Below are positions 1 to 64,000 of a stretch of DNA of 64,000 nucleotides, piece by piece. The stretch lies in assembly GCA_965223155.1 (NCBI GenBank), contig CBDCVR010000015.1, positions 704,001-768,000 on the forward strand, read 5' to 3'. The notes under the pieces were generated by a model that was given only the letters and a program-made list of their open reading frames with translations, had not been told where the DNA came from and ran no database searches. Source of the DNA: Candidatus Multivoradales bacterium. Lineage in GTDB: Bacteria; Acidobacteriota; Thermoanaerobaculia; Multivoradales; JAHEKO01. Every line of letters starts with the position of its first letter. The first letter of the stretch is position 1. Position numbers and translations under genes: made by a program.

Positions 1-95
1 CGATGCTCCCATCTGTCACACGGTGTCGGGGCCACCAAGGATACTTTCGGAGTCATCGAACCTCTCAATCCGTCCTTGCTTGTTGGTCGTCTAGT
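1..95 (-). ncRNA. Putative bridge RNA module downstream of the recombinase (candidate target-binding loop), truncated by the window edge
   Basis: CCTTGGTGG-CCC-CGACAC-CGT-GTGACAGATG scaffold homologous to the upstream module; GGCCCCGAC matches the element flank at 8/9. Confidence 0.55.
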
Positions 96-103
96 TATCT
101 CTT

Positions 104-1117
104 CTACGCTGCCTTGGGAAAGGCTCGGAAGCTCTCACCTGTCACCCACAGCCTGTGGAGCAACACCGCGATCTTCCTAGCTAGCGCGACCACGGCCTTG
201 CCCTTACCCAGCCTCTCGACCAGGCCCTCAGCCCATCTCTTGAGTGACGACTCTTTGCGACAGTTCAACGCCGCATGAGCTGCCTGCACCAAGAGTCTGC
301 GCATCTCCGAGTCGCCCTCGCGAGTGATCCGGCCCCTGACCTCATGCCCTCCTGAGCTGCGAAGCGACGGTCTCAAGCCCAGACACGCTCCGACGTCGCG
401 GCTTTTCTCGAACCGATCCGGACGATCCATCCAGCCGACGAACGCAAGGCTCACCAGAGGCCCCACACCAGGAACCGTCTGCAGCCGACGGACCAGCTCG
501 TTTGATCTCGACTCGGAGATGAGGTCGTCTTCGAGATGGTGGATCCGATCGGTCAGCTCGCCGATTGTCGTTACCAGAGGTTCGAGCGCTCCCAACAGGC
601 CGGCTTCGACCGACATCGACGCGTACCGAGCCACGAAGCTCTTCGCCGGACATGAGGGCACTCGGTAGCCCTGTGCCCGCAGCGTTCCGCGTACGGAGTT
701 GATCAGCGAGGTCCTGGTCTTCACCAGACTCGTTCGGACCCGAAGACGCGTCCGAAGCTCTTGGGCCTCACCTGTGCGCTGGTAGACTGGTCGAAGCAAA
801 CCCAGATCCAACCGGCTCAAACGAGCCAGGATCTCGGCGTCGATTCCGTCCGTCTTCAGGGTCGATTCCGCGATCAGACGTACCCGGCGTGGATTGACCA
901 CCATCACCTCATGGCCGAGCTCAGACAGCAGTCGATAGACCCAGGGTGTGACCGGACCGCTCTCGAGCGTCACCTGCGAGCGTTCCCGATTGGCGAAGAA
1001 CCTTCGCAGGCCCGTCTCGGTCGTCGGAACCCGCCGGCGAACCGTCACCTCACCGTCTTCTGATACGCCACACACCTCGCTGTACTTCGAGTGAACATCG
1101 ATGCCAAGATACTCCAT
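104..1117 (-). CDS. IS110-family transposase / bridge recombinase (DEDD RuvC-like domain plus C-terminal Tnp domain)
   Basis: YLGIDVH...LESG...KTDGIDA (DEDD), TVPGVGP, LGLRPSLRSSGG (catalytic Ser), KAVVALARK; AAGGAGA RBS before ATG at 1117. Confidence 0.95.
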   Translation of the reverse strand: MEYLGIDVHSKYSEVCGVSEDGEVTVRRRVPTTETGLRRFFANRERSQVTLESGPVTPWVYRLLSELGHEVMVVNPRRVRLIAESTLKTDGIDAEILARLSRLDLGLLRPVYQRTGEAQELRTRLRVRTSLVKTRTSLINSVRGTLRAQGYRVPSCPAKSFVARYASMSVEAGLLGALEPLVTTIGELTDRIHHLEDDLISESRSNELVRRLQTVPGVGPLVSLAFVGWMDRPDRFEKSRDVGACLGLRPSLRSSGGHEVRGRITREGDSEMRRLLVQAAHAALNCRKESSLKRWAEGLVERLGKGKAVVALARKIAVLLHRLWVTGESFRAFPKAA

Positions 1118-1334
1118 GGTCGGTCTCCTTTCTCGGCTCTGATGCCGATTCTTGGTTATCTCCAACTGGCACAGTGTCCCAGCTGGAGACCGACCGACTC
1201 ATCTCATCTGTCACCCAATCTCCGCCCCTCAATCTTGGCCTACGTGCGACGGGCTTCCGGTGTGTCCGCCCGAAAGCCCGTCTGGTTCTGGCGGAGGTTT
1301 GTGTCGTTATCCACCAAGGTCCCTTGCGGGACAC
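1118..1334 (-). ncRNA. Putative bridge RNA module upstream of the recombinase (candidate donor-binding loop)
   Basis: GTCCC-GCAA-GGGAC hairpin, CTTGGT/ACCAAG closing helix, nested CTCCGCC/GGCGGAG and GACGGGCTT/AAGCCCGTC stems; shares motifs with 1-70. Confidence 0.6.
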
Positions 1335-1525
1335 TCTCAGGCTAGTCAGGGCCGGAGCCAGCCGCTATCGCACCGCTGCTTGGAGCGCAATTTGTCAGGA
1401 AAGCGGCGGTGGGCAACTGCCCGTGCCGCTGCCCGGCGCATCCTGTGAGGCCACGAAGCAACTTCGTCCTCGGCGGGTTCGGAGCACTGCCACGGGAGCG
1501 CCGCGCTAGACTCCCCCCGGCCCCG

Positions 1526-2065
1526 ATGGAAGTCCTCTACCACGCAGCCATGAGCCTCGACGGCAAGATCGCAACGGCCGATGGCGGGGTCGGCTGGCTC
1601 GATCCATTTCAAAGCGAGGACGGCTACGGCTATGCGGAGTTCTATGCCTCCGTTGACGTTCTTCTTATGGGGAGAGCGACCTACGAATTCGCGCTCGCGC
1701 ATCCGCCCTGGCTGGCAGCGGACAGGCCCAGCCGCGTCTTTACGAAACGGGACTTGCCGATCGCCCACCCGAGTGTCGAGCTGACTGCCGAGCCTCCGGC
1801 CAAGGTCGTCGCCCGGCTCGCGGACGCCGGCCACCGGCGCGCCTGGCTCATGGGCGGCGGCGTTCTCGCGGCCTCGTTTCTCGAAGCCGGCCTCATCACA
1901 CGCTCGATCCTGGCGGTGATGCCCGTCGTTCTTGGAGACGGCATCCCGCTCTTCGCGGGCGGCGACGGGCTACCTAGCTCCCTCGAGCTCGTCGCCACCA
2001 AGAGCTATCCGGACGGCGTCGTCATCCTGACTCACGACTTCCCGTCGCGCTCAAGTGCCGACTAG
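1526..2065 (+). CDS. Dihydrofolate reductase-family / RibD C-terminal-like protein
   Basis: AMSLDGKIA, LMGRATYE, WLMGGG, PVVLGDGIPLF motifs. Confidence 0.88.
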   Translation: MEVLYHAAMSLDGKIATADGGVGWLDPFQSEDGYGYAEFYASVDVLLMGRATYEFALAHPPWLAADRPSRVFTKRDLPIAHPSVELTAEPPAKVVARLADAGHRRAWLMGGGVLAASFLEAGLITRSILAVMPVVLGDGIPLFAGGDGLPSSLELVATKSYPDGVVILTHDFPSRSSAD

Positions 2066-2176
2066 CGAAGCATCGCTAAGCTTCTGCATAGGGATCCCGG
2101 CCTCCGGAAGCACCCCCTACTCGGCCCTCCTCTCAGGCTCGCGGTCGATTCCCGATGGGGGCTCGAGCGTTTCTCG

Positions 2177-3022
2177 TCAGCCCGCGGGTGCCGATTGCGC
2201 GTTCGAGGCTATGGATGCGGCTCGCGCCTGAGGCGCGGTCACCGTCAACCGGCGGTAGCCAAGGAATGCCGCGCCCAGAGCGCCCGCGTACTGGACCAGA
2301 TCGCCATCCGGAACGTTGACCTCCGCCTCGAGACTCTTGCGCACTTCGTCGGCCATCGTCGGAAACCGCAAGATCCCGCCAAGAAGCGTGTACTCGGGCT
2401 CCATCCGCACCCGCTTCATGAGCTGAACCGCGCGCCCCACCAGCGAGACGATCGCGCCCTGCATGATGTCGGCGGGCGGGCGCCCGAGTGACAGGTGGTT
2501 GATCACCTCCGATTCGGCGAAAACCGCGCAAACGCCCGAGATGGGGGCTGGGTCTTTCGAAGTCGCGGCCAGCAAACCGATCTCCTCCGTCGGGTAGCCC
2601 ATGTACTTGGCGGTCTTCTCGATGAACGCGCCGGTGCCGGCGGCACACTTGTCGTTGAGGCGAAACGACTTGACCTTGGCGGAGTCGTCCAGGCGCGAGG
2701 CCTTCATCGTTTGCCCACCGATGTCGAGCACGGTCCGCGTCTCGGGAAAAAAGAAGGTCGCGGCGCGCGCGGCCGCGGTCAGATCGGTCACGTGGACGTC
2801 GCAAAAGGGAACCTGATGGCGGCCGAACCCGGTCGCGACAATGTAGGAGATCGCCTCCTCGGACAACCCGGCGTCCGCAAGCGCCTCCTCGTAGACACGG
2901 CCGGCGATCTCAGGCAAACGGAACCCAGTCCTGGCAAGCGACTTGCCCACGATCTCGCGGCCTTCGGCGAGCACCACCGCCTTGGCGTACGTCGAACCGA
3001 TGTCGATGCCGATGGTTTGCAT
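2177..3022 (-). CDS. bcrD: Class I benzoyl-CoA reductase ATP-binding (ASKHA) subunit, BcrD-like
   Basis: [33 protein letters not shown]; operon context. A versus D assignment is tentative. Confidence 0.8.
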   Translation of the reverse strand: MQTIGIDIGSTYAKAVVLAEGREIVGKSLARTGFRLPEIAGRVYEEALADAGLSEEAISYIVATGFGRHQVPFCDVHVTDLTAAARAATFFFPETRTVLDIGGQTMKASRLDDSAKVKSFRLNDKCAAGTGAFIEKTAKYMGYPTEEIGLLAATSKDPAPISGVCAVFAESEVINHLSLGRPPADIMQGAIVSLVGRAVQLMKRVRMEPEYTLLGGILRFPTMADEVRKSLEAEVNVPDGDLVQYAGALGAAFLGYRRLTVTAPQARAASIASNAQSAPAG

Positions 3023-3840
3023 CAGACCGCCTCCTGTCGCTGCTCCGCGGGCCGATTGCCGGCCCGGAGCCGGTCGAGTCCAAAGAGACTGGCTCCCAGC
3101 GCACCCATGAAGTGCGAGTCGTCACTTACGTTGACCGGAAACCCGAGCTTCGTTTCGATGGTCTTGACCATGCCGATGTTCTTGGCCACGCCTCCGCTGA
3201 ACGTGAGCTCGGGCTCGATGCCTACGCGGCGAAGCAGTCCAAGCGAGCGCGAAGCGATGGACTCGTGGACGCCCAGGAGAATGTCCTCGATCTTCTTGCC
3301 CCGACCCAGCCAGGAGAGAATCTCGGACTCGGCAAACACCGTGCACGTGGTGCTGATGCGAACCGACTCCGTGGCCTGGAGAGCGGTTGGTCCCAGATCG
3401 CCGAGCGGAATGTCGAGAGCGGTCGATGCCGCGCCTAGAAACCGCCCGGTACCGGCCGCGCACTTGTCGTTCATGCAGAAATCCAGAATGTCTCCGGTTC
3501 TTGCAACGCTGATCGCCTTCGTGTCCTGACCGCCCATGTCGAGCACCGTGCGGGTGCCTGGAAACATGTGTACGGCGCCGCGGGCGTGACAACTGATCTC
3601 AGTTACTTGATCGTGCCCGAAGCTGATCTGGTAGCGGCCGTAGCCGGTTCCAATGACGCACTCGACGTCTTGGTCGGTGACCCCGGCGTCGGCCATGGCG
3701 AGCTCGAACGATTTCTCGGCCGCCGTGACGACGTTGGCGCCGGTGCTGATCAAAGCTCGCCCGACAATCCTTTCGGCGTCGTCGATCACAACCGCCTTGG
3801 TCTGGGTCGATCCGACATCCACTCCTGCCGCAAACGCCAT
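3022..3840 (-). CDS. bcrA: Class I benzoyl-CoA reductase ATP-binding subunit, BcrA-like (short form)
   Basis: [49 protein letters not shown]. Confidence 0.8.
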
Positions 3841-3867
3841 GCTGCTCCTCCGTTTCTCTAGTGCCGA

Positions 3868-5151
3868 CTAGCGGCCGCGCCGCAGCCGGTGGGCTGCAAG
3901 ACCTTCGAAAAAAGCGTCGGCGCGATTCTTGAGTTGGGCCTCGGATACGACCCGCTTGTCCATCATGTCGGACTCGATAAAGAGCGTAGGCACCTCGTGG
4001 CGCTGGATGAGCGCCCTCCGACTATCCGCCAGGCCGGTCGATACGGTTCGACAGCTCTTGATCGGATGGAAGACGACGCCGTCGATGGCGAAGTCCTCGA
4101 GCATGCCGGCAATGACCTCGTCGCTCTGGAACATCGAGTCCATGGCGTCGCGCACCGATACCAAGACGCCTTCCGCAAGGCTCTCGATGGGCCGGCGCAG
4201 GTCGTACTCGAAGCCGAGATTGTTCCCTCCTGAAGCGAACCATAGATAGGTCGAATTGACGAAGACGCCGCCCCAGTCGGTGAAGAGCTCGTTGAATCTG
4301 CGAAAGATCGGGTAGCAAGGAACTCCGACAAACGTGAGCCGGTACCTCTCCTCGACCGGCGTGCCGATCCCGCGTTCGGCCTTGTACTCCAACTCTTCGA
4401 CCAGATCGGAGAAGTACCGCGCCGCCTCGGGCGTGCCCCTGAGTCCGTTGGCAACGCCCAGGAAAATCGTGCCGTCGGTCAAGGCATTGAACACCGCCGG
4501 CCGGCGCCGGTTGAGATCGATGATCCGCTTCCATGAGGCACTTACGGTGTTGCAGTCCGCGAGCACGGCCCGCAGTCGATCGATATCGAAGGGTTTCCCC
4601 GTGACCTCCTCGCAGGTCGCCACGAGCTCGCGGATCTGTCCCTCGACGTAGCGCCGGTCGTTTTCGAAGTCTCGACTCCCCGGCAGGCTCGGAGACCCGA
4701 TCTGCCGCGTGCCGGGAATATCCAGCGTAAAGACCTTGGTGCCATGCAGGCGCTCCCAGATCTCGGCCCACTTGACATAGGTGTTGCAGGCGTTGGTCAG
4801 CACGGCCAGCTTGGGCGTCGGGATCCGGCCCGCGGGATGACCGCCTCCACGCAACTGGACGGCGACGTCCGCTTTGACATAGCCACAGATGTCCGGGGAG
4901 TAGCCGTAGTCTTCGGCTTCGTTGAGGAAATCGTCCGCGACATGGCGCACCGCCGTCTGTAGCGAGTTGATCTCGGGAAAGACCACCGGCAAGTCAAAGC
5001 AGCGCAGGATCTCGACGAAGCTGCCCATGACGAAGACGTAGGCCGCCGGCCGGTCCTGATCGGCGACGAGCGAGAGATCATCGAACCAGTCTTTGAAGAG
5101 AGTCGCGCCCTGCTCGTGGCCGCGCCCCAGGATTTCCGCGCTAACGCTCAA
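3868..5151 (-). CDS. bcrB: Benzoyl-CoA reductase subunit B (2-hydroxyacyl-CoA dehydratase family)
   Basis: FPEIN, GYSPDICGYVK, NACNTYVKW, HPIKSCR; TTG start after a GAGAGGA RBS. Confidence 0.85.
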   Translation of the reverse strand: MSVSAEILGRGHEQGATLFKDWFDDLSLVADQDRPAAYVFVMGSFVEILRCFDLPVVFPEINSLQTAVRHVADDFLNEAEDYGYSPDICGYVKADVAVQLRGGGHPAGRIPTPKLAVLTNACNTYVKWAEIWERLHGTKVFTLDIPGTRQIGSPSLPGSRDFENDRRYVEGQIRELVATCEEVTGKPFDIDRLRAVLADCNTVSASWKRIIDLNRRRPAVFNALTDGTIFLGVANGLRGTPEAARYFSDLVEELEYKAERGIGTPVEERYRLTFVGVPCYPIFRRFNELFTDWGGVFVNSTYLWFASGGNNLGFEYDLRRPIESLAEGVLVSVRDAMDSMFQSDEVIAGMLEDFAIDGVVFHPIKSCRTVSTGLADSRRALIQRHEVPTLFIESDMMDKRVVSEAQLKNRADAFFEGLAAHRLRRGR

Positions 5152-5185
5152 TGGCTTTCCTCTCTGGTCATCGGTTCGTTGGCTC

Positions 5186-6397
5186 CTAGGCGAATAGGAG
5201 GTTCTCCGCAAAGGTCTCCAGCTGCAGCTCCAGATGCTCGAAGCTCGACATCGACTCCTGGAACTCGCTGACGAAATACGGGACATCTTCCGCGTCGAGG
5301 GCCTTGGTATACGCCACCTGTTCCTCGAGCCCGGGTTCGCACATCTTGGCGGCGGCCAAGATCGCGGCATCCGCGCTCGCATTCTGAATTCGCTCGAGAA
5401 GCATCTTCTCCTTGGGCTTCCTAAGATCGTGCTGCACCGGGCTGTAGGACGACCCTTCGATGTACACGTGGGCCAGGTTCGCCAGCGGGTCGCCATCCGT
5501 GCTCACCGAGTCGAGCAGCCAGCGGAGGCCAATGAGAAGGTCATCGTCAACCAGGTAGCACGACCGACCGACGGTGCGGATGAGGTCGAGCGGAGGCTGC
5601 TCGCAGAACCCGCCCTCGAACACCACCCGGATCCGGTCCTGACGCTTCCGCTGACGCTGCCGGATCAGAGGCAGCACGGACTCGAGAAGCTCGTTGTGCT
5701 CTTCGCGCGGCAGCATCCCGGCCAAGGCCGTCAGGACGTAGCCTTCCTCCGCCGACAACAGCCAGGGTGTGTCTCGCTTGATCTCGTACAACTCCCGCAG
5801 GAGAGCCCGGTTGCGGTTGAAGACTCCGATCGAGTGCCGCAGATCCGCATCGCCGACGGCCCTGCCAGACACGCTCTCGAGACCCTCGAGCACGCGCCCG
5901 TACTCACTCGTCAGGTACTCCACCGAATGACTGGAGTTGGCGTTCTGGGGCAAGTACAGAATCTGGCATGGATAGTCGACATTGCGGCTCCACACGGCAG
6001 CGAGGTTCCGAGCGGCATCGCAAATCGGATGGCTGACGAACATGTCGAGCTCGAGCTTGTTCGACAGCGCCAGCTCGAGCGAGGTCTTGAGAATCGAACA
6101 AAGGTACGACCCGAAGCGGGACTCAGCCTGGGTGGCATCGAGCACCGCTCCCCGCACCTTGACCGGCAGGAGGCCAGCGGCATGGGCCAGCTCTTCGGGA
6201 AAGTAGACCTGGAAGTGGCCCACGACCTTGCCTCCGGCTTCGCGCCAGCGCCGGACGGTCGGGTATTCGGGGCTCTCCACCAAGCTCCGGCAGCGGCTCA
6301 ACACCTCCTCCAGGGCCTTGGAGCTTCCAGGATCGGAAGGACTCGGCAATTCGGCCTGCCCCCAGTCGAAGACTTGTACCTGACCTTCGCTAAGCAT
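5186..6397 (-). CDS. bcrC: Benzoyl-CoA reductase subunit C
   Basis: [40 protein letters not shown]. Confidence 0.87.
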
Positions 6398-7151
6398 TGA
6401 CCCAGACCGGCTGTCGTTTCTCGAGGAAGGCTTGGAGGCCTTCTTCGGCGTCTTGCGTCGCCATCAGGTCTTCCAAATATTGGCGCTCGAGCTCCGGAAG
6501 CCGCCGCCGCACCTTGCGATTGATCGAGGCGCGTAGCGCGCGGGTGGCCAGGCGCAGCGACGTCGCCGACCGCGGCAGGATCGAGGTCTCCAAGAACGCC
6601 GCGACGACCTCGTCGAGCCGGCCTTCATCGCACGTGTGCGTCAGAGCACCGCACCGCATGGCTTCGTCTGCGGAGATCTCCCCCCCGCTCAAGACCAGCC
6701 GCTCGGTCATGGTGCGCCCGAGAAGCTCGGGAAACACCGCGCAAGCCAGCGGCGGGAACACACCGAGCTGGATCTCGGGCAGGGCAAATGCGGCCGTCTC
6801 CTCCGCGATCCGGAAGTGGCAAAACGCAGCAAGCTCGAAGGCTCCCCCGAGGCAGCGGCCTTGAACCGCCGCCACCGAAGGCACGTCGCATTCCATCAGC
6901 GCTTCGAACACGTCTCCGAAAGCGGACAGAAAGTCTCCGACCACGCTTCGCATGTGCTCCTGGATAGACGCCCCGTAGGAGAAGTTCCTGCCGGCGGCGG
7001 TAAGAACGAACGCCTTGAGATTGGCGTCGGCGCCGTGGGTCCGTATGGCCTCCGCCAACTCGAGACAGAGCTCACGATTCAGGATGTTTCCGGGAGGCGC
7101 GGCCAATTCGAGCGTACAGATCTCGGGCTCGCGGTGTACGTTCAGACCCAT
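6390..7151 (-). CDS. dch: Cyclohexa-1,5-diene-1-carbonyl-CoA hydratase (crotonase family)
   Basis: [34 protein letters not shown]; lies between oah and bcrC. Confidence 0.82.
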
Positions 7152-8263
7152 CAGGCGATCTCCCGAGCTTCGGCTGGCGACACCGCCGCGATCAGCTCAT
7201 CATCCCAGGGCTCGCCCGCCGCCAGGCGGCGCCGAACCTCCAGAAAATCGACCTCCCGGTTCCCACGCTCGCCGAAATGGAACGCCCGAAATCCGGCCTT
7301 GGCCTCGGTCATCATGTTGAGCGCCAGCCAGGCGCGGTTAGACTCGCGGTTCCGGTGCCAGTGGACGAGCTTGTGCTTGCGCAGGGACTCGATCGTCTTG
7401 GTCGTGCAGTCGGGCATCGTCATCGCGAGCTTTGCGGCAAGCGCCTCGACCGCCGCGTCGAGGCGGGAAAAGTCCACCGCGCAAGCCTTGACTCGCTTCT
7501 TGGCCGCGGTCAGTTCGTCGCCGGTCCGAAACTGTCCGTAGACGATTCGACCCTCTTCATCCAGCCAGCGGTCGGTCAGGACCCGCGGATCGGCGATGAA
7601 CTTGCCGTCTTCGCGAAGCACTCGCTCGACTCCGGTAACCAGGCCGTAGCGGTCCGCCTGGTACGCGCTCCAGACCTCGCACAGCGTGCAGGATTGCATG
7701 GCCCGATCGAACCCGACGTAGAGCGGCAGAAAGTCCGTCGAGCCGCCGTCCGGGGCCGAGCCGTGCTTCGGACCGGCCTGACCGAAGACCGCGGTGTCGG
7801 CGGCCAGCGTGAAGTCGCAGGCCATTCCGATCTCTTGCCCACCGGCCAAGCGCATGCCGTTGACCCGGTTGATCACCGGCTTGTCGCACTCCAGGATGGC
7901 CGTCACCATGTCGTTGAAGAGCCGCATGTACTGGCGGTACTCGAGGGGACGGCCCGCATAGACTTCCGCGTATTCGGCGGTGTTGCCACCGGTACAAAAC
8001 GCTCGCTCGCCCACCGCGGTGAAGATCGCGCAGACGACGTCTCGCGACATCGAAGCACGGCGGAAAGCCAGGATCGTCTCCTTGACCGCCTCGGTGGTGT
8101 AGGAATTGAGCTGCTTCGGGTTGTCGAGGATGATCCAGGCGTTCCAAAGCCCTTCGACCGGCTCGCCCGCGCGTAGCAACGGACGGCGCTCGTAGCGGAT
8201 GTGCCGGAACTCGACGTCGGCAACGAGCTCGTGGTTCTTGAGGGTCTCTTGAGACATCGTCAC
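7151..8263 (-). CDS. oah: 6-oxocyclohex-1-ene-1-carbonyl-CoA hydrolase (BamA/BzdY/Oah)
   Basis: LDNPKQLNSYTT, FCTGGNTAEYAE, EYRQYMRLFNDM, GPKHGSAPDGGSTDFL, NRAWLALNMMTEA. Confidence 0.95.
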   Translation of the reverse strand: MTMSQETLKNHELVADVEFRHIRYERRPLLRAGEPVEGLWNAWIILDNPKQLNSYTTEAVKETILAFRRASMSRDVVCAIFTAVGERAFCTGGNTAEYAEVYAGRPLEYRQYMRLFNDMVTAILECDKPVINRVNGMRLAGGQEIGMACDFTLAADTAVFGQAGPKHGSAPDGGSTDFLPLYVGFDRAMQSCTLCEVWSAYQADRYGLVTGVERVLREDGKFIADPRVLTDRWLDEEGRIVYGQFRTGDELTAAKKRVKACAVDFSRLDAAVEALAAKLAMTMPDCTTKTIESLRKHKLVHWHRNRESNRAWLALNMMTEAKAGFRAFHFGERGNREVDFLEVRRRLAAGEPWDDELIAAVSPAEAREIA

Positions 8264-8267
8264 CTCC

Positions 8268-9317
8268 TCAGAAGTCCGGAATCAGAATCGGCCGCCGGCT
8301 GTGGTGCTCCCGCGCCAGGAGTTCGTTGAGCCGGCTCATGGGATAGCGCTCCACGAAAGGCCCGATCTCGATCGCCCCTTCGGCCACCAGATCCAAGATG
8401 GCCGGAAAGTGACTGGGAAGACACCCCCAGTTGCCGAAGGCGGTGGCGTCGAAGGCCATCAGGTTCGAGAGCCGAACCTCGACCTTGCGCATCGTGAAGC
8501 CAACAATCACCAGAGTGGCGTTGTGGCCGAGAAGCGCCCAGGCCGTCTGCTGGCCATCGGCGGTTCCCGAACACTCCAGAATCTTGCGGCGGTAGGGATT
8601 GACGGCCAGATCGCGCTCCGCGGCCGCAACCGCGCCGCGCACGCCCTTGGGGCCGAGCTCGGCCGCGTTCAATTCGACATCGGCGTAGCTCGAGACCGCC
8701 GCCAGTCGCTCCGGATCGATGTCGATGGCAACGGTCCGGGCGCCCAGGAACTTCGCCGTCTGGAGCGCGAAGGTTCCCACCCCCCCGGCGCCGATGACGA
8801 CGGCCAGATCCCCCTCGCGCACATCCGCGCGCAGGACCGACTGATAGGCGGTGCCGACCGCGTCGGCCACCACCGAGAAATTGACCACCCGGTCCACGTC
8901 GGCCGGCACCGGACAGAGGAACTCCGCCGGACCCAGGAAATGGGATGCAAAGCCGCCGTCGAAGTCGTTTCCCGGCATCTTCTGCCGCCGGCAGACATTG
9001 CCTCGATTCGCTTGGCACAACGCACACGCGCCACACGGAAGCACCGCGGGCACCAGGAAGACCTCGCCCACTTGGTGCTCGAGCCCTGCGCCCACGGCAA
9101 CCGCGCGGCCGACGATCTCGTGGCCCAGGGTCAGCGGCAGTGGCGCGTTGGGTCGGACTCCGCCGTAGAGAAAGGCGAAATCGGTGTGGCAGAGACCGCA
9201 GGCCAGAACCTCCAAGAGAACCTCGCCGCTCGCCGGCTTCGGGAGCGAAGCGGTCTCGAGCACCAGCGGCTCACCGGGTTGCGCCATGCGCCACGAATGC
9301 AGCCGGGCCGTGGTCAT
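8268..9317 (-). CDS. had: 6-hydroxycyclohex-1-ene-1-carbonyl-CoA dehydrogenase (Zn-ADH family)
   Basis: CGLCHTD, LGHEI, CGACALC...C, QKMPGND, RLSNLMAFDA, GNWGC. Confidence 0.92.
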   Translation of the reverse strand: MTTARLHSWRMAQPGEPLVLETASLPKPASGEVLLEVLACGLCHTDFAFLYGGVRPNAPLPLTLGHEIVGRAVAVGAGLEHQVGEVFLVPAVLPCGACALCQANRGNVCRRQKMPGNDFDGGFASHFLGPAEFLCPVPADVDRVVNFSVVADAVGTAYQSVLRADVREGDLAVVIGAGGVGTFALQTAKFLGARTVAIDIDPERLAAVSSYADVELNAAELGPKGVRGAVAAAERDLAVNPYRRKILECSGTADGQQTAWALLGHNATLVIVGFTMRKVEVRLSNLMAFDATAFGNWGCLPSHFPAILDLVAEGAIEIGPFVERYPMSRLNELLAREHHSRRPILIPDF

Positions 9318-10051
9318 CGGCTCGTTCTCACCGCGGCCCGCGCATCGCCGCCCAGCAACGGCGGCGTCTCCAAGCCCGCCAGGCTCTGCTCCACCTTGTC
9401 CTGACCGGTAATCGCCGGACAGCTGGCGACGGCACCGCAGAGAATGAGATGCCGCATGGATCGAGCCAGCTCTCGGGCATCACCGTGGCGCTTCGGCTGA
9501 TACCAACTGTAGAGCCAATTCAGCATGCCGAACAAAGAAAAGGTGATGCGCTCGACTTCGGCTTCGCTAGGAACGAGGTGGGGAGGGCGCCTGTTCGCGC
9601 CGGGCTGACCGCAACCCTCTGCGACCACGTCGGCAATCACCGCCTGGCCAACTTCGAAATACGCGGTCTTGAGCTCGCGGATCCGTCGTCGCTTGGCGGC
9701 CGGCAAGGATCCTGCCTCGTGGATCAAGACGCGCATGACGTCCCCGTGGGTCGTGCAGTAGTTGACGTGATTCAGAATGAAGACGTAGAGACGCGAGCTC
9801 GCTGCATCCACGTCTTCGAGAGCGTGCTCGGCGGCCCCGATCAACGTTTCGAAGGCCTCCTTCTGCAAGGCAAACAGGATCTCCTCTTTCGATGAGAAGT
9901 AGTTGTACGCCGTCGCGAGGCTTCGACCCGTAGCCTTGGCGAGCGCCCGCATGGACATGCCGTGGTAACCGTGCTCCGCGATGAAGCGGGCGGCGGCCTC
10001 GAGAATCTTCCGGCGCTGATCCAGGTTCTGGCGAGGGTTGCCGCGGCTCAT
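9314..10051 (-). CDS. TetR/AcrR-family regulator, probably sensing a CoA thioester
   Basis: N-terminal HTH (GYHGMSMRALA...YNYFSSKEEI), GMLNWLYSWY; first gene of the had-oah-dch-bcr operon. Confidence 0.92.
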   Translation of the reverse strand: MSRGNPRQNLDQRRKILEAAARFIAEHGYHGMSMRALAKATGRSLATAYNYFSSKEEILFALQKEAFETLIGAAEHALEDVDAASSRLYVFILNHVNYCTTHGDVMRVLIHEAGSLPAAKRRRIRELKTAYFEVGQAVIADVVAEGCGQPGANRRPPHLVPSEAEVERITFSLFGMLNWLYSWYQPKRHGDARELARSMRHLILCGAVASCPAITGQDKVEQSLAGLETPPLLGGDARAAVRTSR

Positions 10052-10057
10052 GGCCTC

Positions 10058-10086
10058 AGCCTAGTTAACGAACGTTCGTTAGTCAA
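10058..10086 (-). promoter_or_regulatory. Sigma70 promoter TTGACT-17-TAGGCT with a perfect 16-bp palindromic operator TAACGAACGTTCGTTA (10066-10081)
   Basis: Read directly; the -10 lies 6 bp before the tetR ATG (leaderless). Confidence 0.8.
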
Positions 10087-10121
10087 CAGTGGTAGCCTCC
10101 AGAACAAAGGAGCCATCCCCA

Positions 10122-10718
10122 ATGAACGAAGCAACCCCCCAATCGTCGCTAGGGCCCACCGAGGAGCTAACGAACGACCATCGGGTGATCCAACGGGTCC
10201 TCAACGTCCTCGAGATCCTGGTAACCCGAGCCCGCAGTGGCGGCGGTTTCGAGGCCGACGCCTTTGGCAGCGCCGTCGAGTTTTTCCGACTCTTCGCCGA
10301 TGCCTGTCATCACGCCAAGGAGGAGGACCTGCTCTTTCCCGTTCTCGAGAAACGAGGCGTGCCCAGAGAAGGCGGCCCGATCGGCGTCATGCTCGACGAG
10401 CACCGGATGGCTCGCGAGCACACCGCCCGGATGCACCATGCGCTGGTCGACCGGGCAACAGGTGGCGACCAGGCCGCTACCGCGGAAGAGCGCCTCTTGA
10501 GCGCCGCCGAGGACTACCTACAGCTACTTCGAGCGCACATCTTCAAAGAAGACAACGTTCTCTTCCGCATGGGCGACCAGGTCCTGACCGAGAGCGATCG
10601 CGAGAGCCTGACAGGGCAATTCTGTGACGTGCGCTGTCGCGCTTTCGACGGCAAGACCCGCGAGCAACTCGAATCGATCGCCACCGACCTCGAAGCCACC
10701 TGGAGTCCAAGCGAGTAG
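10122..10718 (+). CDS. Hemerythrin-domain protein
   Basis: L..DH..I, HHAKEEDLLFP, EH, HIFKEDNVLF; AAAGGAG RBS. Confidence 0.9.
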   Translation: MNEATPQSSLGPTEELTNDHRVIQRVLNVLEILVTRARSGGGFEADAFGSAVEFFRLFADACHHAKEEDLLFPVLEKRGVPREGGPIGVMLDEHRMAREHTARMHHALVDRATGGDQAATAEERLLSAAEDYLQLLRAHIFKEDNVLFRMGDQVLTESDRESLTGQFCDVRCRAFDGKTREQLESIATDLEATWSPSE

Positions 10719-10849
10719 GCCCGTTCCGAGAACACCGAGGACACCCCCTGGCGCCCAGTGATGGTGCCAGGAGACCTAGCCTCCTGCGAGTAGAAGGCTC
10801 TACCGATGCCGCTCGAACGGGCAGATGAGTCTTCTGGTACCCGTGGCCG

Positions 10850-11258
10850 TCACCGTGGGGCACGCCGGTGGATGAAGCCGAAGAGTAATCCGACAAGGGT
10901 GAATTGCAGCGCCACGTAGAGGGTCTCGACGACGATCCAAGTCGAAAGCGGCTCGATCGGGTGCTTCGCGGCAGCCGCCAGCACTTGGAGGCTCCAGAGA
11001 AAGATGCCGGCGAAAAGCCCGAAGCGCAGACCATCGCGCAACCAGCTCTCGCCGTCCTGGAACCGCGGATAGAACCAGCCAAAAAGGAGACCCTGCACGA
11101 GAATGGTGACGAATCCGAGCGCCACGATCGGCTCCTCGCGGCCAAAGCCGCCCAGACGATGGTAGAGATCGGGCAGCCAGAACGAGATGCCAGACGTACG
11201 CCAGAGGGAACGTCACCAGGGCATAGGCGAGAGCCGACAGGAGGGTCTTCCGCGTCAT
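10850..11258 (-). pseudogene. Four-TM membrane protein split by a frameshift near 11175
   Basis: MTRKTLLSALAYALVTFPLAYVWHLVL continues in another frame as LPDLYHRLGGFGREEPIVALGFVTILVQG... Confidence 0.7.
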
Positions 11259-11369
11259 CCGATTCCTCACTTGCAATCCGCAAGTGCCACTGTAGAACAG
11301 CGCGCCGGAGGAGGGAAAGCAACCCGTCCCCTCTCTCTACCGATCTCCAGCCTGAGACCGAGACGTTGC

Positions 11370-11633
11370 TCAGTTCTTCGCCATGAAGATCCCGGCCAGC
11401 CCTCCGATTCCGGCGCCGAGGGCGCCCTAGAGAGCGTCGGCGACCGGCCGCGCGAACGCGGGAAGTAGCACGGCACCGAGCGCCAACAGGAGAGTCACGA
11501 CACCCAGAAAGACGACCGCCCAGTTGTAGGTCTCGGAGGGCAGGTGCTCCGCCAGACCCTCGCTGACGGTCTCCTGAAGAGCCTCCGGAATGTCGAGCTT
11601 TCTCGCGACCACGCGCGCTTTCTGAATCTGCAT
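11370..11633 (-). pseudogene. Small two-TM membrane protein with an in-frame TAG at 11429-11427
   Basis: Strong RBS AAGAGGAGG; the frame continues after TAG as GALGAGIGGLAGIFMAKN-TGA. Confidence 0.6.
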
Positions 11634-11710
11634 CCCTAGCCTCCTCTTGGCTGTCTGAAGCTAGAGACGGACGCGACCGAGATCTTTCTCAGGCGCGCCA
11701 GGGCCGGCAG

Positions 11711-11745
11711 GTCGCGGTGTCGTCGCAGTGGGTGTCGTCGCGGTG
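11711..11745. repeat. Tandem 15-bp direct repeat GGTGTCGTCGC(A/G)GTG x2, plus a partial copy
   Basis: 11716-11730 and 11731-11745, 1 mismatch; upstream of the gene starting at 11633. Confidence 0.7.
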
Positions 11746-11785
11746 ACAGGATACCTATTCCCCCGCTATGGAAGACGGCCCTCTT

Positions 11786-11824
11786 TCGGGTGATTCTTGA
11801 TCGCCACTGTGCCATGAGTGTGCC
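11786..11824. repeat. 39-bp direct repeat, copy 1 (islet end, contains TGTGCC x2 resembling integrase arm sites)
   Basis: 38/39 identical to 19572-19610. Confidence 0.9.
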
Positions 11825-11851
11825 GCAGAGAAACCTCTGAAAAGGAGCGAG

Positions 11852-12202
11852 TCAGGGTTTGTCAGCTTCCTCCAGGAGTGACTCGACAGTTCTCAGAAGA
11901 GTGGGCAGATCGTCCTGAATCAGGTGCCAGACGATTTCGTGATCGATCGTGTCGTAGCCGTGCGCGAGGATATTCCGGAACGCGACAATCCGTGGCGTGT
12001 CGCCGATCCTGCCTGCAGTCTCTTCGTCGGTACTCCGCAACCGGCGAAGCGCTTCGCCGATAATCTCGAAGTTTCGCTCCACGCCCTGCCGAAGCAGCCG
12101 ATCCTCCAGGTATTCGGCTAGCTCCTTCCGACTCGTAACCTCGAGGACGAACGCCGCTGCGTCCCGGATGTCTTCGAGATGCTTCGGTGAGTCAGGCCGC
12201 AT
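11852..12202 (-). CDS. hepT: HepT-like HEPN ribonuclease toxin (DUF86)
   Basis: ERNFEIIGEA and RNILAHGY (RX4HXY); overlaps the antitoxin stop. Confidence 0.9.
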   Translation of the reverse strand: MRPDSPKHLEDIRDAAAFVLEVTSRKELAEYLEDRLLRQGVERNFEIIGEALRRLRSTDEETAGRIGDTPRIVAFRNILAHGYDTIDHEIVWHLIQDDLPTLLRTVESLLEEADKP

Positions 12203-12500
12203 ACAGCAACTGACGAGTCGCCTCGACCGAGCGAATGAAATACGGATTCCGCAAAGACTTTCGCGTCACCAAGTCGATCTCTCGTTCGAAGAGTTCTTCG
12301 AGGCCACTCAACAGGCCGAAGTACTGATCTGCAAGAGTCATTGCTTCGGAATCACGGAACTCAACGAGGAAATCCAGGTCGCTCGTTTCCGCATCGAAAC
12401 GATCGCCCGTTGCCGAGCCAAAAAGATCCAGGCGCTCAACATTCAGCCGGCGGCAGAGATCCGCCATGGCCTCTCGGTTTGCTTCGATAGCAGGTGGCAT
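12192..12500 (-). CDS. mntA: MntA-like minimal nucleotidyltransferase antitoxin
   Basis: LFGS...SDLD (GSX10DXD-like), IDLVT, LRNPYF. Confidence 0.9.
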   Translation of the reverse strand: MPPAIEANREAMADLCRRLNVERLDLFGSATGDRFDAETSDLDFLVEFRDSEAMTLADQYFGLLSGLEELFEREIDLVTRKSLRNPYFIRSVEATRQLLYAA

Positions 12501-12564
12501 GGTTCCGGGCTCCCTTCAAATCCATTCTATCTTCCGGGCAGAGGCAGGCTCTCGTCGCGCGCGG

Positions 12565-12914
12565 ATTCCACCGTCGCTATTGCCTTCGTCGATCCTCGCC
12601 CTTTCCCGTCCGCTCCAGGCGACATCGCCCGGACTTGGTACACGTACCGACCGCTCGAAAAGCAGTTCGTGTGGGTTGCTGTCGATCGGCAGGGGCACTT
12701 TGACCACTTGCAGGGCGGTTTCCACGACGGCCGACTGGTGCTCACCGAGATCCGTCCTCAACCTTGGCGCGATGGCGGCACAATGATGTACCGGCGCACC
12801 TACCAGAACATCCAGGACGATTCCCATGAGGTCCTGATGGAGTACTCACGAGACGAGGGGACGACCTGGATCTTGTTCAGTCGCCAGCTCGAACGGCGCG
12901 TGGAGGACAAGTAG
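12565..12914 (+). pseudogene. 5'-truncated DUF1579-like beta-barrel gene fragment
   Basis: TWYTYRP...WVAVDRQG...RRTYQNI...EYSRDEGTTW resembles the paralogs at 14.6-19.1 kb; no start codon or signal peptide. Confidence 0.6.
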
Positions 12915-12917
12915 GAA

Positions 12918-14417
12918 CTACGTGTCCTGCGAAGACACGGGATCTGCGTCCAGATCCCTGGTAACGGCGTCGAGCCCAGCCTCGCGTAGGAGCTCCCGAT
13001 AGCGGGGCTCGCCAAGGAGCCTCGAAGCGTTGGCGTTCCGAGGGATGAAGATAAGCAGGGGACGACGCTCTCGAGCCGCCAGCTCGAGCCAGGCCAGCGC
13101 GCGGTTTTTGTCCCCGAGGACGAGGTAGTACGTCGCGATTTCGACCTCGGGTGGTTCAGGCTGTCCGAGGAGTCGTTCGAGCTTCCAGGACACATAGGCT
13201 CGATAGGGATCCGCCGCGGCCGAGATCTTCTCGATCTCGGACTCCGAGCCTCCAGAGACCACCACCAGCTCCACCGCATGGATTCGAGCGGCGTCGTGGT
13301 CGCCGCTCGAGCTGTACGCCGTGACCAGGCAATCGCGAGCGTAGCGGTTCTCGGGATCGAGGCGTAGCGCCATCTCGCATTCCCGAGCTGCCTCTCGAAA
13401 CCGGCCCGCTCTCAACAGGAAATGGCCCGCGTCGCTGCGAAGGGCCATTGAATCGGGCTCGAGATCGACGGCCCGACGAACGGCCTCGATCGCCCGGTCG
13501 TGGCGACCGACGGCGGACTCGTACGCCGCCTGCGCAAGATGAGTCACCGGGTCTTCGGGGTCTAGCTCAAGGGCGCGCACCAACCTCTCGCCGGCTACGT
13601 GAACATCCCAGTCGAAAGTCAGGGCGACCATTGCCAGGACGCGATGCGCGACCGCCGAGCCCGAGTCGAGCTCGAGAGCTCGCTCCGCGGCTTGGCGAGC
13701 TTCCTCGACGTCTAGAGTCACCGCCGAGCGCACCGCCAGGCGGGCACTTGCCTCGGCCAGGTAGGCATGCGCGGGCGCGAACTCCGGGACCTCGATGGCC
13801 AGCGCGCGGAGGAGTTGCCGCGCCCGCGCGAGGTCGCCGCCCATCGTCGCCATGAGCGAGCGCGCCTCGACGTAGCTGGCCCTCGCCTCAGGGCTCTGGG
13901 GCATCGGCTCGAGATCCACAGTGGGTGGTCCGCCCGGCCAGCCTCCCATCCAAAGCCATCCGATCACTCCGAGAAACACCGCCAGGGTAACCCCAAGTGC
14001 GAGCGTCGGCATGGGTCGCGTAGCAGGCTGCCCGCCTCCTTCGCCCGACGGCAGGACGAGGCGTGGAGGCCCGTCCGTTGATCGAACGAGGGACTCCTCC
14101 ACCCTGAGCCGGTAGCCCAGACGGGGCACCGTCTGCAGAAGTGCATGATCGCTATCGGCCACTTCGCGGAGTGCCACGCGGAGCTTTCGAACCGCCGTGT
14201 TCAGCCCCGCCTCGCGGTCCACGTGAATCTCGGTGGGCCAAAGGGAATCGTAGAGCTCCGCTCGGGTGACCACCTGCCCCGGCCGTTCGAGAAACGTCAG
14301 CAACAGCCGGAATGGCTTCTCTTGCAGCGAGACCTCCCGGCCCTCGTACGACAACTCGCGTGTCTCCAGGTCGATCGTGTATTCATCGAACTTGATGGCT
14401 CGTGAACGCGGCATCAT
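12918..14417 (-). CDS. Membrane-anchored one-component regulator: OmpR/CadC-type winged helix, TM segment, TPR repeats
   Basis: LQEKPFRLL..LERPGQVVTRAEL...LNTAVRKLR...TVPRLGYRL; hydrophobic TM; TPR motifs (ALELDP). Confidence 0.9.
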   Translation of the reverse strand: MMPRSRAIKFDEYTIDLETRELSYEGREVSLQEKPFRLLLTFLERPGQVVTRAELYDSLWPTEIHVDREAGLNTAVRKLRVALREVADSDHALLQTVPRLGYRLRVEESLVRSTDGPPRLVLPSGEGGGQPATRPMPTLALGVTLAVFLGVIGWLWMGGWPGGPPTVDLEPMPQSPEARASYVEARSLMATMGGDLARARQLLRALAIEVPEFAPAHAYLAEASARLAVRSAVTLDVEEARQAAERALELDSGSAVAHRVLAMVALTFDWDVHVAGERLVRALELDPEDPVTHLAQAAYESAVGRHDRAIEAVRRAVDLEPDSMALRSDAGHFLLRAGRFREAARECEMALRLDPENRYARDCLVTAYSSSGDHDAARIHAVELVVVSGGSESEIEKISAAADPYRAYVSWKLERLLGQPEPPEVEIATYYLVLGDKNRALAWLELAARERRPLLIFIPRNANASRLLGEPRYRELLREAGLDAVTRDLDADPVSSQDT

Positions 14418-14477
14418 GCGGAGATACTACCGTTCGTTCCAAAGCGTCCCGCCTCCGGGCGCGCAGCGAGCAACCGC

Positions 14478-14496
14478 CGGTTTAGAAACGGTTCAG
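14478..14496. promoter_or_regulatory. Candidate wHTH operator: CGGTTTAG-N3-CGGTTCAG (11-bp period)
   Basis: Direct repeat in the divergent intergenic region. Confidence 0.4.
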
Positions 14497-14598
14497 CGGA
14501 AAAGCCTGGACAGCGCGGGTCTCGAGTGCTTTATTCAGCTGCAGCTCGCCGAATCCGGCGTGCGAGCTCAGGTACGTTCAAGAAGGCGGGATGTTCCC

Positions 14599-15741
14599 AT
14601 GAGGCAAGAGCCAGTCAACCGCGGAAGGAATCCGAACGACCTGTCGGAGGCGTCGCGGGCCGCCCTGATCAAGCACGCTCTGATCGCGTTGATGGTGCTG
14701 GCGGTCGCCACTTCAACGCTCGCCCAGCCGCCGAAAGTCGAGCCCTCTCCGGAGCTCCAGCGGCTGCACTTCCAACTCGGTAGCTGGTTGACGACGACCC
14801 GAACTCTCGACAGGAACGGCGAAGAAGTCTCAACACGACGGGGCCGCGCCGAGATCCGGCTCGAACACGGTGGGCTCATGATCCACATCCTAGTCTACCC
14901 GCAGGAGGGGGACGAGCCTGTCTGGAGGATCTGGCACTTCCACGATCGCTACGACGGCAAACTCCACGATGTCAGTTTCGACGCTGTAGGCCACTTCGAA
15001 CATCGCGAAGAGACGAACGGGGACGGGAAGCTCGCGTTCGCCTTCCCCGAGCCCAGGGCGTTTCAGGATGGCGTGCCGCGCAACTGGCGAAAGACCTACT
15101 CGGGGATCACGGCCGACTCGTTCCAGCTTCTATGGGACTACACGGAGGATGGTGAGACCTGGATCCCTATCTACGAAACGACCTATCGCCGCGAGGCAAG
15201 CGTCGAATCGAATCCAGGCGGCTCGTCGGAAGCTGCCCACACCGGCGAGCGTGGTCTGGGTTCGCTCGAGCCCTGGGTCGGCGTCTGGGTGTCTCGCCTC
15301 GACCCGAAGTACCGAGACCATCCCATGATCCAGCGCTTCAATCCGGAGCTCAAGAGCCAGGAGTTACGTCTGAGCCGGGGAATTACCGGAGACACGCTCG
15401 ATCTCGAGATCTGGCACCTCGATCGGCCGACAGATGGAGCTCGCATCCCTGCGACAGAAGGAATGGCCGTTCGGGATCCGGCGGACGGTTCGATGGCTCT
15501 GATCGAGTACGGTGCCGAGCAGAGGATCTTTCACCAGGGTCATTACGAGGTTCAACCGAACGGCGACCTGCACCGCACCTACGAGGCGTTCTTTCCGGAC
15601 GGCAGCTCGCGGCGCTTTCGCGAGCTCTGGCGCTGGAAAGACGCGCAGCGAAAGGAGTTCGAGTGGATCACCCAATGGCTCGAAGGCGACGACTGGATCT
15701 CGGGCGACGTCATTGTCGACTGGGTGCGACAGGAGCCGTGA
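14599..15741 (+). CDS. Secreted protein with two DUF1579-like (calycin-like) domains
   Basis: Signal-like segment ending STLA-Q; LHFQLGSW and LEPWVGVW domain starts; YTEDGETW. Confidence 0.72.
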   Translation: MRQEPVNRGRNPNDLSEASRAALIKHALIALMVLAVATSTLAQPPKVEPSPELQRLHFQLGSWLTTTRTLDRNGEEVSTRRGRAEIRLEHGGLMIHILVYPQEGDEPVWRIWHFHDRYDGKLHDVSFDAVGHFEHREETNGDGKLAFAFPEPRAFQDGVPRNWRKTYSGITADSFQLLWDYTEDGETWIPIYETTYRREASVESNPGGSSEAAHTGERGLGSLEPWVGVWVSRLDPKYRDHPMIQRFNPELKSQELRLSRGITGDTLDLEIWHLDRPTDGARIPATEGMAVRDPADGSMALIEYGAEQRIFHQGHYEVQPNGDLHRTYEAFFPDGSSRRFRELWRWKDAQRKEFEWITQWLEGDDWISGDVIVDWVRQEP

Positions 15742-16295
15742 GACCGCTGGCTTGTTGGCTGGCGGTGGGACTACTCCTCTCGGCCGCTCTCGGAGCCGAG
15801 GGTTCCCCCGAAAGCGGTCCACCGGCCTGGGCGCTCGAAGAGATCGAGAGCACGGAAGGACGATGGGTCGCCGATAACAGTCGTTACAAGAGCGCCGACG
15901 AGCCGTACGATGCATACGGGCTCGAATGGCGCTCGGCGGCCGGAAATCGGAGCCTACGCGGGCGGCTCTTCGCCATCCGGGGCACCGAGGAGGTGGGGAC
16001 CCTCTGGGAGTACCGCCTTTTCTGGCACCCAGAGCGGCGATCGCTCTGGCTCTTCCAGTTCGGTACGGACGGTGCGTTCGGCGAAGGTGCGTTGGAGCGC
16101 ACCGGGCCGGGGTCTACAGAGCTCGTTCAGACCTTCCACTCCCCCAGCGGCTCGACGTGGCGATCGGGGCATCGGGAGGCGAAAGAGGCCGGGCGCCGCA
16201 CGACGGAGTCGTTTGCCATCGACGCCGAAGGCAACTGGAAGCCGCAGCGCGTCTATACCTGGCTGAAGCAAGACGAGGAGGGCACGGATGAGTAG
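15738..16295 (+). CDS. Secreted DUF1579-like protein
   Basis: GTGA overlap with the previous gene; signal peptide; EGRW, FWHP motifs. Confidence 0.7.
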   Translation: MRPLACWLAVGLLLSAALGAEGSPESGPPAWALEEIESTEGRWVADNSRYKSADEPYDAYGLEWRSAAGNRSLRGRLFAIRGTEEVGTLWEYRLFWHPERRSLWLFQFGTDGAFGEGALERTGPGSTELVQTFHSPSGSTWRSGHREAKEAGRRTTESFAIDAEGNWKPQRVYTWLKQDEEGTDE

Positions 16296-16851
16296 GCCTC
16301 ACGTGTTGCTCGCACTTGGCGCGGTCCTGCTGACCTGGCCCGCTTCCCTGAGTGCACAGTTCATGCGCAAGCCCACCGCAGAGGATCGCCGACTGGCATT
16401 CCTCGCAGGTGACTGGGTGGTCGAATCCACCATGTACATTCGCGGTGAGAGTCACCGACGAACAACCAGCGCCAAGTGCTACTGGGTCGTCGAGGCGCTC
16501 TGGCTGCAGTGCGACAGTGCGGGCAACTTTCCGGACGGACGGCGTATTCAGACCAGCGAGTGGCTCACCTGGGACCAGACCAAGGGTCACTACAGGAGTT
16601 ATCACATCGATCCCCAACTCACAGAGGCAATTAGAAGTATCGGCCGATGGACAGAAGACGGCACCCTGGAATTCGAGGCCAACTTCGTCTGGCGCGACGG
16701 CAACACCTACTACACGCGGGAGACGATCCGAAGGCGGGAGGACGGCTCCGTCGAGCGGACGAACTACATGTCGACGGATCCCGATCCGGAACGCTTCAAG
16801 CTCAACGGCAAATCGATCTTCCGCCGCACTCAAGCAAAGACCGATCCATGA
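16288..16851 (+). CDS. Secreted DUF1579-family protein
   Basis: Signal peptide (SLSA-Q); LAFLAGDW, LTWD...Y..YHID. Confidence 0.75.
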   Translation: MSRPHVLLALGAVLLTWPASLSAQFMRKPTAEDRRLAFLAGDWVVESTMYIRGESHRRTTSAKCYWVVEALWLQCDSAGNFPDGRRIQTSEWLTWDQTKGHYRSYHIDPQLTEAIRSIGRWTEDGTLEFEANFVWRDGNTYYTRETIRRREDGSVERTNYMSTDPDPERFKLNGKSIFRRTQAKTDP

Positions 16852-16888
16852 TCTCTGGTCGAGTGGCCAAACGGCGAGAAGACGTCCA

Positions 16889-17986
16889 ATGAGTAGGAGG
16901 ATCCCGGAGCTTTCGCTGGCGCTCATCTTCCTGGCGTCGCTCCCGGCGTTCACTTCGGGGGCGCGGGCGCAGCTCGCGCTGATGGAGCGAACCGCGGGCC
17001 ATGAACGCCTCGATTTCCTCCTCGGTAAGTGGTCCCACGAAGAGACCCAGACCATCCTGGGCGAAGGTACGACCGTGAGCTCGACGACGCGCTACGAGTG
17101 GCTTCCTGGTGGTGTGTGGCTCCGCGGCGAGGCGACGATCTGGGGACTTCCCGGGATCGACGTCCATCACGGCTGGGTCCAGGTGACCTACGACCCGGCG
17201 GCGGACGAGTACGTTCAGCTCTGGTCCGACAATCAGAGCTCGATCCTCTTCGTCAAGCGCGGCAGCTGGACCGACGAGACGACTCTCGCCCTCGAGGGAG
17301 CGCACGAATGGGGCGGCCAGACCGTCCACTCGAAGAACGTGTATCGCGTCCTCTCCGAGAACGAGTTCTCCCGCGAGTACCTCGTCTCCAATGACGGAGG
17401 CGTGACCTACGTCCGTCGGTCCCTCGCGCGCTTCACCCGCCATCGCTCGGACGAGCCGACCCAGAAAGCCCTTGACGCGGTGGGGTGGCTGATCGGAGAT
17501 TGGGAGGCACAGTTTCGACCACGCGGCGAGGATCAGCCGGCGCCCACGATGTCCTTCGAGTGGAGGGACGAGCGCCGATCCTACCTGCGGATGACTGGGA
17601 CTCGACCCACCTCGGATGGCCGGCTCGTGCCCGAGTACGAGACCTTCGCCGTCTGGCACCCGGTGCGGATGAAGTTCGTGTTTGTCGGCGCCTATCTTTC
17701 CGGGAAAGGCCGGGTCATCGAGGACGGCGACATCGATCTCCTCGACGACGGCAGCATCCGGCTGAACATGCGCGTCCACTATCCCGCAGCCGCGACCCTG
17801 CCATTCAGCGATGGCGCAGTGGCCGGCCCCGAGGGTCATACCCTCGAGTTTCGCCGGACGTTCCACCGCGACGGAGCAGAGGGCCTGCGCGGAGTGTTCC
17901 GGATCAAGCGCGGCGGCAACTGGGAGAACCCACACCCGGAGCTCGGGATGGGCGATGGCTATCCGTGGCGCCGGATCGACGGCTGA
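16889..17986 (+). CDS. Secreted protein with two DUF1579-like domains
   Basis: Signal peptide (ARA-Q); HERLDFLLGKW, TYDPAADEY...WSDN, SNDGG; second domain VGWLIGDW. Confidence 0.78.
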   Translation: MSRRIPELSLALIFLASLPAFTSGARAQLALMERTAGHERLDFLLGKWSHEETQTILGEGTTVSSTTRYEWLPGGVWLRGEATIWGLPGIDVHHGWVQVTYDPAADEYVQLWSDNQSSILFVKRGSWTDETTLALEGAHEWGGQTVHSKNVYRVLSENEFSREYLVSNDGGVTYVRRSLARFTRHRSDEPTQKALDAVGWLIGDWEAQFRPRGEDQPAPTMSFEWRDERRSYLRMTGTRPTSDGRLVPEYETFAVWHPVRMKFVFVGAYLSGKGRVIEDGDIDLLDDGSIRLNMRVHYPAAATLPFSDGAVAGPEGHTLEFRRTFHRDGAEGLRGVFRIKRGGNWENPHPELGMGDGYPWRRIDG

Positions 17987-18013
17987 TTCGGACGATGAGC
18001 TTGGAGGAGAACG

Positions 18014-19108
18014 ATGGGATCAGCGGCGCAACTGGCAGCGGCCCTCCAGGGGGTGGTGCTGCTCTTGGGTGCGACTACGGCCAGCCTTGCTCAACCGAGG
18101 TCGATGGAGCGAGGAGAAGCGCATGCAAAGCTCGACGTCTTCTTGGGCACCTGGGTTGCGGAAGGCGTCGTCCATACGCCGGAGGGAGACGTCGCGAGCA
18201 GTGGAACCTCGGTGTACACCTGGACGCTCGGAGACGTCTGGCTGCGGGAAGAGCTCGTCGGCCAGGTACCCACGCTCGGGACGATCCACGGCGCGACGTT
18301 GATGGCTTTCGACGAGGCGAACGGAGACTACTGCGGCGCCTGGCTGGACAACCTGACCCCTCGGACCTATCCGTTCCGAGCCCGCTGGACCTCCGAGAAC
18401 GAGCTGGTGTTCGTGTCGGACTTCGATCAACCGTTCAGGATGGAGATCCACTACACGTTCAAAGACCAAAACACCATCGACGTCGTGCAGTTTCGGCAGG
18501 TTGGCGACGCATCGCGCCAACAGGCCAGCCGCCTGACGATGCGGCGGGACACAGATCGAGGGTCGTTGACAGGTCGACCCTTGGCCGTGACCTCCGAAAA
18601 GACGGATTCCGCTTCAATCGAGCGGAGCGAGCATCCCCTACGGGTCTTCGACTTCTATGTTGGACGACTTGTCTCGGCTGAACCGACGACGGCGGTTCCC
18701 TAGCAGAGTCACGTCGTCCTCTCGCCAGTTGTCGGAGGGCAGGCTCTGGGCTTCGCCGGTCGCTGGAACCGGGAGGATCAGCCGTCCGAGTTCGTCAACG
18801 GCCTGATCGCTTGGGACCCTGCACAGCACAAGATCCGGATTTCGGGCCTCTTCTACCACGGCGCCTATTTCGACGGCGAGGTCAAGGTCCTGGACGGAGA
18901 GCGAGCGGTCCTCCAGCGAGATTGGGTTGGGCACTATCCGGACGGACGCGCGATTCGATACCGGGAGACCTGGACTCCGCTGTCGGACCACACCTTCCGT
19001 TGGCACATCGAATCGTTTCAGGATGGAGCGTGGGAATCACACCTCCCGCCTGGCCGCGAAGAGCCGGCGGTCCACCGGGTCGTGCGCGACCCGGAGGAGT
19101 TGCTCTGA
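18014..19108 (+). pseudogene. Two-domain DUF1579-like secreted protein interrupted by an in-frame TAG at 18701-18703
   Basis: HAKLDVFLGTW first domain; the frame stays open for 134 codons after TAG (NGLIAWDP...YPDGRAIRYRETW) to TGA at 19106-19108. Confidence 0.75.
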
Positions 19109-19406
19109 CCTGCTTTGCAGTCTCACCAACTCGGACGTCACGCTGAGCCGACTGACTCGGGCCAGGCGCGCCCGACCCCGCAGCGCCGCTGGGTTGTCCG
19201 TGCTCGGACCTGTCACACGCGCGCGCTGGTGTCACCCTCGAAGGTCGGTCACTCAAGCTCACAAACGGGCTCTCGGGCCCGGCAACGTCTGGCGTCGCCC
19301 TTCTCGGACTTGAGCGGCGTGGATGCATCGGTCTAGGAAACTGATGCGCAGGTTGAAGGTACTCGCCCAGAGGTGCTCAGCAACGACTGTCTCAACTGTA
19401 TTGAAA

Positions 19407-19473
19407 TCAGATAGTTGGCGGAGGGGGCGGGATTCGAACCCGCGGTCGGCGTGAACCGACGCCGGTTTTCAAG
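19407..19473 (-). repeat. att site: 67-bp exact duplicate of the tRNA-Ser 3' part (anticodon loop to CCA plus 9 nt)
   Basis: Identical to 21835-21901; identity starts exactly at the anticodon loop CTTGAAA. Confidence 0.95.
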
Positions 19474-19571
19474 TCAGTCTGAAACCAACTGCCGGCAACA
19501 CTCGGCAACGGAAGTCAGCAATGCTGACGGGGGTTTTCGAGGAGCGCTCCTGTTGGGGAACGTTGGCGAAA

Positions 19572-19610
19572 TCGGGTGATTCTTGATCGCTACTGTGCCA
19601 TGAGTGTGCC
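19572..19610. repeat. 39-bp direct repeat, copy 2 (TGTGCCA x2, 11-bp period)
   Basis: 38/39 identical to 11786-11824; about 100 bp inside the att site. Confidence 0.9.
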
Positions 19611-19666
19611 AGGCCTGAACGGCAAATCCCTCGAGCAACCGCCGTCGCCACCCGTGTCGAAAGAAG

Positions 19667-19990
19667 CTAAGAACCAACCTGAAGCGGAACTCCAGGAACC
19701 ACAGCTCGGATCGCAGAATGCAACTCGCTGACGAGTGGGCGTAGATCCTCTATGCGGTTGCTGATAGCTCTGACCACCACTACGCCCACGTCCAACCTTT
19801 GAAAATTCTGCTGGAACTCGATGCCTTGGTCGGCGGTGACAAAGACCGTGAACCCTTCGGCGGCGGCCCGACGGAGGAGCTCTCCATTGCGCAAGCCGCT
19901 CCACCCCAGCGACTGAACCGTCGCCACCTCGTACTCACGGAGCTCGTCAGCAAGCTGCCGGGGCAAAGACTCGTCTAGGAGGACTCGCAA
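19667..19990 (-). CDS. DUF5615 PIN-like toxin (VapC45-like)
   Basis: RVLLDESLP, GWSGLRNGELL, FVTADQG..FQQN. Confidence 0.88.
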   Translation of the reverse strand: MRVLLDESLPRQLADELREYEVATVQSLGWSGLRNGELLRRAAAEGFTVFVTADQGIEFQQNFQRLDVGVVVVRAISNRIEDLRPLVSELHSAIRAVVPGVPLQVGS

Positions 19991-20199
19991 GTGACCCCGA
20001 GTGCGACAGCGGCCTCTTCCAGAGCCGCTATGGCCTGCTCCCGGCTCACGGACGGAAAAGCATCCAGAAAAGCCTCTAGAGTGTCGCCGGCCTCAAGGTA
20101 GTCAATCAAGTTCCGGATTGGCACCCGGGTGCCCTCGAAAACAGGTACACCTCCCTGGATTTCGGGATCGCGATGGATTACTGACTCGGCAACGGTCAT
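19975..20199 (-). CDS. DUF433 antitoxin (VapB45-like)
   Basis: DPEIQGGVPVFEGTRVP...FLDAFPSVSREQ. Confidence 0.92.
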   Translation of the reverse strand: MTVAESVIHRDPEIQGGVPVFEGTRVPIRNLIDYLEAGDTLEAFLDAFPSVSREQAIAALEEAAVALGVTCESS

Positions 20200-20319
20200 T
20201 GCTCGTGGATTCTACCAGCACCCTTCCTCGGCCCGTACAGACCGTTGCCACCAAAAGCCGTGGCACGACCCTCCAAAGCGTCCGAGAAGCCGCCAAGACG
20301 AGTCCTTCAGATTTCGGAA

Positions 20320-20799
20320 CTATGACTCAGCCAGAGAATCCAGCGCCAAGCGAGCGAGTCCGACTCCAGCAAGTGCCGCCAGAATATTCCCAAGGGTGCC
20401 AAGAAGAAAAGCTTGAAGCACCGCGGAAGCCCACACGTGTCTTGCCTTCAGGTAGCTGAGCGAATCGACGCCCTCCAACTTGTCCGGGACCTTCACGATG
20501 TTCTGAAAAACTTCCCACTTTGAGCCAACCTTGAAGACGAGCCAGCCTGCAACCAGAGCGGGCGAGCCGATCGCAAGAGCAACGAAGAAAAACGCTCGCT
20601 CCAAGCGCCCAAGCCACGGTCCCAGAAGGTTGGGAGAGGCGACAACGGCCTCCCATTTCTCTTTCGGGATGCCATCAGGAGCGGTCGCGCCGAGATCCCG
20701 ACGCGCTCTTCTGACTAGAGCCGCGATCAAGGGGCCTGCCAGCATCGTGACAGCTAGACCCGCAAGCCAAGGCCAAATCGCAAAAAACATGACGGTCAT
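20320..20799 (-). CDS. Hypothetical membrane protein (DUF3307-like C-terminal motif)
   Basis: Several TM segments; WLGRLER...GWLVFK...FLLGTL. Confidence 0.6.
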   Translation of the reverse strand: MTVMFFAIWPWLAGLAVTMLAGPLIAALVRRARRDLGATAPDGIPKEKWEAVVASPNLLGPWLGRLERAFFFVALAIGSPALVAGWLVFKVGSKWEVFQNIVKVPDKLEGVDSLSYLKARHVWASAVLQAFLLGTLGNILAALAGVGLARLALDSLAES

Positions 20800-20895
20800 C
20801 GATCAAATAATACTAGTAGTCGGCTAGCCTCTGCGACTTGGTTTGGCCGTTGGGGCCTGTCGTCGCCACCGGTTGCACAGATATAGGATGCTCGC

Positions 20896-21723
20896 ATGCG
20901 GAACAAACCCACCCCCGCCCGCATCCATCTGCTGCCCGCAGCAGAAGCGCCGATCGTCGCGATCCTGCGGCGCAAGCCCAGCAAGCGCTTCCATATCATC
21001 AAGTGGAACACACAGACGGACGCGATCGAGCACGGCTCGTGGTTTGTCGGCAAGCTCTACCCAAAGCGGTGCGATGTGTCATTCGACGGCGCGTTCATGG
21101 TCTACCTCGCTATGGGAGCGGACGGGACGACCTGGAACGGCCTCTGTCGACTCCCATGGCTTAAGACAGTTTTCGAGGCTACAAACCGAGGAACTTGGAA
21201 TGGCGGCGGCTACTTCTCTGACAGAAGAACGTTGCGCACCAATTCCTGGCAGGGAGAAGTACCGAAACGCATCGAATCGTTGCGCTTGGCTGAGCTAGGC
21301 GCCGAGACCGGTGAGGACGAGACCGTGCTATTTCCTCGACTCGAGCGCGATGGCTGGCAGCGGGCGGGCCCTTTCGGCGTCGACCGCAGGCTTCCGGGCA
21401 ACACATATCGCGTCGCTCACGACGGCGATGCGGGGTGGCTGCGGCAGCCGACACCGCGACATCCGACGCTGCGAATATTCTATCGCGGATACCTAGAGTA
21501 CGGCCGCACGTACGAGTTCAAGCTCGATGAAGAGCCTGAACTCCTCGGCAAGGCCGCAGAGTGGGCCACGTTCGACGCAGCCGGCAATCTCCTCGTCGCG
21601 CGAAATGGTGGCGTAGAGCGGTGGGCTCTGGAGGATCTAAGTGGTGGCGTCCCATCGTTCCAACGCTCCTTCGAAGATCTGTCTCCGGGGAGTCATGGGG
21701 CTGAAGCGCCAAAAACCGACTGA
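20896..21723 (+). CDS. Hypothetical protein
   Basis: 275-aa ORF with a TAGGAT -10 box 6 bp upstream; Trp/Gly-rich motifs (GSWFVGKLYPKRCDVS, GTWNGGGYF). Confidence 0.7.
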   Translation: MRNKPTPARIHLLPAAEAPIVAILRRKPSKRFHIIKWNTQTDAIEHGSWFVGKLYPKRCDVSFDGAFMVYLAMGADGTTWNGLCRLPWLKTVFEATNRGTWNGGGYFSDRRTLRTNSWQGEVPKRIESLRLAELGAETGEDETVLFPRLERDGWQRAGPFGVDRRLPGNTYRVAHDGDAGWLRQPTPRHPTLRIFYRGYLEYGRTYEFKLDEEPELLGKAAEWATFDAAGNLLVARNGGVERWALEDLSGGVPSFQRSFEDLSPGSHGAEAPKTD

Positions 21724-21843
21724 GGTGGAGTCGGTCGCAGGCCGGGCCTAGCGCTGTCGGATACACCTGTCTAAAAAACCGGCGTAGGTCAACCCTGTTC
21801 GCGCTTTGACGACTACCGTCTAACTCTTTTTAATTCAGATAGT

Positions 21844-21933
21844 TGGCGGAGGGGGCGGGATTCGAACCCGCGGTCGGCGTGAACCGACGCCGGTTTTCAA
21901 GACCGGTGCATTCGACCACTCTGCCACCCCTCC
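21844..21933 (-). tRNA. tRNA-Ser (anticodon TGA)
   Basis: GGAGGGG acceptor, CCGGT-CTTGAAA-ACCGG anticodon arm, long variable arm, GGTTCGAATCC, 3' CCA. Confidence 0.97.
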
Positions 21934-22021
21934 GCGGGGCGCTAGCTTAGCCGGTTCGGGCTTGGCGTGCCGGTTGGGTGAGGCGGGGAACGGCTTTCTG
22001 GAAGGAGGCCTTCGCCGGCAA

Positions 22022-23302
22022 TCAAGCGGGAGCTGGAATCTCGCGGATGCCGCCCATGAAGTCGACGAGGGCACCCGGGATCGCGACCGAGCCGTCCGCC
22101 TGCTGGTAGTTCTCGAGGATCGCCACCAGGGTGCGGCCCACGGCGAGGCCGGAGCCGTTCAAGCTGTGGAGCAGCCGCGGCTTGCCGCCATCGGCGGGAC
22201 GGTAGCGCAGGCTCGCGCGGCGGGCCTGAAAGTCGGTGCAGTTGGAGCAGGACGAGATCTCGCGGTAGGCGTCCTGTCCCGGCAACCAGACTTCGAGGTC
22301 GTAGGTCTTGGCGGCCGCAAACCCCATGTCGCCGGTCGAGAGCGTCACCACTCGGTAGGGAAGCTCCAAGAGCTGCAAGACGCGCTCGGCGTGGCCGGTC
22401 AGCTCTTCCAAAGCGTCGAAGCTCGTCTCGGGAGTCGTCAGGTGGACGAGCTCGACCTTGTTGAACTGGTGCTGGCGGATGAGGCCGCGCACGTCCCGGC
22501 CGTAGGAGCCGGCCTCGGCGCGGAAGCAGGGGGTGAAGGCCGCGTACTTTCTGGGTAGCTCGGCCTCCTCCAGGATCTCGCGCGCGTGGAGGTTGGTGAC
22601 CGGCACCTCGGCGGTGGGAATCAAGTAGAGCTCTTCGCCCGCCAGCCGGAAGAGGTCCTCGCCGAACTTGGGAAGCTGTCCGGTTCCAGTCAGGGTCTCG
22701 CGGTTTACGATGTAGGGAGGCAAGACCTCGGTATAGCCGTGCTCGCGAGTGTGGAGGTCGAGCATGAAGTTCCAGAGGGCGCGCTCGAGGCGAGCGCCGA
22801 CACCAAAGTAGGCGGTGAAGCGGGCACCGGCGATCTTGGCGCCCCGCTCGAAGTCCAGGATGCCGAGCTCCGGGCCCAGATCCCAATGGGCCTTGGGGGT
22901 GAAATCGAAGTCCCGAGGCTCGCCGACGAGCCGCTCGACCCGGTTGGCGGATTCATCATCGCCGACCGGCACTGACTCATGCGCCAGGTTGGGAAAGCTC
23001 AGCTCGAGCCGCTCGCGGTCCTCGTCGCCGCTCGCGATCTGAGCGTCGGCGGCCGCGATCTCGCCCTTGAGACCACCCACCTCGGCCAGGACAGCCTCGG
23101 CATCGCCGCCTTCGCGCTTGAGCCGTCCGATCTCCTTCGACAACTCGTTGCGGCGACGCTTCTTGGCTTCGACCTCGGCCAGAAGCCTGCGCCGGTCGGC
23201 GTCGAGCTGGCGCCAGCGCTCGAGTTCTTGGGGGTCGAAACCGCGAATCGCCAAGCGCTCGGCGACGGCTTCGTCGGTACGGAGAAGATCGCGCGACAGC
23301 AT
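22022..23302 (-). CDS. serS: Serine--tRNA ligase
   Basis: [47 protein letters not shown]. Confidence 0.97.
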
Positions 23303-23334
23303 CGAAACGTCAGTATGACAGGACGTTGGACGCT

Positions 23335-24367
<1,033 letters not shown>

Positions 24368-24381
<14 letters not shown>

Positions 24382-24730
24382 TCGCGGACGCGGCCGCCGC
24401 TTCCTTCGCGGCCTTGCGCTCGCGGCGCCGTCGCCCGCGCCGAAGCTCATCTTCCTTGAACATGTAGCGGATGTTGTGCTTCATCAGCAACAGGTTGGGC
24501 TCATGGTGCCGGTTCAGCTTGATGGCATCCTTGTCGTACCACTCGATCCAGCCGCGCAGCTCGGTGCCGTCGGTCAAGAGGACGACCATGGCGGTCTTGG
24601 CCGCCATCTGCTTGAGGTAGTAGAACTCCTCGGCGTTGGTGCGCTCCGGCGGGGTGTGCTTCCGGCGCACGGACCGGGAGTGCCCCTTGGCGTCGGAGAG
24701 ATCGGGTCGGATGAGCTTGCGATTTGACAT
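24368..24730 (-). CDS. Hfq-like (Sm-fold) RNA chaperone paralog
   Basis: LTDGTELRGWIEWYD...LLMKHNI resembles the Sm1/Sm2 motifs; Arg-rich tail. Confidence 0.72.
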
Positions 24731-25458
24731 CAGTGCGCGTTGGCTTCCCTCTGCTGCTTGGCTGGTTTCTTGGAATACTGATCGTCTTCATAGGCCAGGC
24801 AGCAAAGCAGCCGTCCGCATTGGCCGGAAATCTTCGACGGGTTCAGGCTCAGATTCTGGCGCTTTGCCATCTGAATGGAGATCGGCTTGAAGTCCTTCAA
24901 CCAGGACGAACAGCAGAGCGTGCGACCGCAAACGCCGATGCCCCCCAGGAGGCTCGCTTCGTCCCGGGCGCCGACTTGGACCATGCGCATCTTGGCGTTG
25001 AAACGCCGCGACAGCTCGCGGACGAGCTTGCGGAAGTCCACCCGGTTCTCGGCCGTGAAGAAGACCTTCGCGACCTTGCTGTCCAGGGTGAAGTCGACGC
25101 GGGAGATCTTCATCTCCAGGCCCAGGGAGCGGGCGCGCTCCTGGCCGAAGCGAAGGCAACTGTGTTCGTTCGTCTGCTGACGGTCCCAGAGGCGTCGGTC
25201 CTCGTCGGTGGCGGTTCGCAGAATCCGGCTGGCACTCGACTTCTGGCAGGGCTTGAAGACCGGCATCGGCGACTGCACCACGGTGCCGACGTGCGGGCCG
25301 GCCTCGAGCTCCACCACCACGTGCTCACCACGCCCGAACACGTCGTCGCGGGTCGCGCAGAGGGTCGGGTTGGTTTCCTCGCGGAAGCGCACGCCGACGT
25401 AGTTGGACTCCACCGCCGTTGACATGCCCTTGTAGGCACAACCCTGACACCCTGACAT
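24730..25458 (-). CDS. ricT: PSP1/RicT (YaaT)-family Fe-S protein
   Basis: RVDFRKLVREL, QVGARDEA, GVCGRTLCC, KISGQCGRLLCCLAYE. Confidence 0.9.
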   Translation of the reverse strand: MSGCQGCAYKGMSTAVESNYVGVRFREETNPTLCATRDDVFGRGEHVVVELEAGPHVGTVVQSPMPVFKPCQKSSASRILRTATDEDRRLWDRQQTNEHSCLRFGQERARSLGLEMKISRVDFTLDSKVAKVFFTAENRVDFRKLVRELSRRFNAKMRMVQVGARDEASLLGGIGVCGRTLCCSSWLKDFKPISIQMAKRQNLSLNPSKISGQCGRLLCCLAYEDDQYSKKPAKQQREANAH

Positions 25459-25622
25459 TTCAGTTCCTGCTCCGGCAGACGCTTGCCCGGCCCACTTCCC
25501 CGTCATGCGAGCCGGTGCTTTCTCTCCGCGGGCTTTGAGCCATTATGGCAACGGCCATTTTCGAGGTCAACTCGACCGGCGCTACGCGCGGAGTCCGGAT
25601 CGCGAGGGGAATCGCGGCCGTC

Positions 25623-26903
25623 TCAGCCGTCCAGAGCGAGCACCCGGCGGCCGATATCGTGCCGGTAGTGGCGCCCCGGCCAGTCGATTCCGGCGGCCGC
25701 CTGATAGGCAGCCTTGAGGGCTTCGCGAAGCGTCGATCCGGTAGCGCAAACATTCAGAACTCTTCCGCCGCTCGTGAGCAAACGTTCCTCTGCGAGTTTG
25801 GTGCCGGAGTGAAAGACGACCGCGCCGCCAGCGGCGTCGACCGCCTCCAGCCCTTGGATCGCGTCGCCCGTCCGGGGGCCTTCAGGATAGCCCTCGGCGG
25901 CCAAGACGACACAGGCCGCGGCCTCGCGCTTGAACTCGAGCCGCGCCGTTTCGAACTTGCCTCGTGCTCCCTGGGCCAGCGCCGGCAAGAGATCGTCGCC
26001 ACTTCGCAGCATCAGGACCTGGGCCTCGGGGTCGCCGAGCCGCGCGTTGAACTCGAGCACCCGTGGACCTTCGGACGTCAGGATGACGCCGGCGTACAGA
26101 AATCCCTGAAACCGCCGGTTTTCGCCGGCCATGCCCTGGATCGTCGGGCGCAGCACGGTGTCGACGATCGACCCGGCATCCTGCGGCGGCAGCACGCCGG
26201 ACGGGCTGTGGGCGCCCATGCCGCCGGTATTGGGCCCGGTGTCTCCGTCCCCGACGCGCTTGTAGTCCTTCGAGGTCGCGAGCGGCAGTAGGCGCTCTCC
26301 GTCCGAGACGGCGATGATCGAGGCCTCCTCGCCTTCCAGGAAGCGCTCGACGACAATCCGGTCGCCGCTGGCGCCAAAGCGCCGTTCCTCGAAGAAGATC
26401 GCGAGAGCCGCTTCGAGCTCGGCCTCGTTCTGGACGATCACCACTCCCTTGCCCGCGGCCAGGCCATCCGCCTTGAGCACCGCCGGAAGGCCGAAGGCAA
26501 GGGCCGCGCGGCGAGCGTCGTCCCTGGAATGGGCAACCTCGAACTCCGCCGTCGGAATGCCGTGGCGCTTCATGAACTCCTTGGCGAAGACCTTGCTGCC
26601 CTCGAGCTCCGCGGCCGCCCGCGACGGTCCGAAGATGGCCAGATTCCGGGACCGAAACTCGTCCACGATCCCCAGGGTCAACGGCAGCTCCGGGCCGACC
26701 ACGGTGAGGTCGATCTTGAGATCGCGGGCGAAGTCGGCCAGCTTGCCGATCTCGTCCACCGGAATGGACACACAGTCCGCGACCTGGGCGATCCCCGGGT
26801 TGCCCGGGGCGCAGAAGAGCTCCGCGAGGTCCGGGCTCCGCCGCAGCCGCCAGCACAGCGCGTGCTCGCGCCCGCCGCTACCCACGACCAGAACGCGCAT
26901 CAC
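25623..26903 (-). CDS. purD: Phosphoribosylamine--glycine ligase
   Basis: GSGGREHAL, LEGSKVFAK, KADGLAAGKGV, GPNTGGMGA, EFNARLGDPE. Confidence 0.97.
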   Translation of the reverse strand: MMRVLVVGSGGREHALCWRLRRSPDLAELFCAPGNPGIAQVADCVSIPVDEIGKLADFARDLKIDLTVVGPELPLTLGIVDEFRSRNLAIFGPSRAAAELEGSKVFAKEFMKRHGIPTAEFEVAHSRDDARRAALAFGLPAVLKADGLAAGKGVVIVQNEAELEAALAIFFEERRFGASGDRIVVERFLEGEEASIIAVSDGERLLPLATSKDYKRVGDGDTGPNTGGMGAHSPSGVLPPQDAGSIVDTVLRPTIQGMAGENRRFQGFLYAGVILTSEGPRVLEFNARLGDPEAQVLMLRSGDDLLPALAQGARGKFETARLEFKREAAACVVLAAEGYPEGPRTGDAIQGLEAVDAAGGAVVFHSGTKLAEERLLTSGGRVLNVCATGSTLREALKAAYQAAAGIDWPGRHYRHDIGRRVLALDG

Positions 26904-27124
26904 GACCGGCGGTTTCCTGCTGCTGGGGACTGGTTCATGATCCGGACGCTGCCGCGAAGGGTTCGGGGATCCTAGCAGAGGATCCGCCTACTTTCTGTGG
27001 CCGCGACCACAGCCGGAAACGGCGAAGCACCGAAGATCCCTTCCGCTCGCTCCGCGCCATAGACCGGGAGGCGAACCCCCTGGCATCGCGATTGCTCTAG
27101 CTGACCTTCGAGAGGAGAACCACC

Positions 27125-27838
27125 ATGAAACAGACCCTCATCGCCCCCGCTCTCGCTGTCGCCGTCGCGGTCCTCGCCGGCGCGCCGCTCGAGGCTCAGC
27201 GCCATCGGGGACACTGGTCCAACGACGAGGCCATGCGCGTCCAGATCGGCGAGTTCGAGCCCCGCGGCGATTCCACCTATTGGGATGACGTCGCCTTCGA
27301 CTTCACCGGCGACGAGGACGACTTTACGGACCTCGCCGTCGGCGTCTCCTGGGCCAAGTACCTGGGCCCTCGGATGGGCGTCCAGATCGGCGGACTCTTC
27401 TACCAAGGCATCGAAGATCTCGGCTACCGGGACTTCGTCGATGACACCGGCCGCGAGATCGTGCATGAGACCCGGCTCGAGACCTCCCACCTCACCCTGG
27501 GATTCTTGCTGTCTCTGGTCGACCGGGACGCCCCGATCGTTCCCTACATCGGCGCCGGCGGAGGCCTGTATCTCTGGAACCTGGTCGAAGAGGGGGACTT
27601 CATCGACTTTTCCGGCGCGGAGCTCGCGATCTTCGACGACTTTTTCGAAGACGACGGCGAGGAACTGGGTTGGTACTACCTGGTGGGACTCGAAGTGCCG
27701 GTCTCGCGATCCGTCCGCCTCTTCGCGGAAGGGCGCTGGGACCGGGCCGAGGCCGACCTGGGCGGCGACTTTCAAGGATTGGGTGAGCTGGATCTCTCGG
27801 GCCGCATGCTGTCGGCAGGCGTGAGCTGGAGTTTCTAG
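27125..27838 (+). CDS. Outer-membrane beta-barrel protein
   Basis: Signal peptide, PYIGAGGG, terminal GVSWSF. Confidence 0.8.
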   Translation: MKQTLIAPALAVAVAVLAGAPLEAQRHRGHWSNDEAMRVQIGEFEPRGDSTYWDDVAFDFTGDEDDFTDLAVGVSWAKYLGPRMGVQIGGLFYQGIEDLGYRDFVDDTGREIVHETRLETSHLTLGFLLSLVDRDAPIVPYIGAGGGLYLWNLVEEGDFIDFSGAELAIFDDFFEDDGEELGWYYLVGLEVPVSRSVRLFAEGRWDRAEADLGGDFQGLGELDLSGRMLSAGVSWSF

Positions 27839-27856
27839 CCGGACCCTTCCGTCGTA

Positions 27857-28969
27857 TCAGTCTTGGACTGGCGGACCGAAGCGCTCGTCGGTCAGAAACT
27901 CCGGATCGGTGAGGCTCTCGAGAAAGGCGATGAGGTCTCGCTCCTCTCCGGCCGCAATCGAAAACCCGCTCACGAACTCGCTCTTGAGCGGGCTCGCCCG
28001 CCCCGCACCGCGGCCGCCCGCGGCATAGAGACGGACGACCTCGTCCAGGGTCTGGAGGCTGCCGTCGTGCAGGTAAGGCGCGGTGACCGCGATGTTGCGT
28101 AGGGTCGGAGCCCGGAACCGGCCCATGTCCGGAGCCTTGCCGGTGACCTCGAACACTCCCCGGTTGCCAACGGGATAGGCACCCCGGCCGTCCAGATCGT
28201 GGAGGCCGGTGTTGTGAAACTCGGGCTCGGCCGACGCTTCCGCGGTCCGCATCGGTCCCGAGAGATTGAGGCCCGCATGACAGGCCGAGCACCCCAGTCT
28301 CTCCGAGAAGAAGAGCTCCATGCCTCGCTGCGCGTCCTCGGTCAGGGGCTCGCCGAAGAAGAGATACCGATCGTAGGGGCTGTTGCCCGAGATCAGGGTG
28401 CGCTCGAACGAAGCAATGGCTTCGACCAGGCGCGCCAGGCGCAGCCGGCGGCCCGGAAAAGCCTCCCGGAACCGAGCTCGAAACTCGGGATCGGACCGGA
28501 AGCGGCCAAGCACCGTCCGCTTGCGGCCGGCCACCCCCAGCTCGATCGGATCGCGGTTGAAAAGCGGGTTCAAGGCTTGGCGCTCGAGCCGATCGAGCCC
28601 GGGGTCCGCCCAGTTGTAGGTGGCGTTGTAGGCGACGTTGGCTAGCGACATGGCACTCCGCGGGTGGCTCTCGCCAGTCGCCCCGACCGCGGTCGCCTTA
28701 CCATCCGTGAAGGCCAGCTCCTGGCGGTGGCAGCTCGCGCAGGCGAAGGCGCCGTCGCCCGACAGACGGGTGTCATAGAAGAGCCAGCGGCCCAGCTCGA
28801 CCTTGGCGGCCGACATCGGGTTCGCGGCGGCAACCGGCGGCACCGGAAAGCCCGGCGGCAACCGCCACTCGAAGTCGCGCTCCGGGGCCGCGGGCGTGGG
28901 CGTCAAAACCGCGCACCCCGCCAGCCAGAGCGAGCCGGCACAGACGCCGGCACGTACACTAGCTCGCAA
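27857..28969 (-). CDS. MbnH-like di-heme enzyme (bCcP/MauG superfamily), probable lipoprotein
   Basis: WRLPPGFP...NPMS..KVELGR.LFYD.RLS; CASCH and CSACH; FRAPTLRNIAVTAPYLHDGS; LAGC lipobox. Confidence 0.82.
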   Translation of the reverse strand: MRASVRAGVCAGSLWLAGCAVLTPTPAAPERDFEWRLPPGFPVPPVAAANPMSAAKVELGRWLFYDTRLSGDGAFACASCHRQELAFTDGKATAVGATGESHPRSAMSLANVAYNATYNWADPGLDRLERQALNPLFNRDPIELGVAGRKRTVLGRFRSDPEFRARFREAFPGRRLRLARLVEAIASFERTLISGNSPYDRYLFFGEPLTEDAQRGMELFFSERLGCSACHAGLNLSGPMRTAEASAEPEFHNTGLHDLDGRGAYPVGNRGVFEVTGKAPDMGRFRAPTLRNIAVTAPYLHDGSLQTLDEVVRLYAAGGRGAGRASPLKSEFVSGFSIAAGEERDLIAFLESLTDPEFLTDERFGPPVQD

Positions 28970-29055
28970 GGGTGGCAGCCGCTCCTAGATCGACCCTGTT
29001 GCTGACACTCGCCCGCGAAACCCTAAATCCCGGAGCCGATCGGCCAGACTCGGGC

Positions 29056-29829
29056 CTACTTCCAGGAACGCGCCGACGGCGGAGCCACCATCGCCAGCCG
29101 GCCGGCAACAGACGCCCGCTCCTCGACCCAGGCGGCGAAGGCCTCGATCTCGTCCGGCGACGGCCCGTCGTCGGATGCTTCGGCCTCCCCGGAGCGCTCG
29201 GTCACCCACTTGCGCATCGCGGTCATGAGCTCATCGGCCCGCGCCGGATCGAGACGCACCAAAGTCATGTACGCCTCGCGCACCTCGTCCAGCCGGTTGA
29301 GTCCGAGATAGGCCTCCGCCCGGTACTCGATCGCTTCGGTGTACTCGGGAGCTAGCTCCAGAGCACGGTCATAGGAGACCACCGACTCGTCGAAGCGGCC
29401 GACCTTGCGCAGCGCGTAGCCGAGGCTCGAGTGCGCCTGATGCATGGCCTCGTCCGCGTTGATCGCCTTCTCCAGAGCACCGATGGCCTTACCGTACTCC
29501 TTGGCGGCCTTCTCCAGATACTTGGCCACCTGCTTGTCCGCGTCCTCGGCCGCCGCGGCCGCCTTCTCCTCGTACTGCCAAGCGCGGTCGCGGTAGCGAA
29601 GCGCTCGCTTGTAGTGCTCGGCGGCCTGAGCCTCGGGGCTGGCTTGAGGGCCGCTGGGAACGGCCGGGGAGCTCCCCCCCGCAGCGCGAGCCGCGGGCAC
29701 AGCAGCCAGGCAGAGCGAGATCGCTAGAATCGCGAGACTCGCGACGGCGGCCGGACGGACGGCAAGCACCCCGGCTCGAATCCCTGAGCGGCTACGGACG
29801 ACAATGGGCGTGGCGAAACGTTCTGACAT
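29056..29829 (-). CDS. Exported TPR protein
   Basis: Hydrophobic N-terminal segment; TPR motifs (AHSSLGYAL, YDRALELAP). Confidence 0.8.
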   Translation of the reverse strand: MSERFATPIVVRSRSGIRAGVLAVRPAAVASLAILAISLCLAAVPAARAAGGSSPAVPSGPQASPEAQAAEHYKRALRYRDRAWQYEEKAAAAAEDADKQVAKYLEKAAKEYGKAIGALEKAINADEAMHQAHSSLGYALRKVGRFDESVVSYDRALELAPEYTEAIEYRAEAYLGLNRLDEVREAYMTLVRLDPARADELMTAMRKWVTERSGEAEASDDGPSPDEIEAFAAWVEERASVAGRLAMVAPPSARSWK

Positions 29830-29893
29830 GGAATCCTCCTTCGAGCTCCTCTCGGATCTTACCGGCTCGGCGGCTTCTTCCAAGATACGGCCC

Positions 29894-30553
29894 ATGAGCG
29901 CCGAGCGTTTTGCCAAGATCCGGACTGTCCTCAGCCGGCGCCAGCCGGATCTCACGGTGCTGCTCGAAAACGTGCACAAGCCGCACAACTTCGCCGCCGT
30001 CCTCCGCACCGCCGACGCCGTGGGTCTCTTTGAAGCCCACGCCGTGGTGCCGGACCGGACGCTACGCACGTCGCTGGTGTCGGCCAGCGGCTCGGACAAG
30101 TGGGTCAACGTCCACCTCCACGGCTCGATCGAGGCCGCTCTCGAATCCCTGCCCGACCCGCGTCCGGAGATTCTGGCCGCCCACCCAGGGCCGGAAGCGA
30201 TCGACTATCGCGACGTGGACCTCACCCGTCCGTCGCTCGTTCTCTTCGGCCAGGAAAAGGACGGTCTGTCTCCGGCAGCGCTCGAGAGCTCCGACCGGCG
30301 CATTCAGATCCCCATGGCCGGCTTCGTAGCATCGCTCAACGTATCGGTGGCGGCGGCTCTGATTCTCTTCGAAGCCAAGCGCCAGCGCGAGGACGCCGGC
30401 CTCTTCGACCGCTCGCGGCTGGATCCCGAGATCCTCGACCGCACCCTCTTCGAGTGGGCCTATCCCAAGCTCGCCGAGCTCTGCCGGCGACGCGGGGTTC
30501 CCTACCCCAGGCTGGCCGAGGACGGCCAGATCCTGGATCCCCTGCCGCGCTAA
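29894..30553 (+). CDS. trmH: tRNA (guanosine-18-2'-O)-methyltransferase
   Basis: RRQPDLTV..ENVHKPHN..A..RTADAVG, GQEKDG, IPMAG..SLNVSVA, LFEWAYP. Confidence 0.93.
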   Translation: MSAERFAKIRTVLSRRQPDLTVLLENVHKPHNFAAVLRTADAVGLFEAHAVVPDRTLRTSLVSASGSDKWVNVHLHGSIEAALESLPDPRPEILAAHPGPEAIDYRDVDLTRPSLVLFGQEKDGLSPAALESSDRRIQIPMAGFVASLNVSVAAALILFEAKRQREDAGLFDRSRLDPEILDRTLFEWAYPKLAELCRRRGVPYPRLAEDGQILDPLPR

Positions 30554-30608
30554 CCCGTCTCCTACCTCGCCAAGAATCAAGCGCTCGCAGCCGGAAATCC
30601 AGCCGACC

Positions 30609-31244
30609 TCAGCATTCCGCTGCAAGTCCCCGGAGTGTTGCCACCGCCTCCGGGGTGTCCCAGTTGGCACCACCGGTGTGGCGAAACACGACCTGGCCGG
30701 AGCAATTGACGACCGCCGCCGACGGCAGCTCGGCGGTCCAGATCGAGGCCGGGACACCCTCGCGCACGAAGAAGATCGGAAGCTTCGAGGGACTCTTCTT
30801 CAAGAATTGACGAACCGGCGCTCGGTCCTCGGTGGTGTACAGAAGAACGCGGACCGGCTCCGAGTGAAGAGCATCCGCGAGCCTCTCGAGAGACGGGGTC
30901 TCGGCAACACATGGCGCACACCAGCTCGCCCAGCGGACCAGGACCAACACCTGATCGCGAAAGTCGGAAGCCTGGACCACTCGGCCCTTGGCATCCTCCA
31001 GACTCCAGCCGTAGTCCATGGCCCCCTGGGCTCGGAGTTGATCCCGGTCGAGAGGCGCCGGCGCCAGAACCGGTCGGGCGCGAGCAGTGGCCTCCTCAGC
31101 CCTCGCATCCAAGCACCGCTCGACGTCTCGCTTCGCATTGAGCACGAAGACCGTCGCTACTGCTGCAACAAGTCCTAGCGTGCCGGCGACACCGACTAGA
31201 AAGCCGATCCAGAACCGCTTGCCGCTACCTGACGTGGTACCCAC
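30609..31244 (-). CDS. TlpA-family thioredoxin-like protein
   Basis: N-terminal TM, WASWCAPCVAE. Confidence 0.85.
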   Translation of the reverse strand: MGTTSGSGKRFWIGFLVGVAGTLGLVAAVATVFVLNAKRDVERCLDARAEEATARARPVLAPAPLDRDQLRAQGAMDYGWSLEDAKGRVVQASDFRDQVLVLVRWASWCAPCVAETPSLERLADALHSEPVRVLLYTTEDRAPVRQFLKKSPSKLPIFFVREGVPASIWTAELPSAAVVNCSGQVVFRHTGGANWDTPEAVATLRGLAAEC

Positions 31245-31292
31245 GCGAAGACCTTTAGGGCGCAGGGCAGCTCGCGGGCATTCCTCGATCCT

Positions 31293-32009
31293 TCACGACC
31301 GATCCATGCGTCCCGCCAGACGCAAGACGTACCAAAACATCATGCCGATCGAGGCAAAGAGCGACAGGGCGGCGGCGACGTGGCGCCGGCTGCGATAGCG
31401 GCGCACGATGCCCGCGGTGTCGTAGAGGATCGAAGCTCCCGACAGAGCGATCATGCCGACGCTGAACCAGGTGCCCAGATGCCAGCCGAAGAGGATGGCG
31501 GCGACGATCAAGACAAGGGCCGAGAAGCCGCCCCAGATGAGAAACGGGCGCAGGAAGGAGAAGTCCCGGCGCGAGGTCCAGGCGATTCCAGTCAGACCGA
31601 GCGCGCCCAGGAGCGTCACTTGGGCGGCTTGCTCGATGAGCCCCGGCGCCAGCCGCTCGGCGCGGTAGAGAAGGGGCACGAAAATGGTTCCCTTGGCGAC
31701 GATGTAGAGCCCGAGGCCGGCGTACTGGCCGGCGGTCGAGCGTAGCCGCCACGCCATGCGGGAGGCGAGCCAGGCGATGACGAGAAACGCCGCCAGGATG
31801 AGTCCCCAGGGCACCTGGGCCATCGCCGCCGCCAGCCGCTCGGCCAGGCCGCTCCGAAAGAGCACGATCTCGTAGGCGACGAACACCATGATCGCGCCCA
31901 GGAGATGCACGTAGACCCGTCCGATGTATCGGCCGCGGCGACCCGAGCGTTGGCCCGATCGATGGGCCGCCCGGCGCTCTCTCCTGCGATCTACGGCTTC
32001 GGTCGTCAC
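31293..32009 (-). CDS. Bax inhibitor-1/YccA family membrane protein
   Basis: VYVHLLGA, RDFSFL, ILYDT, AALSLFAS. Confidence 0.85.
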   Translation of the reverse strand: MTTEAVDRRRERRAAHRSGQRSGRRGRYIGRVYVHLLGAIMVFVAYEIVLFRSGLAERLAAAMAQVPWGLILAAFLVIAWLASRMAWRLRSTAGQYAGLGLYIVAKGTIFVPLLYRAERLAPGLIEQAAQVTLLGALGLTGIAWTSRRDFSFLRPFLIWGGFSALVLIVAAILFGWHLGTWFSVGMIALSGASILYDTAGIVRRYRSRRHVAAALSLFASIGMMFWYVLRLAGRMDRS

Positions 32010-32383
32010 AGGCTCGCCCGATCGCCTAGTAGGTACCGGGCGACATCGACGTAGTCGATGACGAGTGACAGCAGGTTGGTCACGAAGAGGGTCCGGATCC
32101 AGCCATCGAAGAGCCGGTCACCCGACAAACCCGAGCGCCGCCGGTGCAGCAGGACGAGAAGCGGCGTCCAGACGAGGACGTGCGAGAGGCCCAGGAGGCG
32201 GTTGTAGCCATTGAGCTCGCACAGAACGGTCATCAAGACCACATTGACAAGCCAGGCTCCCAGCACCCAGCGCGCCTCGGCCCGGCGGAGAAAGAAGATC
32301 GCCGCGCTGTTGACCACGATCAACCAGAAGACCCAGGCCTGAAGAGCCGGTGTCTCCGCCAAGAGATGCTCGAAGAGCTTCAT
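32006..32383 (-). CDS. Hypothetical membrane protein
   Basis: Four hydrophobic segments; RLLGLSH..VWTPLL. Confidence 0.65.
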   Translation of the reverse strand: MKLFEHLLAETPALQAWVFWLIVVNSAAIFFLRRAEARWVLGAWLVNVVLMTVLCELNGYNRLLGLSHVLVWTPLLVLLHRRRSGLSGDRLFDGWIRTLFVTNLLSLVIDYVDVARYLLGDRASL

Positions 32384-32390
32384 GCCGCGT

Positions 32391-32804
32391 TCACCTCGCG
32401 GACCCTGCCGGCCAGTGGCGGCGCCGACCCAAGAAGTAGAGCGCGCACAGCCAGTCGTAGGACACGCAGGCCCAGGCATACCACAGCGGCACGTAGTGGC
32501 TGCCGCTTCGTCCGTGGTAGAGATCCCAGAGGCCGTGAGCCATGTAGCCGAGGGGCAAGAGAGCGTAGCGCCCGCGCCCGGCGGCCAGTGCGATCGCGGT
32601 CAGCACCCCGAGCACGAGGACCTCTTGCGGCACGGCGTCCCAGGCGCCGGCCGCGACCACGAACCCCACGTAGATGACCTGCATCGCGATCAAGATCGCC
32701 GCGTAGATGCGTGGTTCCGCTCGGGACCCGCGCGAGCGCGCCCAGGCGATGGTCAGCGCCGCCCCGGCGAGCCCGAGGAATGCGTAGGTGAAGACGCCGG
32801 TCAT
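32391..32804 (-). CDS. Membrane protein (DUF6010-like)
   Basis: IYVGF, AHGLWDLYH, VPLWY..ACVSYDW. Confidence 0.65.
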   Translation of the reverse strand: MTGVFTYAFLGLAGAALTIAWARSRGSRAEPRIYAAILIAMQVIYVGFVVAAGAWDAVPQEVLVLGVLTAIALAAGRGRYALLPLGYMAHGLWDLYHGRSGSHYVPLWYAWACVSYDWLCALYFLGRRRHWPAGSAR

Positions 32805-32824
32805 CGGTTGCGGGAATCCGGATG

Positions 32825-33298
32825 CTAGATGTGGCAGCTTGCCAGGCCGCGCTTCTCGAGATAGCGCTGGTGGTAATCCTCGGCCAGCCAGAACGCGGCC
32901 GCCGGCTCGATCGCGGTCACGATCGGGGCCGGAAACCTGCCGCTCGCGTCGAGCGCTTCCCGCATGCGCTCGGCCGTTTCGCGCTGGGCTTCGTTGTGCG
33001 CGAACACCACCGACCGGTACTGCGATCCGACGTCGGGTCCCTGCCGATCGGCGGTCGTGGGATCGTGGTTGTCCCAGAAGATCTCGAGCAAGCGTTCGAA
33101 GCCGACCGCCTCGGGATCGAACTCGACCTGCACGACTTCGACGTGTCCGGTGCCATCGGTGCAGACTTCCTTGTACGTCGGCTCGTCCGTGTGGCCACCC
33201 ATGTAGCCCACCGCGGTGTCGGTAACGCCCTCGGTGCTCCGGAACAGGGCCTCGACACCCCAGAAACAACCCGCTCCGAAGGTTGCGGTCTCGGTCAT
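32825..33298 (-). CDS. msrA: Peptide-methionine (S)-S-oxide reductase
   Basis: GAGCFWGVE, AEDYHQRY. Confidence 0.96.
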   Translation of the reverse strand: MTETATFGAGCFWGVEALFRSTEGVTDTAVGYMGGHTDEPTYKEVCTDGTGHVEVVQVEFDPEAVGFERLLEIFWDNHDPTTADRQGPDVGSQYRSVVFAHNEAQRETAERMREALDASGRFPAPIVTAIEPAAAFWLAEDYHQRYLEKRGLASCHI

Positions 33299-33376
33299 GC
33301 TCGCTCCTTTCCAGTTCCACCAACGCCGCGTCGTGTCGAGGAATTCCCCCGGCCCGTTGCGGTCAGCGCAGCGCGG

Positions 33377-33741
33377 TCAGTCCCGCAGCACGACCAGGGG
33401 CGCCAGGAGGCCGCCGCCCAGAATCGCGGGCACGCCCAGGATCAGGGTCGTCAGCGTGTACCAGGAGGGCTCGACGCTCGAGCTCCGCGCCAGGCTGACC
33501 ACCAGGACTACCGTGAAAATGGCGGCCACGGTTCCGGCGTAGACCAGCGGCCGGCGGCCGGCGACGACCGCACTCAGAAAGCCGGCCAGGATCGAGGCCA
33601 CGAGAAACGCGAGCAGACCCGCCACGATCGGCCCCGTGCCCGGCTCCTCCGGCCGGCCGAAAAGCCAACCCACCACGGCCATGGCCGCGGCCGTGCAGAC
33701 GACGTAGCCGAGCAGAATTCCCAGAAGGCTGCGGACCAGGT

Positions 33742-33745
<4 letters not shown>
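33377..33745 (-). CDS. Hypothetical four-TM membrane protein
   Basis: GTG start overlapping the lpdA stop; hydrophobic, PSWY motif. Confidence 0.65.
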
Positions 33746-35637
<1,892 letters not shown>

Positions 35638-35680
35638 GCCCTCTCGGCCGGCCGGACCGGATGACTCCGGATCGGCACGA

Positions 35681-37084
35681 TCACAGCAAGAGCCGGCGCA
35701 GGTCGGCCAGCACCGTCGTCAGGTAGCGCGTAAACCGGACCGCCATCGCCCCGTCAATGACGCGGTGGTCGTAGGACAGCGACACCGGCAGCATCAGGCG
35801 CGGCACGAACGCCTCTCCGTTCCAGACCGGCTCGGTCTTGGAGCGCGAGACGCCCAGGATCGCGACCTCGGGCCAGTTGACGATGGGCGTAAACGCGGTC
35901 CCGCCGATGCCCCCAAGGCTCGAAACCGTAAAGCTTCCGCCACGAAGCTGGTCGGGCTTGAGCTTGCGCTCGCGCGCCTGGACGCTGACTTCGGCCAGCT
36001 CGCGGGCGAGCTCGAAGATGCCCTTCTTGTCGACCTCCCGAAGCACCGGCACGATCAGTCCGTCGGCGGTATCGACCGCCACGCCGATATTGAAATAGCG
36101 CTTGAGAACGATGTGTTCCCCGCCGGCATCGAGCGAAGCGTTCAAGCGCGGAAATTCCTGAAGCGCCGCCACGACCGCCTTCAGGACGAGCGCGAGCGGG
36201 GTCAGATTGAAGCCCTGCTCCTTGGCTCGGGCCTTGTGCTCCTGCCGAAAGGCCTCGAGCTCGGTGATGTCGGCGACGTCGTGCTGGGTTACGTGCGGAA
36301 TCGTCAGCCAGCTGCGCTGGAGATTGGCGCTCGACAGCCGCTGGATTCTGGTGAGCGGCTGGCGCTCGACCTCGCCGAACTTCGAAAAGTCGATCGCCGG
36401 CAGCGCCGGCGCCGCCAGTCCGGGGCCGGCTCCGGCCGCGGCGGCGGGGCCGGCCGCCAGGGTCGTCTTGACGTAGCCGCGCACGTCGTCTTGCACAATC
36501 CGGCCCTTGCGGCCTGTACCCGGGACCTGGCGCAAATCGACGCCTAGCTCGCGCGCCAGCCGCCGTACCGCCGGCGAGGCGTAGACCTTGGAGAAGTCCG
36601 CGCTTACCACTTCGGCGGCATGAGGCGGGGGCTCGGTTCTGTCCGGCTCGGTTCTGTCCGGCTCGGTTCTGTCCGGCTCGGGGCTGTCTGGCTCAGGGCG
36701 GGGCCGCTCGGGGGTCTCCTGTGCGATTCCGGCTTTGGGCTCGGGCTCGGCCTTCCCGGGTTCCGCTGGGGCCGGCTCGGGCTGGACGGGTTCGGGTGCC
36801 GCCGAGGATTCGGAATCCTTGGCCTTGGCAGACTCCGCGGAATCGACGAGCTCCAAGACCAGGACCAGCGAACCCTCGCGCACCTTGTCCCCGGCCTTGA
36901 CCTTGACCTCCTGGACGGTGCCCGCCTCGGGAGACGGCACGTCCATGGTCGCCTTGTCGCTCTCGAGCGAAACCAGCGAGTCGTCCCGCGCCACGGAGTC
37001 GCCGGTGGCGACGTAGACCTCTACGACATCGACCTCGTCGACCTCGCCCAGATCGGGAATCCTGACTTCGTAGCGTTCGGCCAT
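35681..37084 (-). CDS. aceF: Pyruvate dehydrogenase E2 acetyltransferase
   Basis: Lipoyl ESDKATM, ASPAVRRLAREL, LSYDHRVIDG. Confidence 0.95.
   Translation of the reverse strand: MAERYEVRIPDLGEVDEVDVVEVYVATGDSVARDDSLVSLESDKATMDVPSPEAGTVQEVKVKAGDKVREGSLVLVLELVDSAESAKAKDSESSAAPEPVQPEPAPAEPGKAEPEPKAGIAQETPERPRPEPDSPEPDRTEPDRTEPDRTEPPPHAAEVVSADFSKVYASPAVRRLARELGVDLRQVPGTGRKGRIVQDDVRGYVKTTLAAGPAAAAGAGPGLAAPALPAIDFSKFGEVERQPLTRIQRLSSANLQRSWLTIPHVTQHDVADITELEAFRQEHKARAKEQGFNLTPLALVLKAVVAALQEFPRLNASLDAGGEHIVLKRYFNIGVAVDTADGLIVPVLREVDKKGIFELARELAEVSVQARERKLKPDQLRGGSFTVSSLGGIGGTAFTPIVNWPEVAILGVSRSKTEPVWNGEAFVPRLMLPVSLSYDHRVIDGAMAVRFTRYLTTVLADLRRLLL
36630..36694. repeat. 15-bp coding tandem repeat (EPDRT x3 plus a degenerate copy) in the AceF linker
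   Basis: GGCTCGGTTCTGTCC x3. Confidence 0.9.
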
Positions 37085-37141
37085 CTTGCTTGGAATTAGT
37101 GCTCGGAGATGGTGTTCAGAACTCGGTTCGGGGCGGCTGGC

Positions 37142-39841
37142 TCAGACCGTCCAGGGCTCGGGCCGGTCTGGATCGATCTCGTACTTGGCGATGGCCTCGG
37201 CCACCCGCTCGCCCGGAATCGTCCCGTCATCGGCAAGCGCCTTGAGGGCCGCCACCGCGACGTGGCGGCGATCGACCTCGAAGAAGTCGCGCAAGGTCTC
37301 GCGGGTGTCGCTCCGGCCGAAGCCGTCGGTGCCCAGGGTCACGAACCGTCCCGGCACGAAGGGACGGATCTGCTCGGCGAACGAGCGCATGTAATCGGTC
37401 GCCGCGATCACCGGACCGGAACCGCCTTCGAGCTGCTCTTCCACCCACGAGTTGCGCGCCGGCTGGTCCGGGTGGAGACGGTTCCAACGCTCCGCGGCAA
37501 GGCCATCTCGGCGCAGGAGGTTGAAGCTCGGCGCGCTCCAGAGCTCGGCACTCACCCCAAAATCGGCGGCCAGGAGCTCGGCCGCCGCCTCGACCTCGCG
37601 CAGGATCGTTCCGGATCCCACCAGCCGCACTCTCGGAGCCTTCTTGGACTTCCCGGCCGGCTTCGGCTTGGGCGCCGGACGCAGCAGGTAGAGCCCGCGG
37701 GTGATCCCTTCCTCGGCGCCCTCCGGCATCGAGCCGTGCCGGTAGTTCTCGTTCACCACGGTGATGTAGTAGAAGGTGTCCTCGCCGTCCCGGTACATCC
37801 GGCGCAGACCGTCCTGGACGATCACCGCAAGCTCGTAGCTATAGGTCGGGTCGTAGGCGCGGCAGGTGGGCACGGTCGAAGCCAGCAGATGGCTGTGGCC
37901 GTCCTGGTGCTGGAGCCCCTCGCCGTTCAGGGTCGTTCGTCCCGACGTCGCGCCCATCAAGAAGCCCCGCGCGCGCATGTCGGCGGCCTGCCAGATGAGA
38001 TCCCCGACCCGCTGGAACCCGAACATCGAGTAGAAGATGAAGAACGGGATCATGTGGAGACCGTGGTTGGCGTAGGCGGTGCCGGCCGCGATCCACGAGC
38101 ACAGAGCGCCCGCCTCCGAGATCCCCTCCTGCAGAATCTGCCCGGACTTCTCCTCCCGGTAGTAGGCGAGCTGATCGTGGTCTTCCGGGGTGTAAAGCTG
38201 GCCGGTGGGCGCGTAGATTCCGACCTGGCGGAACATGCCCTCCATGCCGAAGGTCCGCGCCTCGTCGGCCACGATCGGCACCAACCGCTCCTTGATCGAC
38301 TTGTCCCGCGTCAGGGTCATGAGGATGCGGACGAACGCCATCGTCGTTGACATCTCGCGCTCGCCGCTGCCTTCCAGGAGAGCGCTGAAGGCCGAGAGAT
38401 CCGGCACCTCGAGCGACTCGGCCTCCACCGACCGCGTCGGCATGAAGCCGCCCAGGGACGCCCGCCGTTCCTTGAGGTAGCGCATCGGCGCGCTGTCCTC
38501 ATCGGGTTTGTAGAACGGCAGCTCGTCGATCTGCTCGTCGGTCAGCGGAATGTTGAAGCGGTCCCGGAAGTGACGCAGCGCCTCCTCGCCGATCTTCTTC
38601 TGCTGGTGCGTGATGTTCTGTCCCTCGCCGGCCTCGCCCATGCCGTAGCCCTTGATGGTCTTGGCCAGGATCACCGTGGGCTGTCCCCGGTGAGCGTGGG
38701 CCGCGGCGAACGCCGCATAGACCTTCTGCGGATCGTGGCCGCCGCGCTTCAAGCGCCACAGATCGGAGTCGGACATGTCGGCGACCATCTCGGCCAGCTC
38801 CGGGTACTTGCCGAAGAAGTGCTCGCGAACGTAGGCCCCGTCCTCGGAGGCGTACATCTGGTACTCGCCATCCACGACCTCTTCCATCCGCTGGCGCAAG
38901 AGGCCGGTTCGGTCCCGGGCCAGGAGCGGATCCCAGTTGGAGCCCCAAACGACCTTGATGACGTTCCAGCCGGCTCCCCGGAAGACGGCCTCCAGTTCCT
39001 GCACGATCTTGCCGTTGCCCCGCACCGGACCATCCAGGCGTTGCAAGTTGCAGTTGATGACGAAGATCAGGTTGTCGAGCTTCTCGCGCGAACCGAGCGA
39101 GATCGCGCCCAGGGACTCGGGCTCGTCCATCTCGCCGTCGCCGAGAAAGGCCCAGACCTTTCGCGCCTCGGTGTCCAGAAGACCCCGGTTGTGGAGGTAC
39201 TTCATGAAGCGCGCCTGGTAGATCGCCGAGATCGAGGTCAGCCCCATCGACACCGTCGGGAACTGCCAGAAGCCCGGCATCAGCCAGGGGTGGGGATACG
39301 AGGACAGCCCGCCGCCGCCTACCTCCTCGCGAAAGTTGTGGAGCTCGTCCTCGCTGATCCGGCCTTCGAGAAAGGCGCGGGCGTAGACGCCGGGCGAGCT
39401 ATGGCCCTGGAACATGACGAGATCGCCACCATGCTCGTCCGTGCGGGCGCGGAAGAAATGATTGAAGCCGATCTCGAAGAGATTCGCGACCGATTGATAG
39501 GTCGCGATGTGACCGCCCAGGCCGCCGCCCTTGCGGTTGGCCCGAACCACCATGGCCATGGCGTTCCAGCGGATGATCGACTTGATCCGGCGTTCCAGAG
39601 CCGCGTCGCCCGGGCGCTGGGCCTCCTGGTGGGGCGGGATGGTGTTGATGTAGGCGGTGGTCGCGTTGTACGGAAGGTAGGCGCCGGAGCGGCGGGCCTT
39701 TTCGACCAGGGACTCGATCAAGAAGTGCGCGCGCTCGGGCCCGTCCCGCTCGATGACCTCGGCTAGGGCCTCCTTCCACTCACGCGTTTCCTCCGGATCG
39801 ATGTCCCGAGGTCGCCGACTGTCGATGTCTTCCGCAGTCAT
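37142..39841 (-). CDS. aceE: Pyruvate dehydrogenase E1, homodimeric type
   Basis: DIDPEETREW, GGHIA, FPTVSMGL, GDGEMDEPES, GEGLQHQDG, LGTDGFGRSD. Confidence 0.97.
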   Translation of the reverse strand: MTAEDIDSRRPRDIDPEETREWKEALAEVIERDGPERAHFLIESLVEKARRSGAYLPYNATTAYINTIPPHQEAQRPGDAALERRIKSIIRWNAMAMVVRANRKGGGLGGHIATYQSVANLFEIGFNHFFRARTDEHGGDLVMFQGHSSPGVYARAFLEGRISEDELHNFREEVGGGGLSSYPHPWLMPGFWQFPTVSMGLTSISAIYQARFMKYLHNRGLLDTEARKVWAFLGDGEMDEPESLGAISLGSREKLDNLIFVINCNLQRLDGPVRGNGKIVQELEAVFRGAGWNVIKVVWGSNWDPLLARDRTGLLRQRMEEVVDGEYQMYASEDGAYVREHFFGKYPELAEMVADMSDSDLWRLKRGGHDPQKVYAAFAAAHAHRGQPTVILAKTIKGYGMGEAGEGQNITHQQKKIGEEALRHFRDRFNIPLTDEQIDELPFYKPDEDSAPMRYLKERRASLGGFMPTRSVEAESLEVPDLSAFSALLEGSGEREMSTTMAFVRILMTLTRDKSIKERLVPIVADEARTFGMEGMFRQVGIYAPTGQLYTPEDHDQLAYYREEKSGQILQEGISEAGALCSWIAAGTAYANHGLHMIPFFIFYSMFGFQRVGDLIWQAADMRARGFLMGATSGRTTLNGEGLQHQDGHSHLLASTVPTCRAYDPTYSYELAVIVQDGLRRMYRDGEDTFYYITVVNENYRHGSMPEGAEEGITRGLYLLRPAPKPKPAGKSKKAPRVRLVGSGTILREVEAAAELLAADFGVSAELWSAPSFNLLRRDGLAAERWNRLHPDQPARNSWVEEQLEGGSGPVIAATDYMRSFAEQIRPFVPGRFVTLGTDGFGRSDTRETLRDFFEVDRRHVAVAALKALADDGTIPGERVAEAIAKYEIDPDRPEPWTV

Positions 39842-39982
39842 CCCGTACCTTTCTTGCAATGCCTGTTTCCAAGCTGAGCGCGGCATTGTACAGGACGAGG
39901 CCGCCGAAAGAATATCGGACGTTCGTTCTATTTTCGGCGGACTCGGAACCGTTCCTCGAGCGCTCGCGGGGCCTGCCCCGCC

Positions 39983-41275
39983 CTAGAGACGGCGCATCCG
40001 GATCCGCGCCTGGCGCCGCTCGCCGTCGAGCGCGACCCAGGCCAGAAACCGTTCGTCGCCGCGAGCCACCATCACCGGGAACCCACTGGCCCGCGCCGCG
40101 GACGTCTCGGCGACGGTCGAGACCGGACCGAGGCTGCCGTCCCTGCCAACCCTGCGTACCCGGATGGCGGCCCGGTCCTCAGCCGACGCCATCCAACTGA
40201 CCCAGGCACCGGTCACCTCGCCAGCCGCATCCTGATCGACCAAGACGTCGACGCGGCCCAGGGTCGGCTCGTCATTGACCGACACGGGCGGGCCGAACGT
40301 GCTGCCCGCGTCTCCCGAGAACGCGAGCTTCACCCGAGGCTCGTCATTGGCCGCGGTAAACCAAGCCACGGCCACGTCTCGACCCGACGCCGCCACCGCG
40401 GGCCCGTTGACCGGACAGCCTTCGATCGTCCAGCCGTCGGCGTGCACCGGCGCCGGCGCGGTCGCGCCGCCGCTCTCCAGCCGCACCGCGTACACGTCCC
40501 GAACCTCCTCTTCCGAGCGGTCCCGGTAGACCACCAGCGGTCCGTCCGCGGTCATCACGGCGTCGGTCGAACAGCACTCGCAAACGCGCGCGTCCACCAC
40601 GGACTCCTCAGAGCCGGTCTCATCGACTCGTGCGGTGCGGACGGTCATCGGCCCGCCCTCGACCATTTCCCGCCCGTCCAGCCAGAAAGCACGCACGCCG
40701 TCCGCCTCCGAAACGAACGAGACGAAGCCGTGCTCGGTGTCGGTGTCGTCCCGGTTGATCTTGCCGACCGGCGTCCAGCTCTGCCCGCCGCCCTCGGAGC
40801 GGGCCAGAAACGGTGAATACGCGTAGGTGTCCTCGCCGGTCTTGGCCAACCAGTGCACGTAGACCCGGCCGGCGGCATCGACCGCCGCCTCGGGGAAGTC
40901 GGCCCAGTTGGCGAAATGATCGTCGCCCTCGGCCACGGTCGAGGGTTCGCTCCAGAGCGAACCCTCGAAGCGGGCGAAGCGCACCCGGTGGACGGCGGGG
41001 CGCTCCTCGCCCTCTCGCCACTCGGGCTCGATCCAGGTCGCCAGGATCTCGCCGCCGGCATCGACCAGGTTGGGCGCGAAGGCGCCCGGTGCCGCGGGCG
41101 GATCGATCGCCGGATCGACGTCTTGCGTCTCGGCCGCTGGGCGAACCAGGTCGGCCGCGTCCTCGCCCGCCGGCGCTCCGCAAGCGCTCAGGACGCAGAC
41201 ACCAAGCAGGGCGACCGAGCCGGCAAAGCCGGCACGACCGAGCAATCGCCCCCGATCGACGCTCTCGAAACGCAC
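39983..41275 (-). CDS. Sialidase-like/BNR beta-propeller lipoprotein
   Basis: LSAC lipobox; NWADFP, SEGGGQSW, VCECC, GCPVNGP, SGDAGSTF; start uncertain. Confidence 0.72.
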   Translation of the reverse strand: MRFESVDRGRLLGRAGFAGSVALLGVCVLSACGAPAGEDAADLVRPAAETQDVDPAIDPPAAPGAFAPNLVDAGGEILATWIEPEWREGEERPAVHRVRFARFEGSLWSEPSTVAEGDDHFANWADFPEAAVDAAGRVYVHWLAKTGEDTYAYSPFLARSEGGGQSWTPVGKINRDDTDTEHGFVSFVSEADGVRAFWLDGREMVEGGPMTVRTARVDETGSEESVVDARVCECCSTDAVMTADGPLVVYRDRSEEEVRDVYAVRLESGGATAPAPVHADGWTIEGCPVNGPAVAASGRDVAVAWFTAANDEPRVKLAFSGDAGSTFGPPVSVNDEPTLGRVDVLVDQDAAGEVTGAWVSWMASAEDRAAIRVRRVGRDGSLGPVSTVAETSAARASGFPVMVARGDERFLAWVALDGERRQARIRMRRL

Positions 41276-41276
41276 C

Positions 41277-41849
41277 CTAGAACTGGATGACGCCGCAGGC
41301 GATCCGGCCACCGGCCGCGCCCGTGGGCTGGGACACCAAGTCGTCCGACTTCTCGTGCACGATCACCGCCTTGCCCAGAATCGACGTCGGTCCGTCGCCC
41401 AGGGTGATAAGGTCGGAGCTCAGCTCGGCATGACCTGCTCCGTCGGGTCCGATCACGATGTTGCCGAGATCGCCGGCATGCCGCTCGGCGTCCTCCGGAC
41501 CGCCATGGGGCACGTCCGCCGGGTTGAAGTGCCCGCCGGCCGAGGTGAAGTCCTCGGCGCTGCAATCACCGGTCTCGTGAATGTGCAGCCCATGCACGCC
41601 CTCCGGAAACTCCTCGAGGTGGGCAACGATCTCGACCATGCCGTCGGTTTCCACGAAGTTCACGACGCCGCCGCCCAATTCGCCCGCGCGCGGCTTGATC
41701 TGGGCCCAGGCCTTGACCTCGGCGGGCTCGACTGCCACCGTAGCGCTCGATTCCTCGGCCACTGGTGCCTCCTCGGCGGCCTGCTCGGCACAGGCCACGC
41801 CAACGGCAGCGACCAACACACTCAGGGTCAGGATCTTCTTCCAGTCCAT
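41277..41849 (-). CDS. sodC: Cu/Zn superoxide dismutase lipoprotein
   Basis: HGLHIHE.GDC, SAGGHFNP, HAGDLGNI, GAAGGRIACG. Confidence 0.95.
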   Translation of the reverse strand: MDWKKILTLSVLVAAVGVACAEQAAEEAPVAEESSATVAVEPAEVKAWAQIKPRAGELGGGVVNFVETDGMVEIVAHLEEFPEGVHGLHIHETGDCSAEDFTSAGGHFNPADVPHGGPEDAERHAGDLGNIVIGPDGAGHAELSSDLITLGDGPTSILGKAVIVHEKSDDLVSQPTGAAGGRIACGVIQF

Positions 41850-41888
41850 AGCTACCTCCTTCTCGAAACGAAGCGCTAGTGTACATGG

Positions 41889-42575
41889 CTAGGACTGGGC
41901 TGCTTCGAGCGCCAGCCGGATCTTGAGACCCTTGCGGTTGACCACGATCTCGAGGGGTAGCGCGCGCTCGTCGTCGGTGAGGAGGAGATCCAGGCTGCCG
42001 TGCCAGCGCAGCCGTCCGGGCAAGGCCAGCGGCCGGAGCGCGTAGGCGCGGGCCGCCACCGGCTCGCCCTGCCACTCGACCAGGCGGCGGGCTCCGGGAA
42101 GCACCTCCACCGGATAGACCCGGCCGCTCGACCAGATCTCCGCCCGCGCCGGTTCCTCCGGACGCTCGCGCCGCAGATAGTAGATGCTCGCCGCCAGATC
42201 CAAGGCGTCGGTCTCTCCTGTGGTGCGATCCTTGCGCCGCCTCTCTCCTCGAAAATGCTGCTCCGACCAAGCCCGAACGATGCGCCGCTCGCCGGGCTCG
42301 AGCTCCGAGCCGTAGAGCCAGTACTCGTCCTTCCGTCCGTCCCGAGACGAGATCAGAAGCTCGGTCGCCAAACCGCCGCTTGCCGACGGCCGCGTCGTCA
42401 ACCGGCCTTCGCCGCGCCCCGGCACGACCACCCGCGCCACCAGGCCCTTGAAGCCGCGAAGCGTCCACGAGTACGAGAGCTCCTCCCGGGCCGGCGGCTC
42501 GGAGGCTCCCGCCGGCCCGGCTCCGGACAGCACCAGAGCAACCGCCAAGACAACCGCTCGACCCTTCCAAACCAT
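41889..42575 (-). CDS. Exported DUF3108-like protein
   Basis: Signal peptide; EELSY, ALDLAASIYYLR, LTDDERALP. Confidence 0.65.
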   Translation of the reverse strand: MVWKGRAVVLAVALVLSGAGPAGASEPPAREELSYSWTLRGFKGLVARVVVPGRGEGRLTTRPSASGGLATELLISSRDGRKDEYWLYGSELEPGERRIVRAWSEQHFRGERRRKDRTTGETDALDLAASIYYLRRERPEEPARAEIWSSGRVYPVEVLPGARRLVEWQGEPVAARAYALRPLALPGRLRWHGSLDLLLTDDERALPLEIVVNRKGLKIRLALEAAQS

Positions 42576-42753
42576 GGCACCATGCTACCTAGCAAGAAGG
42601 CCGCCAGGTCCACTTGGGTACGGGAGAACCTTGGGAAGAGACTCAGGCACCCGCGGCAACGCTCGCCCTAGCGAGGCAACTTGGCTTCCCTGTATCCGCC
42701 CGGTACGCTCCGTTGCGTTCGCCTCGATCTGCGGAACTACGCGGAGGATTCTC

Positions 42754-45444
42754 ATGATCTTGGACTTCACCCATTCAGCCTGGATTCGTCGAACCTCGCG
42801 GAGGGCCCAGTGGGCTCGCGGCCGGTCTGGCTCCGCGCTCACTGCGGGTTGGCTGGCTCTGGCCTTGGTCGTGGGCGGCTCCGGCCTGTTGCTTACCGCA
42901 GGCCCCGTACAAGCGGAAGGGCTGGTCGCTCCGGAGGCCTTTTTCGGCCACCCGATCGGAGCGGATCGGAAGCTCGCGCCGTATCCAAAGATCCTCGACT
43001 ACCTGCGCCATGTCGCCGAGGGCTCGGACCGCATCTCGATCGACGAGCTGGGCGACTCGACTCTGGGCAACCCGATGTGGGCCGTGGTCTTGACCTCGCC
43101 GGCGAATCAAGCCCGGCTCGAGGCGATCCGGGCGACCTCGCGCCGGCTCGCCAACGGCGACCGGCTGGCCGGCGACGAGGCCCAGGCGCTCATCGACGAG
43201 GGCAAGGTCGTGGCCCTCGTCACCTGCACGATTCATTCGACCGAGGTCGGCTGTACCCAGATGGCCGCCGAGTTCGCGCATGAGTTCGCCACCACCGAGG
43301 ATCCGAAGAAGACCGCCTGGATGGACGACGTGGTTCTGCTACTCATGCCGTCGATCAATCCGGACGGCCAGGTCCTGGTCATCGACTGGTACGAGAAGCA
43401 TCTTGGCACACCGTTCGAAGGCGGGCGCATGCCGTGGCTCTACCAGCACTATGTCGGGCACGACAACAACCGCGACTTCTACATGCTGACCCAGAAGGAA
43501 ACTCAGGTCGTGAATGATCTTCTCTACCGCGACTGGTTCCCGCAGGTCTTCGTGGACGAGCACCAAATGGGCTCGACCAGCGTGCGCATGTTCGTCCCGC
43601 CTCAGACCGACCCGCTGGCGCCCGAGGTCCATTCGCTCATCTTCCGGCAGGCCGATCTCATCGGCACCAACATGTCGTACCGCCTGGAAGAGGCCGGCAA
43701 GCTCGGGGTCGGACACAACATGATCTACGACAGCTACTGGCCCGGCGGCACGCGCAACACCGCCTGGTGGAAGAACGTCACGGGACTCTTGACCGAGGTC
43801 GCGAGCGTGCGTATCGCGACTCCGATCTACATCGATCCGGGCGAGCTGGTCGGCGGCCGCAAGGGCCTGCCCGAGTACAAGCGGCGGGCCAACTTCCCGT
43901 CGCCCTGGCCGGGCGGCTGGTGGCGCCTGCGCGACATCGTGGACTACGAGCTGGTCGCGACCTGGGCGCTTCTGGAGTCCGCTTCCCAGTACCGCGAGGA
44001 GATCCTCGCCAATTTCTCCACCATGGCCCGGGAGGCGGCCGCGGCCGGGGCTTCCGAGGCTCCCTACGCCTGGATCGTGGATCCGGAACAGCACGATCCG
44101 GTGGCCGCTGGCCGGCTGGTCGAGCTACTCCTGCGCCACGGCGTGCGAGTCGAGGTCGCGCGCCAGCCGTTCACGGTCGGACGCACCGCCTACCCGGCGG
44201 GAACCCACGTGGTGCCGGCGGCGCAGCCCTACCGGGCGTTTCTTCTCACCATGCTGCGGCCCCAGCGTTATCCCGAGGTGCGGCCGTACGTGGACGGACC
44301 GATCTTTCCGCCCTACGACGTCACGTCCTGGTCGCTGCCGATCTCGATGGGCGTCTCGGTGACCGAAAGCGGCGAGCCGCTCGACGGCCTCTTCGAATCC
44401 GTCTCCGTGGCCCAGTGGCAGACCGCCGAGGTCGGGTTTTCCGAAGCCGGCTACCTGCTGTCCCACGCAGAGGACTCGGCGTTTACGGCGCTCAACCGCG
44501 CCCTGGCGGACGGCGGCGAGGCCTACTTCCTGGCCGAGCCCGGCACCACGGCATCGGTCGGAGACATCTACCTGCCGGCCTCGACGGTCACCGATGACGA
44601 TCTCAACCGCTGGGCGGGGGAGTTGCACTTCCAGCCGCGCGCACTCGAACGCGCGCCGGCGGGCTCCGCCTACCGCGTCCAGCCGCAGCGGGTGGGCCTC
44701 TTCAAGCCCTGGGTGGCCTCGATGGACGAGGGCTGGACCCGATTTGTCCTCGAGAACTACGAGTTCCCGCTGACCAACTTGGACAACGAAGCGGTCAAGA
44801 CCGGCGCCTTCACGGAGACCACCGACGTCCTGCTTCTGCCCGACGTCGCACCCTCGATCCTCGAGACCGGGCGACCTGAGTCGGCCGAGCGCAGGCGCTT
44901 CGTCTCGCCGCTGCCCGAGCCCTACGCCGGCGGCATCGGCGACGAGGGCAAGGAGGCCATCGCCTCCTGGGTGCGCGCCGGTGGAACGCTGGTGGCTTTG
45001 GATTCGTCCACCGACTTCGCCATCGAGCTTTTCGACCTGCCGGTCCGGAACGTCGCCAAGGGCGCCGGCATCAATGCTCCAGGCACCCATGTACGCATCC
45101 TTGTCGATACCGAGCATCCGCTGGGGTACGGCATGCGGCCCGAGGAAGCCGCCTACTTCGCGCGCTCGCCGATCTTCCGCACCTCGGTGCCCGACGGACG
45201 CTTCGACCGGCGGGTAGTGGCCCGCTATCCCGACCACCGGGACGACGTCATGGTGTCCGGGTTCCTGGAGGGCGCCGAGCATTTCGAGCGGCGGGCGGCG
45301 GCGGTCGAGTATTCGGTCGGCGAAGGCACGGTCGTCTTGATCGGCTTCCGAGCCCAGCACCGGGCGCAGCCGCTGCGCACCTTCAAACTCTTGTTCAACG
45401 CCCTGCTCTACGGCGGCTTGGAAGAGGTCACGCTCGAGCCCTGA
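42754..45444 (+). CDS. M14-family zinc carboxypeptidase with C-terminal glutamine-amidotransferase-like domain
   Basis: IHSTE, NPDG, GHDNNRD, DEHQMG, DEGWTR; GGAGGA RBS. Confidence 0.88.
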   Translation: MILDFTHSAWIRRTSRRAQWARGRSGSALTAGWLALALVVGGSGLLLTAGPVQAEGLVAPEAFFGHPIGADRKLAPYPKILDYLRHVAEGSDRISIDELGDSTLGNPMWAVVLTSPANQARLEAIRATSRRLANGDRLAGDEAQALIDEGKVVALVTCTIHSTEVGCTQMAAEFAHEFATTEDPKKTAWMDDVVLLLMPSINPDGQVLVIDWYEKHLGTPFEGGRMPWLYQHYVGHDNNRDFYMLTQKETQVVNDLLYRDWFPQVFVDEHQMGSTSVRMFVPPQTDPLAPEVHSLIFRQADLIGTNMSYRLEEAGKLGVGHNMIYDSYWPGGTRNTAWWKNVTGLLTEVASVRIATPIYIDPGELVGGRKGLPEYKRRANFPSPWPGGWWRLRDIVDYELVATWALLESASQYREEILANFSTMAREAAAAGASEAPYAWIVDPEQHDPVAAGRLVELLLRHGVRVEVARQPFTVGRTAYPAGTHVVPAAQPYRAFLLTMLRPQRYPEVRPYVDGPIFPPYDVTSWSLPISMGVSVTESGEPLDGLFESVSVAQWQTAEVGFSEAGYLLSHAEDSAFTALNRALADGGEAYFLAEPGTTASVGDIYLPASTVTDDDLNRWAGELHFQPRALERAPAGSAYRVQPQRVGLFKPWVASMDEGWTRFVLENYEFPLTNLDNEAVKTGAFTETTDVLLLPDVAPSILETGRPESAERRRFVSPLPEPYAGGIGDEGKEAIASWVRAGGTLVALDSSTDFAIELFDLPVRNVAKGAGINAPGTHVRILVDTEHPLGYGMRPEEAAYFARSPIFRTSVPDGRFDRRVVARYPDHRDDVMVSGFLEGAEHFERRAAAVEYSVGEGTVVLIGFRAQHRAQPLRTFKLLFNALLYGGLEEVTLEP

Positions 45445-45560
45445 GGCGCAGGCCCCAGAGGGGAGCCGTGCCCGAGCTCGCCGCATCTCGGCGGCCGGAT
45501 TTCTGCAAGTTCGCCGGGGCTTCCCCATCCTCCGAAGATTCCGGTACACTTACAAAGTTC

Positions 45561-45890
45561 ATGTGGAGCGTCCTGCGAGTCGGGGTCCTTGCCGCACTCC
45601 TCGGAGTCGCGCTGCTGCTGCCGTCACCCGCCGCCGAAGCCCAGTGCTTGGACGCCGAGGCCTGCGCGGAGTTGAAGGCCGAGATCGGCAAGCTCCGGCC
45701 CGATCTGCGGGATCTGCGCCGGCAGGCCAAGCGTCTGCGCCGCGCCTTTGCGAGCCTCGAGCCCGAGTCCGATGAGTGGCTCGAGGCACGCCGGGAGCTG
45801 CGCAAGCTCAAGCGGGAGGCCCGTGCGCTACGCCGCTCCGCCCGCGCCCTGCGCCGCGACTTCCGGCATCAGGGCTGCCTGAACTGTTAG
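45561..45890 (+). CDS. Small secreted basic coiled-coil protein with four Cys
   Basis: Signal peptide AEA-Q; C-x5-C at the start and CxxC at the end. Confidence 0.65.
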   Translation: MWSVLRVGVLAALLGVALLLPSPAAEAQCLDAEACAELKAEIGKLRPDLRDLRRQAKRLRRAFASLEPESDEWLEARRELRKLKREARALRRSARALRRDFRHQGCLNC

Positions 45891-45945
45891 CCTCGGAAAC
45901 TGGTCCGCCTATCCGCCGGGACAAGGCGCGGACCGGGACGGAATC

Positions 45946-47307
45946 ATGCTCAAAGGCTGGGGCGGCATCTCTTCACCCGCGCGCGAGATCGCCTCGGACG
46001 ATCTCGCCGCCGCCACTCGTGGCGCTGTCCTGACCCGCGGCCTGGGCCGCTCCTATGGCGACTCGTCCCTGCCCCCCGACGCCGACTCGCGCGTGGCCTC
46101 GAGCGTGCTCGCCGACCGCATCGTCTCGTTCGACGACACCAGCGGCCTCTTGATCGCCGAGGCGGGCTTGTCGATCGGAGCCATCCAGCGGATCTTCCTG
46201 CCCCGGCGCTGGTCCTTCCCCGTCCTGCCGGGAACCCAGTTCGTCACCTTGGGAGGCGCCGTCGCCGCCGACGTCCACGGCAAGAACCACCACGTTGAAG
46301 GCACCGTCGGCCGCCACGTTACCGCGCTCAAGCTGCGGCTCGCCGACGACCAGATCGTCAAGTGCAGCCGCGAGGTCGAGGCCGATCTTTTCGCCGCCAC
46401 CCTCGGCGGCATGGGCTTGACCGGGCACATCCTCGAGGTCGCGGTGCGACTCGAGCGCATTCCTTCCCCCTGGATCTGGGCCGAGAGCGAGCGCGTCGTC
46501 GGGCTCGACGCCTTCGTCGAGACCCTGCGCCGCTCGGCCGACGACTGGCCGTTCACGGTGGGCTGGCTCGATGCCCTGGCCAGTGGCGCCAACCTCGGAC
46601 GGGGCATCATGATCCGTGGCCGCTGGGCCCGGCCCGAGGAAGCACCGGACGCGCCGCCCGCGCCCAAGCGCCGGGTCACGGTTCCGTTCCCCCTGCCTGG
46701 ATTCGTGCTCAACTCCCTTTCCATGCGCGCCTTCAACACGCTCTACTACCACCGGCACCCGCGCCGCCCGCGCCGGGGCATCGAGCACCCCGAGTCGTTC
46801 TTCCACCCGCTCGACGCCATCCGGCACTGGAACCGGATCTACGGCCGGGGCGGCTTCACCCAGCACCAGTGCGTACTGCCCGAACAGGACCGGCCCGGCG
46901 CCACCCAGCGCTATCTCGAACGCCTGGTGGCAAGCGGCGCCGGCTCGTTTCTGTGCGTCATCAAGGACTGCGGACCGGAGGGCGAAGGCGTGCTCTCGTT
47001 TCCGCGGCCGGGAATCTCGATCGCGGTGGATCTGCCGGTGCGCCGCACGACGCAGAGCCTCGTCGACGAGCTCAACCAGCGCGTCCTGGCGGAGGGCGGC
47101 CGCATCTACCTGGCCAAGGACTCCTTCACCCGGGCGCGGGATTTCCAGGCCATGGAGCCGAGGCTCGAGCGCTTCCGCCGGATCCGGGCCCAATGGGACC
47201 CCGCCGGGCGGCTGGCGAGTGCCCAGTCCCGGCGGCTCTTCGAGCCCGCCGGAGCCGAAAGCGTCGAGCCCGCGGCGCTCTCCAAGCCGCTCGAGGGCCT
47301 GGCATGA
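45946..47307 (+). CDS. DprE1-like FAD-dependent oxidoreductase
   Basis: RGLGRSYGD, PGTQFVTLGGA.AADVHGKNHH, WNRIYG..GF.Q.Q, GRIYLAKD. Confidence 0.88.
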   Translation: MLKGWGGISSPAREIASDDLAAATRGAVLTRGLGRSYGDSSLPPDADSRVASSVLADRIVSFDDTSGLLIAEAGLSIGAIQRIFLPRRWSFPVLPGTQFVTLGGAVAADVHGKNHHVEGTVGRHVTALKLRLADDQIVKCSREVEADLFAATLGGMGLTGHILEVAVRLERIPSPWIWAESERVVGLDAFVETLRRSADDWPFTVGWLDALASGANLGRGIMIRGRWARPEEAPDAPPAPKRRVTVPFPLPGFVLNSLSMRAFNTLYYHRHPRRPRRGIEHPESFFHPLDAIRHWNRIYGRGGFTQHQCVLPEQDRPGATQRYLERLVASGAGSFLCVIKDCGPEGEGVLSFPRPGISIAVDLPVRRTTQSLVDELNQRVLAEGGRIYLAKDSFTRARDFQAMEPRLERFRRIRAQWDPAGRLASAQSRRLFEPAGAESVEPAALSKPLEGLA

Positions 47308-48044
47308 ACGTCGTTCTGCTGGGAGGTACCCGCGGCATGGGCCGCGCGCTGGCGCGCTTGATGGCCGCCCGTGGCGACCGGCTCTTTCTCATCGGCAGAA
47401 CTTCCGCCGATCTCGAGGCGAGCGCCGCCGATCTCGCCGCCAGAAGCTCCGAGGGCCTTCGCATCGGCACGGCGCGCTGCGACCTACTCGAGCCGGAGAC
47501 CTTCAGCCCGGCGCTCGCCAAGGCCGAGGCCACCCTGGGCGGCATCGACTGCGTGGTGGTGACGGCGGGGCTCTTCGCGACCCAGGACGAGCTCGAGGCG
47601 GACCCCGAGGGCCTGCGCAGGGTGCTCGATGCCGATTTCGCCCGCACGGTCGAATTCTGTGAAGAGGCCCGCAAGCGGCTCCTGGCCGGAGGCGGTGGAA
47701 CGCTCTGCGTCTTCTCCTCGGTGGCCGGTGAGCGGGGACGCAAGCCCGTCGTCCTCTACGGCGCCGCCAAGGCCGGTCTCACCCACTACCTCGAAGGGCT
47801 CGACCACAAGTTCCACGACCAGGGCCTGGCCGTCGTTTGCGTCAAGCCGGGCTTCGTCAAGACCGGCATGACCGCGGGCCTCGATCCACCGCCCTTTGCC
47901 GGTGAGCCCGAGGCGGTCGCCCGGCGCGTGCTCCGCGCCATCGATCGCAAGACTCCGGTGGTCTACGCTCCCGCCGCCTGGCGCTGGATCATGCTGGTGA
48001 TCCGCAACCTGCCCCGCGCGGTCATGCGCAGGATCGGCTTCTAG
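47304..48044 (+). CDS. DprE2-like short-chain dehydrogenase
   Basis: LLGGTRGMG, SSVAGERGR, YGAAK, KPGFV.T.MT; ATGA overlap with the upstream gene. Confidence 0.85.
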   Translation: MNVVLLGGTRGMGRALARLMAARGDRLFLIGRTSADLEASAADLAARSSEGLRIGTARCDLLEPETFSPALAKAEATLGGIDCVVVTAGLFATQDELEADPEGLRRVLDADFARTVEFCEEARKRLLAGGGGTLCVFSSVAGERGRKPVVLYGAAKAGLTHYLEGLDHKFHDQGLAVVCVKPGFVKTGMTAGLDPPPFAGEPEAVARRVLRAIDRKTPVVYAPAAWRWIMLVIRNLPRAVMRRIGF

Positions 48045-48054
48045 CCAGCTCGTC

Positions 48055-48963
48055 TCAGCGCCGTTCGGAGCCGGAAGCCGCAACCGGCGGAACCTCCAGC
48101 TTGGCTGCCCCCGAGACCTCGAGCGAATCGGCCTCGGCCAAGAACGCCACCAGGGTCAAGCCGTCGCGGCGCCAGGACGGATCGAGGGCGATGCGAGCCG
48201 AGCGTTCGCCGGAGGCTCCAATCTGGCCCCCTACCCTCTCCAGGTGCCGGACGACATGATCGTTGCGCAGGGTCTTCCGGGCGTTCTCGCCACGACCGAC
48301 CGCCGTCACGAGATCGCGCTCGGCGACGGCCAGGAAGAGCTCGAGCGCTCCACGCTCCGGCACCGAAGCCGCCGTCCAGCCCACTCGGACCACGAGCTCG
48401 CCGGCGGCGCTCGCGGCAAGAAGATCCAGCTTGGCCCGGCCCGGGCGGCGCGCGGCTCGGGCCAGCAACTCTTCGACCCGTGGGCGGTTGGAGCCCACCG
48501 TCTCGGAGCGGCCGTCGATCACCACCTGCGGCGTGTAGATGCGGTTGCTGCCAAAGCGCCGAGCGTAGGCTCGTTGCCGTTCGGACCAGAGCTTCGACGA
48601 GAAGGGATCGGTCCAGCCGATGTAGTTCCAGTAGTCGACGTGGAAGGACAGCGGGATGAGGTCGTCGTGGCGGCCGAGCTCGGTCAAGAGCCGATCCGCG
48701 GGCGGGCAGCTCGAACAGCCCTGGGAGGTAAATAGCTCGATCAGAATGCCGTTGGTGCCTCGGAGCCCGGACTCGCTGGAGTCCCTGGCCCTGCTGGCCC
48801 TGCTGCCGCTGATGCCTCCGCTGCCTCCACTGGCTCCACTGACTCCGCTGCCTCCACTGACTCCGCTGGCTCCGCTGCCTCCGCTGGCTCGAGTACCTGT
48901 AGCGACAAGACCGGCCAGGCCCCCGAGTACGACGACCATACCGATCGCGAGTTTGCCGTGCAT
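48055..48963 (-). CDS. DUF1223 thioredoxin-fold exported protein with Gly/Ser linker
   Basis: ELFTSQGCSSCPPAD, FHVDYWNYIGW.DPF, YTPQ. Confidence 0.9.
   Translation of the reverse strand: MHGKLAIGMVVVLGGLAGLVATGTRASGGSGASGVSGGSGVSGASGGSGGISGSRASRARDSSESGLRGTNGILIELFTSQGCSSCPPADRLLTELGRHDDLIPLSFHVDYWNYIGWTDPFSSKLWSERQRAYARRFGSNRIYTPQVVIDGRSETVGSNRPRVEELLARAARRPGRAKLDLLAASAAGELVVRVGWTAASVPERGALELFLAVAERDLVTAVGRGENARKTLRNDHVVRHLERVGGQIGASGERSARIALDPSWRRDGLTLVAFLAEADSLEVSGAAKLEVPPVAASGSERR
48784..48890. repeat. 9-bp-period coding minisatellite (SGG/SGA/SGV repeats)
   Basis: Repeated CTCC(G/A)CTG units. Confidence 0.8.
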
Positions 48964-49120
48964 GCCTGATCTTACGGGCGGGGCGGGCGGACGGTTCGCC
49001 TCGCCGGGTCCGTGGCAAGATCGCCCGATGGCGGAGGTTCGGAACCGAGCAAACGAGGCGCGTCGGCGTTCCCGATGCCTTGTCAGAGCCACCGGCCTCG
49101 GCCTCAGGAAGCCTCCTGGA

Positions 49121-50638
49121 ATGATGGCGAGGCCGCGAACTCTAGGCCTTCTCGGAGCGACGCTGGCGATCGCGGCCGCGGTTGCCGGCTGTGCCGAGAC
49201 TCGCAAGGCGGACGGCCAGCGCCACTCCGAGCTTTGGGGCGCGCGCGGAGAGCTCTGGCGACCCGATGGCCGGTTGCCGGACTTCTCCCATGCCGGCTAC
49301 CGGGGGGGCGCGGAGCTGCCGCGCGTTCCGGTGGCCGCCAACGTCCGCGCCTTCGGCGCCCGTGGCGACGGCACTACCGACGACGGCCCCGCCTTCGTCG
49401 CAGCGATCGCCGCCGTTGCCGCCACCGGCAAGCCCGGGGCGGTCTGGATCCCTCCGGGGCGCTACCTCATCCGGGAGGTGCTCTTCCTCAAGACCAGCGG
49501 CGTGGTTCTGCGCGGCGCCGGCCCGGAGACGACGACCCTGGTCTTCCCGGAGCCCTTGTTCGAAGCGCTGGGCGAGGGGCCCTGGGGCGGCCCCTACGGC
49601 TGGTCCTGGGGGGGCGGCTGGATCTGGGCGCACGGCGAGTTCGAGGAGCTGCCGGCCGTCGCCCGGATCGTCCGGGACGCGGCGCGCGGCGCCACCGAGC
49701 TGGCCGTTGACGCCGCCGCCCGGCTCGAAGGCGGCGACCTCGTTCGTCTGCTCCAGACCGAGACCGACGGATCGCTCTCCACGCACCTTCACGCCGACAA
49801 CGAGTTTCCCGGACCGTGCTGGGTCGAGAGGCCCGGCTTCCGAACCATCGACTGGGTCGTGCCGATTGAGCGCGTCGGCCGCGACCAGGTCACTTTGGCC
49901 CGTCCGCTCCGGGTCGACGTTCGCACCGAGTGGAGCCCGGCCCTGGCGCCGTTTCGGGCCTCGGTACGCGAGGTCGGCGTCGAAGACCTCGCGATCGAGT
50001 TCCCGGAGGTGCCCTACGCCGGCCACCACATGGAGCCCGGCTACAACGCGATCTACTTCCACGACGTGGTCGATTCCTGGGTCCAAAACGTCGAGGTACG
50101 GAACTTCGACAACGCGATCTCTTTCTGGCACAACCGCCACTCGACCGCGCGCCACCTGCGCCTGACCGGCCGGGGCGGTCACTACGCCGTCAATCTGGGG
50201 GCCTCGCAAGACAGCCTGGTCACCGACTTCGTTCTCGAGAACCGATCGGAGCACGATCTGTCGGTGTCGAACCTCGCCAACGGCAACGTCTTTACGACCG
50301 GCCGGGGCGTGGCCGTCAACCTCGACCATCATCGAGGAGCGCCCTACGAGAACCTCTTCTCGAACATCGACCTGGGCGAGTCCTGGCGGACGAAACGCGT
50401 GTGGGCCTCGAGCGGCGCCGAGTCCGGGCACATCTCGGCCGCCCGCGAAACCTTCTGGAACCTTCGGCCGCAGGTCTCGACCCGATGGATCCCGCCATGG
50501 CCAGCGCTCAATGTGATCGGCCCGCTGGAGGCGACCCGGGAATCGCGCAAGGTATTCGAGGACGCTTGGCTCGAAGACCGCCCGGCGCTCGAGCCGACCG
50601 ATCTCTACGCCGCTCAGGTGGCCGCGCGGCGGCGCTAG
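49121..50638 (+). CDS. Pectate-lyase-3-like beta-helix lipoprotein
   Basis: VAGC lipobox; PDFSHAGY, NVRAFGARGDGTTDD..AF..AI, IPPGRY, VVLRGAG. Confidence 0.8.
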   Translation: MMARPRTLGLLGATLAIAAAVAGCAETRKADGQRHSELWGARGELWRPDGRLPDFSHAGYRGGAELPRVPVAANVRAFGARGDGTTDDGPAFVAAIAAVAATGKPGAVWIPPGRYLIREVLFLKTSGVVLRGAGPETTTLVFPEPLFEALGEGPWGGPYGWSWGGGWIWAHGEFEELPAVARIVRDAARGATELAVDAAARLEGGDLVRLLQTETDGSLSTHLHADNEFPGPCWVERPGFRTIDWVVPIERVGRDQVTLARPLRVDVRTEWSPALAPFRASVREVGVEDLAIEFPEVPYAGHHMEPGYNAIYFHDVVDSWVQNVEVRNFDNAISFWHNRHSTARHLRLTGRGGHYAVNLGASQDSLVTDFVLENRSEHDLSVSNLANGNVFTTGRGVAVNLDHHRGAPYENLFSNIDLGESWRTKRVWASSGAESGHISAARETFWNLRPQVSTRWIPPWPALNVIGPLEATRESRKVFEDAWLEDRPALEPTDLYAAQVAARRR

Positions 50639-50674
50639 CGGTCTTCACGCCGGAGGCCCGGCGAGAAACCAGCG

Positions 50675-52762
50675 CTAGTTGCCCAGGTAGCCGAGCGCTT
50701 CGAGCTGCTTACGCAGCTCCGGGTCGGCTTCCAGGTCTTCCAGATGCAGGCCCTGCTCGGTCCAGGCCTTGCCCACCAGCTCGTCGAGCCGAGCTTCGAA
50801 GCGGGCCCGGAGCTCGGCGCGCTCGTCGGCCAGGTTGCTTTGCTCCCGAGGATCGGTACCCAGGTCGTAGAGCTCTTGAATCAACTCTTGGGCGTCCCCC
50901 GCCTCTGGGATTGGGGGATCCGCGCCGCGCAACGTACGCACGTACTTGAAGCCGCGGAACCGCACCGCCTTGGCGATGGTGTCCCGAATGTGGACGTGCT
51001 CGGCAAGGGCGTCCACCTCGGACAGCTTCTCGCCCCGGAGTAGCGGCACCAGGCTCCGGCCCTGGACCGCGGGATCCACCGGCAGCCCGAGAAGCTCGAA
51101 CACCGTCGGCAGGACGTCGATCAGCCGCACCTGCTGGCCGATGACGCCTTCGCCATCGCCGGCAATCCCCAGCTCTCTGCGCAGCGCCTTGGGCACGTGC
51201 ACGATGAGCGGCACCAAGAGCTGATGGTCGTAGAGGTTCTGGCCGTGGCGCCAGGTGCCATGCTCCCAGAACTGCTCGCCGTGGTCGCTGGTGATGACGA
51301 CGATCGCCCGCGACAGCAGATCGCTGCCCGCGAGCCGGTCGAGAAGGGCGCCGAGCTGGTCATCGGTGAACCGAATGTCGCCGTCGTAGAGCGCCTTGAT
51401 GTAGACCTTCTCCTCGGCGGTCAGCTCCTTGTCGAACCGTTTCCAGCGGTTCTCGTCGAAGTAGCCATCGAGCCGTCCTGAGGGCAGACCTTCGGCGAAG
51501 GTGGTGCTCACGTACGGATCGTGCGGCTCGTAGGTGTGGAGAAAGACGAAGCGCTTGCGGCCCGTTCCGGCCTCGAGGGCGGCTTCCAGCGGCTCCGGCT
51601 GGCGCAGCCAGTCATGGATGCGATAGGTGTCGAACCCGCTCGACAGCTCCAACCGGTGGTGCATGACGCCGCCGCCGGTCCAGGCCTCGGTGCGGTACCC
51701 GGCTTCCCAAAGGCGCTCGGCCAGGAGCTTGGGCTCGAGGCCGCCATGCGACTGTGGATAGAGGCCGCTAAAGAGCGACCGGTGCGCCGGATAGGTCCAG
51801 GGCGCGGTGCTCACCGCGGTCGCGAAGCGAAAGGAGCGCTCGGCATAGGCATCCATCCAGGGGCTGGTATCGCGCTCGTAGCCGTAGCTCCCCAGGTGAT
51901 CCGCCCGCAGGGTGTCGAGGCTGATGAGGACGACGTTCCAGCCGGCCTCGACCTGGTCGCGGCCGCGAATCTCGGGCGACGAGATGAGCGCCCAGTCCGA
52001 GCGGCCGGCCCGGGTCTCTCCGACTCGGCTCTCTCCCGGCTCGGTTTCGAAGACCAGCTCGATCGGCCCCCGGGCCGCCGGGCCAAGACGCTCTGCCAGG
52101 TCGATCTCGACATCGACCCAGGCGGCGTCGAGTCCGACCCCCACCGTGCGCTCGAAGAGCTTCGTGAACTCCTCCGGCTCGGCGCCCTCGGTCTCGGACG
52201 CCACCGGACGCGCCAGAAGCCGGAATCGAACCTCGCCCTCCCACGATCGGTTGGCGGAGTCTCCGGGCCCATCGCCGGCGCCGCCCGTTGCGCCCAACGC
52301 CAGATCCGCCGAGACCTCGGCGGCCGGCTCGGGTGGCGACTCGGGCAAGGCCCCGACGCCGAAGGTCAGGACCGCGTCCCGGGGCAGATCCAACCGGTAC
52401 CGGAAGCGCGCGCCGGCCGGCCCGAAAAGACACAACCGCTCTTCGCTGCCGCCGGTCGCGGCCTGAAGGGCCAGGCGCGCGGTATGCCCGCGCACGCGGA
52501 CCTTGCCGTCGCGCCGGCGAGCCTTGCGGGCCATCCGGCGTAGCCCGGCCTTGCTCTTGCGGCTGGCGTCGGCCAGCTCGACGTTGGCCGCCTCGGTGCG
52601 GTCGAGAAGCCGGATCGTGCGCGCGGTGCCGGCGCCGTCTCCGCCAGGCTGCCCGCAGCCCAGAGCCTGAAGCCCACCCAGAACGGCAACCAGAAAGCCC
52701 GCCGCGGTCCACCGCCCGACTCGGTTCGGCCAGCGCACGACAAGCGTCGTCCTAGCCGGCAT
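50675..52762 (-). CDS. Sulfatase-like hydrolase (alkaline phosphatase superfamily)
   Basis: SLDTLRADHL, APWTYPAH, PHDPY, YDGDI, TSDHGE, ELYDL..DPRE. Confidence 0.88.
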   Translation of the reverse strand: MPARTTLVVRWPNRVGRWTAAGFLVAVLGGLQALGCGQPGGDGAGTARTIRLLDRTEAANVELADASRKSKAGLRRMARKARRRDGKVRVRGHTARLALQAATGGSEERLCLFGPAGARFRYRLDLPRDAVLTFGVGALPESPPEPAAEVSADLALGATGGAGDGPGDSANRSWEGEVRFRLLARPVASETEGAEPEEFTKLFERTVGVGLDAAWVDVEIDLAERLGPAARGPIELVFETEPGESRVGETRAGRSDWALISSPEIRGRDQVEAGWNVVLISLDTLRADHLGSYGYERDTSPWMDAYAERSFRFATAVSTAPWTYPAHRSLFSGLYPQSHGGLEPKLLAERLWEAGYRTEAWTGGGVMHHRLELSSGFDTYRIHDWLRQPEPLEAALEAGTGRKRFVFLHTYEPHDPYVSTTFAEGLPSGRLDGYFDENRWKRFDKELTAEEKVYIKALYDGDIRFTDDQLGALLDRLAGSDLLSRAIVVITSDHGEQFWEHGTWRHGQNLYDHQLLVPLIVHVPKALRRELGIAGDGEGVIGQQVRLIDVLPTVFELLGLPVDPAVQGRSLVPLLRGEKLSEVDALAEHVHIRDTIAKAVRFRGFKYVRTLRGADPPIPEAGDAQELIQELYDLGTDPREQSNLADERAELRARFEARLDELVGKAWTEQGLHLEDLEADPELRKQLEALGYLGN

Positions 52763-54561
52763 CACGACGGCAGCTCGAGACTTTCCAGCTCATCCAAGAT
52801 GGATTCGACAATCGCGAACCCTCCCCGCCAGAACTCGATGTCGGCCATGTCGACTCCGGCCTCGGCCAGGATCGCCTCGGGCCGCGCTGCGCCGCCCCAG
52901 GACAGGAGCCTCAGGTAGCCGGGCACGAACGCCGCTCCCTCGTCTCGGTACCGCTGGTAGAGCGCCAGCACCAGCAGCTGGCCGAAGCTGTAGGCGTAGC
53001 AGTAAAACGGCGTGTGGAAGATATGCGGGATCGCTACCCACTCGCGCCCGAAGGCCTCCGGCACCTCGACCGCGTCCCCGAACTGCTCCTTCAGAAGCTC
53101 AAGGTAGATCCCGTTCAGCTCTTCCGGTGTAGCGCCCGCCACGATCGCCTCGTGCGCCTTCTCCTCGAAGAGGACGAAGTAGGCCTGCCGCAGCACGGTC
53201 GCGTAGATATCATCGAGGGACGATGCCAGGAGATCCCGCCGCACCGAGGGATCGGACTCCTCGGCCAGCATCCGGTCCACCAGCAGCCGCTCGGCAAAGA
53301 CCGACGCGGTCTCGGCCAGGGGCAGGCTGGCGTGCTGGGTCAGGACCGAGTGTTCCTCCGCCTGCATCGAGTGGACGGCATGACCGAGCTCGTGGGCCAG
53401 GGTCGCGACATCGCGCACCTTGCCGGTGTAGTTGACCAGGAGCCATGGCGTCTGCTCGGGCAGAATCGTGGCGCAGAAGGCGCCGCCCTTCTTGCCGGTC
53501 CGGACCTCGGCGTCAATGTGGTCGTCCTCGAACACCCGTCGAGCCAGGGCGGCGACGCCTGGATCGAAATCCTCAAACGTCTCGAGCACCAAACGTACGG
53601 CCTGGTCGTAGTCGATGCGCCTGTCGGACTCGGCCAGCGGCGAGTAGAGATCGGCCCGGGCCAGACGCTTCGAGCCCAACCGGCCGGCCTTCCAGCGAAA
53701 GTAGCGCTGGAAGATCGGAGCCGCTTCCCGGCAGGCTTCGAGCAGAGCCTCGACCGCCGCCCGTGGAATATCGTTGGCGACGTTGCGCACCGCGATCGGG
53801 GAGTCAAAGCCACGCAACCGCACGTTCTCGGCCTGCCAGTCGAGTACCCGGTTCACATAGATCTGGCCCAGGATCTTGGCCTCGCCCTCGAACACCGTGA
53901 GTAGCTCCTCGTAGGCCGCCGCCCGAAGCTCGGGCCGCGGCGAGTAGACGTTGGCCATGAGCGCGTCGCGGGTCAGGGTCCGCTGTTCGCCGTCGATCTC
54001 GAGCTCGAACTCCAGCCGGTTGGTGAGCATCGAGTAGAGCGTCAGGACCGCCGAGATGCCGTTGGTGTCCTTGACGTTGACGATCTGCTCGGCGGTCTCC
54101 TCGAGCATGAAGGGCCGGGTCCGGCGCAGGTCCTCGAGAAAGTGCCTGAGATCGGCTTCGGTCTCGGCCGGCGGCAAGAGCCTCTGGGCCGCATCGTCGT
54201 CGAGCCCCTTCCACCACAGGCTGAAGAAAACCACCCGGTTGTGAAGATCGGTCAGCTCACGATCCATCCGATTGCGGTAGGCGAGCGCGGCTTCGGACTG
54301 GGTGTCCTCGGCGAACCAGAGCGCGCCAAAGCCCGACAAGACATACGAGTGGGCGGCCATGCGCTCGTACACCCGCACCAGCTCGAGGAACCGGTCCGGA
54401 CCGGGGCCGGACTCGAGCTCCGAACGAGCTTGCTCCAGGACCTCGACGTCCCGCTCGACCTCGGCCAGCCGCTCGCGCACCACGGCATCGCTCGGCTCCG
54501 AAACCAGCTCGGTCAGGCTCCAGCCTTGCTGTCGATACGCGCCTAGCGCCGCTTCCGTCAT
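52762..54561 (-). CDS. pepF: M3-family oligoendopeptidase F
   Basis: GKKGGAFC, TLAHELGHAVH, LAETASVFAE, PFYCYAYSFG. Confidence 0.9.
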   Translation of the reverse strand: MTEAALGAYRQQGWSLTELVSEPSDAVVRERLAEVERDVEVLEQARSELESGPGPDRFLELVRVYERMAAHSYVLSGFGALWFAEDTQSEAALAYRNRMDRELTDLHNRVVFFSLWWKGLDDDAAQRLLPPAETEADLRHFLEDLRRTRPFMLEETAEQIVNVKDTNGISAVLTLYSMLTNRLEFELEIDGEQRTLTRDALMANVYSPRPELRAAAYEELLTVFEGEAKILGQIYVNRVLDWQAENVRLRGFDSPIAVRNVANDIPRAAVEALLEACREAAPIFQRYFRWKAGRLGSKRLARADLYSPLAESDRRIDYDQAVRLVLETFEDFDPGVAALARRVFEDDHIDAEVRTGKKGGAFCATILPEQTPWLLVNYTGKVRDVATLAHELGHAVHSMQAEEHSVLTQHASLPLAETASVFAERLLVDRMLAEESDPSVRRDLLASSLDDIYATVLRQAYFVLFEEKAHEAIVAGATPEELNGIYLELLKEQFGDAVEVPEAFGREWVAIPHIFHTPFYCYAYSFGQLLVLALYQRYRDEGAAFVPGYLRLLSWGGAARPEAILAEAGVDMADIEFWRGGFAIVESILDELESLELPS

Positions 54562-54599
54562 CAACCGCCTTTCCGCCTCCCGGCCCGCTCGGCCGGACG

Positions 54600-55085
54600 C
54601 TATTCCGTCGTCGCCGTATCGCCGGACTCGTCGAGCGCCGCCTGGAGCGTATGCCAAGCCAGCGTCGCGCACTTCACCCGCACCGGAAACTCGCGCACGC
54701 CCTCGAACACGGCGAGCTTGCCCAGCTCGGCGCCGGCCTCGGCCCGAACGCTCGGATCGCCGGTCAGGAGCTCATGAAAGGACTCGAAGAGGGTCTCGAT
54801 CTCGGCCACGGTCTTGCCCTTGACCGCCTCGGTCATGAGCGAGGCCGAGGCCTTCGAGATCGCGCAGCCGCTGCCGTCGAAGCGAATGTCCCGAACCGTG
54901 CCGCCCTCGGCTTCCCGGTCGAGCCCCACCGAGAGCGTCAACCGGTCGCCACACAGGGGGTTGTGGCCGACCGCGTGGTGCAGCTCGCCGGTGGCGACCT
55001 GGCCCTCGTCCAGGGACCCGAAATTACGCGGGTTCTTGTTGTGATCCAGGATCACCTCCTGGTACAGATCGTACAGATCGGTCAA
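54600..55085 (-). CDS. sufU: SUF system NifU-family protein
   Basis: LYQEVILDH, NPLCGD, GCAIS.ASAS, RVKCATLAW. Confidence 0.95.
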   Translation of the reverse strand: MTDLYDLYQEVILDHNKNPRNFGSLDEGQVATGELHHAVGHNPLCGDRLTLSVGLDREAEGGTVRDIRFDGSGCAISKASASLMTEAVKGKTVAEIETLFESFHELLTGDPSVRAEAGAELGKLAVFEGVREFPVRVKCATLAWHTLQAALDESGDTATTE

Positions 55086-56308
55086 CTGAACACCTCGCGC
55101 ACAGTCTGCAGCGCCGCGACCAGCCGGTCAACGTCGGCCTCGGTGTTGTAGAGAGCCAGTGAAGCACGGGCGGTCGCGGGCACGCCGAAGTGATCCATCA
55201 CCGGCTGGGCGCAATGATGGCCGACCCGGATGGCGACGCCCTCGCGGTCTACGATGGTGCCAACGTCGTGGGCGTGGACGCCGTCCAGGACAAACGAGAG
55301 AACTCCAGCCTTATGGGAAGCGGTACCGATCAGGCGGAGCCCGTCCACGGTTTCGAGAGCGTGGGTGCCGTAGGCCAGAAGCCGCCGCTCGTGCTCCTCG
55401 ATCGCTTCGAGTCCGACCCGCTCGAAGAAGTCCACCACCGCGCCCAGACCGACGGCCCCGGCGATGTTGGGGGTGCCGGCCTCAAAGCGGGCGGGTGGTT
55501 CGCGGTACTCGCTGCCGGCGAGGCTCACCGAGGTAATCATCTCGCCGCCACCCTGATATGGGGGCATGGCCTCCAAGAGCTCGTAGCGGCCCCAGAGCGC
55601 GCCGATGCCGGTGGGCCCGAAGGCCTTGTGCCCCGAGAAGGCATAGAAGTCGCAGCCCAGCGCCTGGACATCGACCCGGCCGTGGGGCACGCCCTGAGCG
55701 CCGTCCACCAAGACCGGCACGCCGGCGGCGTGCGCCCGCTCGACGATCTCACGGATCGGATTGACCGTCCCGAGAGCGTTCGAGATGTGGCCGACAGCAA
55801 GGATACGGGCGCGGTCGGTGAGCTTCCTGTCGAGCTCATCCAGGACGAGCTGGCCCCTGTCATCGATGGGCACGACCTCCAGACGCGCGCCGGCCGCCTC
55901 GCACAGCATCTGCCAGGGCACGATGTTCGAGTGGTGCTCCATCTCGGTGACCAGGACCTCGTCTCCGGCCCCGACCCGGGCTTTCCCAAAGGTCGCGGCC
56001 ACCAGGTTGATGGACTCGGTGGTGCCGCGGGTGAAGACGATCTCGTCTGTGCGCGGCGCGTTGAGCAGGCGGGCGACCTTCTTCCGCGCCCCCTCGTAGG
56101 CCTCGGTGGCTCGTTGCGACAGGAAGTGAACGCCCCGGTGGACGTTCGAGTAGAAGCGCTCGTAGCAGTCCCGCTCGGCATCCAGAACCGATACCGGCTT
56201 CTGCGCCGAGGCGGCGCTGTCGAGATACACGAGCGGCTTGCCATAGACCTCGGCCGCGAGCGCCGGAAACTCGGCACGGATCGTCTCGACGTCGAATGGC
56301 GACGCCAT
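55082..56308 (-). CDS. sufS: Cysteine desulfurase
   Basis: YLDSAASAQKP, EHHSN, FSGHK, RVGHHCAQP; the start may lie at 56341 or 56365. Confidence 0.95.
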   Translation of the reverse strand: MASPFDVETIRAEFPALAAEVYGKPLVYLDSAASAQKPVSVLDAERDCYERFYSNVHRGVHFLSQRATEAYEGARKKVARLLNAPRTDEIVFTRGTTESINLVAATFGKARVGAGDEVLVTEMEHHSNIVPWQMLCEAAGARLEVVPIDDRGQLVLDELDRKLTDRARILAVGHISNALGTVNPIREIVERAHAAGVPVLVDGAQGVPHGRVDVQALGCDFYAFSGHKAFGPTGIGALWGRYELLEAMPPYQGGGEMITSVSLAGSEYREPPARFEAGTPNIAGAVGLGAVVDFFERVGLEAIEEHERRLLAYGTHALETVDGLRLIGTASHKAGVLSFVLDGVHAHDVGTIVDREGVAIRVGHHCAQPVMDHFGVPATARASLALYNTEADVDRLVAALQTVREVFS

Positions 56309-56387
56309 CTTCGGTCCTTGGGCTCTATCGGCTGGCTTCATCGTCGTCGCGTCCGCACGCCCCACGGGACGTTTCCAGCCCCGCGCG

Positions 56388-57755
56388 CTAGACCGCCTGG
56401 CGAACCACTTCGCCGCGCGGCAGGCGCCGGAACAGGAACTCCTCGAGATCCTGACGGACCTCGGGAATCCGGATCCTCTCGACGATGTCGGCCGCGAAAG
56501 CGTAGGTCAAGAGGCTGCGCGCCGCGACCTCGCCGATTCCGCGCGAGCGGAGATAGAAGACCGCGATGTCGTCCAGCTCACCCACGGTCGACCCGTGCGT
56601 GCACTTGACGTCGTCGGCAAAGATCTCGAGCTGCGGATTGGAGTGGACGAGCGCCGCCGGCGAGAGCAAGAGGTTGCGGTTGGTTTGCTTGGCGTCGGTC
56701 TTCTGAGCGCCGGGATGGACGAAGATCCGGCCGTTGAAGACGGCCCGCGCCTGGCCTTCCAGAATCCCTTTGAAGAGCTCGTGGCTGTCGCAGTTGGGCT
56801 GCACGTGATCGACCCGCATGTGATTGTCAACGAGCTGGTCGCCCTCGACCATGTAGAGGCCGTTGAGCGTGGCCTCGCAACCTTCGCCGTCGAGCACCGC
56901 GTTGACGTCGTTCCGGACGATGGCCCCGCCCCAGGAGATCGAATGGGTCGAGAAGTTGCTCGACCGGTCGAGTTGCATCTGGAAGGTCGCCAGATGAAAG
57001 GCCTCGGTCGACTCGCGCTGGAGCTTGTAGTGATCCACGACCGCGTTCGGCGCCAGCACCACCTCGGTCACCGGGCTCACCAGGTACGAGCCGGCGCTGC
57101 CCTCGGCGGTGGCGTACTGCTCGATCACCTTGGCCTGGGAGTTTTCCTCCGCCACGAAAAGATTGCGCGGGAACCTTGCGGGCGCCCCTGTGCCGGCTCC
57201 CCTGGCTCCAACATGAAGCACGTGCACCGGCCGCTCGACCACCACGCCCCGGGGGATGAAGACGAAGGCACCGTCCTCGTGGAGAGCCGAGTTGAGCGCC
57301 ACGAAGGCATGGTTCTCGAACGACGCGTAGTGGCCGAGGTACGGCTCGACCAGGTCGGGGTGCTCACGCCAGGCATCGGCAAGACTCGACACCAGGACAC
57401 CCTCGGGCAGCTCCTCCAGCCGGGAAAGCTCGGGATCGAGCCGGCCGTTGACGAAGACCAGCTCGGCGGTTCCGGCGTAGCGGAAACGCTCGATCGCGGG
57501 CACCGAAACGCTTGAAGCCTTCGCTGGATCCGCAGCAGCCTCCGCGACGGCGAAGTCGGTTTCGACGATCGGCCGGATGTTGGTCGAGCGCCATTCCTCG
57601 AGCTTGGTGGTCGGAAACCCGAGCTCGCCGAAACGTCCGATCGCGTCCCTGCGCATCTCGGCCAAGCGGCCCGGCTCGTGCCCGGCCCGAGAGGCCGAGA
57701 CTCGCTCGAAAGCGTCCAGAAAGCGGTCTTTCTCAGTCATGGTTGCGGTCGTCAC
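56388..57755 (-). CDS. sufD: Fe-S cluster assembly protein SufD
   Basis: GFPTTKLEEW, PQLEIFADDVKCTHG, FYLRSRGI. Confidence 0.94.
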   Translation of the reverse strand: MTTATMTEKDRFLDAFERVSASRAGHEPGRLAEMRRDAIGRFGELGFPTTKLEEWRSTNIRPIVETDFAVAEAAADPAKASSVSVPAIERFRYAGTAELVFVNGRLDPELSRLEELPEGVLVSSLADAWREHPDLVEPYLGHYASFENHAFVALNSALHEDGAFVFIPRGVVVERPVHVLHVGARGAGTGAPARFPRNLFVAEENSQAKVIEQYATAEGSAGSYLVSPVTEVVLAPNAVVDHYKLQRESTEAFHLATFQMQLDRSSNFSTHSISWGGAIVRNDVNAVLDGEGCEATLNGLYMVEGDQLVDNHMRVDHVQPNCDSHELFKGILEGQARAVFNGRIFVHPGAQKTDAKQTNRNLLLSPAALVHSNPQLEIFADDVKCTHGSTVGELDDIAVFYLRSRGIGEVAARSLLTYAFAADIVERIRIPEVRQDLEEFLFRRLPRGEVVRQAV

Positions 57756-57763
57756 GGCCGACC

Positions 57764-58558
57764 TCAGGCGCTCGGTGCCGCCGCCGAATCGGCATCGGGT
57801 TCCGCGGAGGGCGCGGTCTCGAGCCACTGGTAGCCCTTGTCCTCGAGCTCGAGCGCCAGCTCCTTGCCGCCGGTGCGCGCGATCTTGCCGTCCACCAGAA
57901 CGTGGACGACGTCCGGAACGATGTAGTTCAGGAGGCGCTGGTAGTGGGTGATGACCAGGAAGGCCCGGTTCTCGGCGCGCAACTGGTTGACGCCGTCGGC
58001 CACGACCTTCAAGGCGTCGATGTCGAGCCCAGAATCGGTCTCGTCCAGGACCGCCAGAACCGGGTCCAGAACCGCCATGTGAAAGATCTCGTTGCGCTTC
58101 TTCTCACCGCCCGAGAAGCCCTCGTTGACGGGCCGGTTCAGGAGCGCTTCGTCCATCTTGACCAGCTTCATCTTGTCGCGCACGTAGTTGAGGAAGTCCA
58201 TCGCGTCCATCTCCTCCTGGCCGCGGTGCTTGCGGATGGCGTTGAGCGCCGCCTTCAGAAAGTAGACGTTCGAAACTCCCGGGATCTCGACCGGGTACTG
58301 GAAGGCCAGGAAGATGCCTTCGCGGGCGCGTTCCTCGGGCGCCAGCTCGGCCAAGTCCTCGGCCTTGTAGAGGATCTCGCCCTCGGTGATCTCGTACTCC
58401 TCGCGGCCCGCCAGGACCTGCGCCAGGGTCGATTTCCCCGAGCCGTTCGGGCCCATGATGGCGTGCACCTGGCCCGGGTCCAGGGTCAGATCGACCCCCT
58501 TCAGAATCTCGGCGCCCTCCACGCTGACGTGGAGGTTCTTGATTTCGAGCAAACTCAT
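57764..58558 (-). CDS. sufC: Fe-S cluster assembly ATPase SufC
   Basis: GPNGSGKST, FQYPVEIPG, FSGGEKKR, DETDSGLD. Confidence 0.97.
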   Translation of the reverse strand: MSLLEIKNLHVSVEGAEILKGVDLTLDPGQVHAIMGPNGSGKSTLAQVLAGREEYEITEGEILYKAEDLAELAPEERAREGIFLAFQYPVEIPGVSNVYFLKAALNAIRKHRGQEEMDAMDFLNYVRDKMKLVKMDEALLNRPVNEGFSGGEKKRNEIFHMAVLDPVLAVLDETDSGLDIDALKVVADGVNQLRAENRAFLVITHYQRLLNYIVPDVVHVLVDGKIARTGGKELALELEDKGYQWLETAPSAEPDADSAAAPSA

Positions 58559-58611
58559 CGTCGTGGTTCCTTTGTCTTGGTTCTCGATTCGAATCCGGGT
58601 CCTGAGCGTCT

Positions 58612-60090
<1,479 letters not shown>

Positions 60091-60121
60091 GGAGTTGCTC
60101 CTGCGTTGCTCTTCAGGGTCG

Positions 60122-60592
60122 TTACGAGCGCTCGGCCCAGACGGATCGGGGGCTGGGCTCGGTCCCCAAGGTCACCAGCTCGACGCCCATGGGCTGGGCC
60201 ATCTCCGCCAAGGTGATGTTCTCGAGCGCGCCGCGAATGGCGTTGTTGATGCGTTGCCAGTTGGACCGCACCGCGCACGACGACTCGTGCGAGCACTCGC
60301 CCGGCGTGTCGTCGATGCACTCGGTAATCGCGATCGGACCGTCAAGCGCGGTGATGATGTCGGCCACCGTGACCTCGGCCGCTTCGCCCGCGAGGACGTA
60401 CCCGCCCTTGGCGCCACGATGAGACGTCAGGATCCCGGACCGGCCCAGCAGCTTCAAGATCTTCGACACCGTCGGCAGAGGCAGATGCACCTCGCCGGCG
60501 AGCTCCGAGGCCGTCACGATCCGCTCCGGATCGCCCGCCATGCGGGTCAGGAGCACGATGCCGTAGTCGGCCTGTTTGGTCATGCGAATCAT
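60122..60592 (-). CDS. Rrf2-family SUF regulator
   Basis: [16 protein letters not shown], three Cys (C-x6-C-x5-C); first gene of the suf operon. Confidence 0.93.
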
Positions 60593-60718
60593 TGGACTGC
60601 GATCTGAATTGGACTGGGTGACTCGATCTGGCGAGTCTGGGGCTTGGCCTGGTTGACTTGAGCTCCTGCAGACCGGCTTGCGAGAGCCGGGGTTCGATCA
60701 CAGTCGGAGCTCGGAACA

Positions 60719-60780
60719 AATTCGGACCAAAATGGTCCTAATTGAGCGAAAAATGGTACCAGACGGCCCTCGCATGTCAA
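60719..60780 (-). promoter_or_regulatory. suf promoter TTGACA-16-(TGn)TACCAT and palindromic Rrf2 operator AATTCGGACCA-AAA-TGGTCCTAATT (60719-60743)
   Basis: Read directly; the operator lies just downstream of the predicted TSS. Confidence 0.75.
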
Positions 60781-60856
60781 GCCGCGAGGACCTATCGCTG
60801 TACGCTACGAACCTCGGCTGTGGCGCTCGGCCGCCACCGCCGCCATCCACCCGCAT

Positions 60857-60885
60857 CGCCCAACCCGCCCAACCCGCCCAACCCG
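60857..60885. repeat. Intergenic 9-bp tandem repeat CGCCCAACC x3
   Basis: Direct reading. Confidence 0.8.
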
Positions 60886-60953
60886 ATGGAACAGATGCTA
60901 CGCTCTTAACCTTCTACACCTCGAGCGAGGAACCGACCGAAGGAGAGCGTCCC

Positions 60954-61826
60954 ATGAGGAACCAGCGAACAAGGGAGAACGCCAAACTCGTCGTCTTGAA
61001 GTGTGTGCGAACTATCGGCTGCCTCCTCGGCGCCATCGCCTTGCTGACGCCTCCAGCCTTTGCGAACGGCACGGTGGCCACACAGACCTCGTCGTTCCGG
61101 CTGGACAAAGACCGCAAAGTCAAGGCGCTCGAATTTCCGCCTCTAGTGCTCGCCCATCCGGACCCAAGCCTGCCAGCGCAGTTGCGCCTGCACGGTCTCG
61201 TCGATCAGGTCTCGCCCCTCTTGGGAAGCGGGCCGAGACGAAGTGGTCGGATCCGTGTCGTCGTCCGTTGCGAAGGTGTCCGCTCCACCGTCCTCGCCAA
61301 GAGGCGCCCGAAATTGGATGCCAACGGCAACTTCGTCCTGAGCGTGTCGGTACCCAGGAACAAGTGCGATCTCGTGAACGTCGCGGTCGAGGGAAGCGCC
61401 GGGAACCAGACCGTCGACGCGGGGTCGGAGATCACCGTCTCGACGTCGCTCAGCGTGCGACGGCCGGCGACCCCGACTGCGTGTCAGGCGGGCGGCGTGC
61501 TCTGCCTCCAGGACGGGCGTTTCCAGGCGCGGCTCGATTGGACGGACTTCGAAGCTAGGCAAGGTAACGGCTTCGCGCTGCAGCGAAGCGTCCACTCCGG
61601 GACCTTTCTTTTTCTCGACCCCGAAAACCTGAGCCTCTTCCTCAGGATCCTGGACGGCTGCAGCACCAATGGCGCCTACTGGGTGTTCGCCGCCGCCGAC
61701 ACGACGATTCGCTACTCGCTGACGATCACCGACACTGAAACCGGCGCCACCCAGACCTTCAGCAACCCGGAACGCAACGCCTCAGCGGCGATCGTCGAGT
61801 ACCAGGCCTTCACGACTTGTCCATAG
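60954..61826 (+). CDS. Secreted protein with a C-terminal CL..GRF...LDGC..NG.YWVF...TDT.TG domain
   Basis: AAGGAGA RBS, signal peptide (AFA-N), Cys-containing C-terminal module. Confidence 0.75.
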   Translation: MRNQRTRENAKLVVLKCVRTIGCLLGAIALLTPPAFANGTVATQTSSFRLDKDRKVKALEFPPLVLAHPDPSLPAQLRLHGLVDQVSPLLGSGPRRSGRIRVVVRCEGVRSTVLAKRRPKLDANGNFVLSVSVPRNKCDLVNVAVEGSAGNQTVDAGSEITVSTSLSVRRPATPTACQAGGVLCLQDGRFQARLDWTDFEARQGNGFALQRSVHSGTFLFLDPENLSLFLRILDGCSTNGAYWVFAAADTTIRYSLTITDTETGATQTFSNPERNASAAIVEYQAFTTCP

Positions 61827-61853
61827 GACCGGTCCCCACACGGGAGAGCGCTC

Positions 61854-62942
61854 TCAGTCCTGCTTGGCTTTTTCGGCAGCGGCTGCGGCCATCGGTGCCG
61901 CAGGCCCCATGAGCGCGGCCAGCCAGCGCAGCTCCTGCGAGCGCTCGAGCAAGAGCTTCATGATCATCGTCAGCGGCACCGACAGGATCATGCCGATCGG
62001 CCCCCAGATCCACCCCCAGAAGACCATCGCCATGAACACGACTAGGGTCGAAAGCCCGAACTTGCGCCCCATGAGCGCCGGCTCGATCAGATTGCCGATC
62101 AGGAAATTGACCGCCAGGTACCCCGCCGCCGCCAAGAGCGCCACCCACCAGCCCTGCTGAACGATTGCCACCAGGACCGCCGGAATCGCCGCCAGTATCG
62201 AGCCGATCGCCGGGATGTAGTTGAGCAGGAAGGCCAGAACCGCCCAGAACATCGGCACCGGCAGGTCCAAAAGCCACACCAGGAGCCAGACCACGAGACC
62301 CGTGGCCCCGCTCACCAGCGTCTTGACCCCCAGGTACTTCTGGATGTCGGCCATCACCACCCGCACGTTCTCGGACGCCAGCCGGCCGCCGCTCGTCTGC
62401 TTGAGCTTCTCGGGCAGGGCCACGACCTCGAACATGGCCATGATCAGAATGACGAAGACCACGCCCACGTACGAGATGAAGGTCGCCACTCCCTTGACCG
62501 TGCCGCCCAAGATCGAGCCGGCGAGATCCATCATCGAGCCGGTATCTAGGCGATCGGCCGAGATCCAGGCCGAAAGATCGATGCCTCGCTCCTCGAGGCC
62601 TGACAGCGTGCCGCGTAACTTCTCGACCAGGGCCTCGAGATAGCCGGGCGCGGCCCGAGCGAAGTCGTTGAACGTGGTCGAAATGAGATAGCCCAGAATC
62701 GACAGGGCCCCGCACTCCAGAAGCACCGTCACCAAGACCGCGAGCCACAGCCGCACCCCCCGGCTACAGAGCCAACCCACGATCGGCAGGCCGATAAGCG
62801 CCAGGAAAATCGCGAACAGAAACGGAATCAGAATCGCCCCCGCCGCCCGCAGCCCGGCGATCACGATCACCGTCGACGCCGCCAACAACAGCATCCGGCC
62901 CAGCCGCAGCTCCGGGGCGACAGCGTCGGTCTCGGGAGTCAC
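61854..62942 (-). CDS. AI-2E family transporter
   Basis: Multi-TM; YLGVKTLVS, FLLNYIPAIGS, IEPALMG, FWGWIWGPIGM.LSVPLT. Confidence 0.92.
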   Translation of the reverse strand: MTPETDAVAPELRLGRMLLLAASTVIVIAGLRAAGAILIPFLFAIFLALIGLPIVGWLCSRGVRLWLAVLVTVLLECGALSILGYLISTTFNDFARAAPGYLEALVEKLRGTLSGLEERGIDLSAWISADRLDTGSMMDLAGSILGGTVKGVATFISYVGVVFVILIMAMFEVVALPEKLKQTSGGRLASENVRVVMADIQKYLGVKTLVSGATGLVVWLLVWLLDLPVPMFWAVLAFLLNYIPAIGSILAAIPAVLVAIVQQGWWVALLAAAGYLAVNFLIGNLIEPALMGRKFGLSTLVVFMAMVFWGWIWGPIGMILSVPLTMIMKLLLERSQELRWLAALMGPAAPMAAAAAEKAKQD

Positions 62943-63047
62943 CCGGCTACGCTATCAGGGGTGAGCCGGCAGGGGCGGGCCGGGGTGGGAGAAGCGTCGC
63001 GGCGCCAGCCGTCCGTCAACCTGGACGCTCCGCCCGAGCCCGCAATC

Positions 63048-64000
63048 TCAGACCTGCGCTTGCCAGGCGCGCCACGCCCTCCGCGCGATGCTCAAGGCTT
63101 CCCGGGCTTGAGCCATCCCGCCCCTGCCGCGCGACGCACGTGCCTTGGCGCGAGCTTCGCGCCGACCCCCGCTCAGGCTTGCCGCCACGAGACGGGCCAG
63201 ATGGCTGGCGCGAGCGAGCCATCCGTCCTGGACCATCAAGAGGAGCCCGTGCTTGCCGAACACGTTCAGGCCATGCGAGCGCTCGTTCGCCAGAAACATG
63301 CGTTTGTCTGCGATGAGATCCAACCGTCGCTGGCGCTGGTCTCTGGGGCGGCCAGCCTGAACGGGCTCCGGGATCTCGCATCCGGCGCCGGCCACCAATC
63401 GGAGCGGCGTCCAGAAAGCCCTCGGATGCCTCATCCGGGACACGAACCAGAGAACCCGGCCCCAGTCGATTCCGAAATGCAGCTTCAGCGCTCGCGTGTC
63501 CCAGGCCGTCTTCAGTCCCAGAGCGAAGATGTGGCTGCACGAATGGACCAGTCCGTGCACCAGGAACGCCTCAGCGCTCAACCTGCGCAAGGCCGGGAGT
63601 TCTTCGGTAAGAGTCGGGGTGCTGGCGAGCAAGTCGCCCTCAGGTAGCGCCCACGATCTCGACATCACCCGGGTATGAATCTCGACCGGAACCCCACGGT
63701 GGACCACGGCCGCCAGATGATGCTCCGCACCCCGGGCATGCACGGCGTCGGACTCGAACCCGAGGCATAGCAAGGCGCGGCGAAGCTCGAATGCCGCCGA
63801 TGGCGCCACGTAGACGTCGATGTCCCGGGCCGAGCGGCTCCGAAACGCCAACTCCTCGGCTAGAGCCGACCATGTCGCCCCCTTGAGCACCACGCCAGTT
63901 GCACCTAAACGAGTCAGCTCGGAAGAAAGAAGCTGAAGGATCTCCGACTGGACCCTGTCCCGAACCGCGGTGGTTTCAGCGTCCGCTTCGAGCTGTCGGC
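63048..64000 (-). CDS. Nucleotidyltransferase-family protein (NTP_transf_5-like), 5' end outside the window
   Basis: VVLKGA...R...DIDVYV, VEIHT; the frame is open to the window edge. Confidence 0.8.
   Translation of the reverse strand, partial: RQLEADAETTAVRDRVQSEILQLLSSELTRLGATGVVLKGATWSALAEELAFRSRSARDIDVYVAPSAAFELRRALLCLGFESDAVHARGAEHHLAAVVHRGVPVEIHTRVMSRSWALPEGDLLASTPTLTEELPALRRLSAEAFLVHGLVHSCSHIFALGLKTAWDTRALKLHFGIDWGRVLWFVSRMRHPRAFWTPLRLVAGAGCEIPEPVQAGRPRDQRQRRLDLIADKRMFLANERSHGLNVFGKHGLLLMVQDGWLARASHLARLVAASLSGGRREARAKARASRGRGGMAQAREALSIARRAWRAWQAQV

Follow-up and report, generated by a model that had tools for sequence, protein, structure and literature searches.

Organization of the locus

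The window, by which we mean the whole 64,000-nucleotide stretch of DNA analysed, begins inside an insertion sequence (IS) that is read on the minus strand. The following features were assigned to the element and its left flank.

1216-1345, minus strand: unique flank outside the element; it has a stable stem-loop and, at 1319-1301, CCTTGGTGG-ATAA-CGACAC, and is shared neither by the 13 remaining full copies nor by the sibling IS
1208-1215, minus strand: left target half GGTGACAG, flank DNA outside the IS (14/14 left junctions and an empty site)
1-1207, minus strand: part of the IS within the window, 1207 being the first base of the left end (14 full copies and an empty/occupied site pair)
1189-1202, minus strand: left subterminal inverted repeat ATGAGTCGGTCGGT, 14 bp (direct reading)
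1118-1207, minus strand: left non-coding end and 5′ UTR, 90 nt, containing a perfect hairpin (MFE −45.5 kcal/mol); the sibling IS and related locus L017 have kept it
104-1117, minus strand: transposase (bridge recombinase), 337 aa (Pfam, NCBIfam and PDB matches)
beyond window position 1 (G000:C15:703846-704000), minus strand: last 155 bp of the right end

Judged by its sequence, the ORF at 1117-104 is an IS110-family DEDD/Ser transposase. Pfam domains PF01548 (8.5e-25, residues 4-147) and PF02371 (4.5e-21, residues 210-289) were recognized, and the NCBIfam equivalog NF033542 scored 241.3 bits against a cut-off of 140. Matches in the PDB were found to ISCro4 (9t56, 3.3e-10) and IS621 (8wt6, 6.2e-10). 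Candidate catalytic residues D7 (GID), E52, D90 and D93 (TDGID), and S255 (SSG) align with the motifs of the ISCro4 transposase 9t56, the N-terminal stretch of that alignment being weak when taken alone (i-Evalue 1.1). The GL-P----SG motif is present as GLRPSLRSSG at residues 247-256. These matches, together with the guide/target covariation described below, bear out an earlier sequence-only reading of the locus in so far as it proposed an RNA-guided element with a recombinase of the IS110 family.

The non-coding ends measure 90 nt on the left and 258 nt on the right. In the MFE fold of the left end, the subterminal repeat pairs with the Shine-Dalgarno/start region. Its reverse complement, ACCGACCGACTCAT, lies outside the window, with 5 bp between it and the right end. 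The element is placed in the IS1111 subgroup by its 14-bp subterminal inverted repeat, by a right end much longer than the left, and by an RNA predicted downstream of the transposase gene. For this subgroup, the available published text gives subterminal inverted repeats of 7-17 bp, as its defining feature, and transposases 330-350 aa in length that contain a GL-P----S(t)G motif.

Copies, boundaries and target site

A BLAST search of the element's own genome returned 14 near-identical full copies of this 1,362-bp element (aligned over 1375-1391 bp, 99.6-100% identity), one further copy in two pieces on contig C7, and two copies of an 81-82% relative. The C7 copy is interrupted by another IS, and a 43-nt inverted left-end fragment adjoins the sibling IS on contig C13. 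A search for related loci among contigs of named genomes found only two, L017 (85%) and L018 (28%); the latter was set aside from further comparison.

The copies begin to agree at window 1215-1227 and cease to do so at window −159 to −167; all 14 full copies have the block from 1215 to −159 in common. An empty site on contig C14 (L051) and an occupied one on C11 (L052) are identical over 59 bp to the left of GGTGACAG and 60 bp to the right of GATAC. The occupied site has an additional 1362 bp, placed to within a 2-bp AG ambiguity, and the pair proves the insertion point. Copy comparison and the empty site thus set the left end at 1207, not near 1345 as first proposed. On the other side, the element does not stop at the ACTAG at 91-95 and runs 155 bp past window position 1; the downstream module singled out in the sequence-only reading (40-1) does belong to it. 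The right end reads CTCATAGAAG, followed by GATAC; the end that had been forecast there, GGATAAC-GA followed by TG(C), is absent.

Contig graphs from four public runs break exactly at the element's ends, and depth in run X4 was ~70 within it versus 8 outside. The contigs of four public runs showed no joints (no circle junction and no empty-site contig at the locus), contigs being unable to show absence. A search with the flank in 30 relatives found no orthologous empty site, only short matches (29-55 nt) from the neighbouring coding region in 7 other genomes. An Rfam scan of the 4.4 kb around the element (locus L001) gave no match at E ≤ 1, for the RNA or for the flank.

GGTGACAG was found at all 14 left junctions, and 17 unoccupied GTGACAGGATAC sites were counted. 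The right flank reads GATAC in 13 copies and GATGC in one; since these flanks vary while the IS body is invariant there, GATAC at the right junction is part of the target. The target is thus the 12-bp repeat GTGAC-AG-GATAC, which is the conserved centre of a palindromic, REP-like repeat found in this genome. The core dinucleotide, which lies at 1209-1208 and recurs at the right end, is AG when read in the transposase sense and CT on the opposite strand, as established by the L051/L052 pair, and not the GA or AC suggested before. Insertion is site-specific in 14/14 copies, and the L051/L052 pair shows a 2-nt core overlap without any longer duplication of the target.

One homologue has TG as its core.

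A target-binding loop in the 3′ non-coding end

The RNA features of the 3′ non-coding end are as follows.

61-71, minus strand: 5′ strand of an outer closing stem, GGATTGAGAGG, pairing with CCTCGATCC beyond the window start and enclosing both loops (MFE and centroid structures)
2-57, minus strand: target-binding loop (fold, covariation with the sibling IS and homologues, helix support, covariance-model match)
57-49 (GATG-A-CTCC) with 9-2 (GGAGCATC), minus strand: basal stem of the target loop
44-37, minus strand: 5′ guide of the target loop, GTATCCTT, reverse complement of the right junction
36-22, minus strand: apical hairpin of the target loop, between the two guides
19-13, minus strand: 3′ guide of the target loop, GTGACAG, matching the left target
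12-10, minus strand: ATG matching the left end (LE)
−5 to −154 (extended numbering, outside the window): predicted donor-binding loop and right end

In our model, window 57-2 is the target-binding loop of a guide RNA, and the fold and covariation give this identity to the downstream module at 40-1. The 5′ guide is complementary to the top strand over the right target half and core (A-AG-GATAC). The 3′ guide is identical to the top strand over the left half and core, so that its pairing partner is the bottom strand. Both matches include the core AG, where they overlap, and together they specify the 12-bp GTGAC-AG-GATAC.

The MFE of the RNA was −53.1 kcal/mol (z = −2.46), 2 of 200 shuffles folding as well. 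A 20-pair helix model, written by hand and partly derived from the same 29 sequences on which it was scored, was paired in 88.2% of cells versus 79.4% in shuffles (0/500 as high), with 8 pairs changed on both sides; controls in which the model was slid gave 26-43%. RNAalifold on the MAFFT alignment returned only 9 pairs, of the invariant type. With a covariance model of the family RNA, the true module scored 111 bits and the target loop was matched at window 4-55 with 36.5 bits. Both loops lie 3′ of the transposase gene in 29/29 aligned homologues. Alignment A1 left out L031 (cut at its 3′ side), L044 and L045 (unmatched by the cutting pattern), and ISb_C15, which is identical to ISb_C13 over that stretch. 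Transcription of the RNA, its ends and its binding by the transposase are predicted.

Guides change together with targets

The same genome harbours a sibling IS (86% aa identity), whose loop reads AAAAGGGTT-[GGAG..CTCC]-GTGCCAG. Its left flanks are GTGCCAG or GTTCCAG and its right flanks CCTTTCC or CCCTTTT; compared with the element, both guides have changed along with the target. The apical stem of the sibling shows a compensating T:A to A:T swap.

This relation extends to the homologues. For 24 distinct 5′ guides compared with the right junction, the longest match averaged 7.50 for cognate and 3.75 for non-cognate pairs, and for 20 distinct 3′ guides compared with the left junction, 6.40 and 3.48; none of 5000 permutations reached the cognate value in either case. 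Some of the guide tables were compiled without L031, L041 and L043, which are cut by a contig end or miss an anchor. Some cognate matches are short, down to 3 with the 5′ guide and 4 with the 3′ guide; they come from single copies, which may represent off-target or decayed sites. Guide/target covariation, which the sequence-only reading had put forward as a check, was thus found: guides track targets in the sibling IS and in 20-24 distinct homologues.

The second loop and the element ends

Some 60 nt further 3′, outside the window, a second internal loop contains AATAGAAG, which matches the right end CATAGAAG, and a short CAT that could pair with the left-end ATG. We infer that this is the donor-binding loop. 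Its 3′ strand matches the right end over 7-8 nt and follows the right-end sequence in three homologue groups, the RNA AT[A/G]GA[A/C]G tracking right-end CAT[A/G]GA[A/C]G as ATAGAAG, ATGGAAG or ATAGACG. This covariation amounts to ~2 independent changes among related sequences, with L024 and L025 mismatched. In L025, the left end begins with ATT and the loop has AAT. On the 5′ strand, only 3-4 nt (CAT) are able to pair with the left end, and the core is not included.

The shortness of this left-end match, which skips the core, suits another view, in which the 3′ RNA only seeks the target, the second loop (AATAGAAG/CAT) is scaffold, and the ends are recognized via the 14-bp subterminal repeats and the flanking target halves. 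For ISEc11, an 82-nt RNA is reported to suffice and reprogramming to have needed a change of the donor flanks (bioRxiv 10.1101/2024.04.26.591405), and long subterminal repeats are described in published text as specific to the IS1111 subgroup. We nevertheless consider this view unlikely: the loop AT[A/G]GA[A/C]G follows the right-end sequence in the three homologue groups, the geometry of the second loop mirrors that of the target loop, and Durrant et al. include IS1111 members in their donor-loop predictions. We therefore retain the second loop as the probable donor-binding loop.

A TTGAC resembling a −35 box, which the sequence-only reading had expected near the true right end, begins 28 nt from that end and is kept at 27-28 nt in 27/28 homologues. 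A scan of the linear element for sigma-70-like promoters found none. The hexamer predicted at a circle junction would match the −10 consensus at only 3/6 positions. The TAGCCT that had been taken for a −10 box at the element boundary is near 1345, ~130 nt outside the element, and was rejected as one of its features.

The upstream block is flanking DNA

The strings on which the sequence-only reading was built are all present on the minus strand: CCTTGGTGG-ATAA-CGACAC at 1319-1301, GTGACAGATGAGATGAGTCG at 1214-1195 and GGCCCTGAC at 1353-1345 upstream, and CCTTGGTGG-CCC-CGACAC-CGT-GTGACAGATGGGAGCATCG at 40-1 downstream. They had been taken to mark two homologous RNA modules flanking the transposase gene. 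Since identity between copies begins only at window 1215-1227, the upstream block (1319-1216) is flank. It is unique to the flank of this one copy and went unscored by the covariance model: among the 228 matches at E ≤ 10 in locus L001 and the window, none overlaps window 1200-1360. The pattern CCTTGGTGG-N2-6-CGACAC occurs 16 times in the genome, in 15 IS 3′ modules and in this flank. Local alignment of the flank with the 3′ non-coding end scored 18, where shuffled sequences averaged 17.3 (sd 2.1). The flank stem-loop (~86 nt) is stable in its own right (−44.3 kcal/mol, z = −2.95, 0/200 shuffles as good).

At the left end, GTGACAGATG is target DNA (GTGACAG) joined to the first bases of the IS (ATG), and in the 3′ non-coding end it is the guide matching the left junction. 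The resemblance between left junction and 3′ module is therefore guide-to-substrate identity, not a duplicated RNA scaffold. What had been read as shared scaffold in fact holds the real guides, that is, the CCTT end of GTATCCTT and GTGACAG, whereas the "variable patches" GGCCCCGAC and ATAA proposed as guides are hairpin-loop or flank bases. We read the 8/9 match between GGCCCCGAC and GGCCCTGAC, and that between AGTC and GACT, as chance; they sit in a hairpin loop and in DNA outside the element.

The flank has a colinear 9+6 match to the 3′ end. With 106 such matches elsewhere in the genome, we calculate ~0.002 expected per 150-nt flank, so that the match is unusual for this locality, but its choice was post hoc and no other copy has it alongside. 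This local rarity would suit a decayed target-loop relic of an older, related IS1111-type element, beside which the present copy landed, for example in the same repeat-rich spot. This genome does have clusters of IS copies and fragments, such as those with the C13 fragment and the split C7 copy, and homologue L021 has GGACCTTGG at the same place in its loop. Yet the flank shows no further similarity to the IS or its relative beyond the shuffle level given above and no covariance-model match at E ≤ 10, the conserved anchors of the loop (GACTCCG before and AGATGGGAGC after) are missing from it, and tblastn found no transposase remnant upstream. We regard a relic as quite improbable. Still less credence goes to the idea that block 1319-1216 is a free-standing, diverged target-loop-like RNA used in trans by the resident recombinase, a natural solo bridge-RNA half at this locus only. 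That idea takes its basis from the hairpin base formed by CCTTGGTGG...CGACAC, the long stem-loop and its end at the left junction of the element.

Least probable of all is the naturally split bridge RNA of the sequence-only reading, with a donor module 5′ (1319-1195), a target module 3′ (40-1), guides GGCCCCGAC/ATAA and AGTC, and a GA or AC core: CCTTGGTGG, CGACAC and GTGACAGATG do occur in both stretches in the same order, the 9+6 match is as rare as stated, and 26 of more than 350 ISfinder entries are reported to have long non-coding regions at both ends (bioRxiv 10.1101/2024.04.26.591405), but unrelated DNA stands in place of the 5′ block beside the 13 remaining full copies and the two copies of the sibling IS, the pattern is confined to one flank with neither covariance-model match nor extended similarity, the proposed guides lie within a hairpin loop whose sequence fails to track targets, the core is AG, and both loops lie 3′ of the gene in the 29 aligned homologues. 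Copy comparison thus refutes a split RNA as a property of the element. The term "split bRNA" is in use in the bridge-RNA literature.

A probable one-piece guide RNA and its proposed function

We conclude, with a probability of roughly 0.9, that the element is an IS1111-type insertion sequence of the IS110 family whose guide RNA (bridge RNA or seekRNA) is encoded in one piece, in the transposase sense, in its long 3′ non-coding end. In the mechanism that we propose, the target-binding loop would read both target halves through its overlapping guides. The extra bases that follow the target guides (T37, and ATG at 12-10) match the IS ends and not the target, and may resemble the handshake guides of IS621. 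The second loop, as donor loop, would pair with the ends of the element. The element would excise as a circle, which would place the right-end TTGAC ~17-18 bp from a hexamer made of GAAG, the last four bases of the right end, and AT, the first two of the left end. The DEDD/Ser recombinase would exchange strands at the core.

The original lead is thereby corrected, there being no natural split bridge RNA at this locus. What the locus offers is a clean and well-bounded IS1111-type RNA-guided IS from a little-studied lineage. It has 14 copies, an empty site that is proven, and two guides that read a 12-bp target, and the same genome has a sibling element with both guides retargeted. Sibling and 29-sequence alignment constitute a small natural data set on guide/target rules, core choice (AG/CT, and TG once) and donor-loop design, in a branch, IS1111, that is less characterized than IS621. 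The element adds no new principle.

Comparison with known systems

The element shares with IS621 (Durrant et al. 2024, PMC11208160; Hiraizumi et al. 2024, PMC11208158), as described in the available text, a DEDD and Ser recombinase, a 2-nt core, and, as predicted here, an RNA with two internal loops, in each of which a basal stem is followed by one guide, a stem-loop and another guide. Handshake-like extra guide bases and a right-end −35-like element positioned for a junction promoter are further likenesses. It differs from IS621 in that its RNA is in the right end and not the left, the order of the guides is reversed relative to the transposase sense, and the subterminal repeat is 14 bp instead of 2-3 bp. 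Its putative donor loop would face the right end with a long guide and the left end with only ~3-4 nt.

ISPpu9 of Pseudomonas putida (PMC12288879) is likewise an IS110-family element that inserts in repetitive extragenic palindromic sequences and has a small-RNA gene downstream of its transposase gene. The available account of ISPpu9 differs in reporting modular circles and a small-RNA gene that also occurs in additional copies on its own. In the genome studied here, a scan with the exact pattern met the RNA module only within IS copies, the short flank match excepted, and the covariance model found no free-standing one in locus L001 and the window.

A close likeness also exists to the IS1111 seekRNA elements ISEc11, ISXne4, ISKpn4 and ISPa11 of Siddiquee et al. 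(bioRxiv 10.1101/2024.04.26.591405), which in the text available have a downstream non-coding region, subterminal repeats and transposases that measure 330-350 aa and bear a GL-P----S/TG motif. In both settings close relatives have been reprogrammed naturally, ISEc11 and ISXne4 there, this IS and its 86% sibling here. Compared with ISEc11-type elements, the host lineage is different, the sole close relative found by name being an Acidobacteria MAG, and so is the target, GTGAC-AG-GATAC in a REP-like repeat, known here from sequence alone. The published IS1111 layout has a downstream non-coding region in which the top-strand match lies 5′ of the bottom-strand match and the two overlap. The guide layout of our element agrees with this arrangement, which supports a one-piece, IS1111-type guide RNA as the best explanation.

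The window opens inside an IS110-family element

The start of the window, on the minus strand, is the interior of a mobile element. Its transposase scored 241.3 bits (cut-off 140) against the NCBIfam equivalog 'IS110 family RNA-guided transposase', and its catalytic motifs could be aligned with those of the ISCro4 and IS621 transposases (PDB). Together with its two domains, this confirmed the family assigned in a sequence-only reading of the window.

1117-104, minus: transposase ORF, 337 aa; domains DEDD_Tnp_IS110 and Transposase_20
1202-1189, minus: 14-bp subterminal inverted repeat, whose partner lies close to the right end

A whole-genome (G000) BLAST with the extended region (negative positions lie beyond window position 1) detected 14 full copies (1375-1391 bp aligned, 99.6-100% identity), one more copy on contig C7 that is broken into two pieces, and a relative, the sibling IS, present twice (81-82% DNA and 86% protein identity). 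The block common to all copies runs from window 1215 to -159, and so extends ~160 bp past window position 1. In aligned flanks, left junctions read GGTGACAG in 14/14 copies and right junctions GATAC in 13/14 and GATGC in 1/14; these right-hand bases belong to the target, since the IS body is invariant there. An empty site (L051, contig C14) and an occupied one (L052, contig C11) have the same surroundings, identical over 59 bp left of GGTGACAG and across 60 bp right of GATAC, and differ by a 1362-bp insert whose placement is ambiguous by two bases, AG. This pair and the junctions place the element between window 1207 (ATGAG...) and ...CATAGAAG at C15:703846 (the window being G000:C15:704001-768000) and give AG as its core. 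In four public runs, contigs end at the element ends, with depth ~nine-fold higher inside.

Every string quoted in the sequence-only reading was found in place. What those strings mean hinges on the element ends, which were hidden from that reading because the window cuts the element; its left boundary near 1345 and its GA or AC core were both wrong.

The C7 copy (G000:C7:10426-13195) is interrupted by another IS, a ~1.37-kb insertion encoding a Mutator-family transposase (PF00872, 1.9e-64). A solo remnant of the IS left end, 43 nt long, inverted and 97.7% identical (G000:C13:299287-299329), lies ~125 bp downstream of the point where the aligned part of the sibling IS stops.

Unoccupied GTGACAGGATAC sites number 17 in G000, where GTGACAGGATAC forms the core of a family of REP-like repeats. 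Sites often occur in inverted pairs ~55-90 bp apart; often, too, a short variable word (e.g., GTGAATTCG, GGGGAGATCGG, GGTGTCGTCGC) stands in two or three tandem copies before the site and a partly complementary word after it. Sites include, among others:

Window 11743-11754, plus: GTGACAGGATAC site
G000:C15:702795/702884: GTGACAGGATAC sites
G000:C13:301095-301163: GTGACAGGATAC sites
G000:C14:561682-561738: GTGACAGGATAC sites

The 3′ non-coding end carries a target-binding loop

At the left junction, GTGACAGATG consists of target GTGACAG and, directly after it, the three IS bases ATG that open the element; in the 3′ non-coding end it is a putative guide.

57-2, minus: target loop, folding into a basal stem, an internal loop and an apical hairpin
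Within it, minus: basal stem, GATG-A-CTCC paired with GGAGCATC (fold)
Within it, minus: apical hairpin, GGTG-GCCCCGA-CACC (fold)
44-37, minus: 5′ loop strand GTATCCTT, reverse complement of right junction A-AG-GATAC
19-13, minus: 3′ loop strand GTGACAG, equal to left target plus core, then ATG matching the left end

The two guide matches share AG and jointly spell the 12-bp site GTGAC-AG-GATAC. The fold and the matches to both target halves bear out the guide RNA loop proposed for the 3′ module, with the guides reassigned to 44-37 (right junction) and 19-13 (left junction).

RNAalifold on a MAFFT alignment returned 9 pairs only. A hand-written 20-pair model (basal and apical stems of the target loop, apical stem and inner hairpin of the donor loop) was 88.2% paired vs 79.4% in shuffles, with 0/500 shuffles as high and both-sided changes in 8 pairs; sliding it by 1-3 columns lowered the paired share to 26-43%.

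Guides change with their targets

The sibling IS (G000:C13:297851-299161 and C15:372319-373624; loci L049 and L050) has the same ends and retargeted guides. Its scaffold is unchanged, its guides are AAAAGGGTT and GTGCCAG, and its copies are located in GTGCCAG / CCTTTCC and GTTCCAG / CCCTTTT; its apical stem shows a compensating T:A to A:T change. The right junction of the C15 copy ends GAAC, not GAAG, as a donor/target mismatch at the second core base would leave.

Homologues came from an Acidobacteria MAG (85% aa) and from a set of 301 same-class genomes; 38 of the latter, G000 included, matched at E <= 1e-40. Their 3′ ends have common anchors: [G/A]ACT[C/G]CG ... AGAT(G)G[G/C]AGC ... ATGCACCG ... 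GAGTGCGAAT[A/G]GAAGC. The longest guide match was compared between cognate and non-cognate junctions: for 5′ guides (24 distinct) at the right junction the means were 7.50 vs 3.75 nt, and for 3′ guides (20 distinct) at the left junction 6.40 vs 3.48; 0/5000 permutations reached the observed mean in either test, in draws that are not independent, targets being common to related elements. The effect is large despite kinship, and several guides have unrelated sequences. In homologue L025 (G202:C8) the junctions fit a TG core and target GGTACC-TG-TTTCAC, and both guides match; the core dinucleotide is thus variable among these elements.

A probable donor loop and a possible split promoter

A second internal loop, beyond the window and ~60 nt further 3′ than the target loop, carries AATAGAAG, equal to right end CATAGAAG, and its motif tracks the right end in three homologue groups (ATAGAAG, ATGGAAG, ATAGACG). 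Its other strand ends CAT, complementary to left-end ATG; in L025 the left end begins ATT and the loop has AAT. Given that the CAT side is short and leaves out the core, we rate this as a probable donor loop.

The -35-like box expected near the far end was present: in 27/28 homologues, TTGAC is found at a distance of 27-28 nt from the right end. Circle formation would place a GAAG + AT hexamer ~18 nt after it; a promoter scan of the linear element found no sigma-70-like site. In the 5′ UTR (window 1103-1207, minus), pairing is possible between GTCGGTCGGTCTCC, the left subterminal repeat, and GGAGACCGACCATG, the Shine-Dalgarno/start region, with a perfect inner hairpin enclosed, and similar GGTCTCC...GGAGACC pairs are visible in homologues. 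Such pairing may silence translation of read-through transcripts.

The upstream flank is not part of the element

A split bridge RNA with a 5′ module at 1319-1195 had also been proposed. Window 1319-1216 is outside the element, and neither the remaining 13 full copies nor the two sibling copies have related DNA at this position. Across G000, exact matches to CCTTGGTGG-N2-6-CGACAC number 16, in 15 internal modules and this flank. Aligned locally with the 3′ non-coding end, 305 nt of flank scored 18 (shuffle mean 17.3). A covariance model from 29 homologous RNAs gave 111 bits for the true RNA and 36.5 bits for its in-window part, and none of its 228 matches at E <= 10 fell in window 1200-1360. 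The colinear 9+6 match of the flank to the 3′ end (106 such genome-wide; ~0.002 expected per 150-nt flank) is locally rare and only partly explained, yet is not an element component. The unrelated DNA in other copies refutes the split arrangement as a property of the element, and the missing covariance-model match also counts against it.

The flank stem-loop itself is strong (window 1216-1300, minus; z = -2.95). A plus-strand hairpin resembling a terminator, T-rich tail included, is predicted within the flank at 1278-1294, between the IS and plus-strand ORF 1409-2065.

Comparison with known elements

The subterminal repeat, the non-coding ends (left 90 nt, right 258 nt), the protein size and the GLRPSLRSSG motif in the transposase fit the IS1111 subgroup, as delimited in the published definitions used here. 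By sequence, the element appears to be a new but ordinary IS1111-type bridge/seekRNA element; with its sibling it forms a neat natural reprogramming pair, and involves no new principle. In Siddiquee et al. (bioRxiv 10.1101/2024.04.26.591405), IS1111-family seekRNAs have the top-strand match 5′ of the bottom-strand match, both overlapping, and the target loop here has that same arrangement. The left target, right target and handshake guides of IS621, as described in PMC11208160 and PMC11208158, have the same geometry once the DNA is turned over (core CT), an equivalence that we infer.
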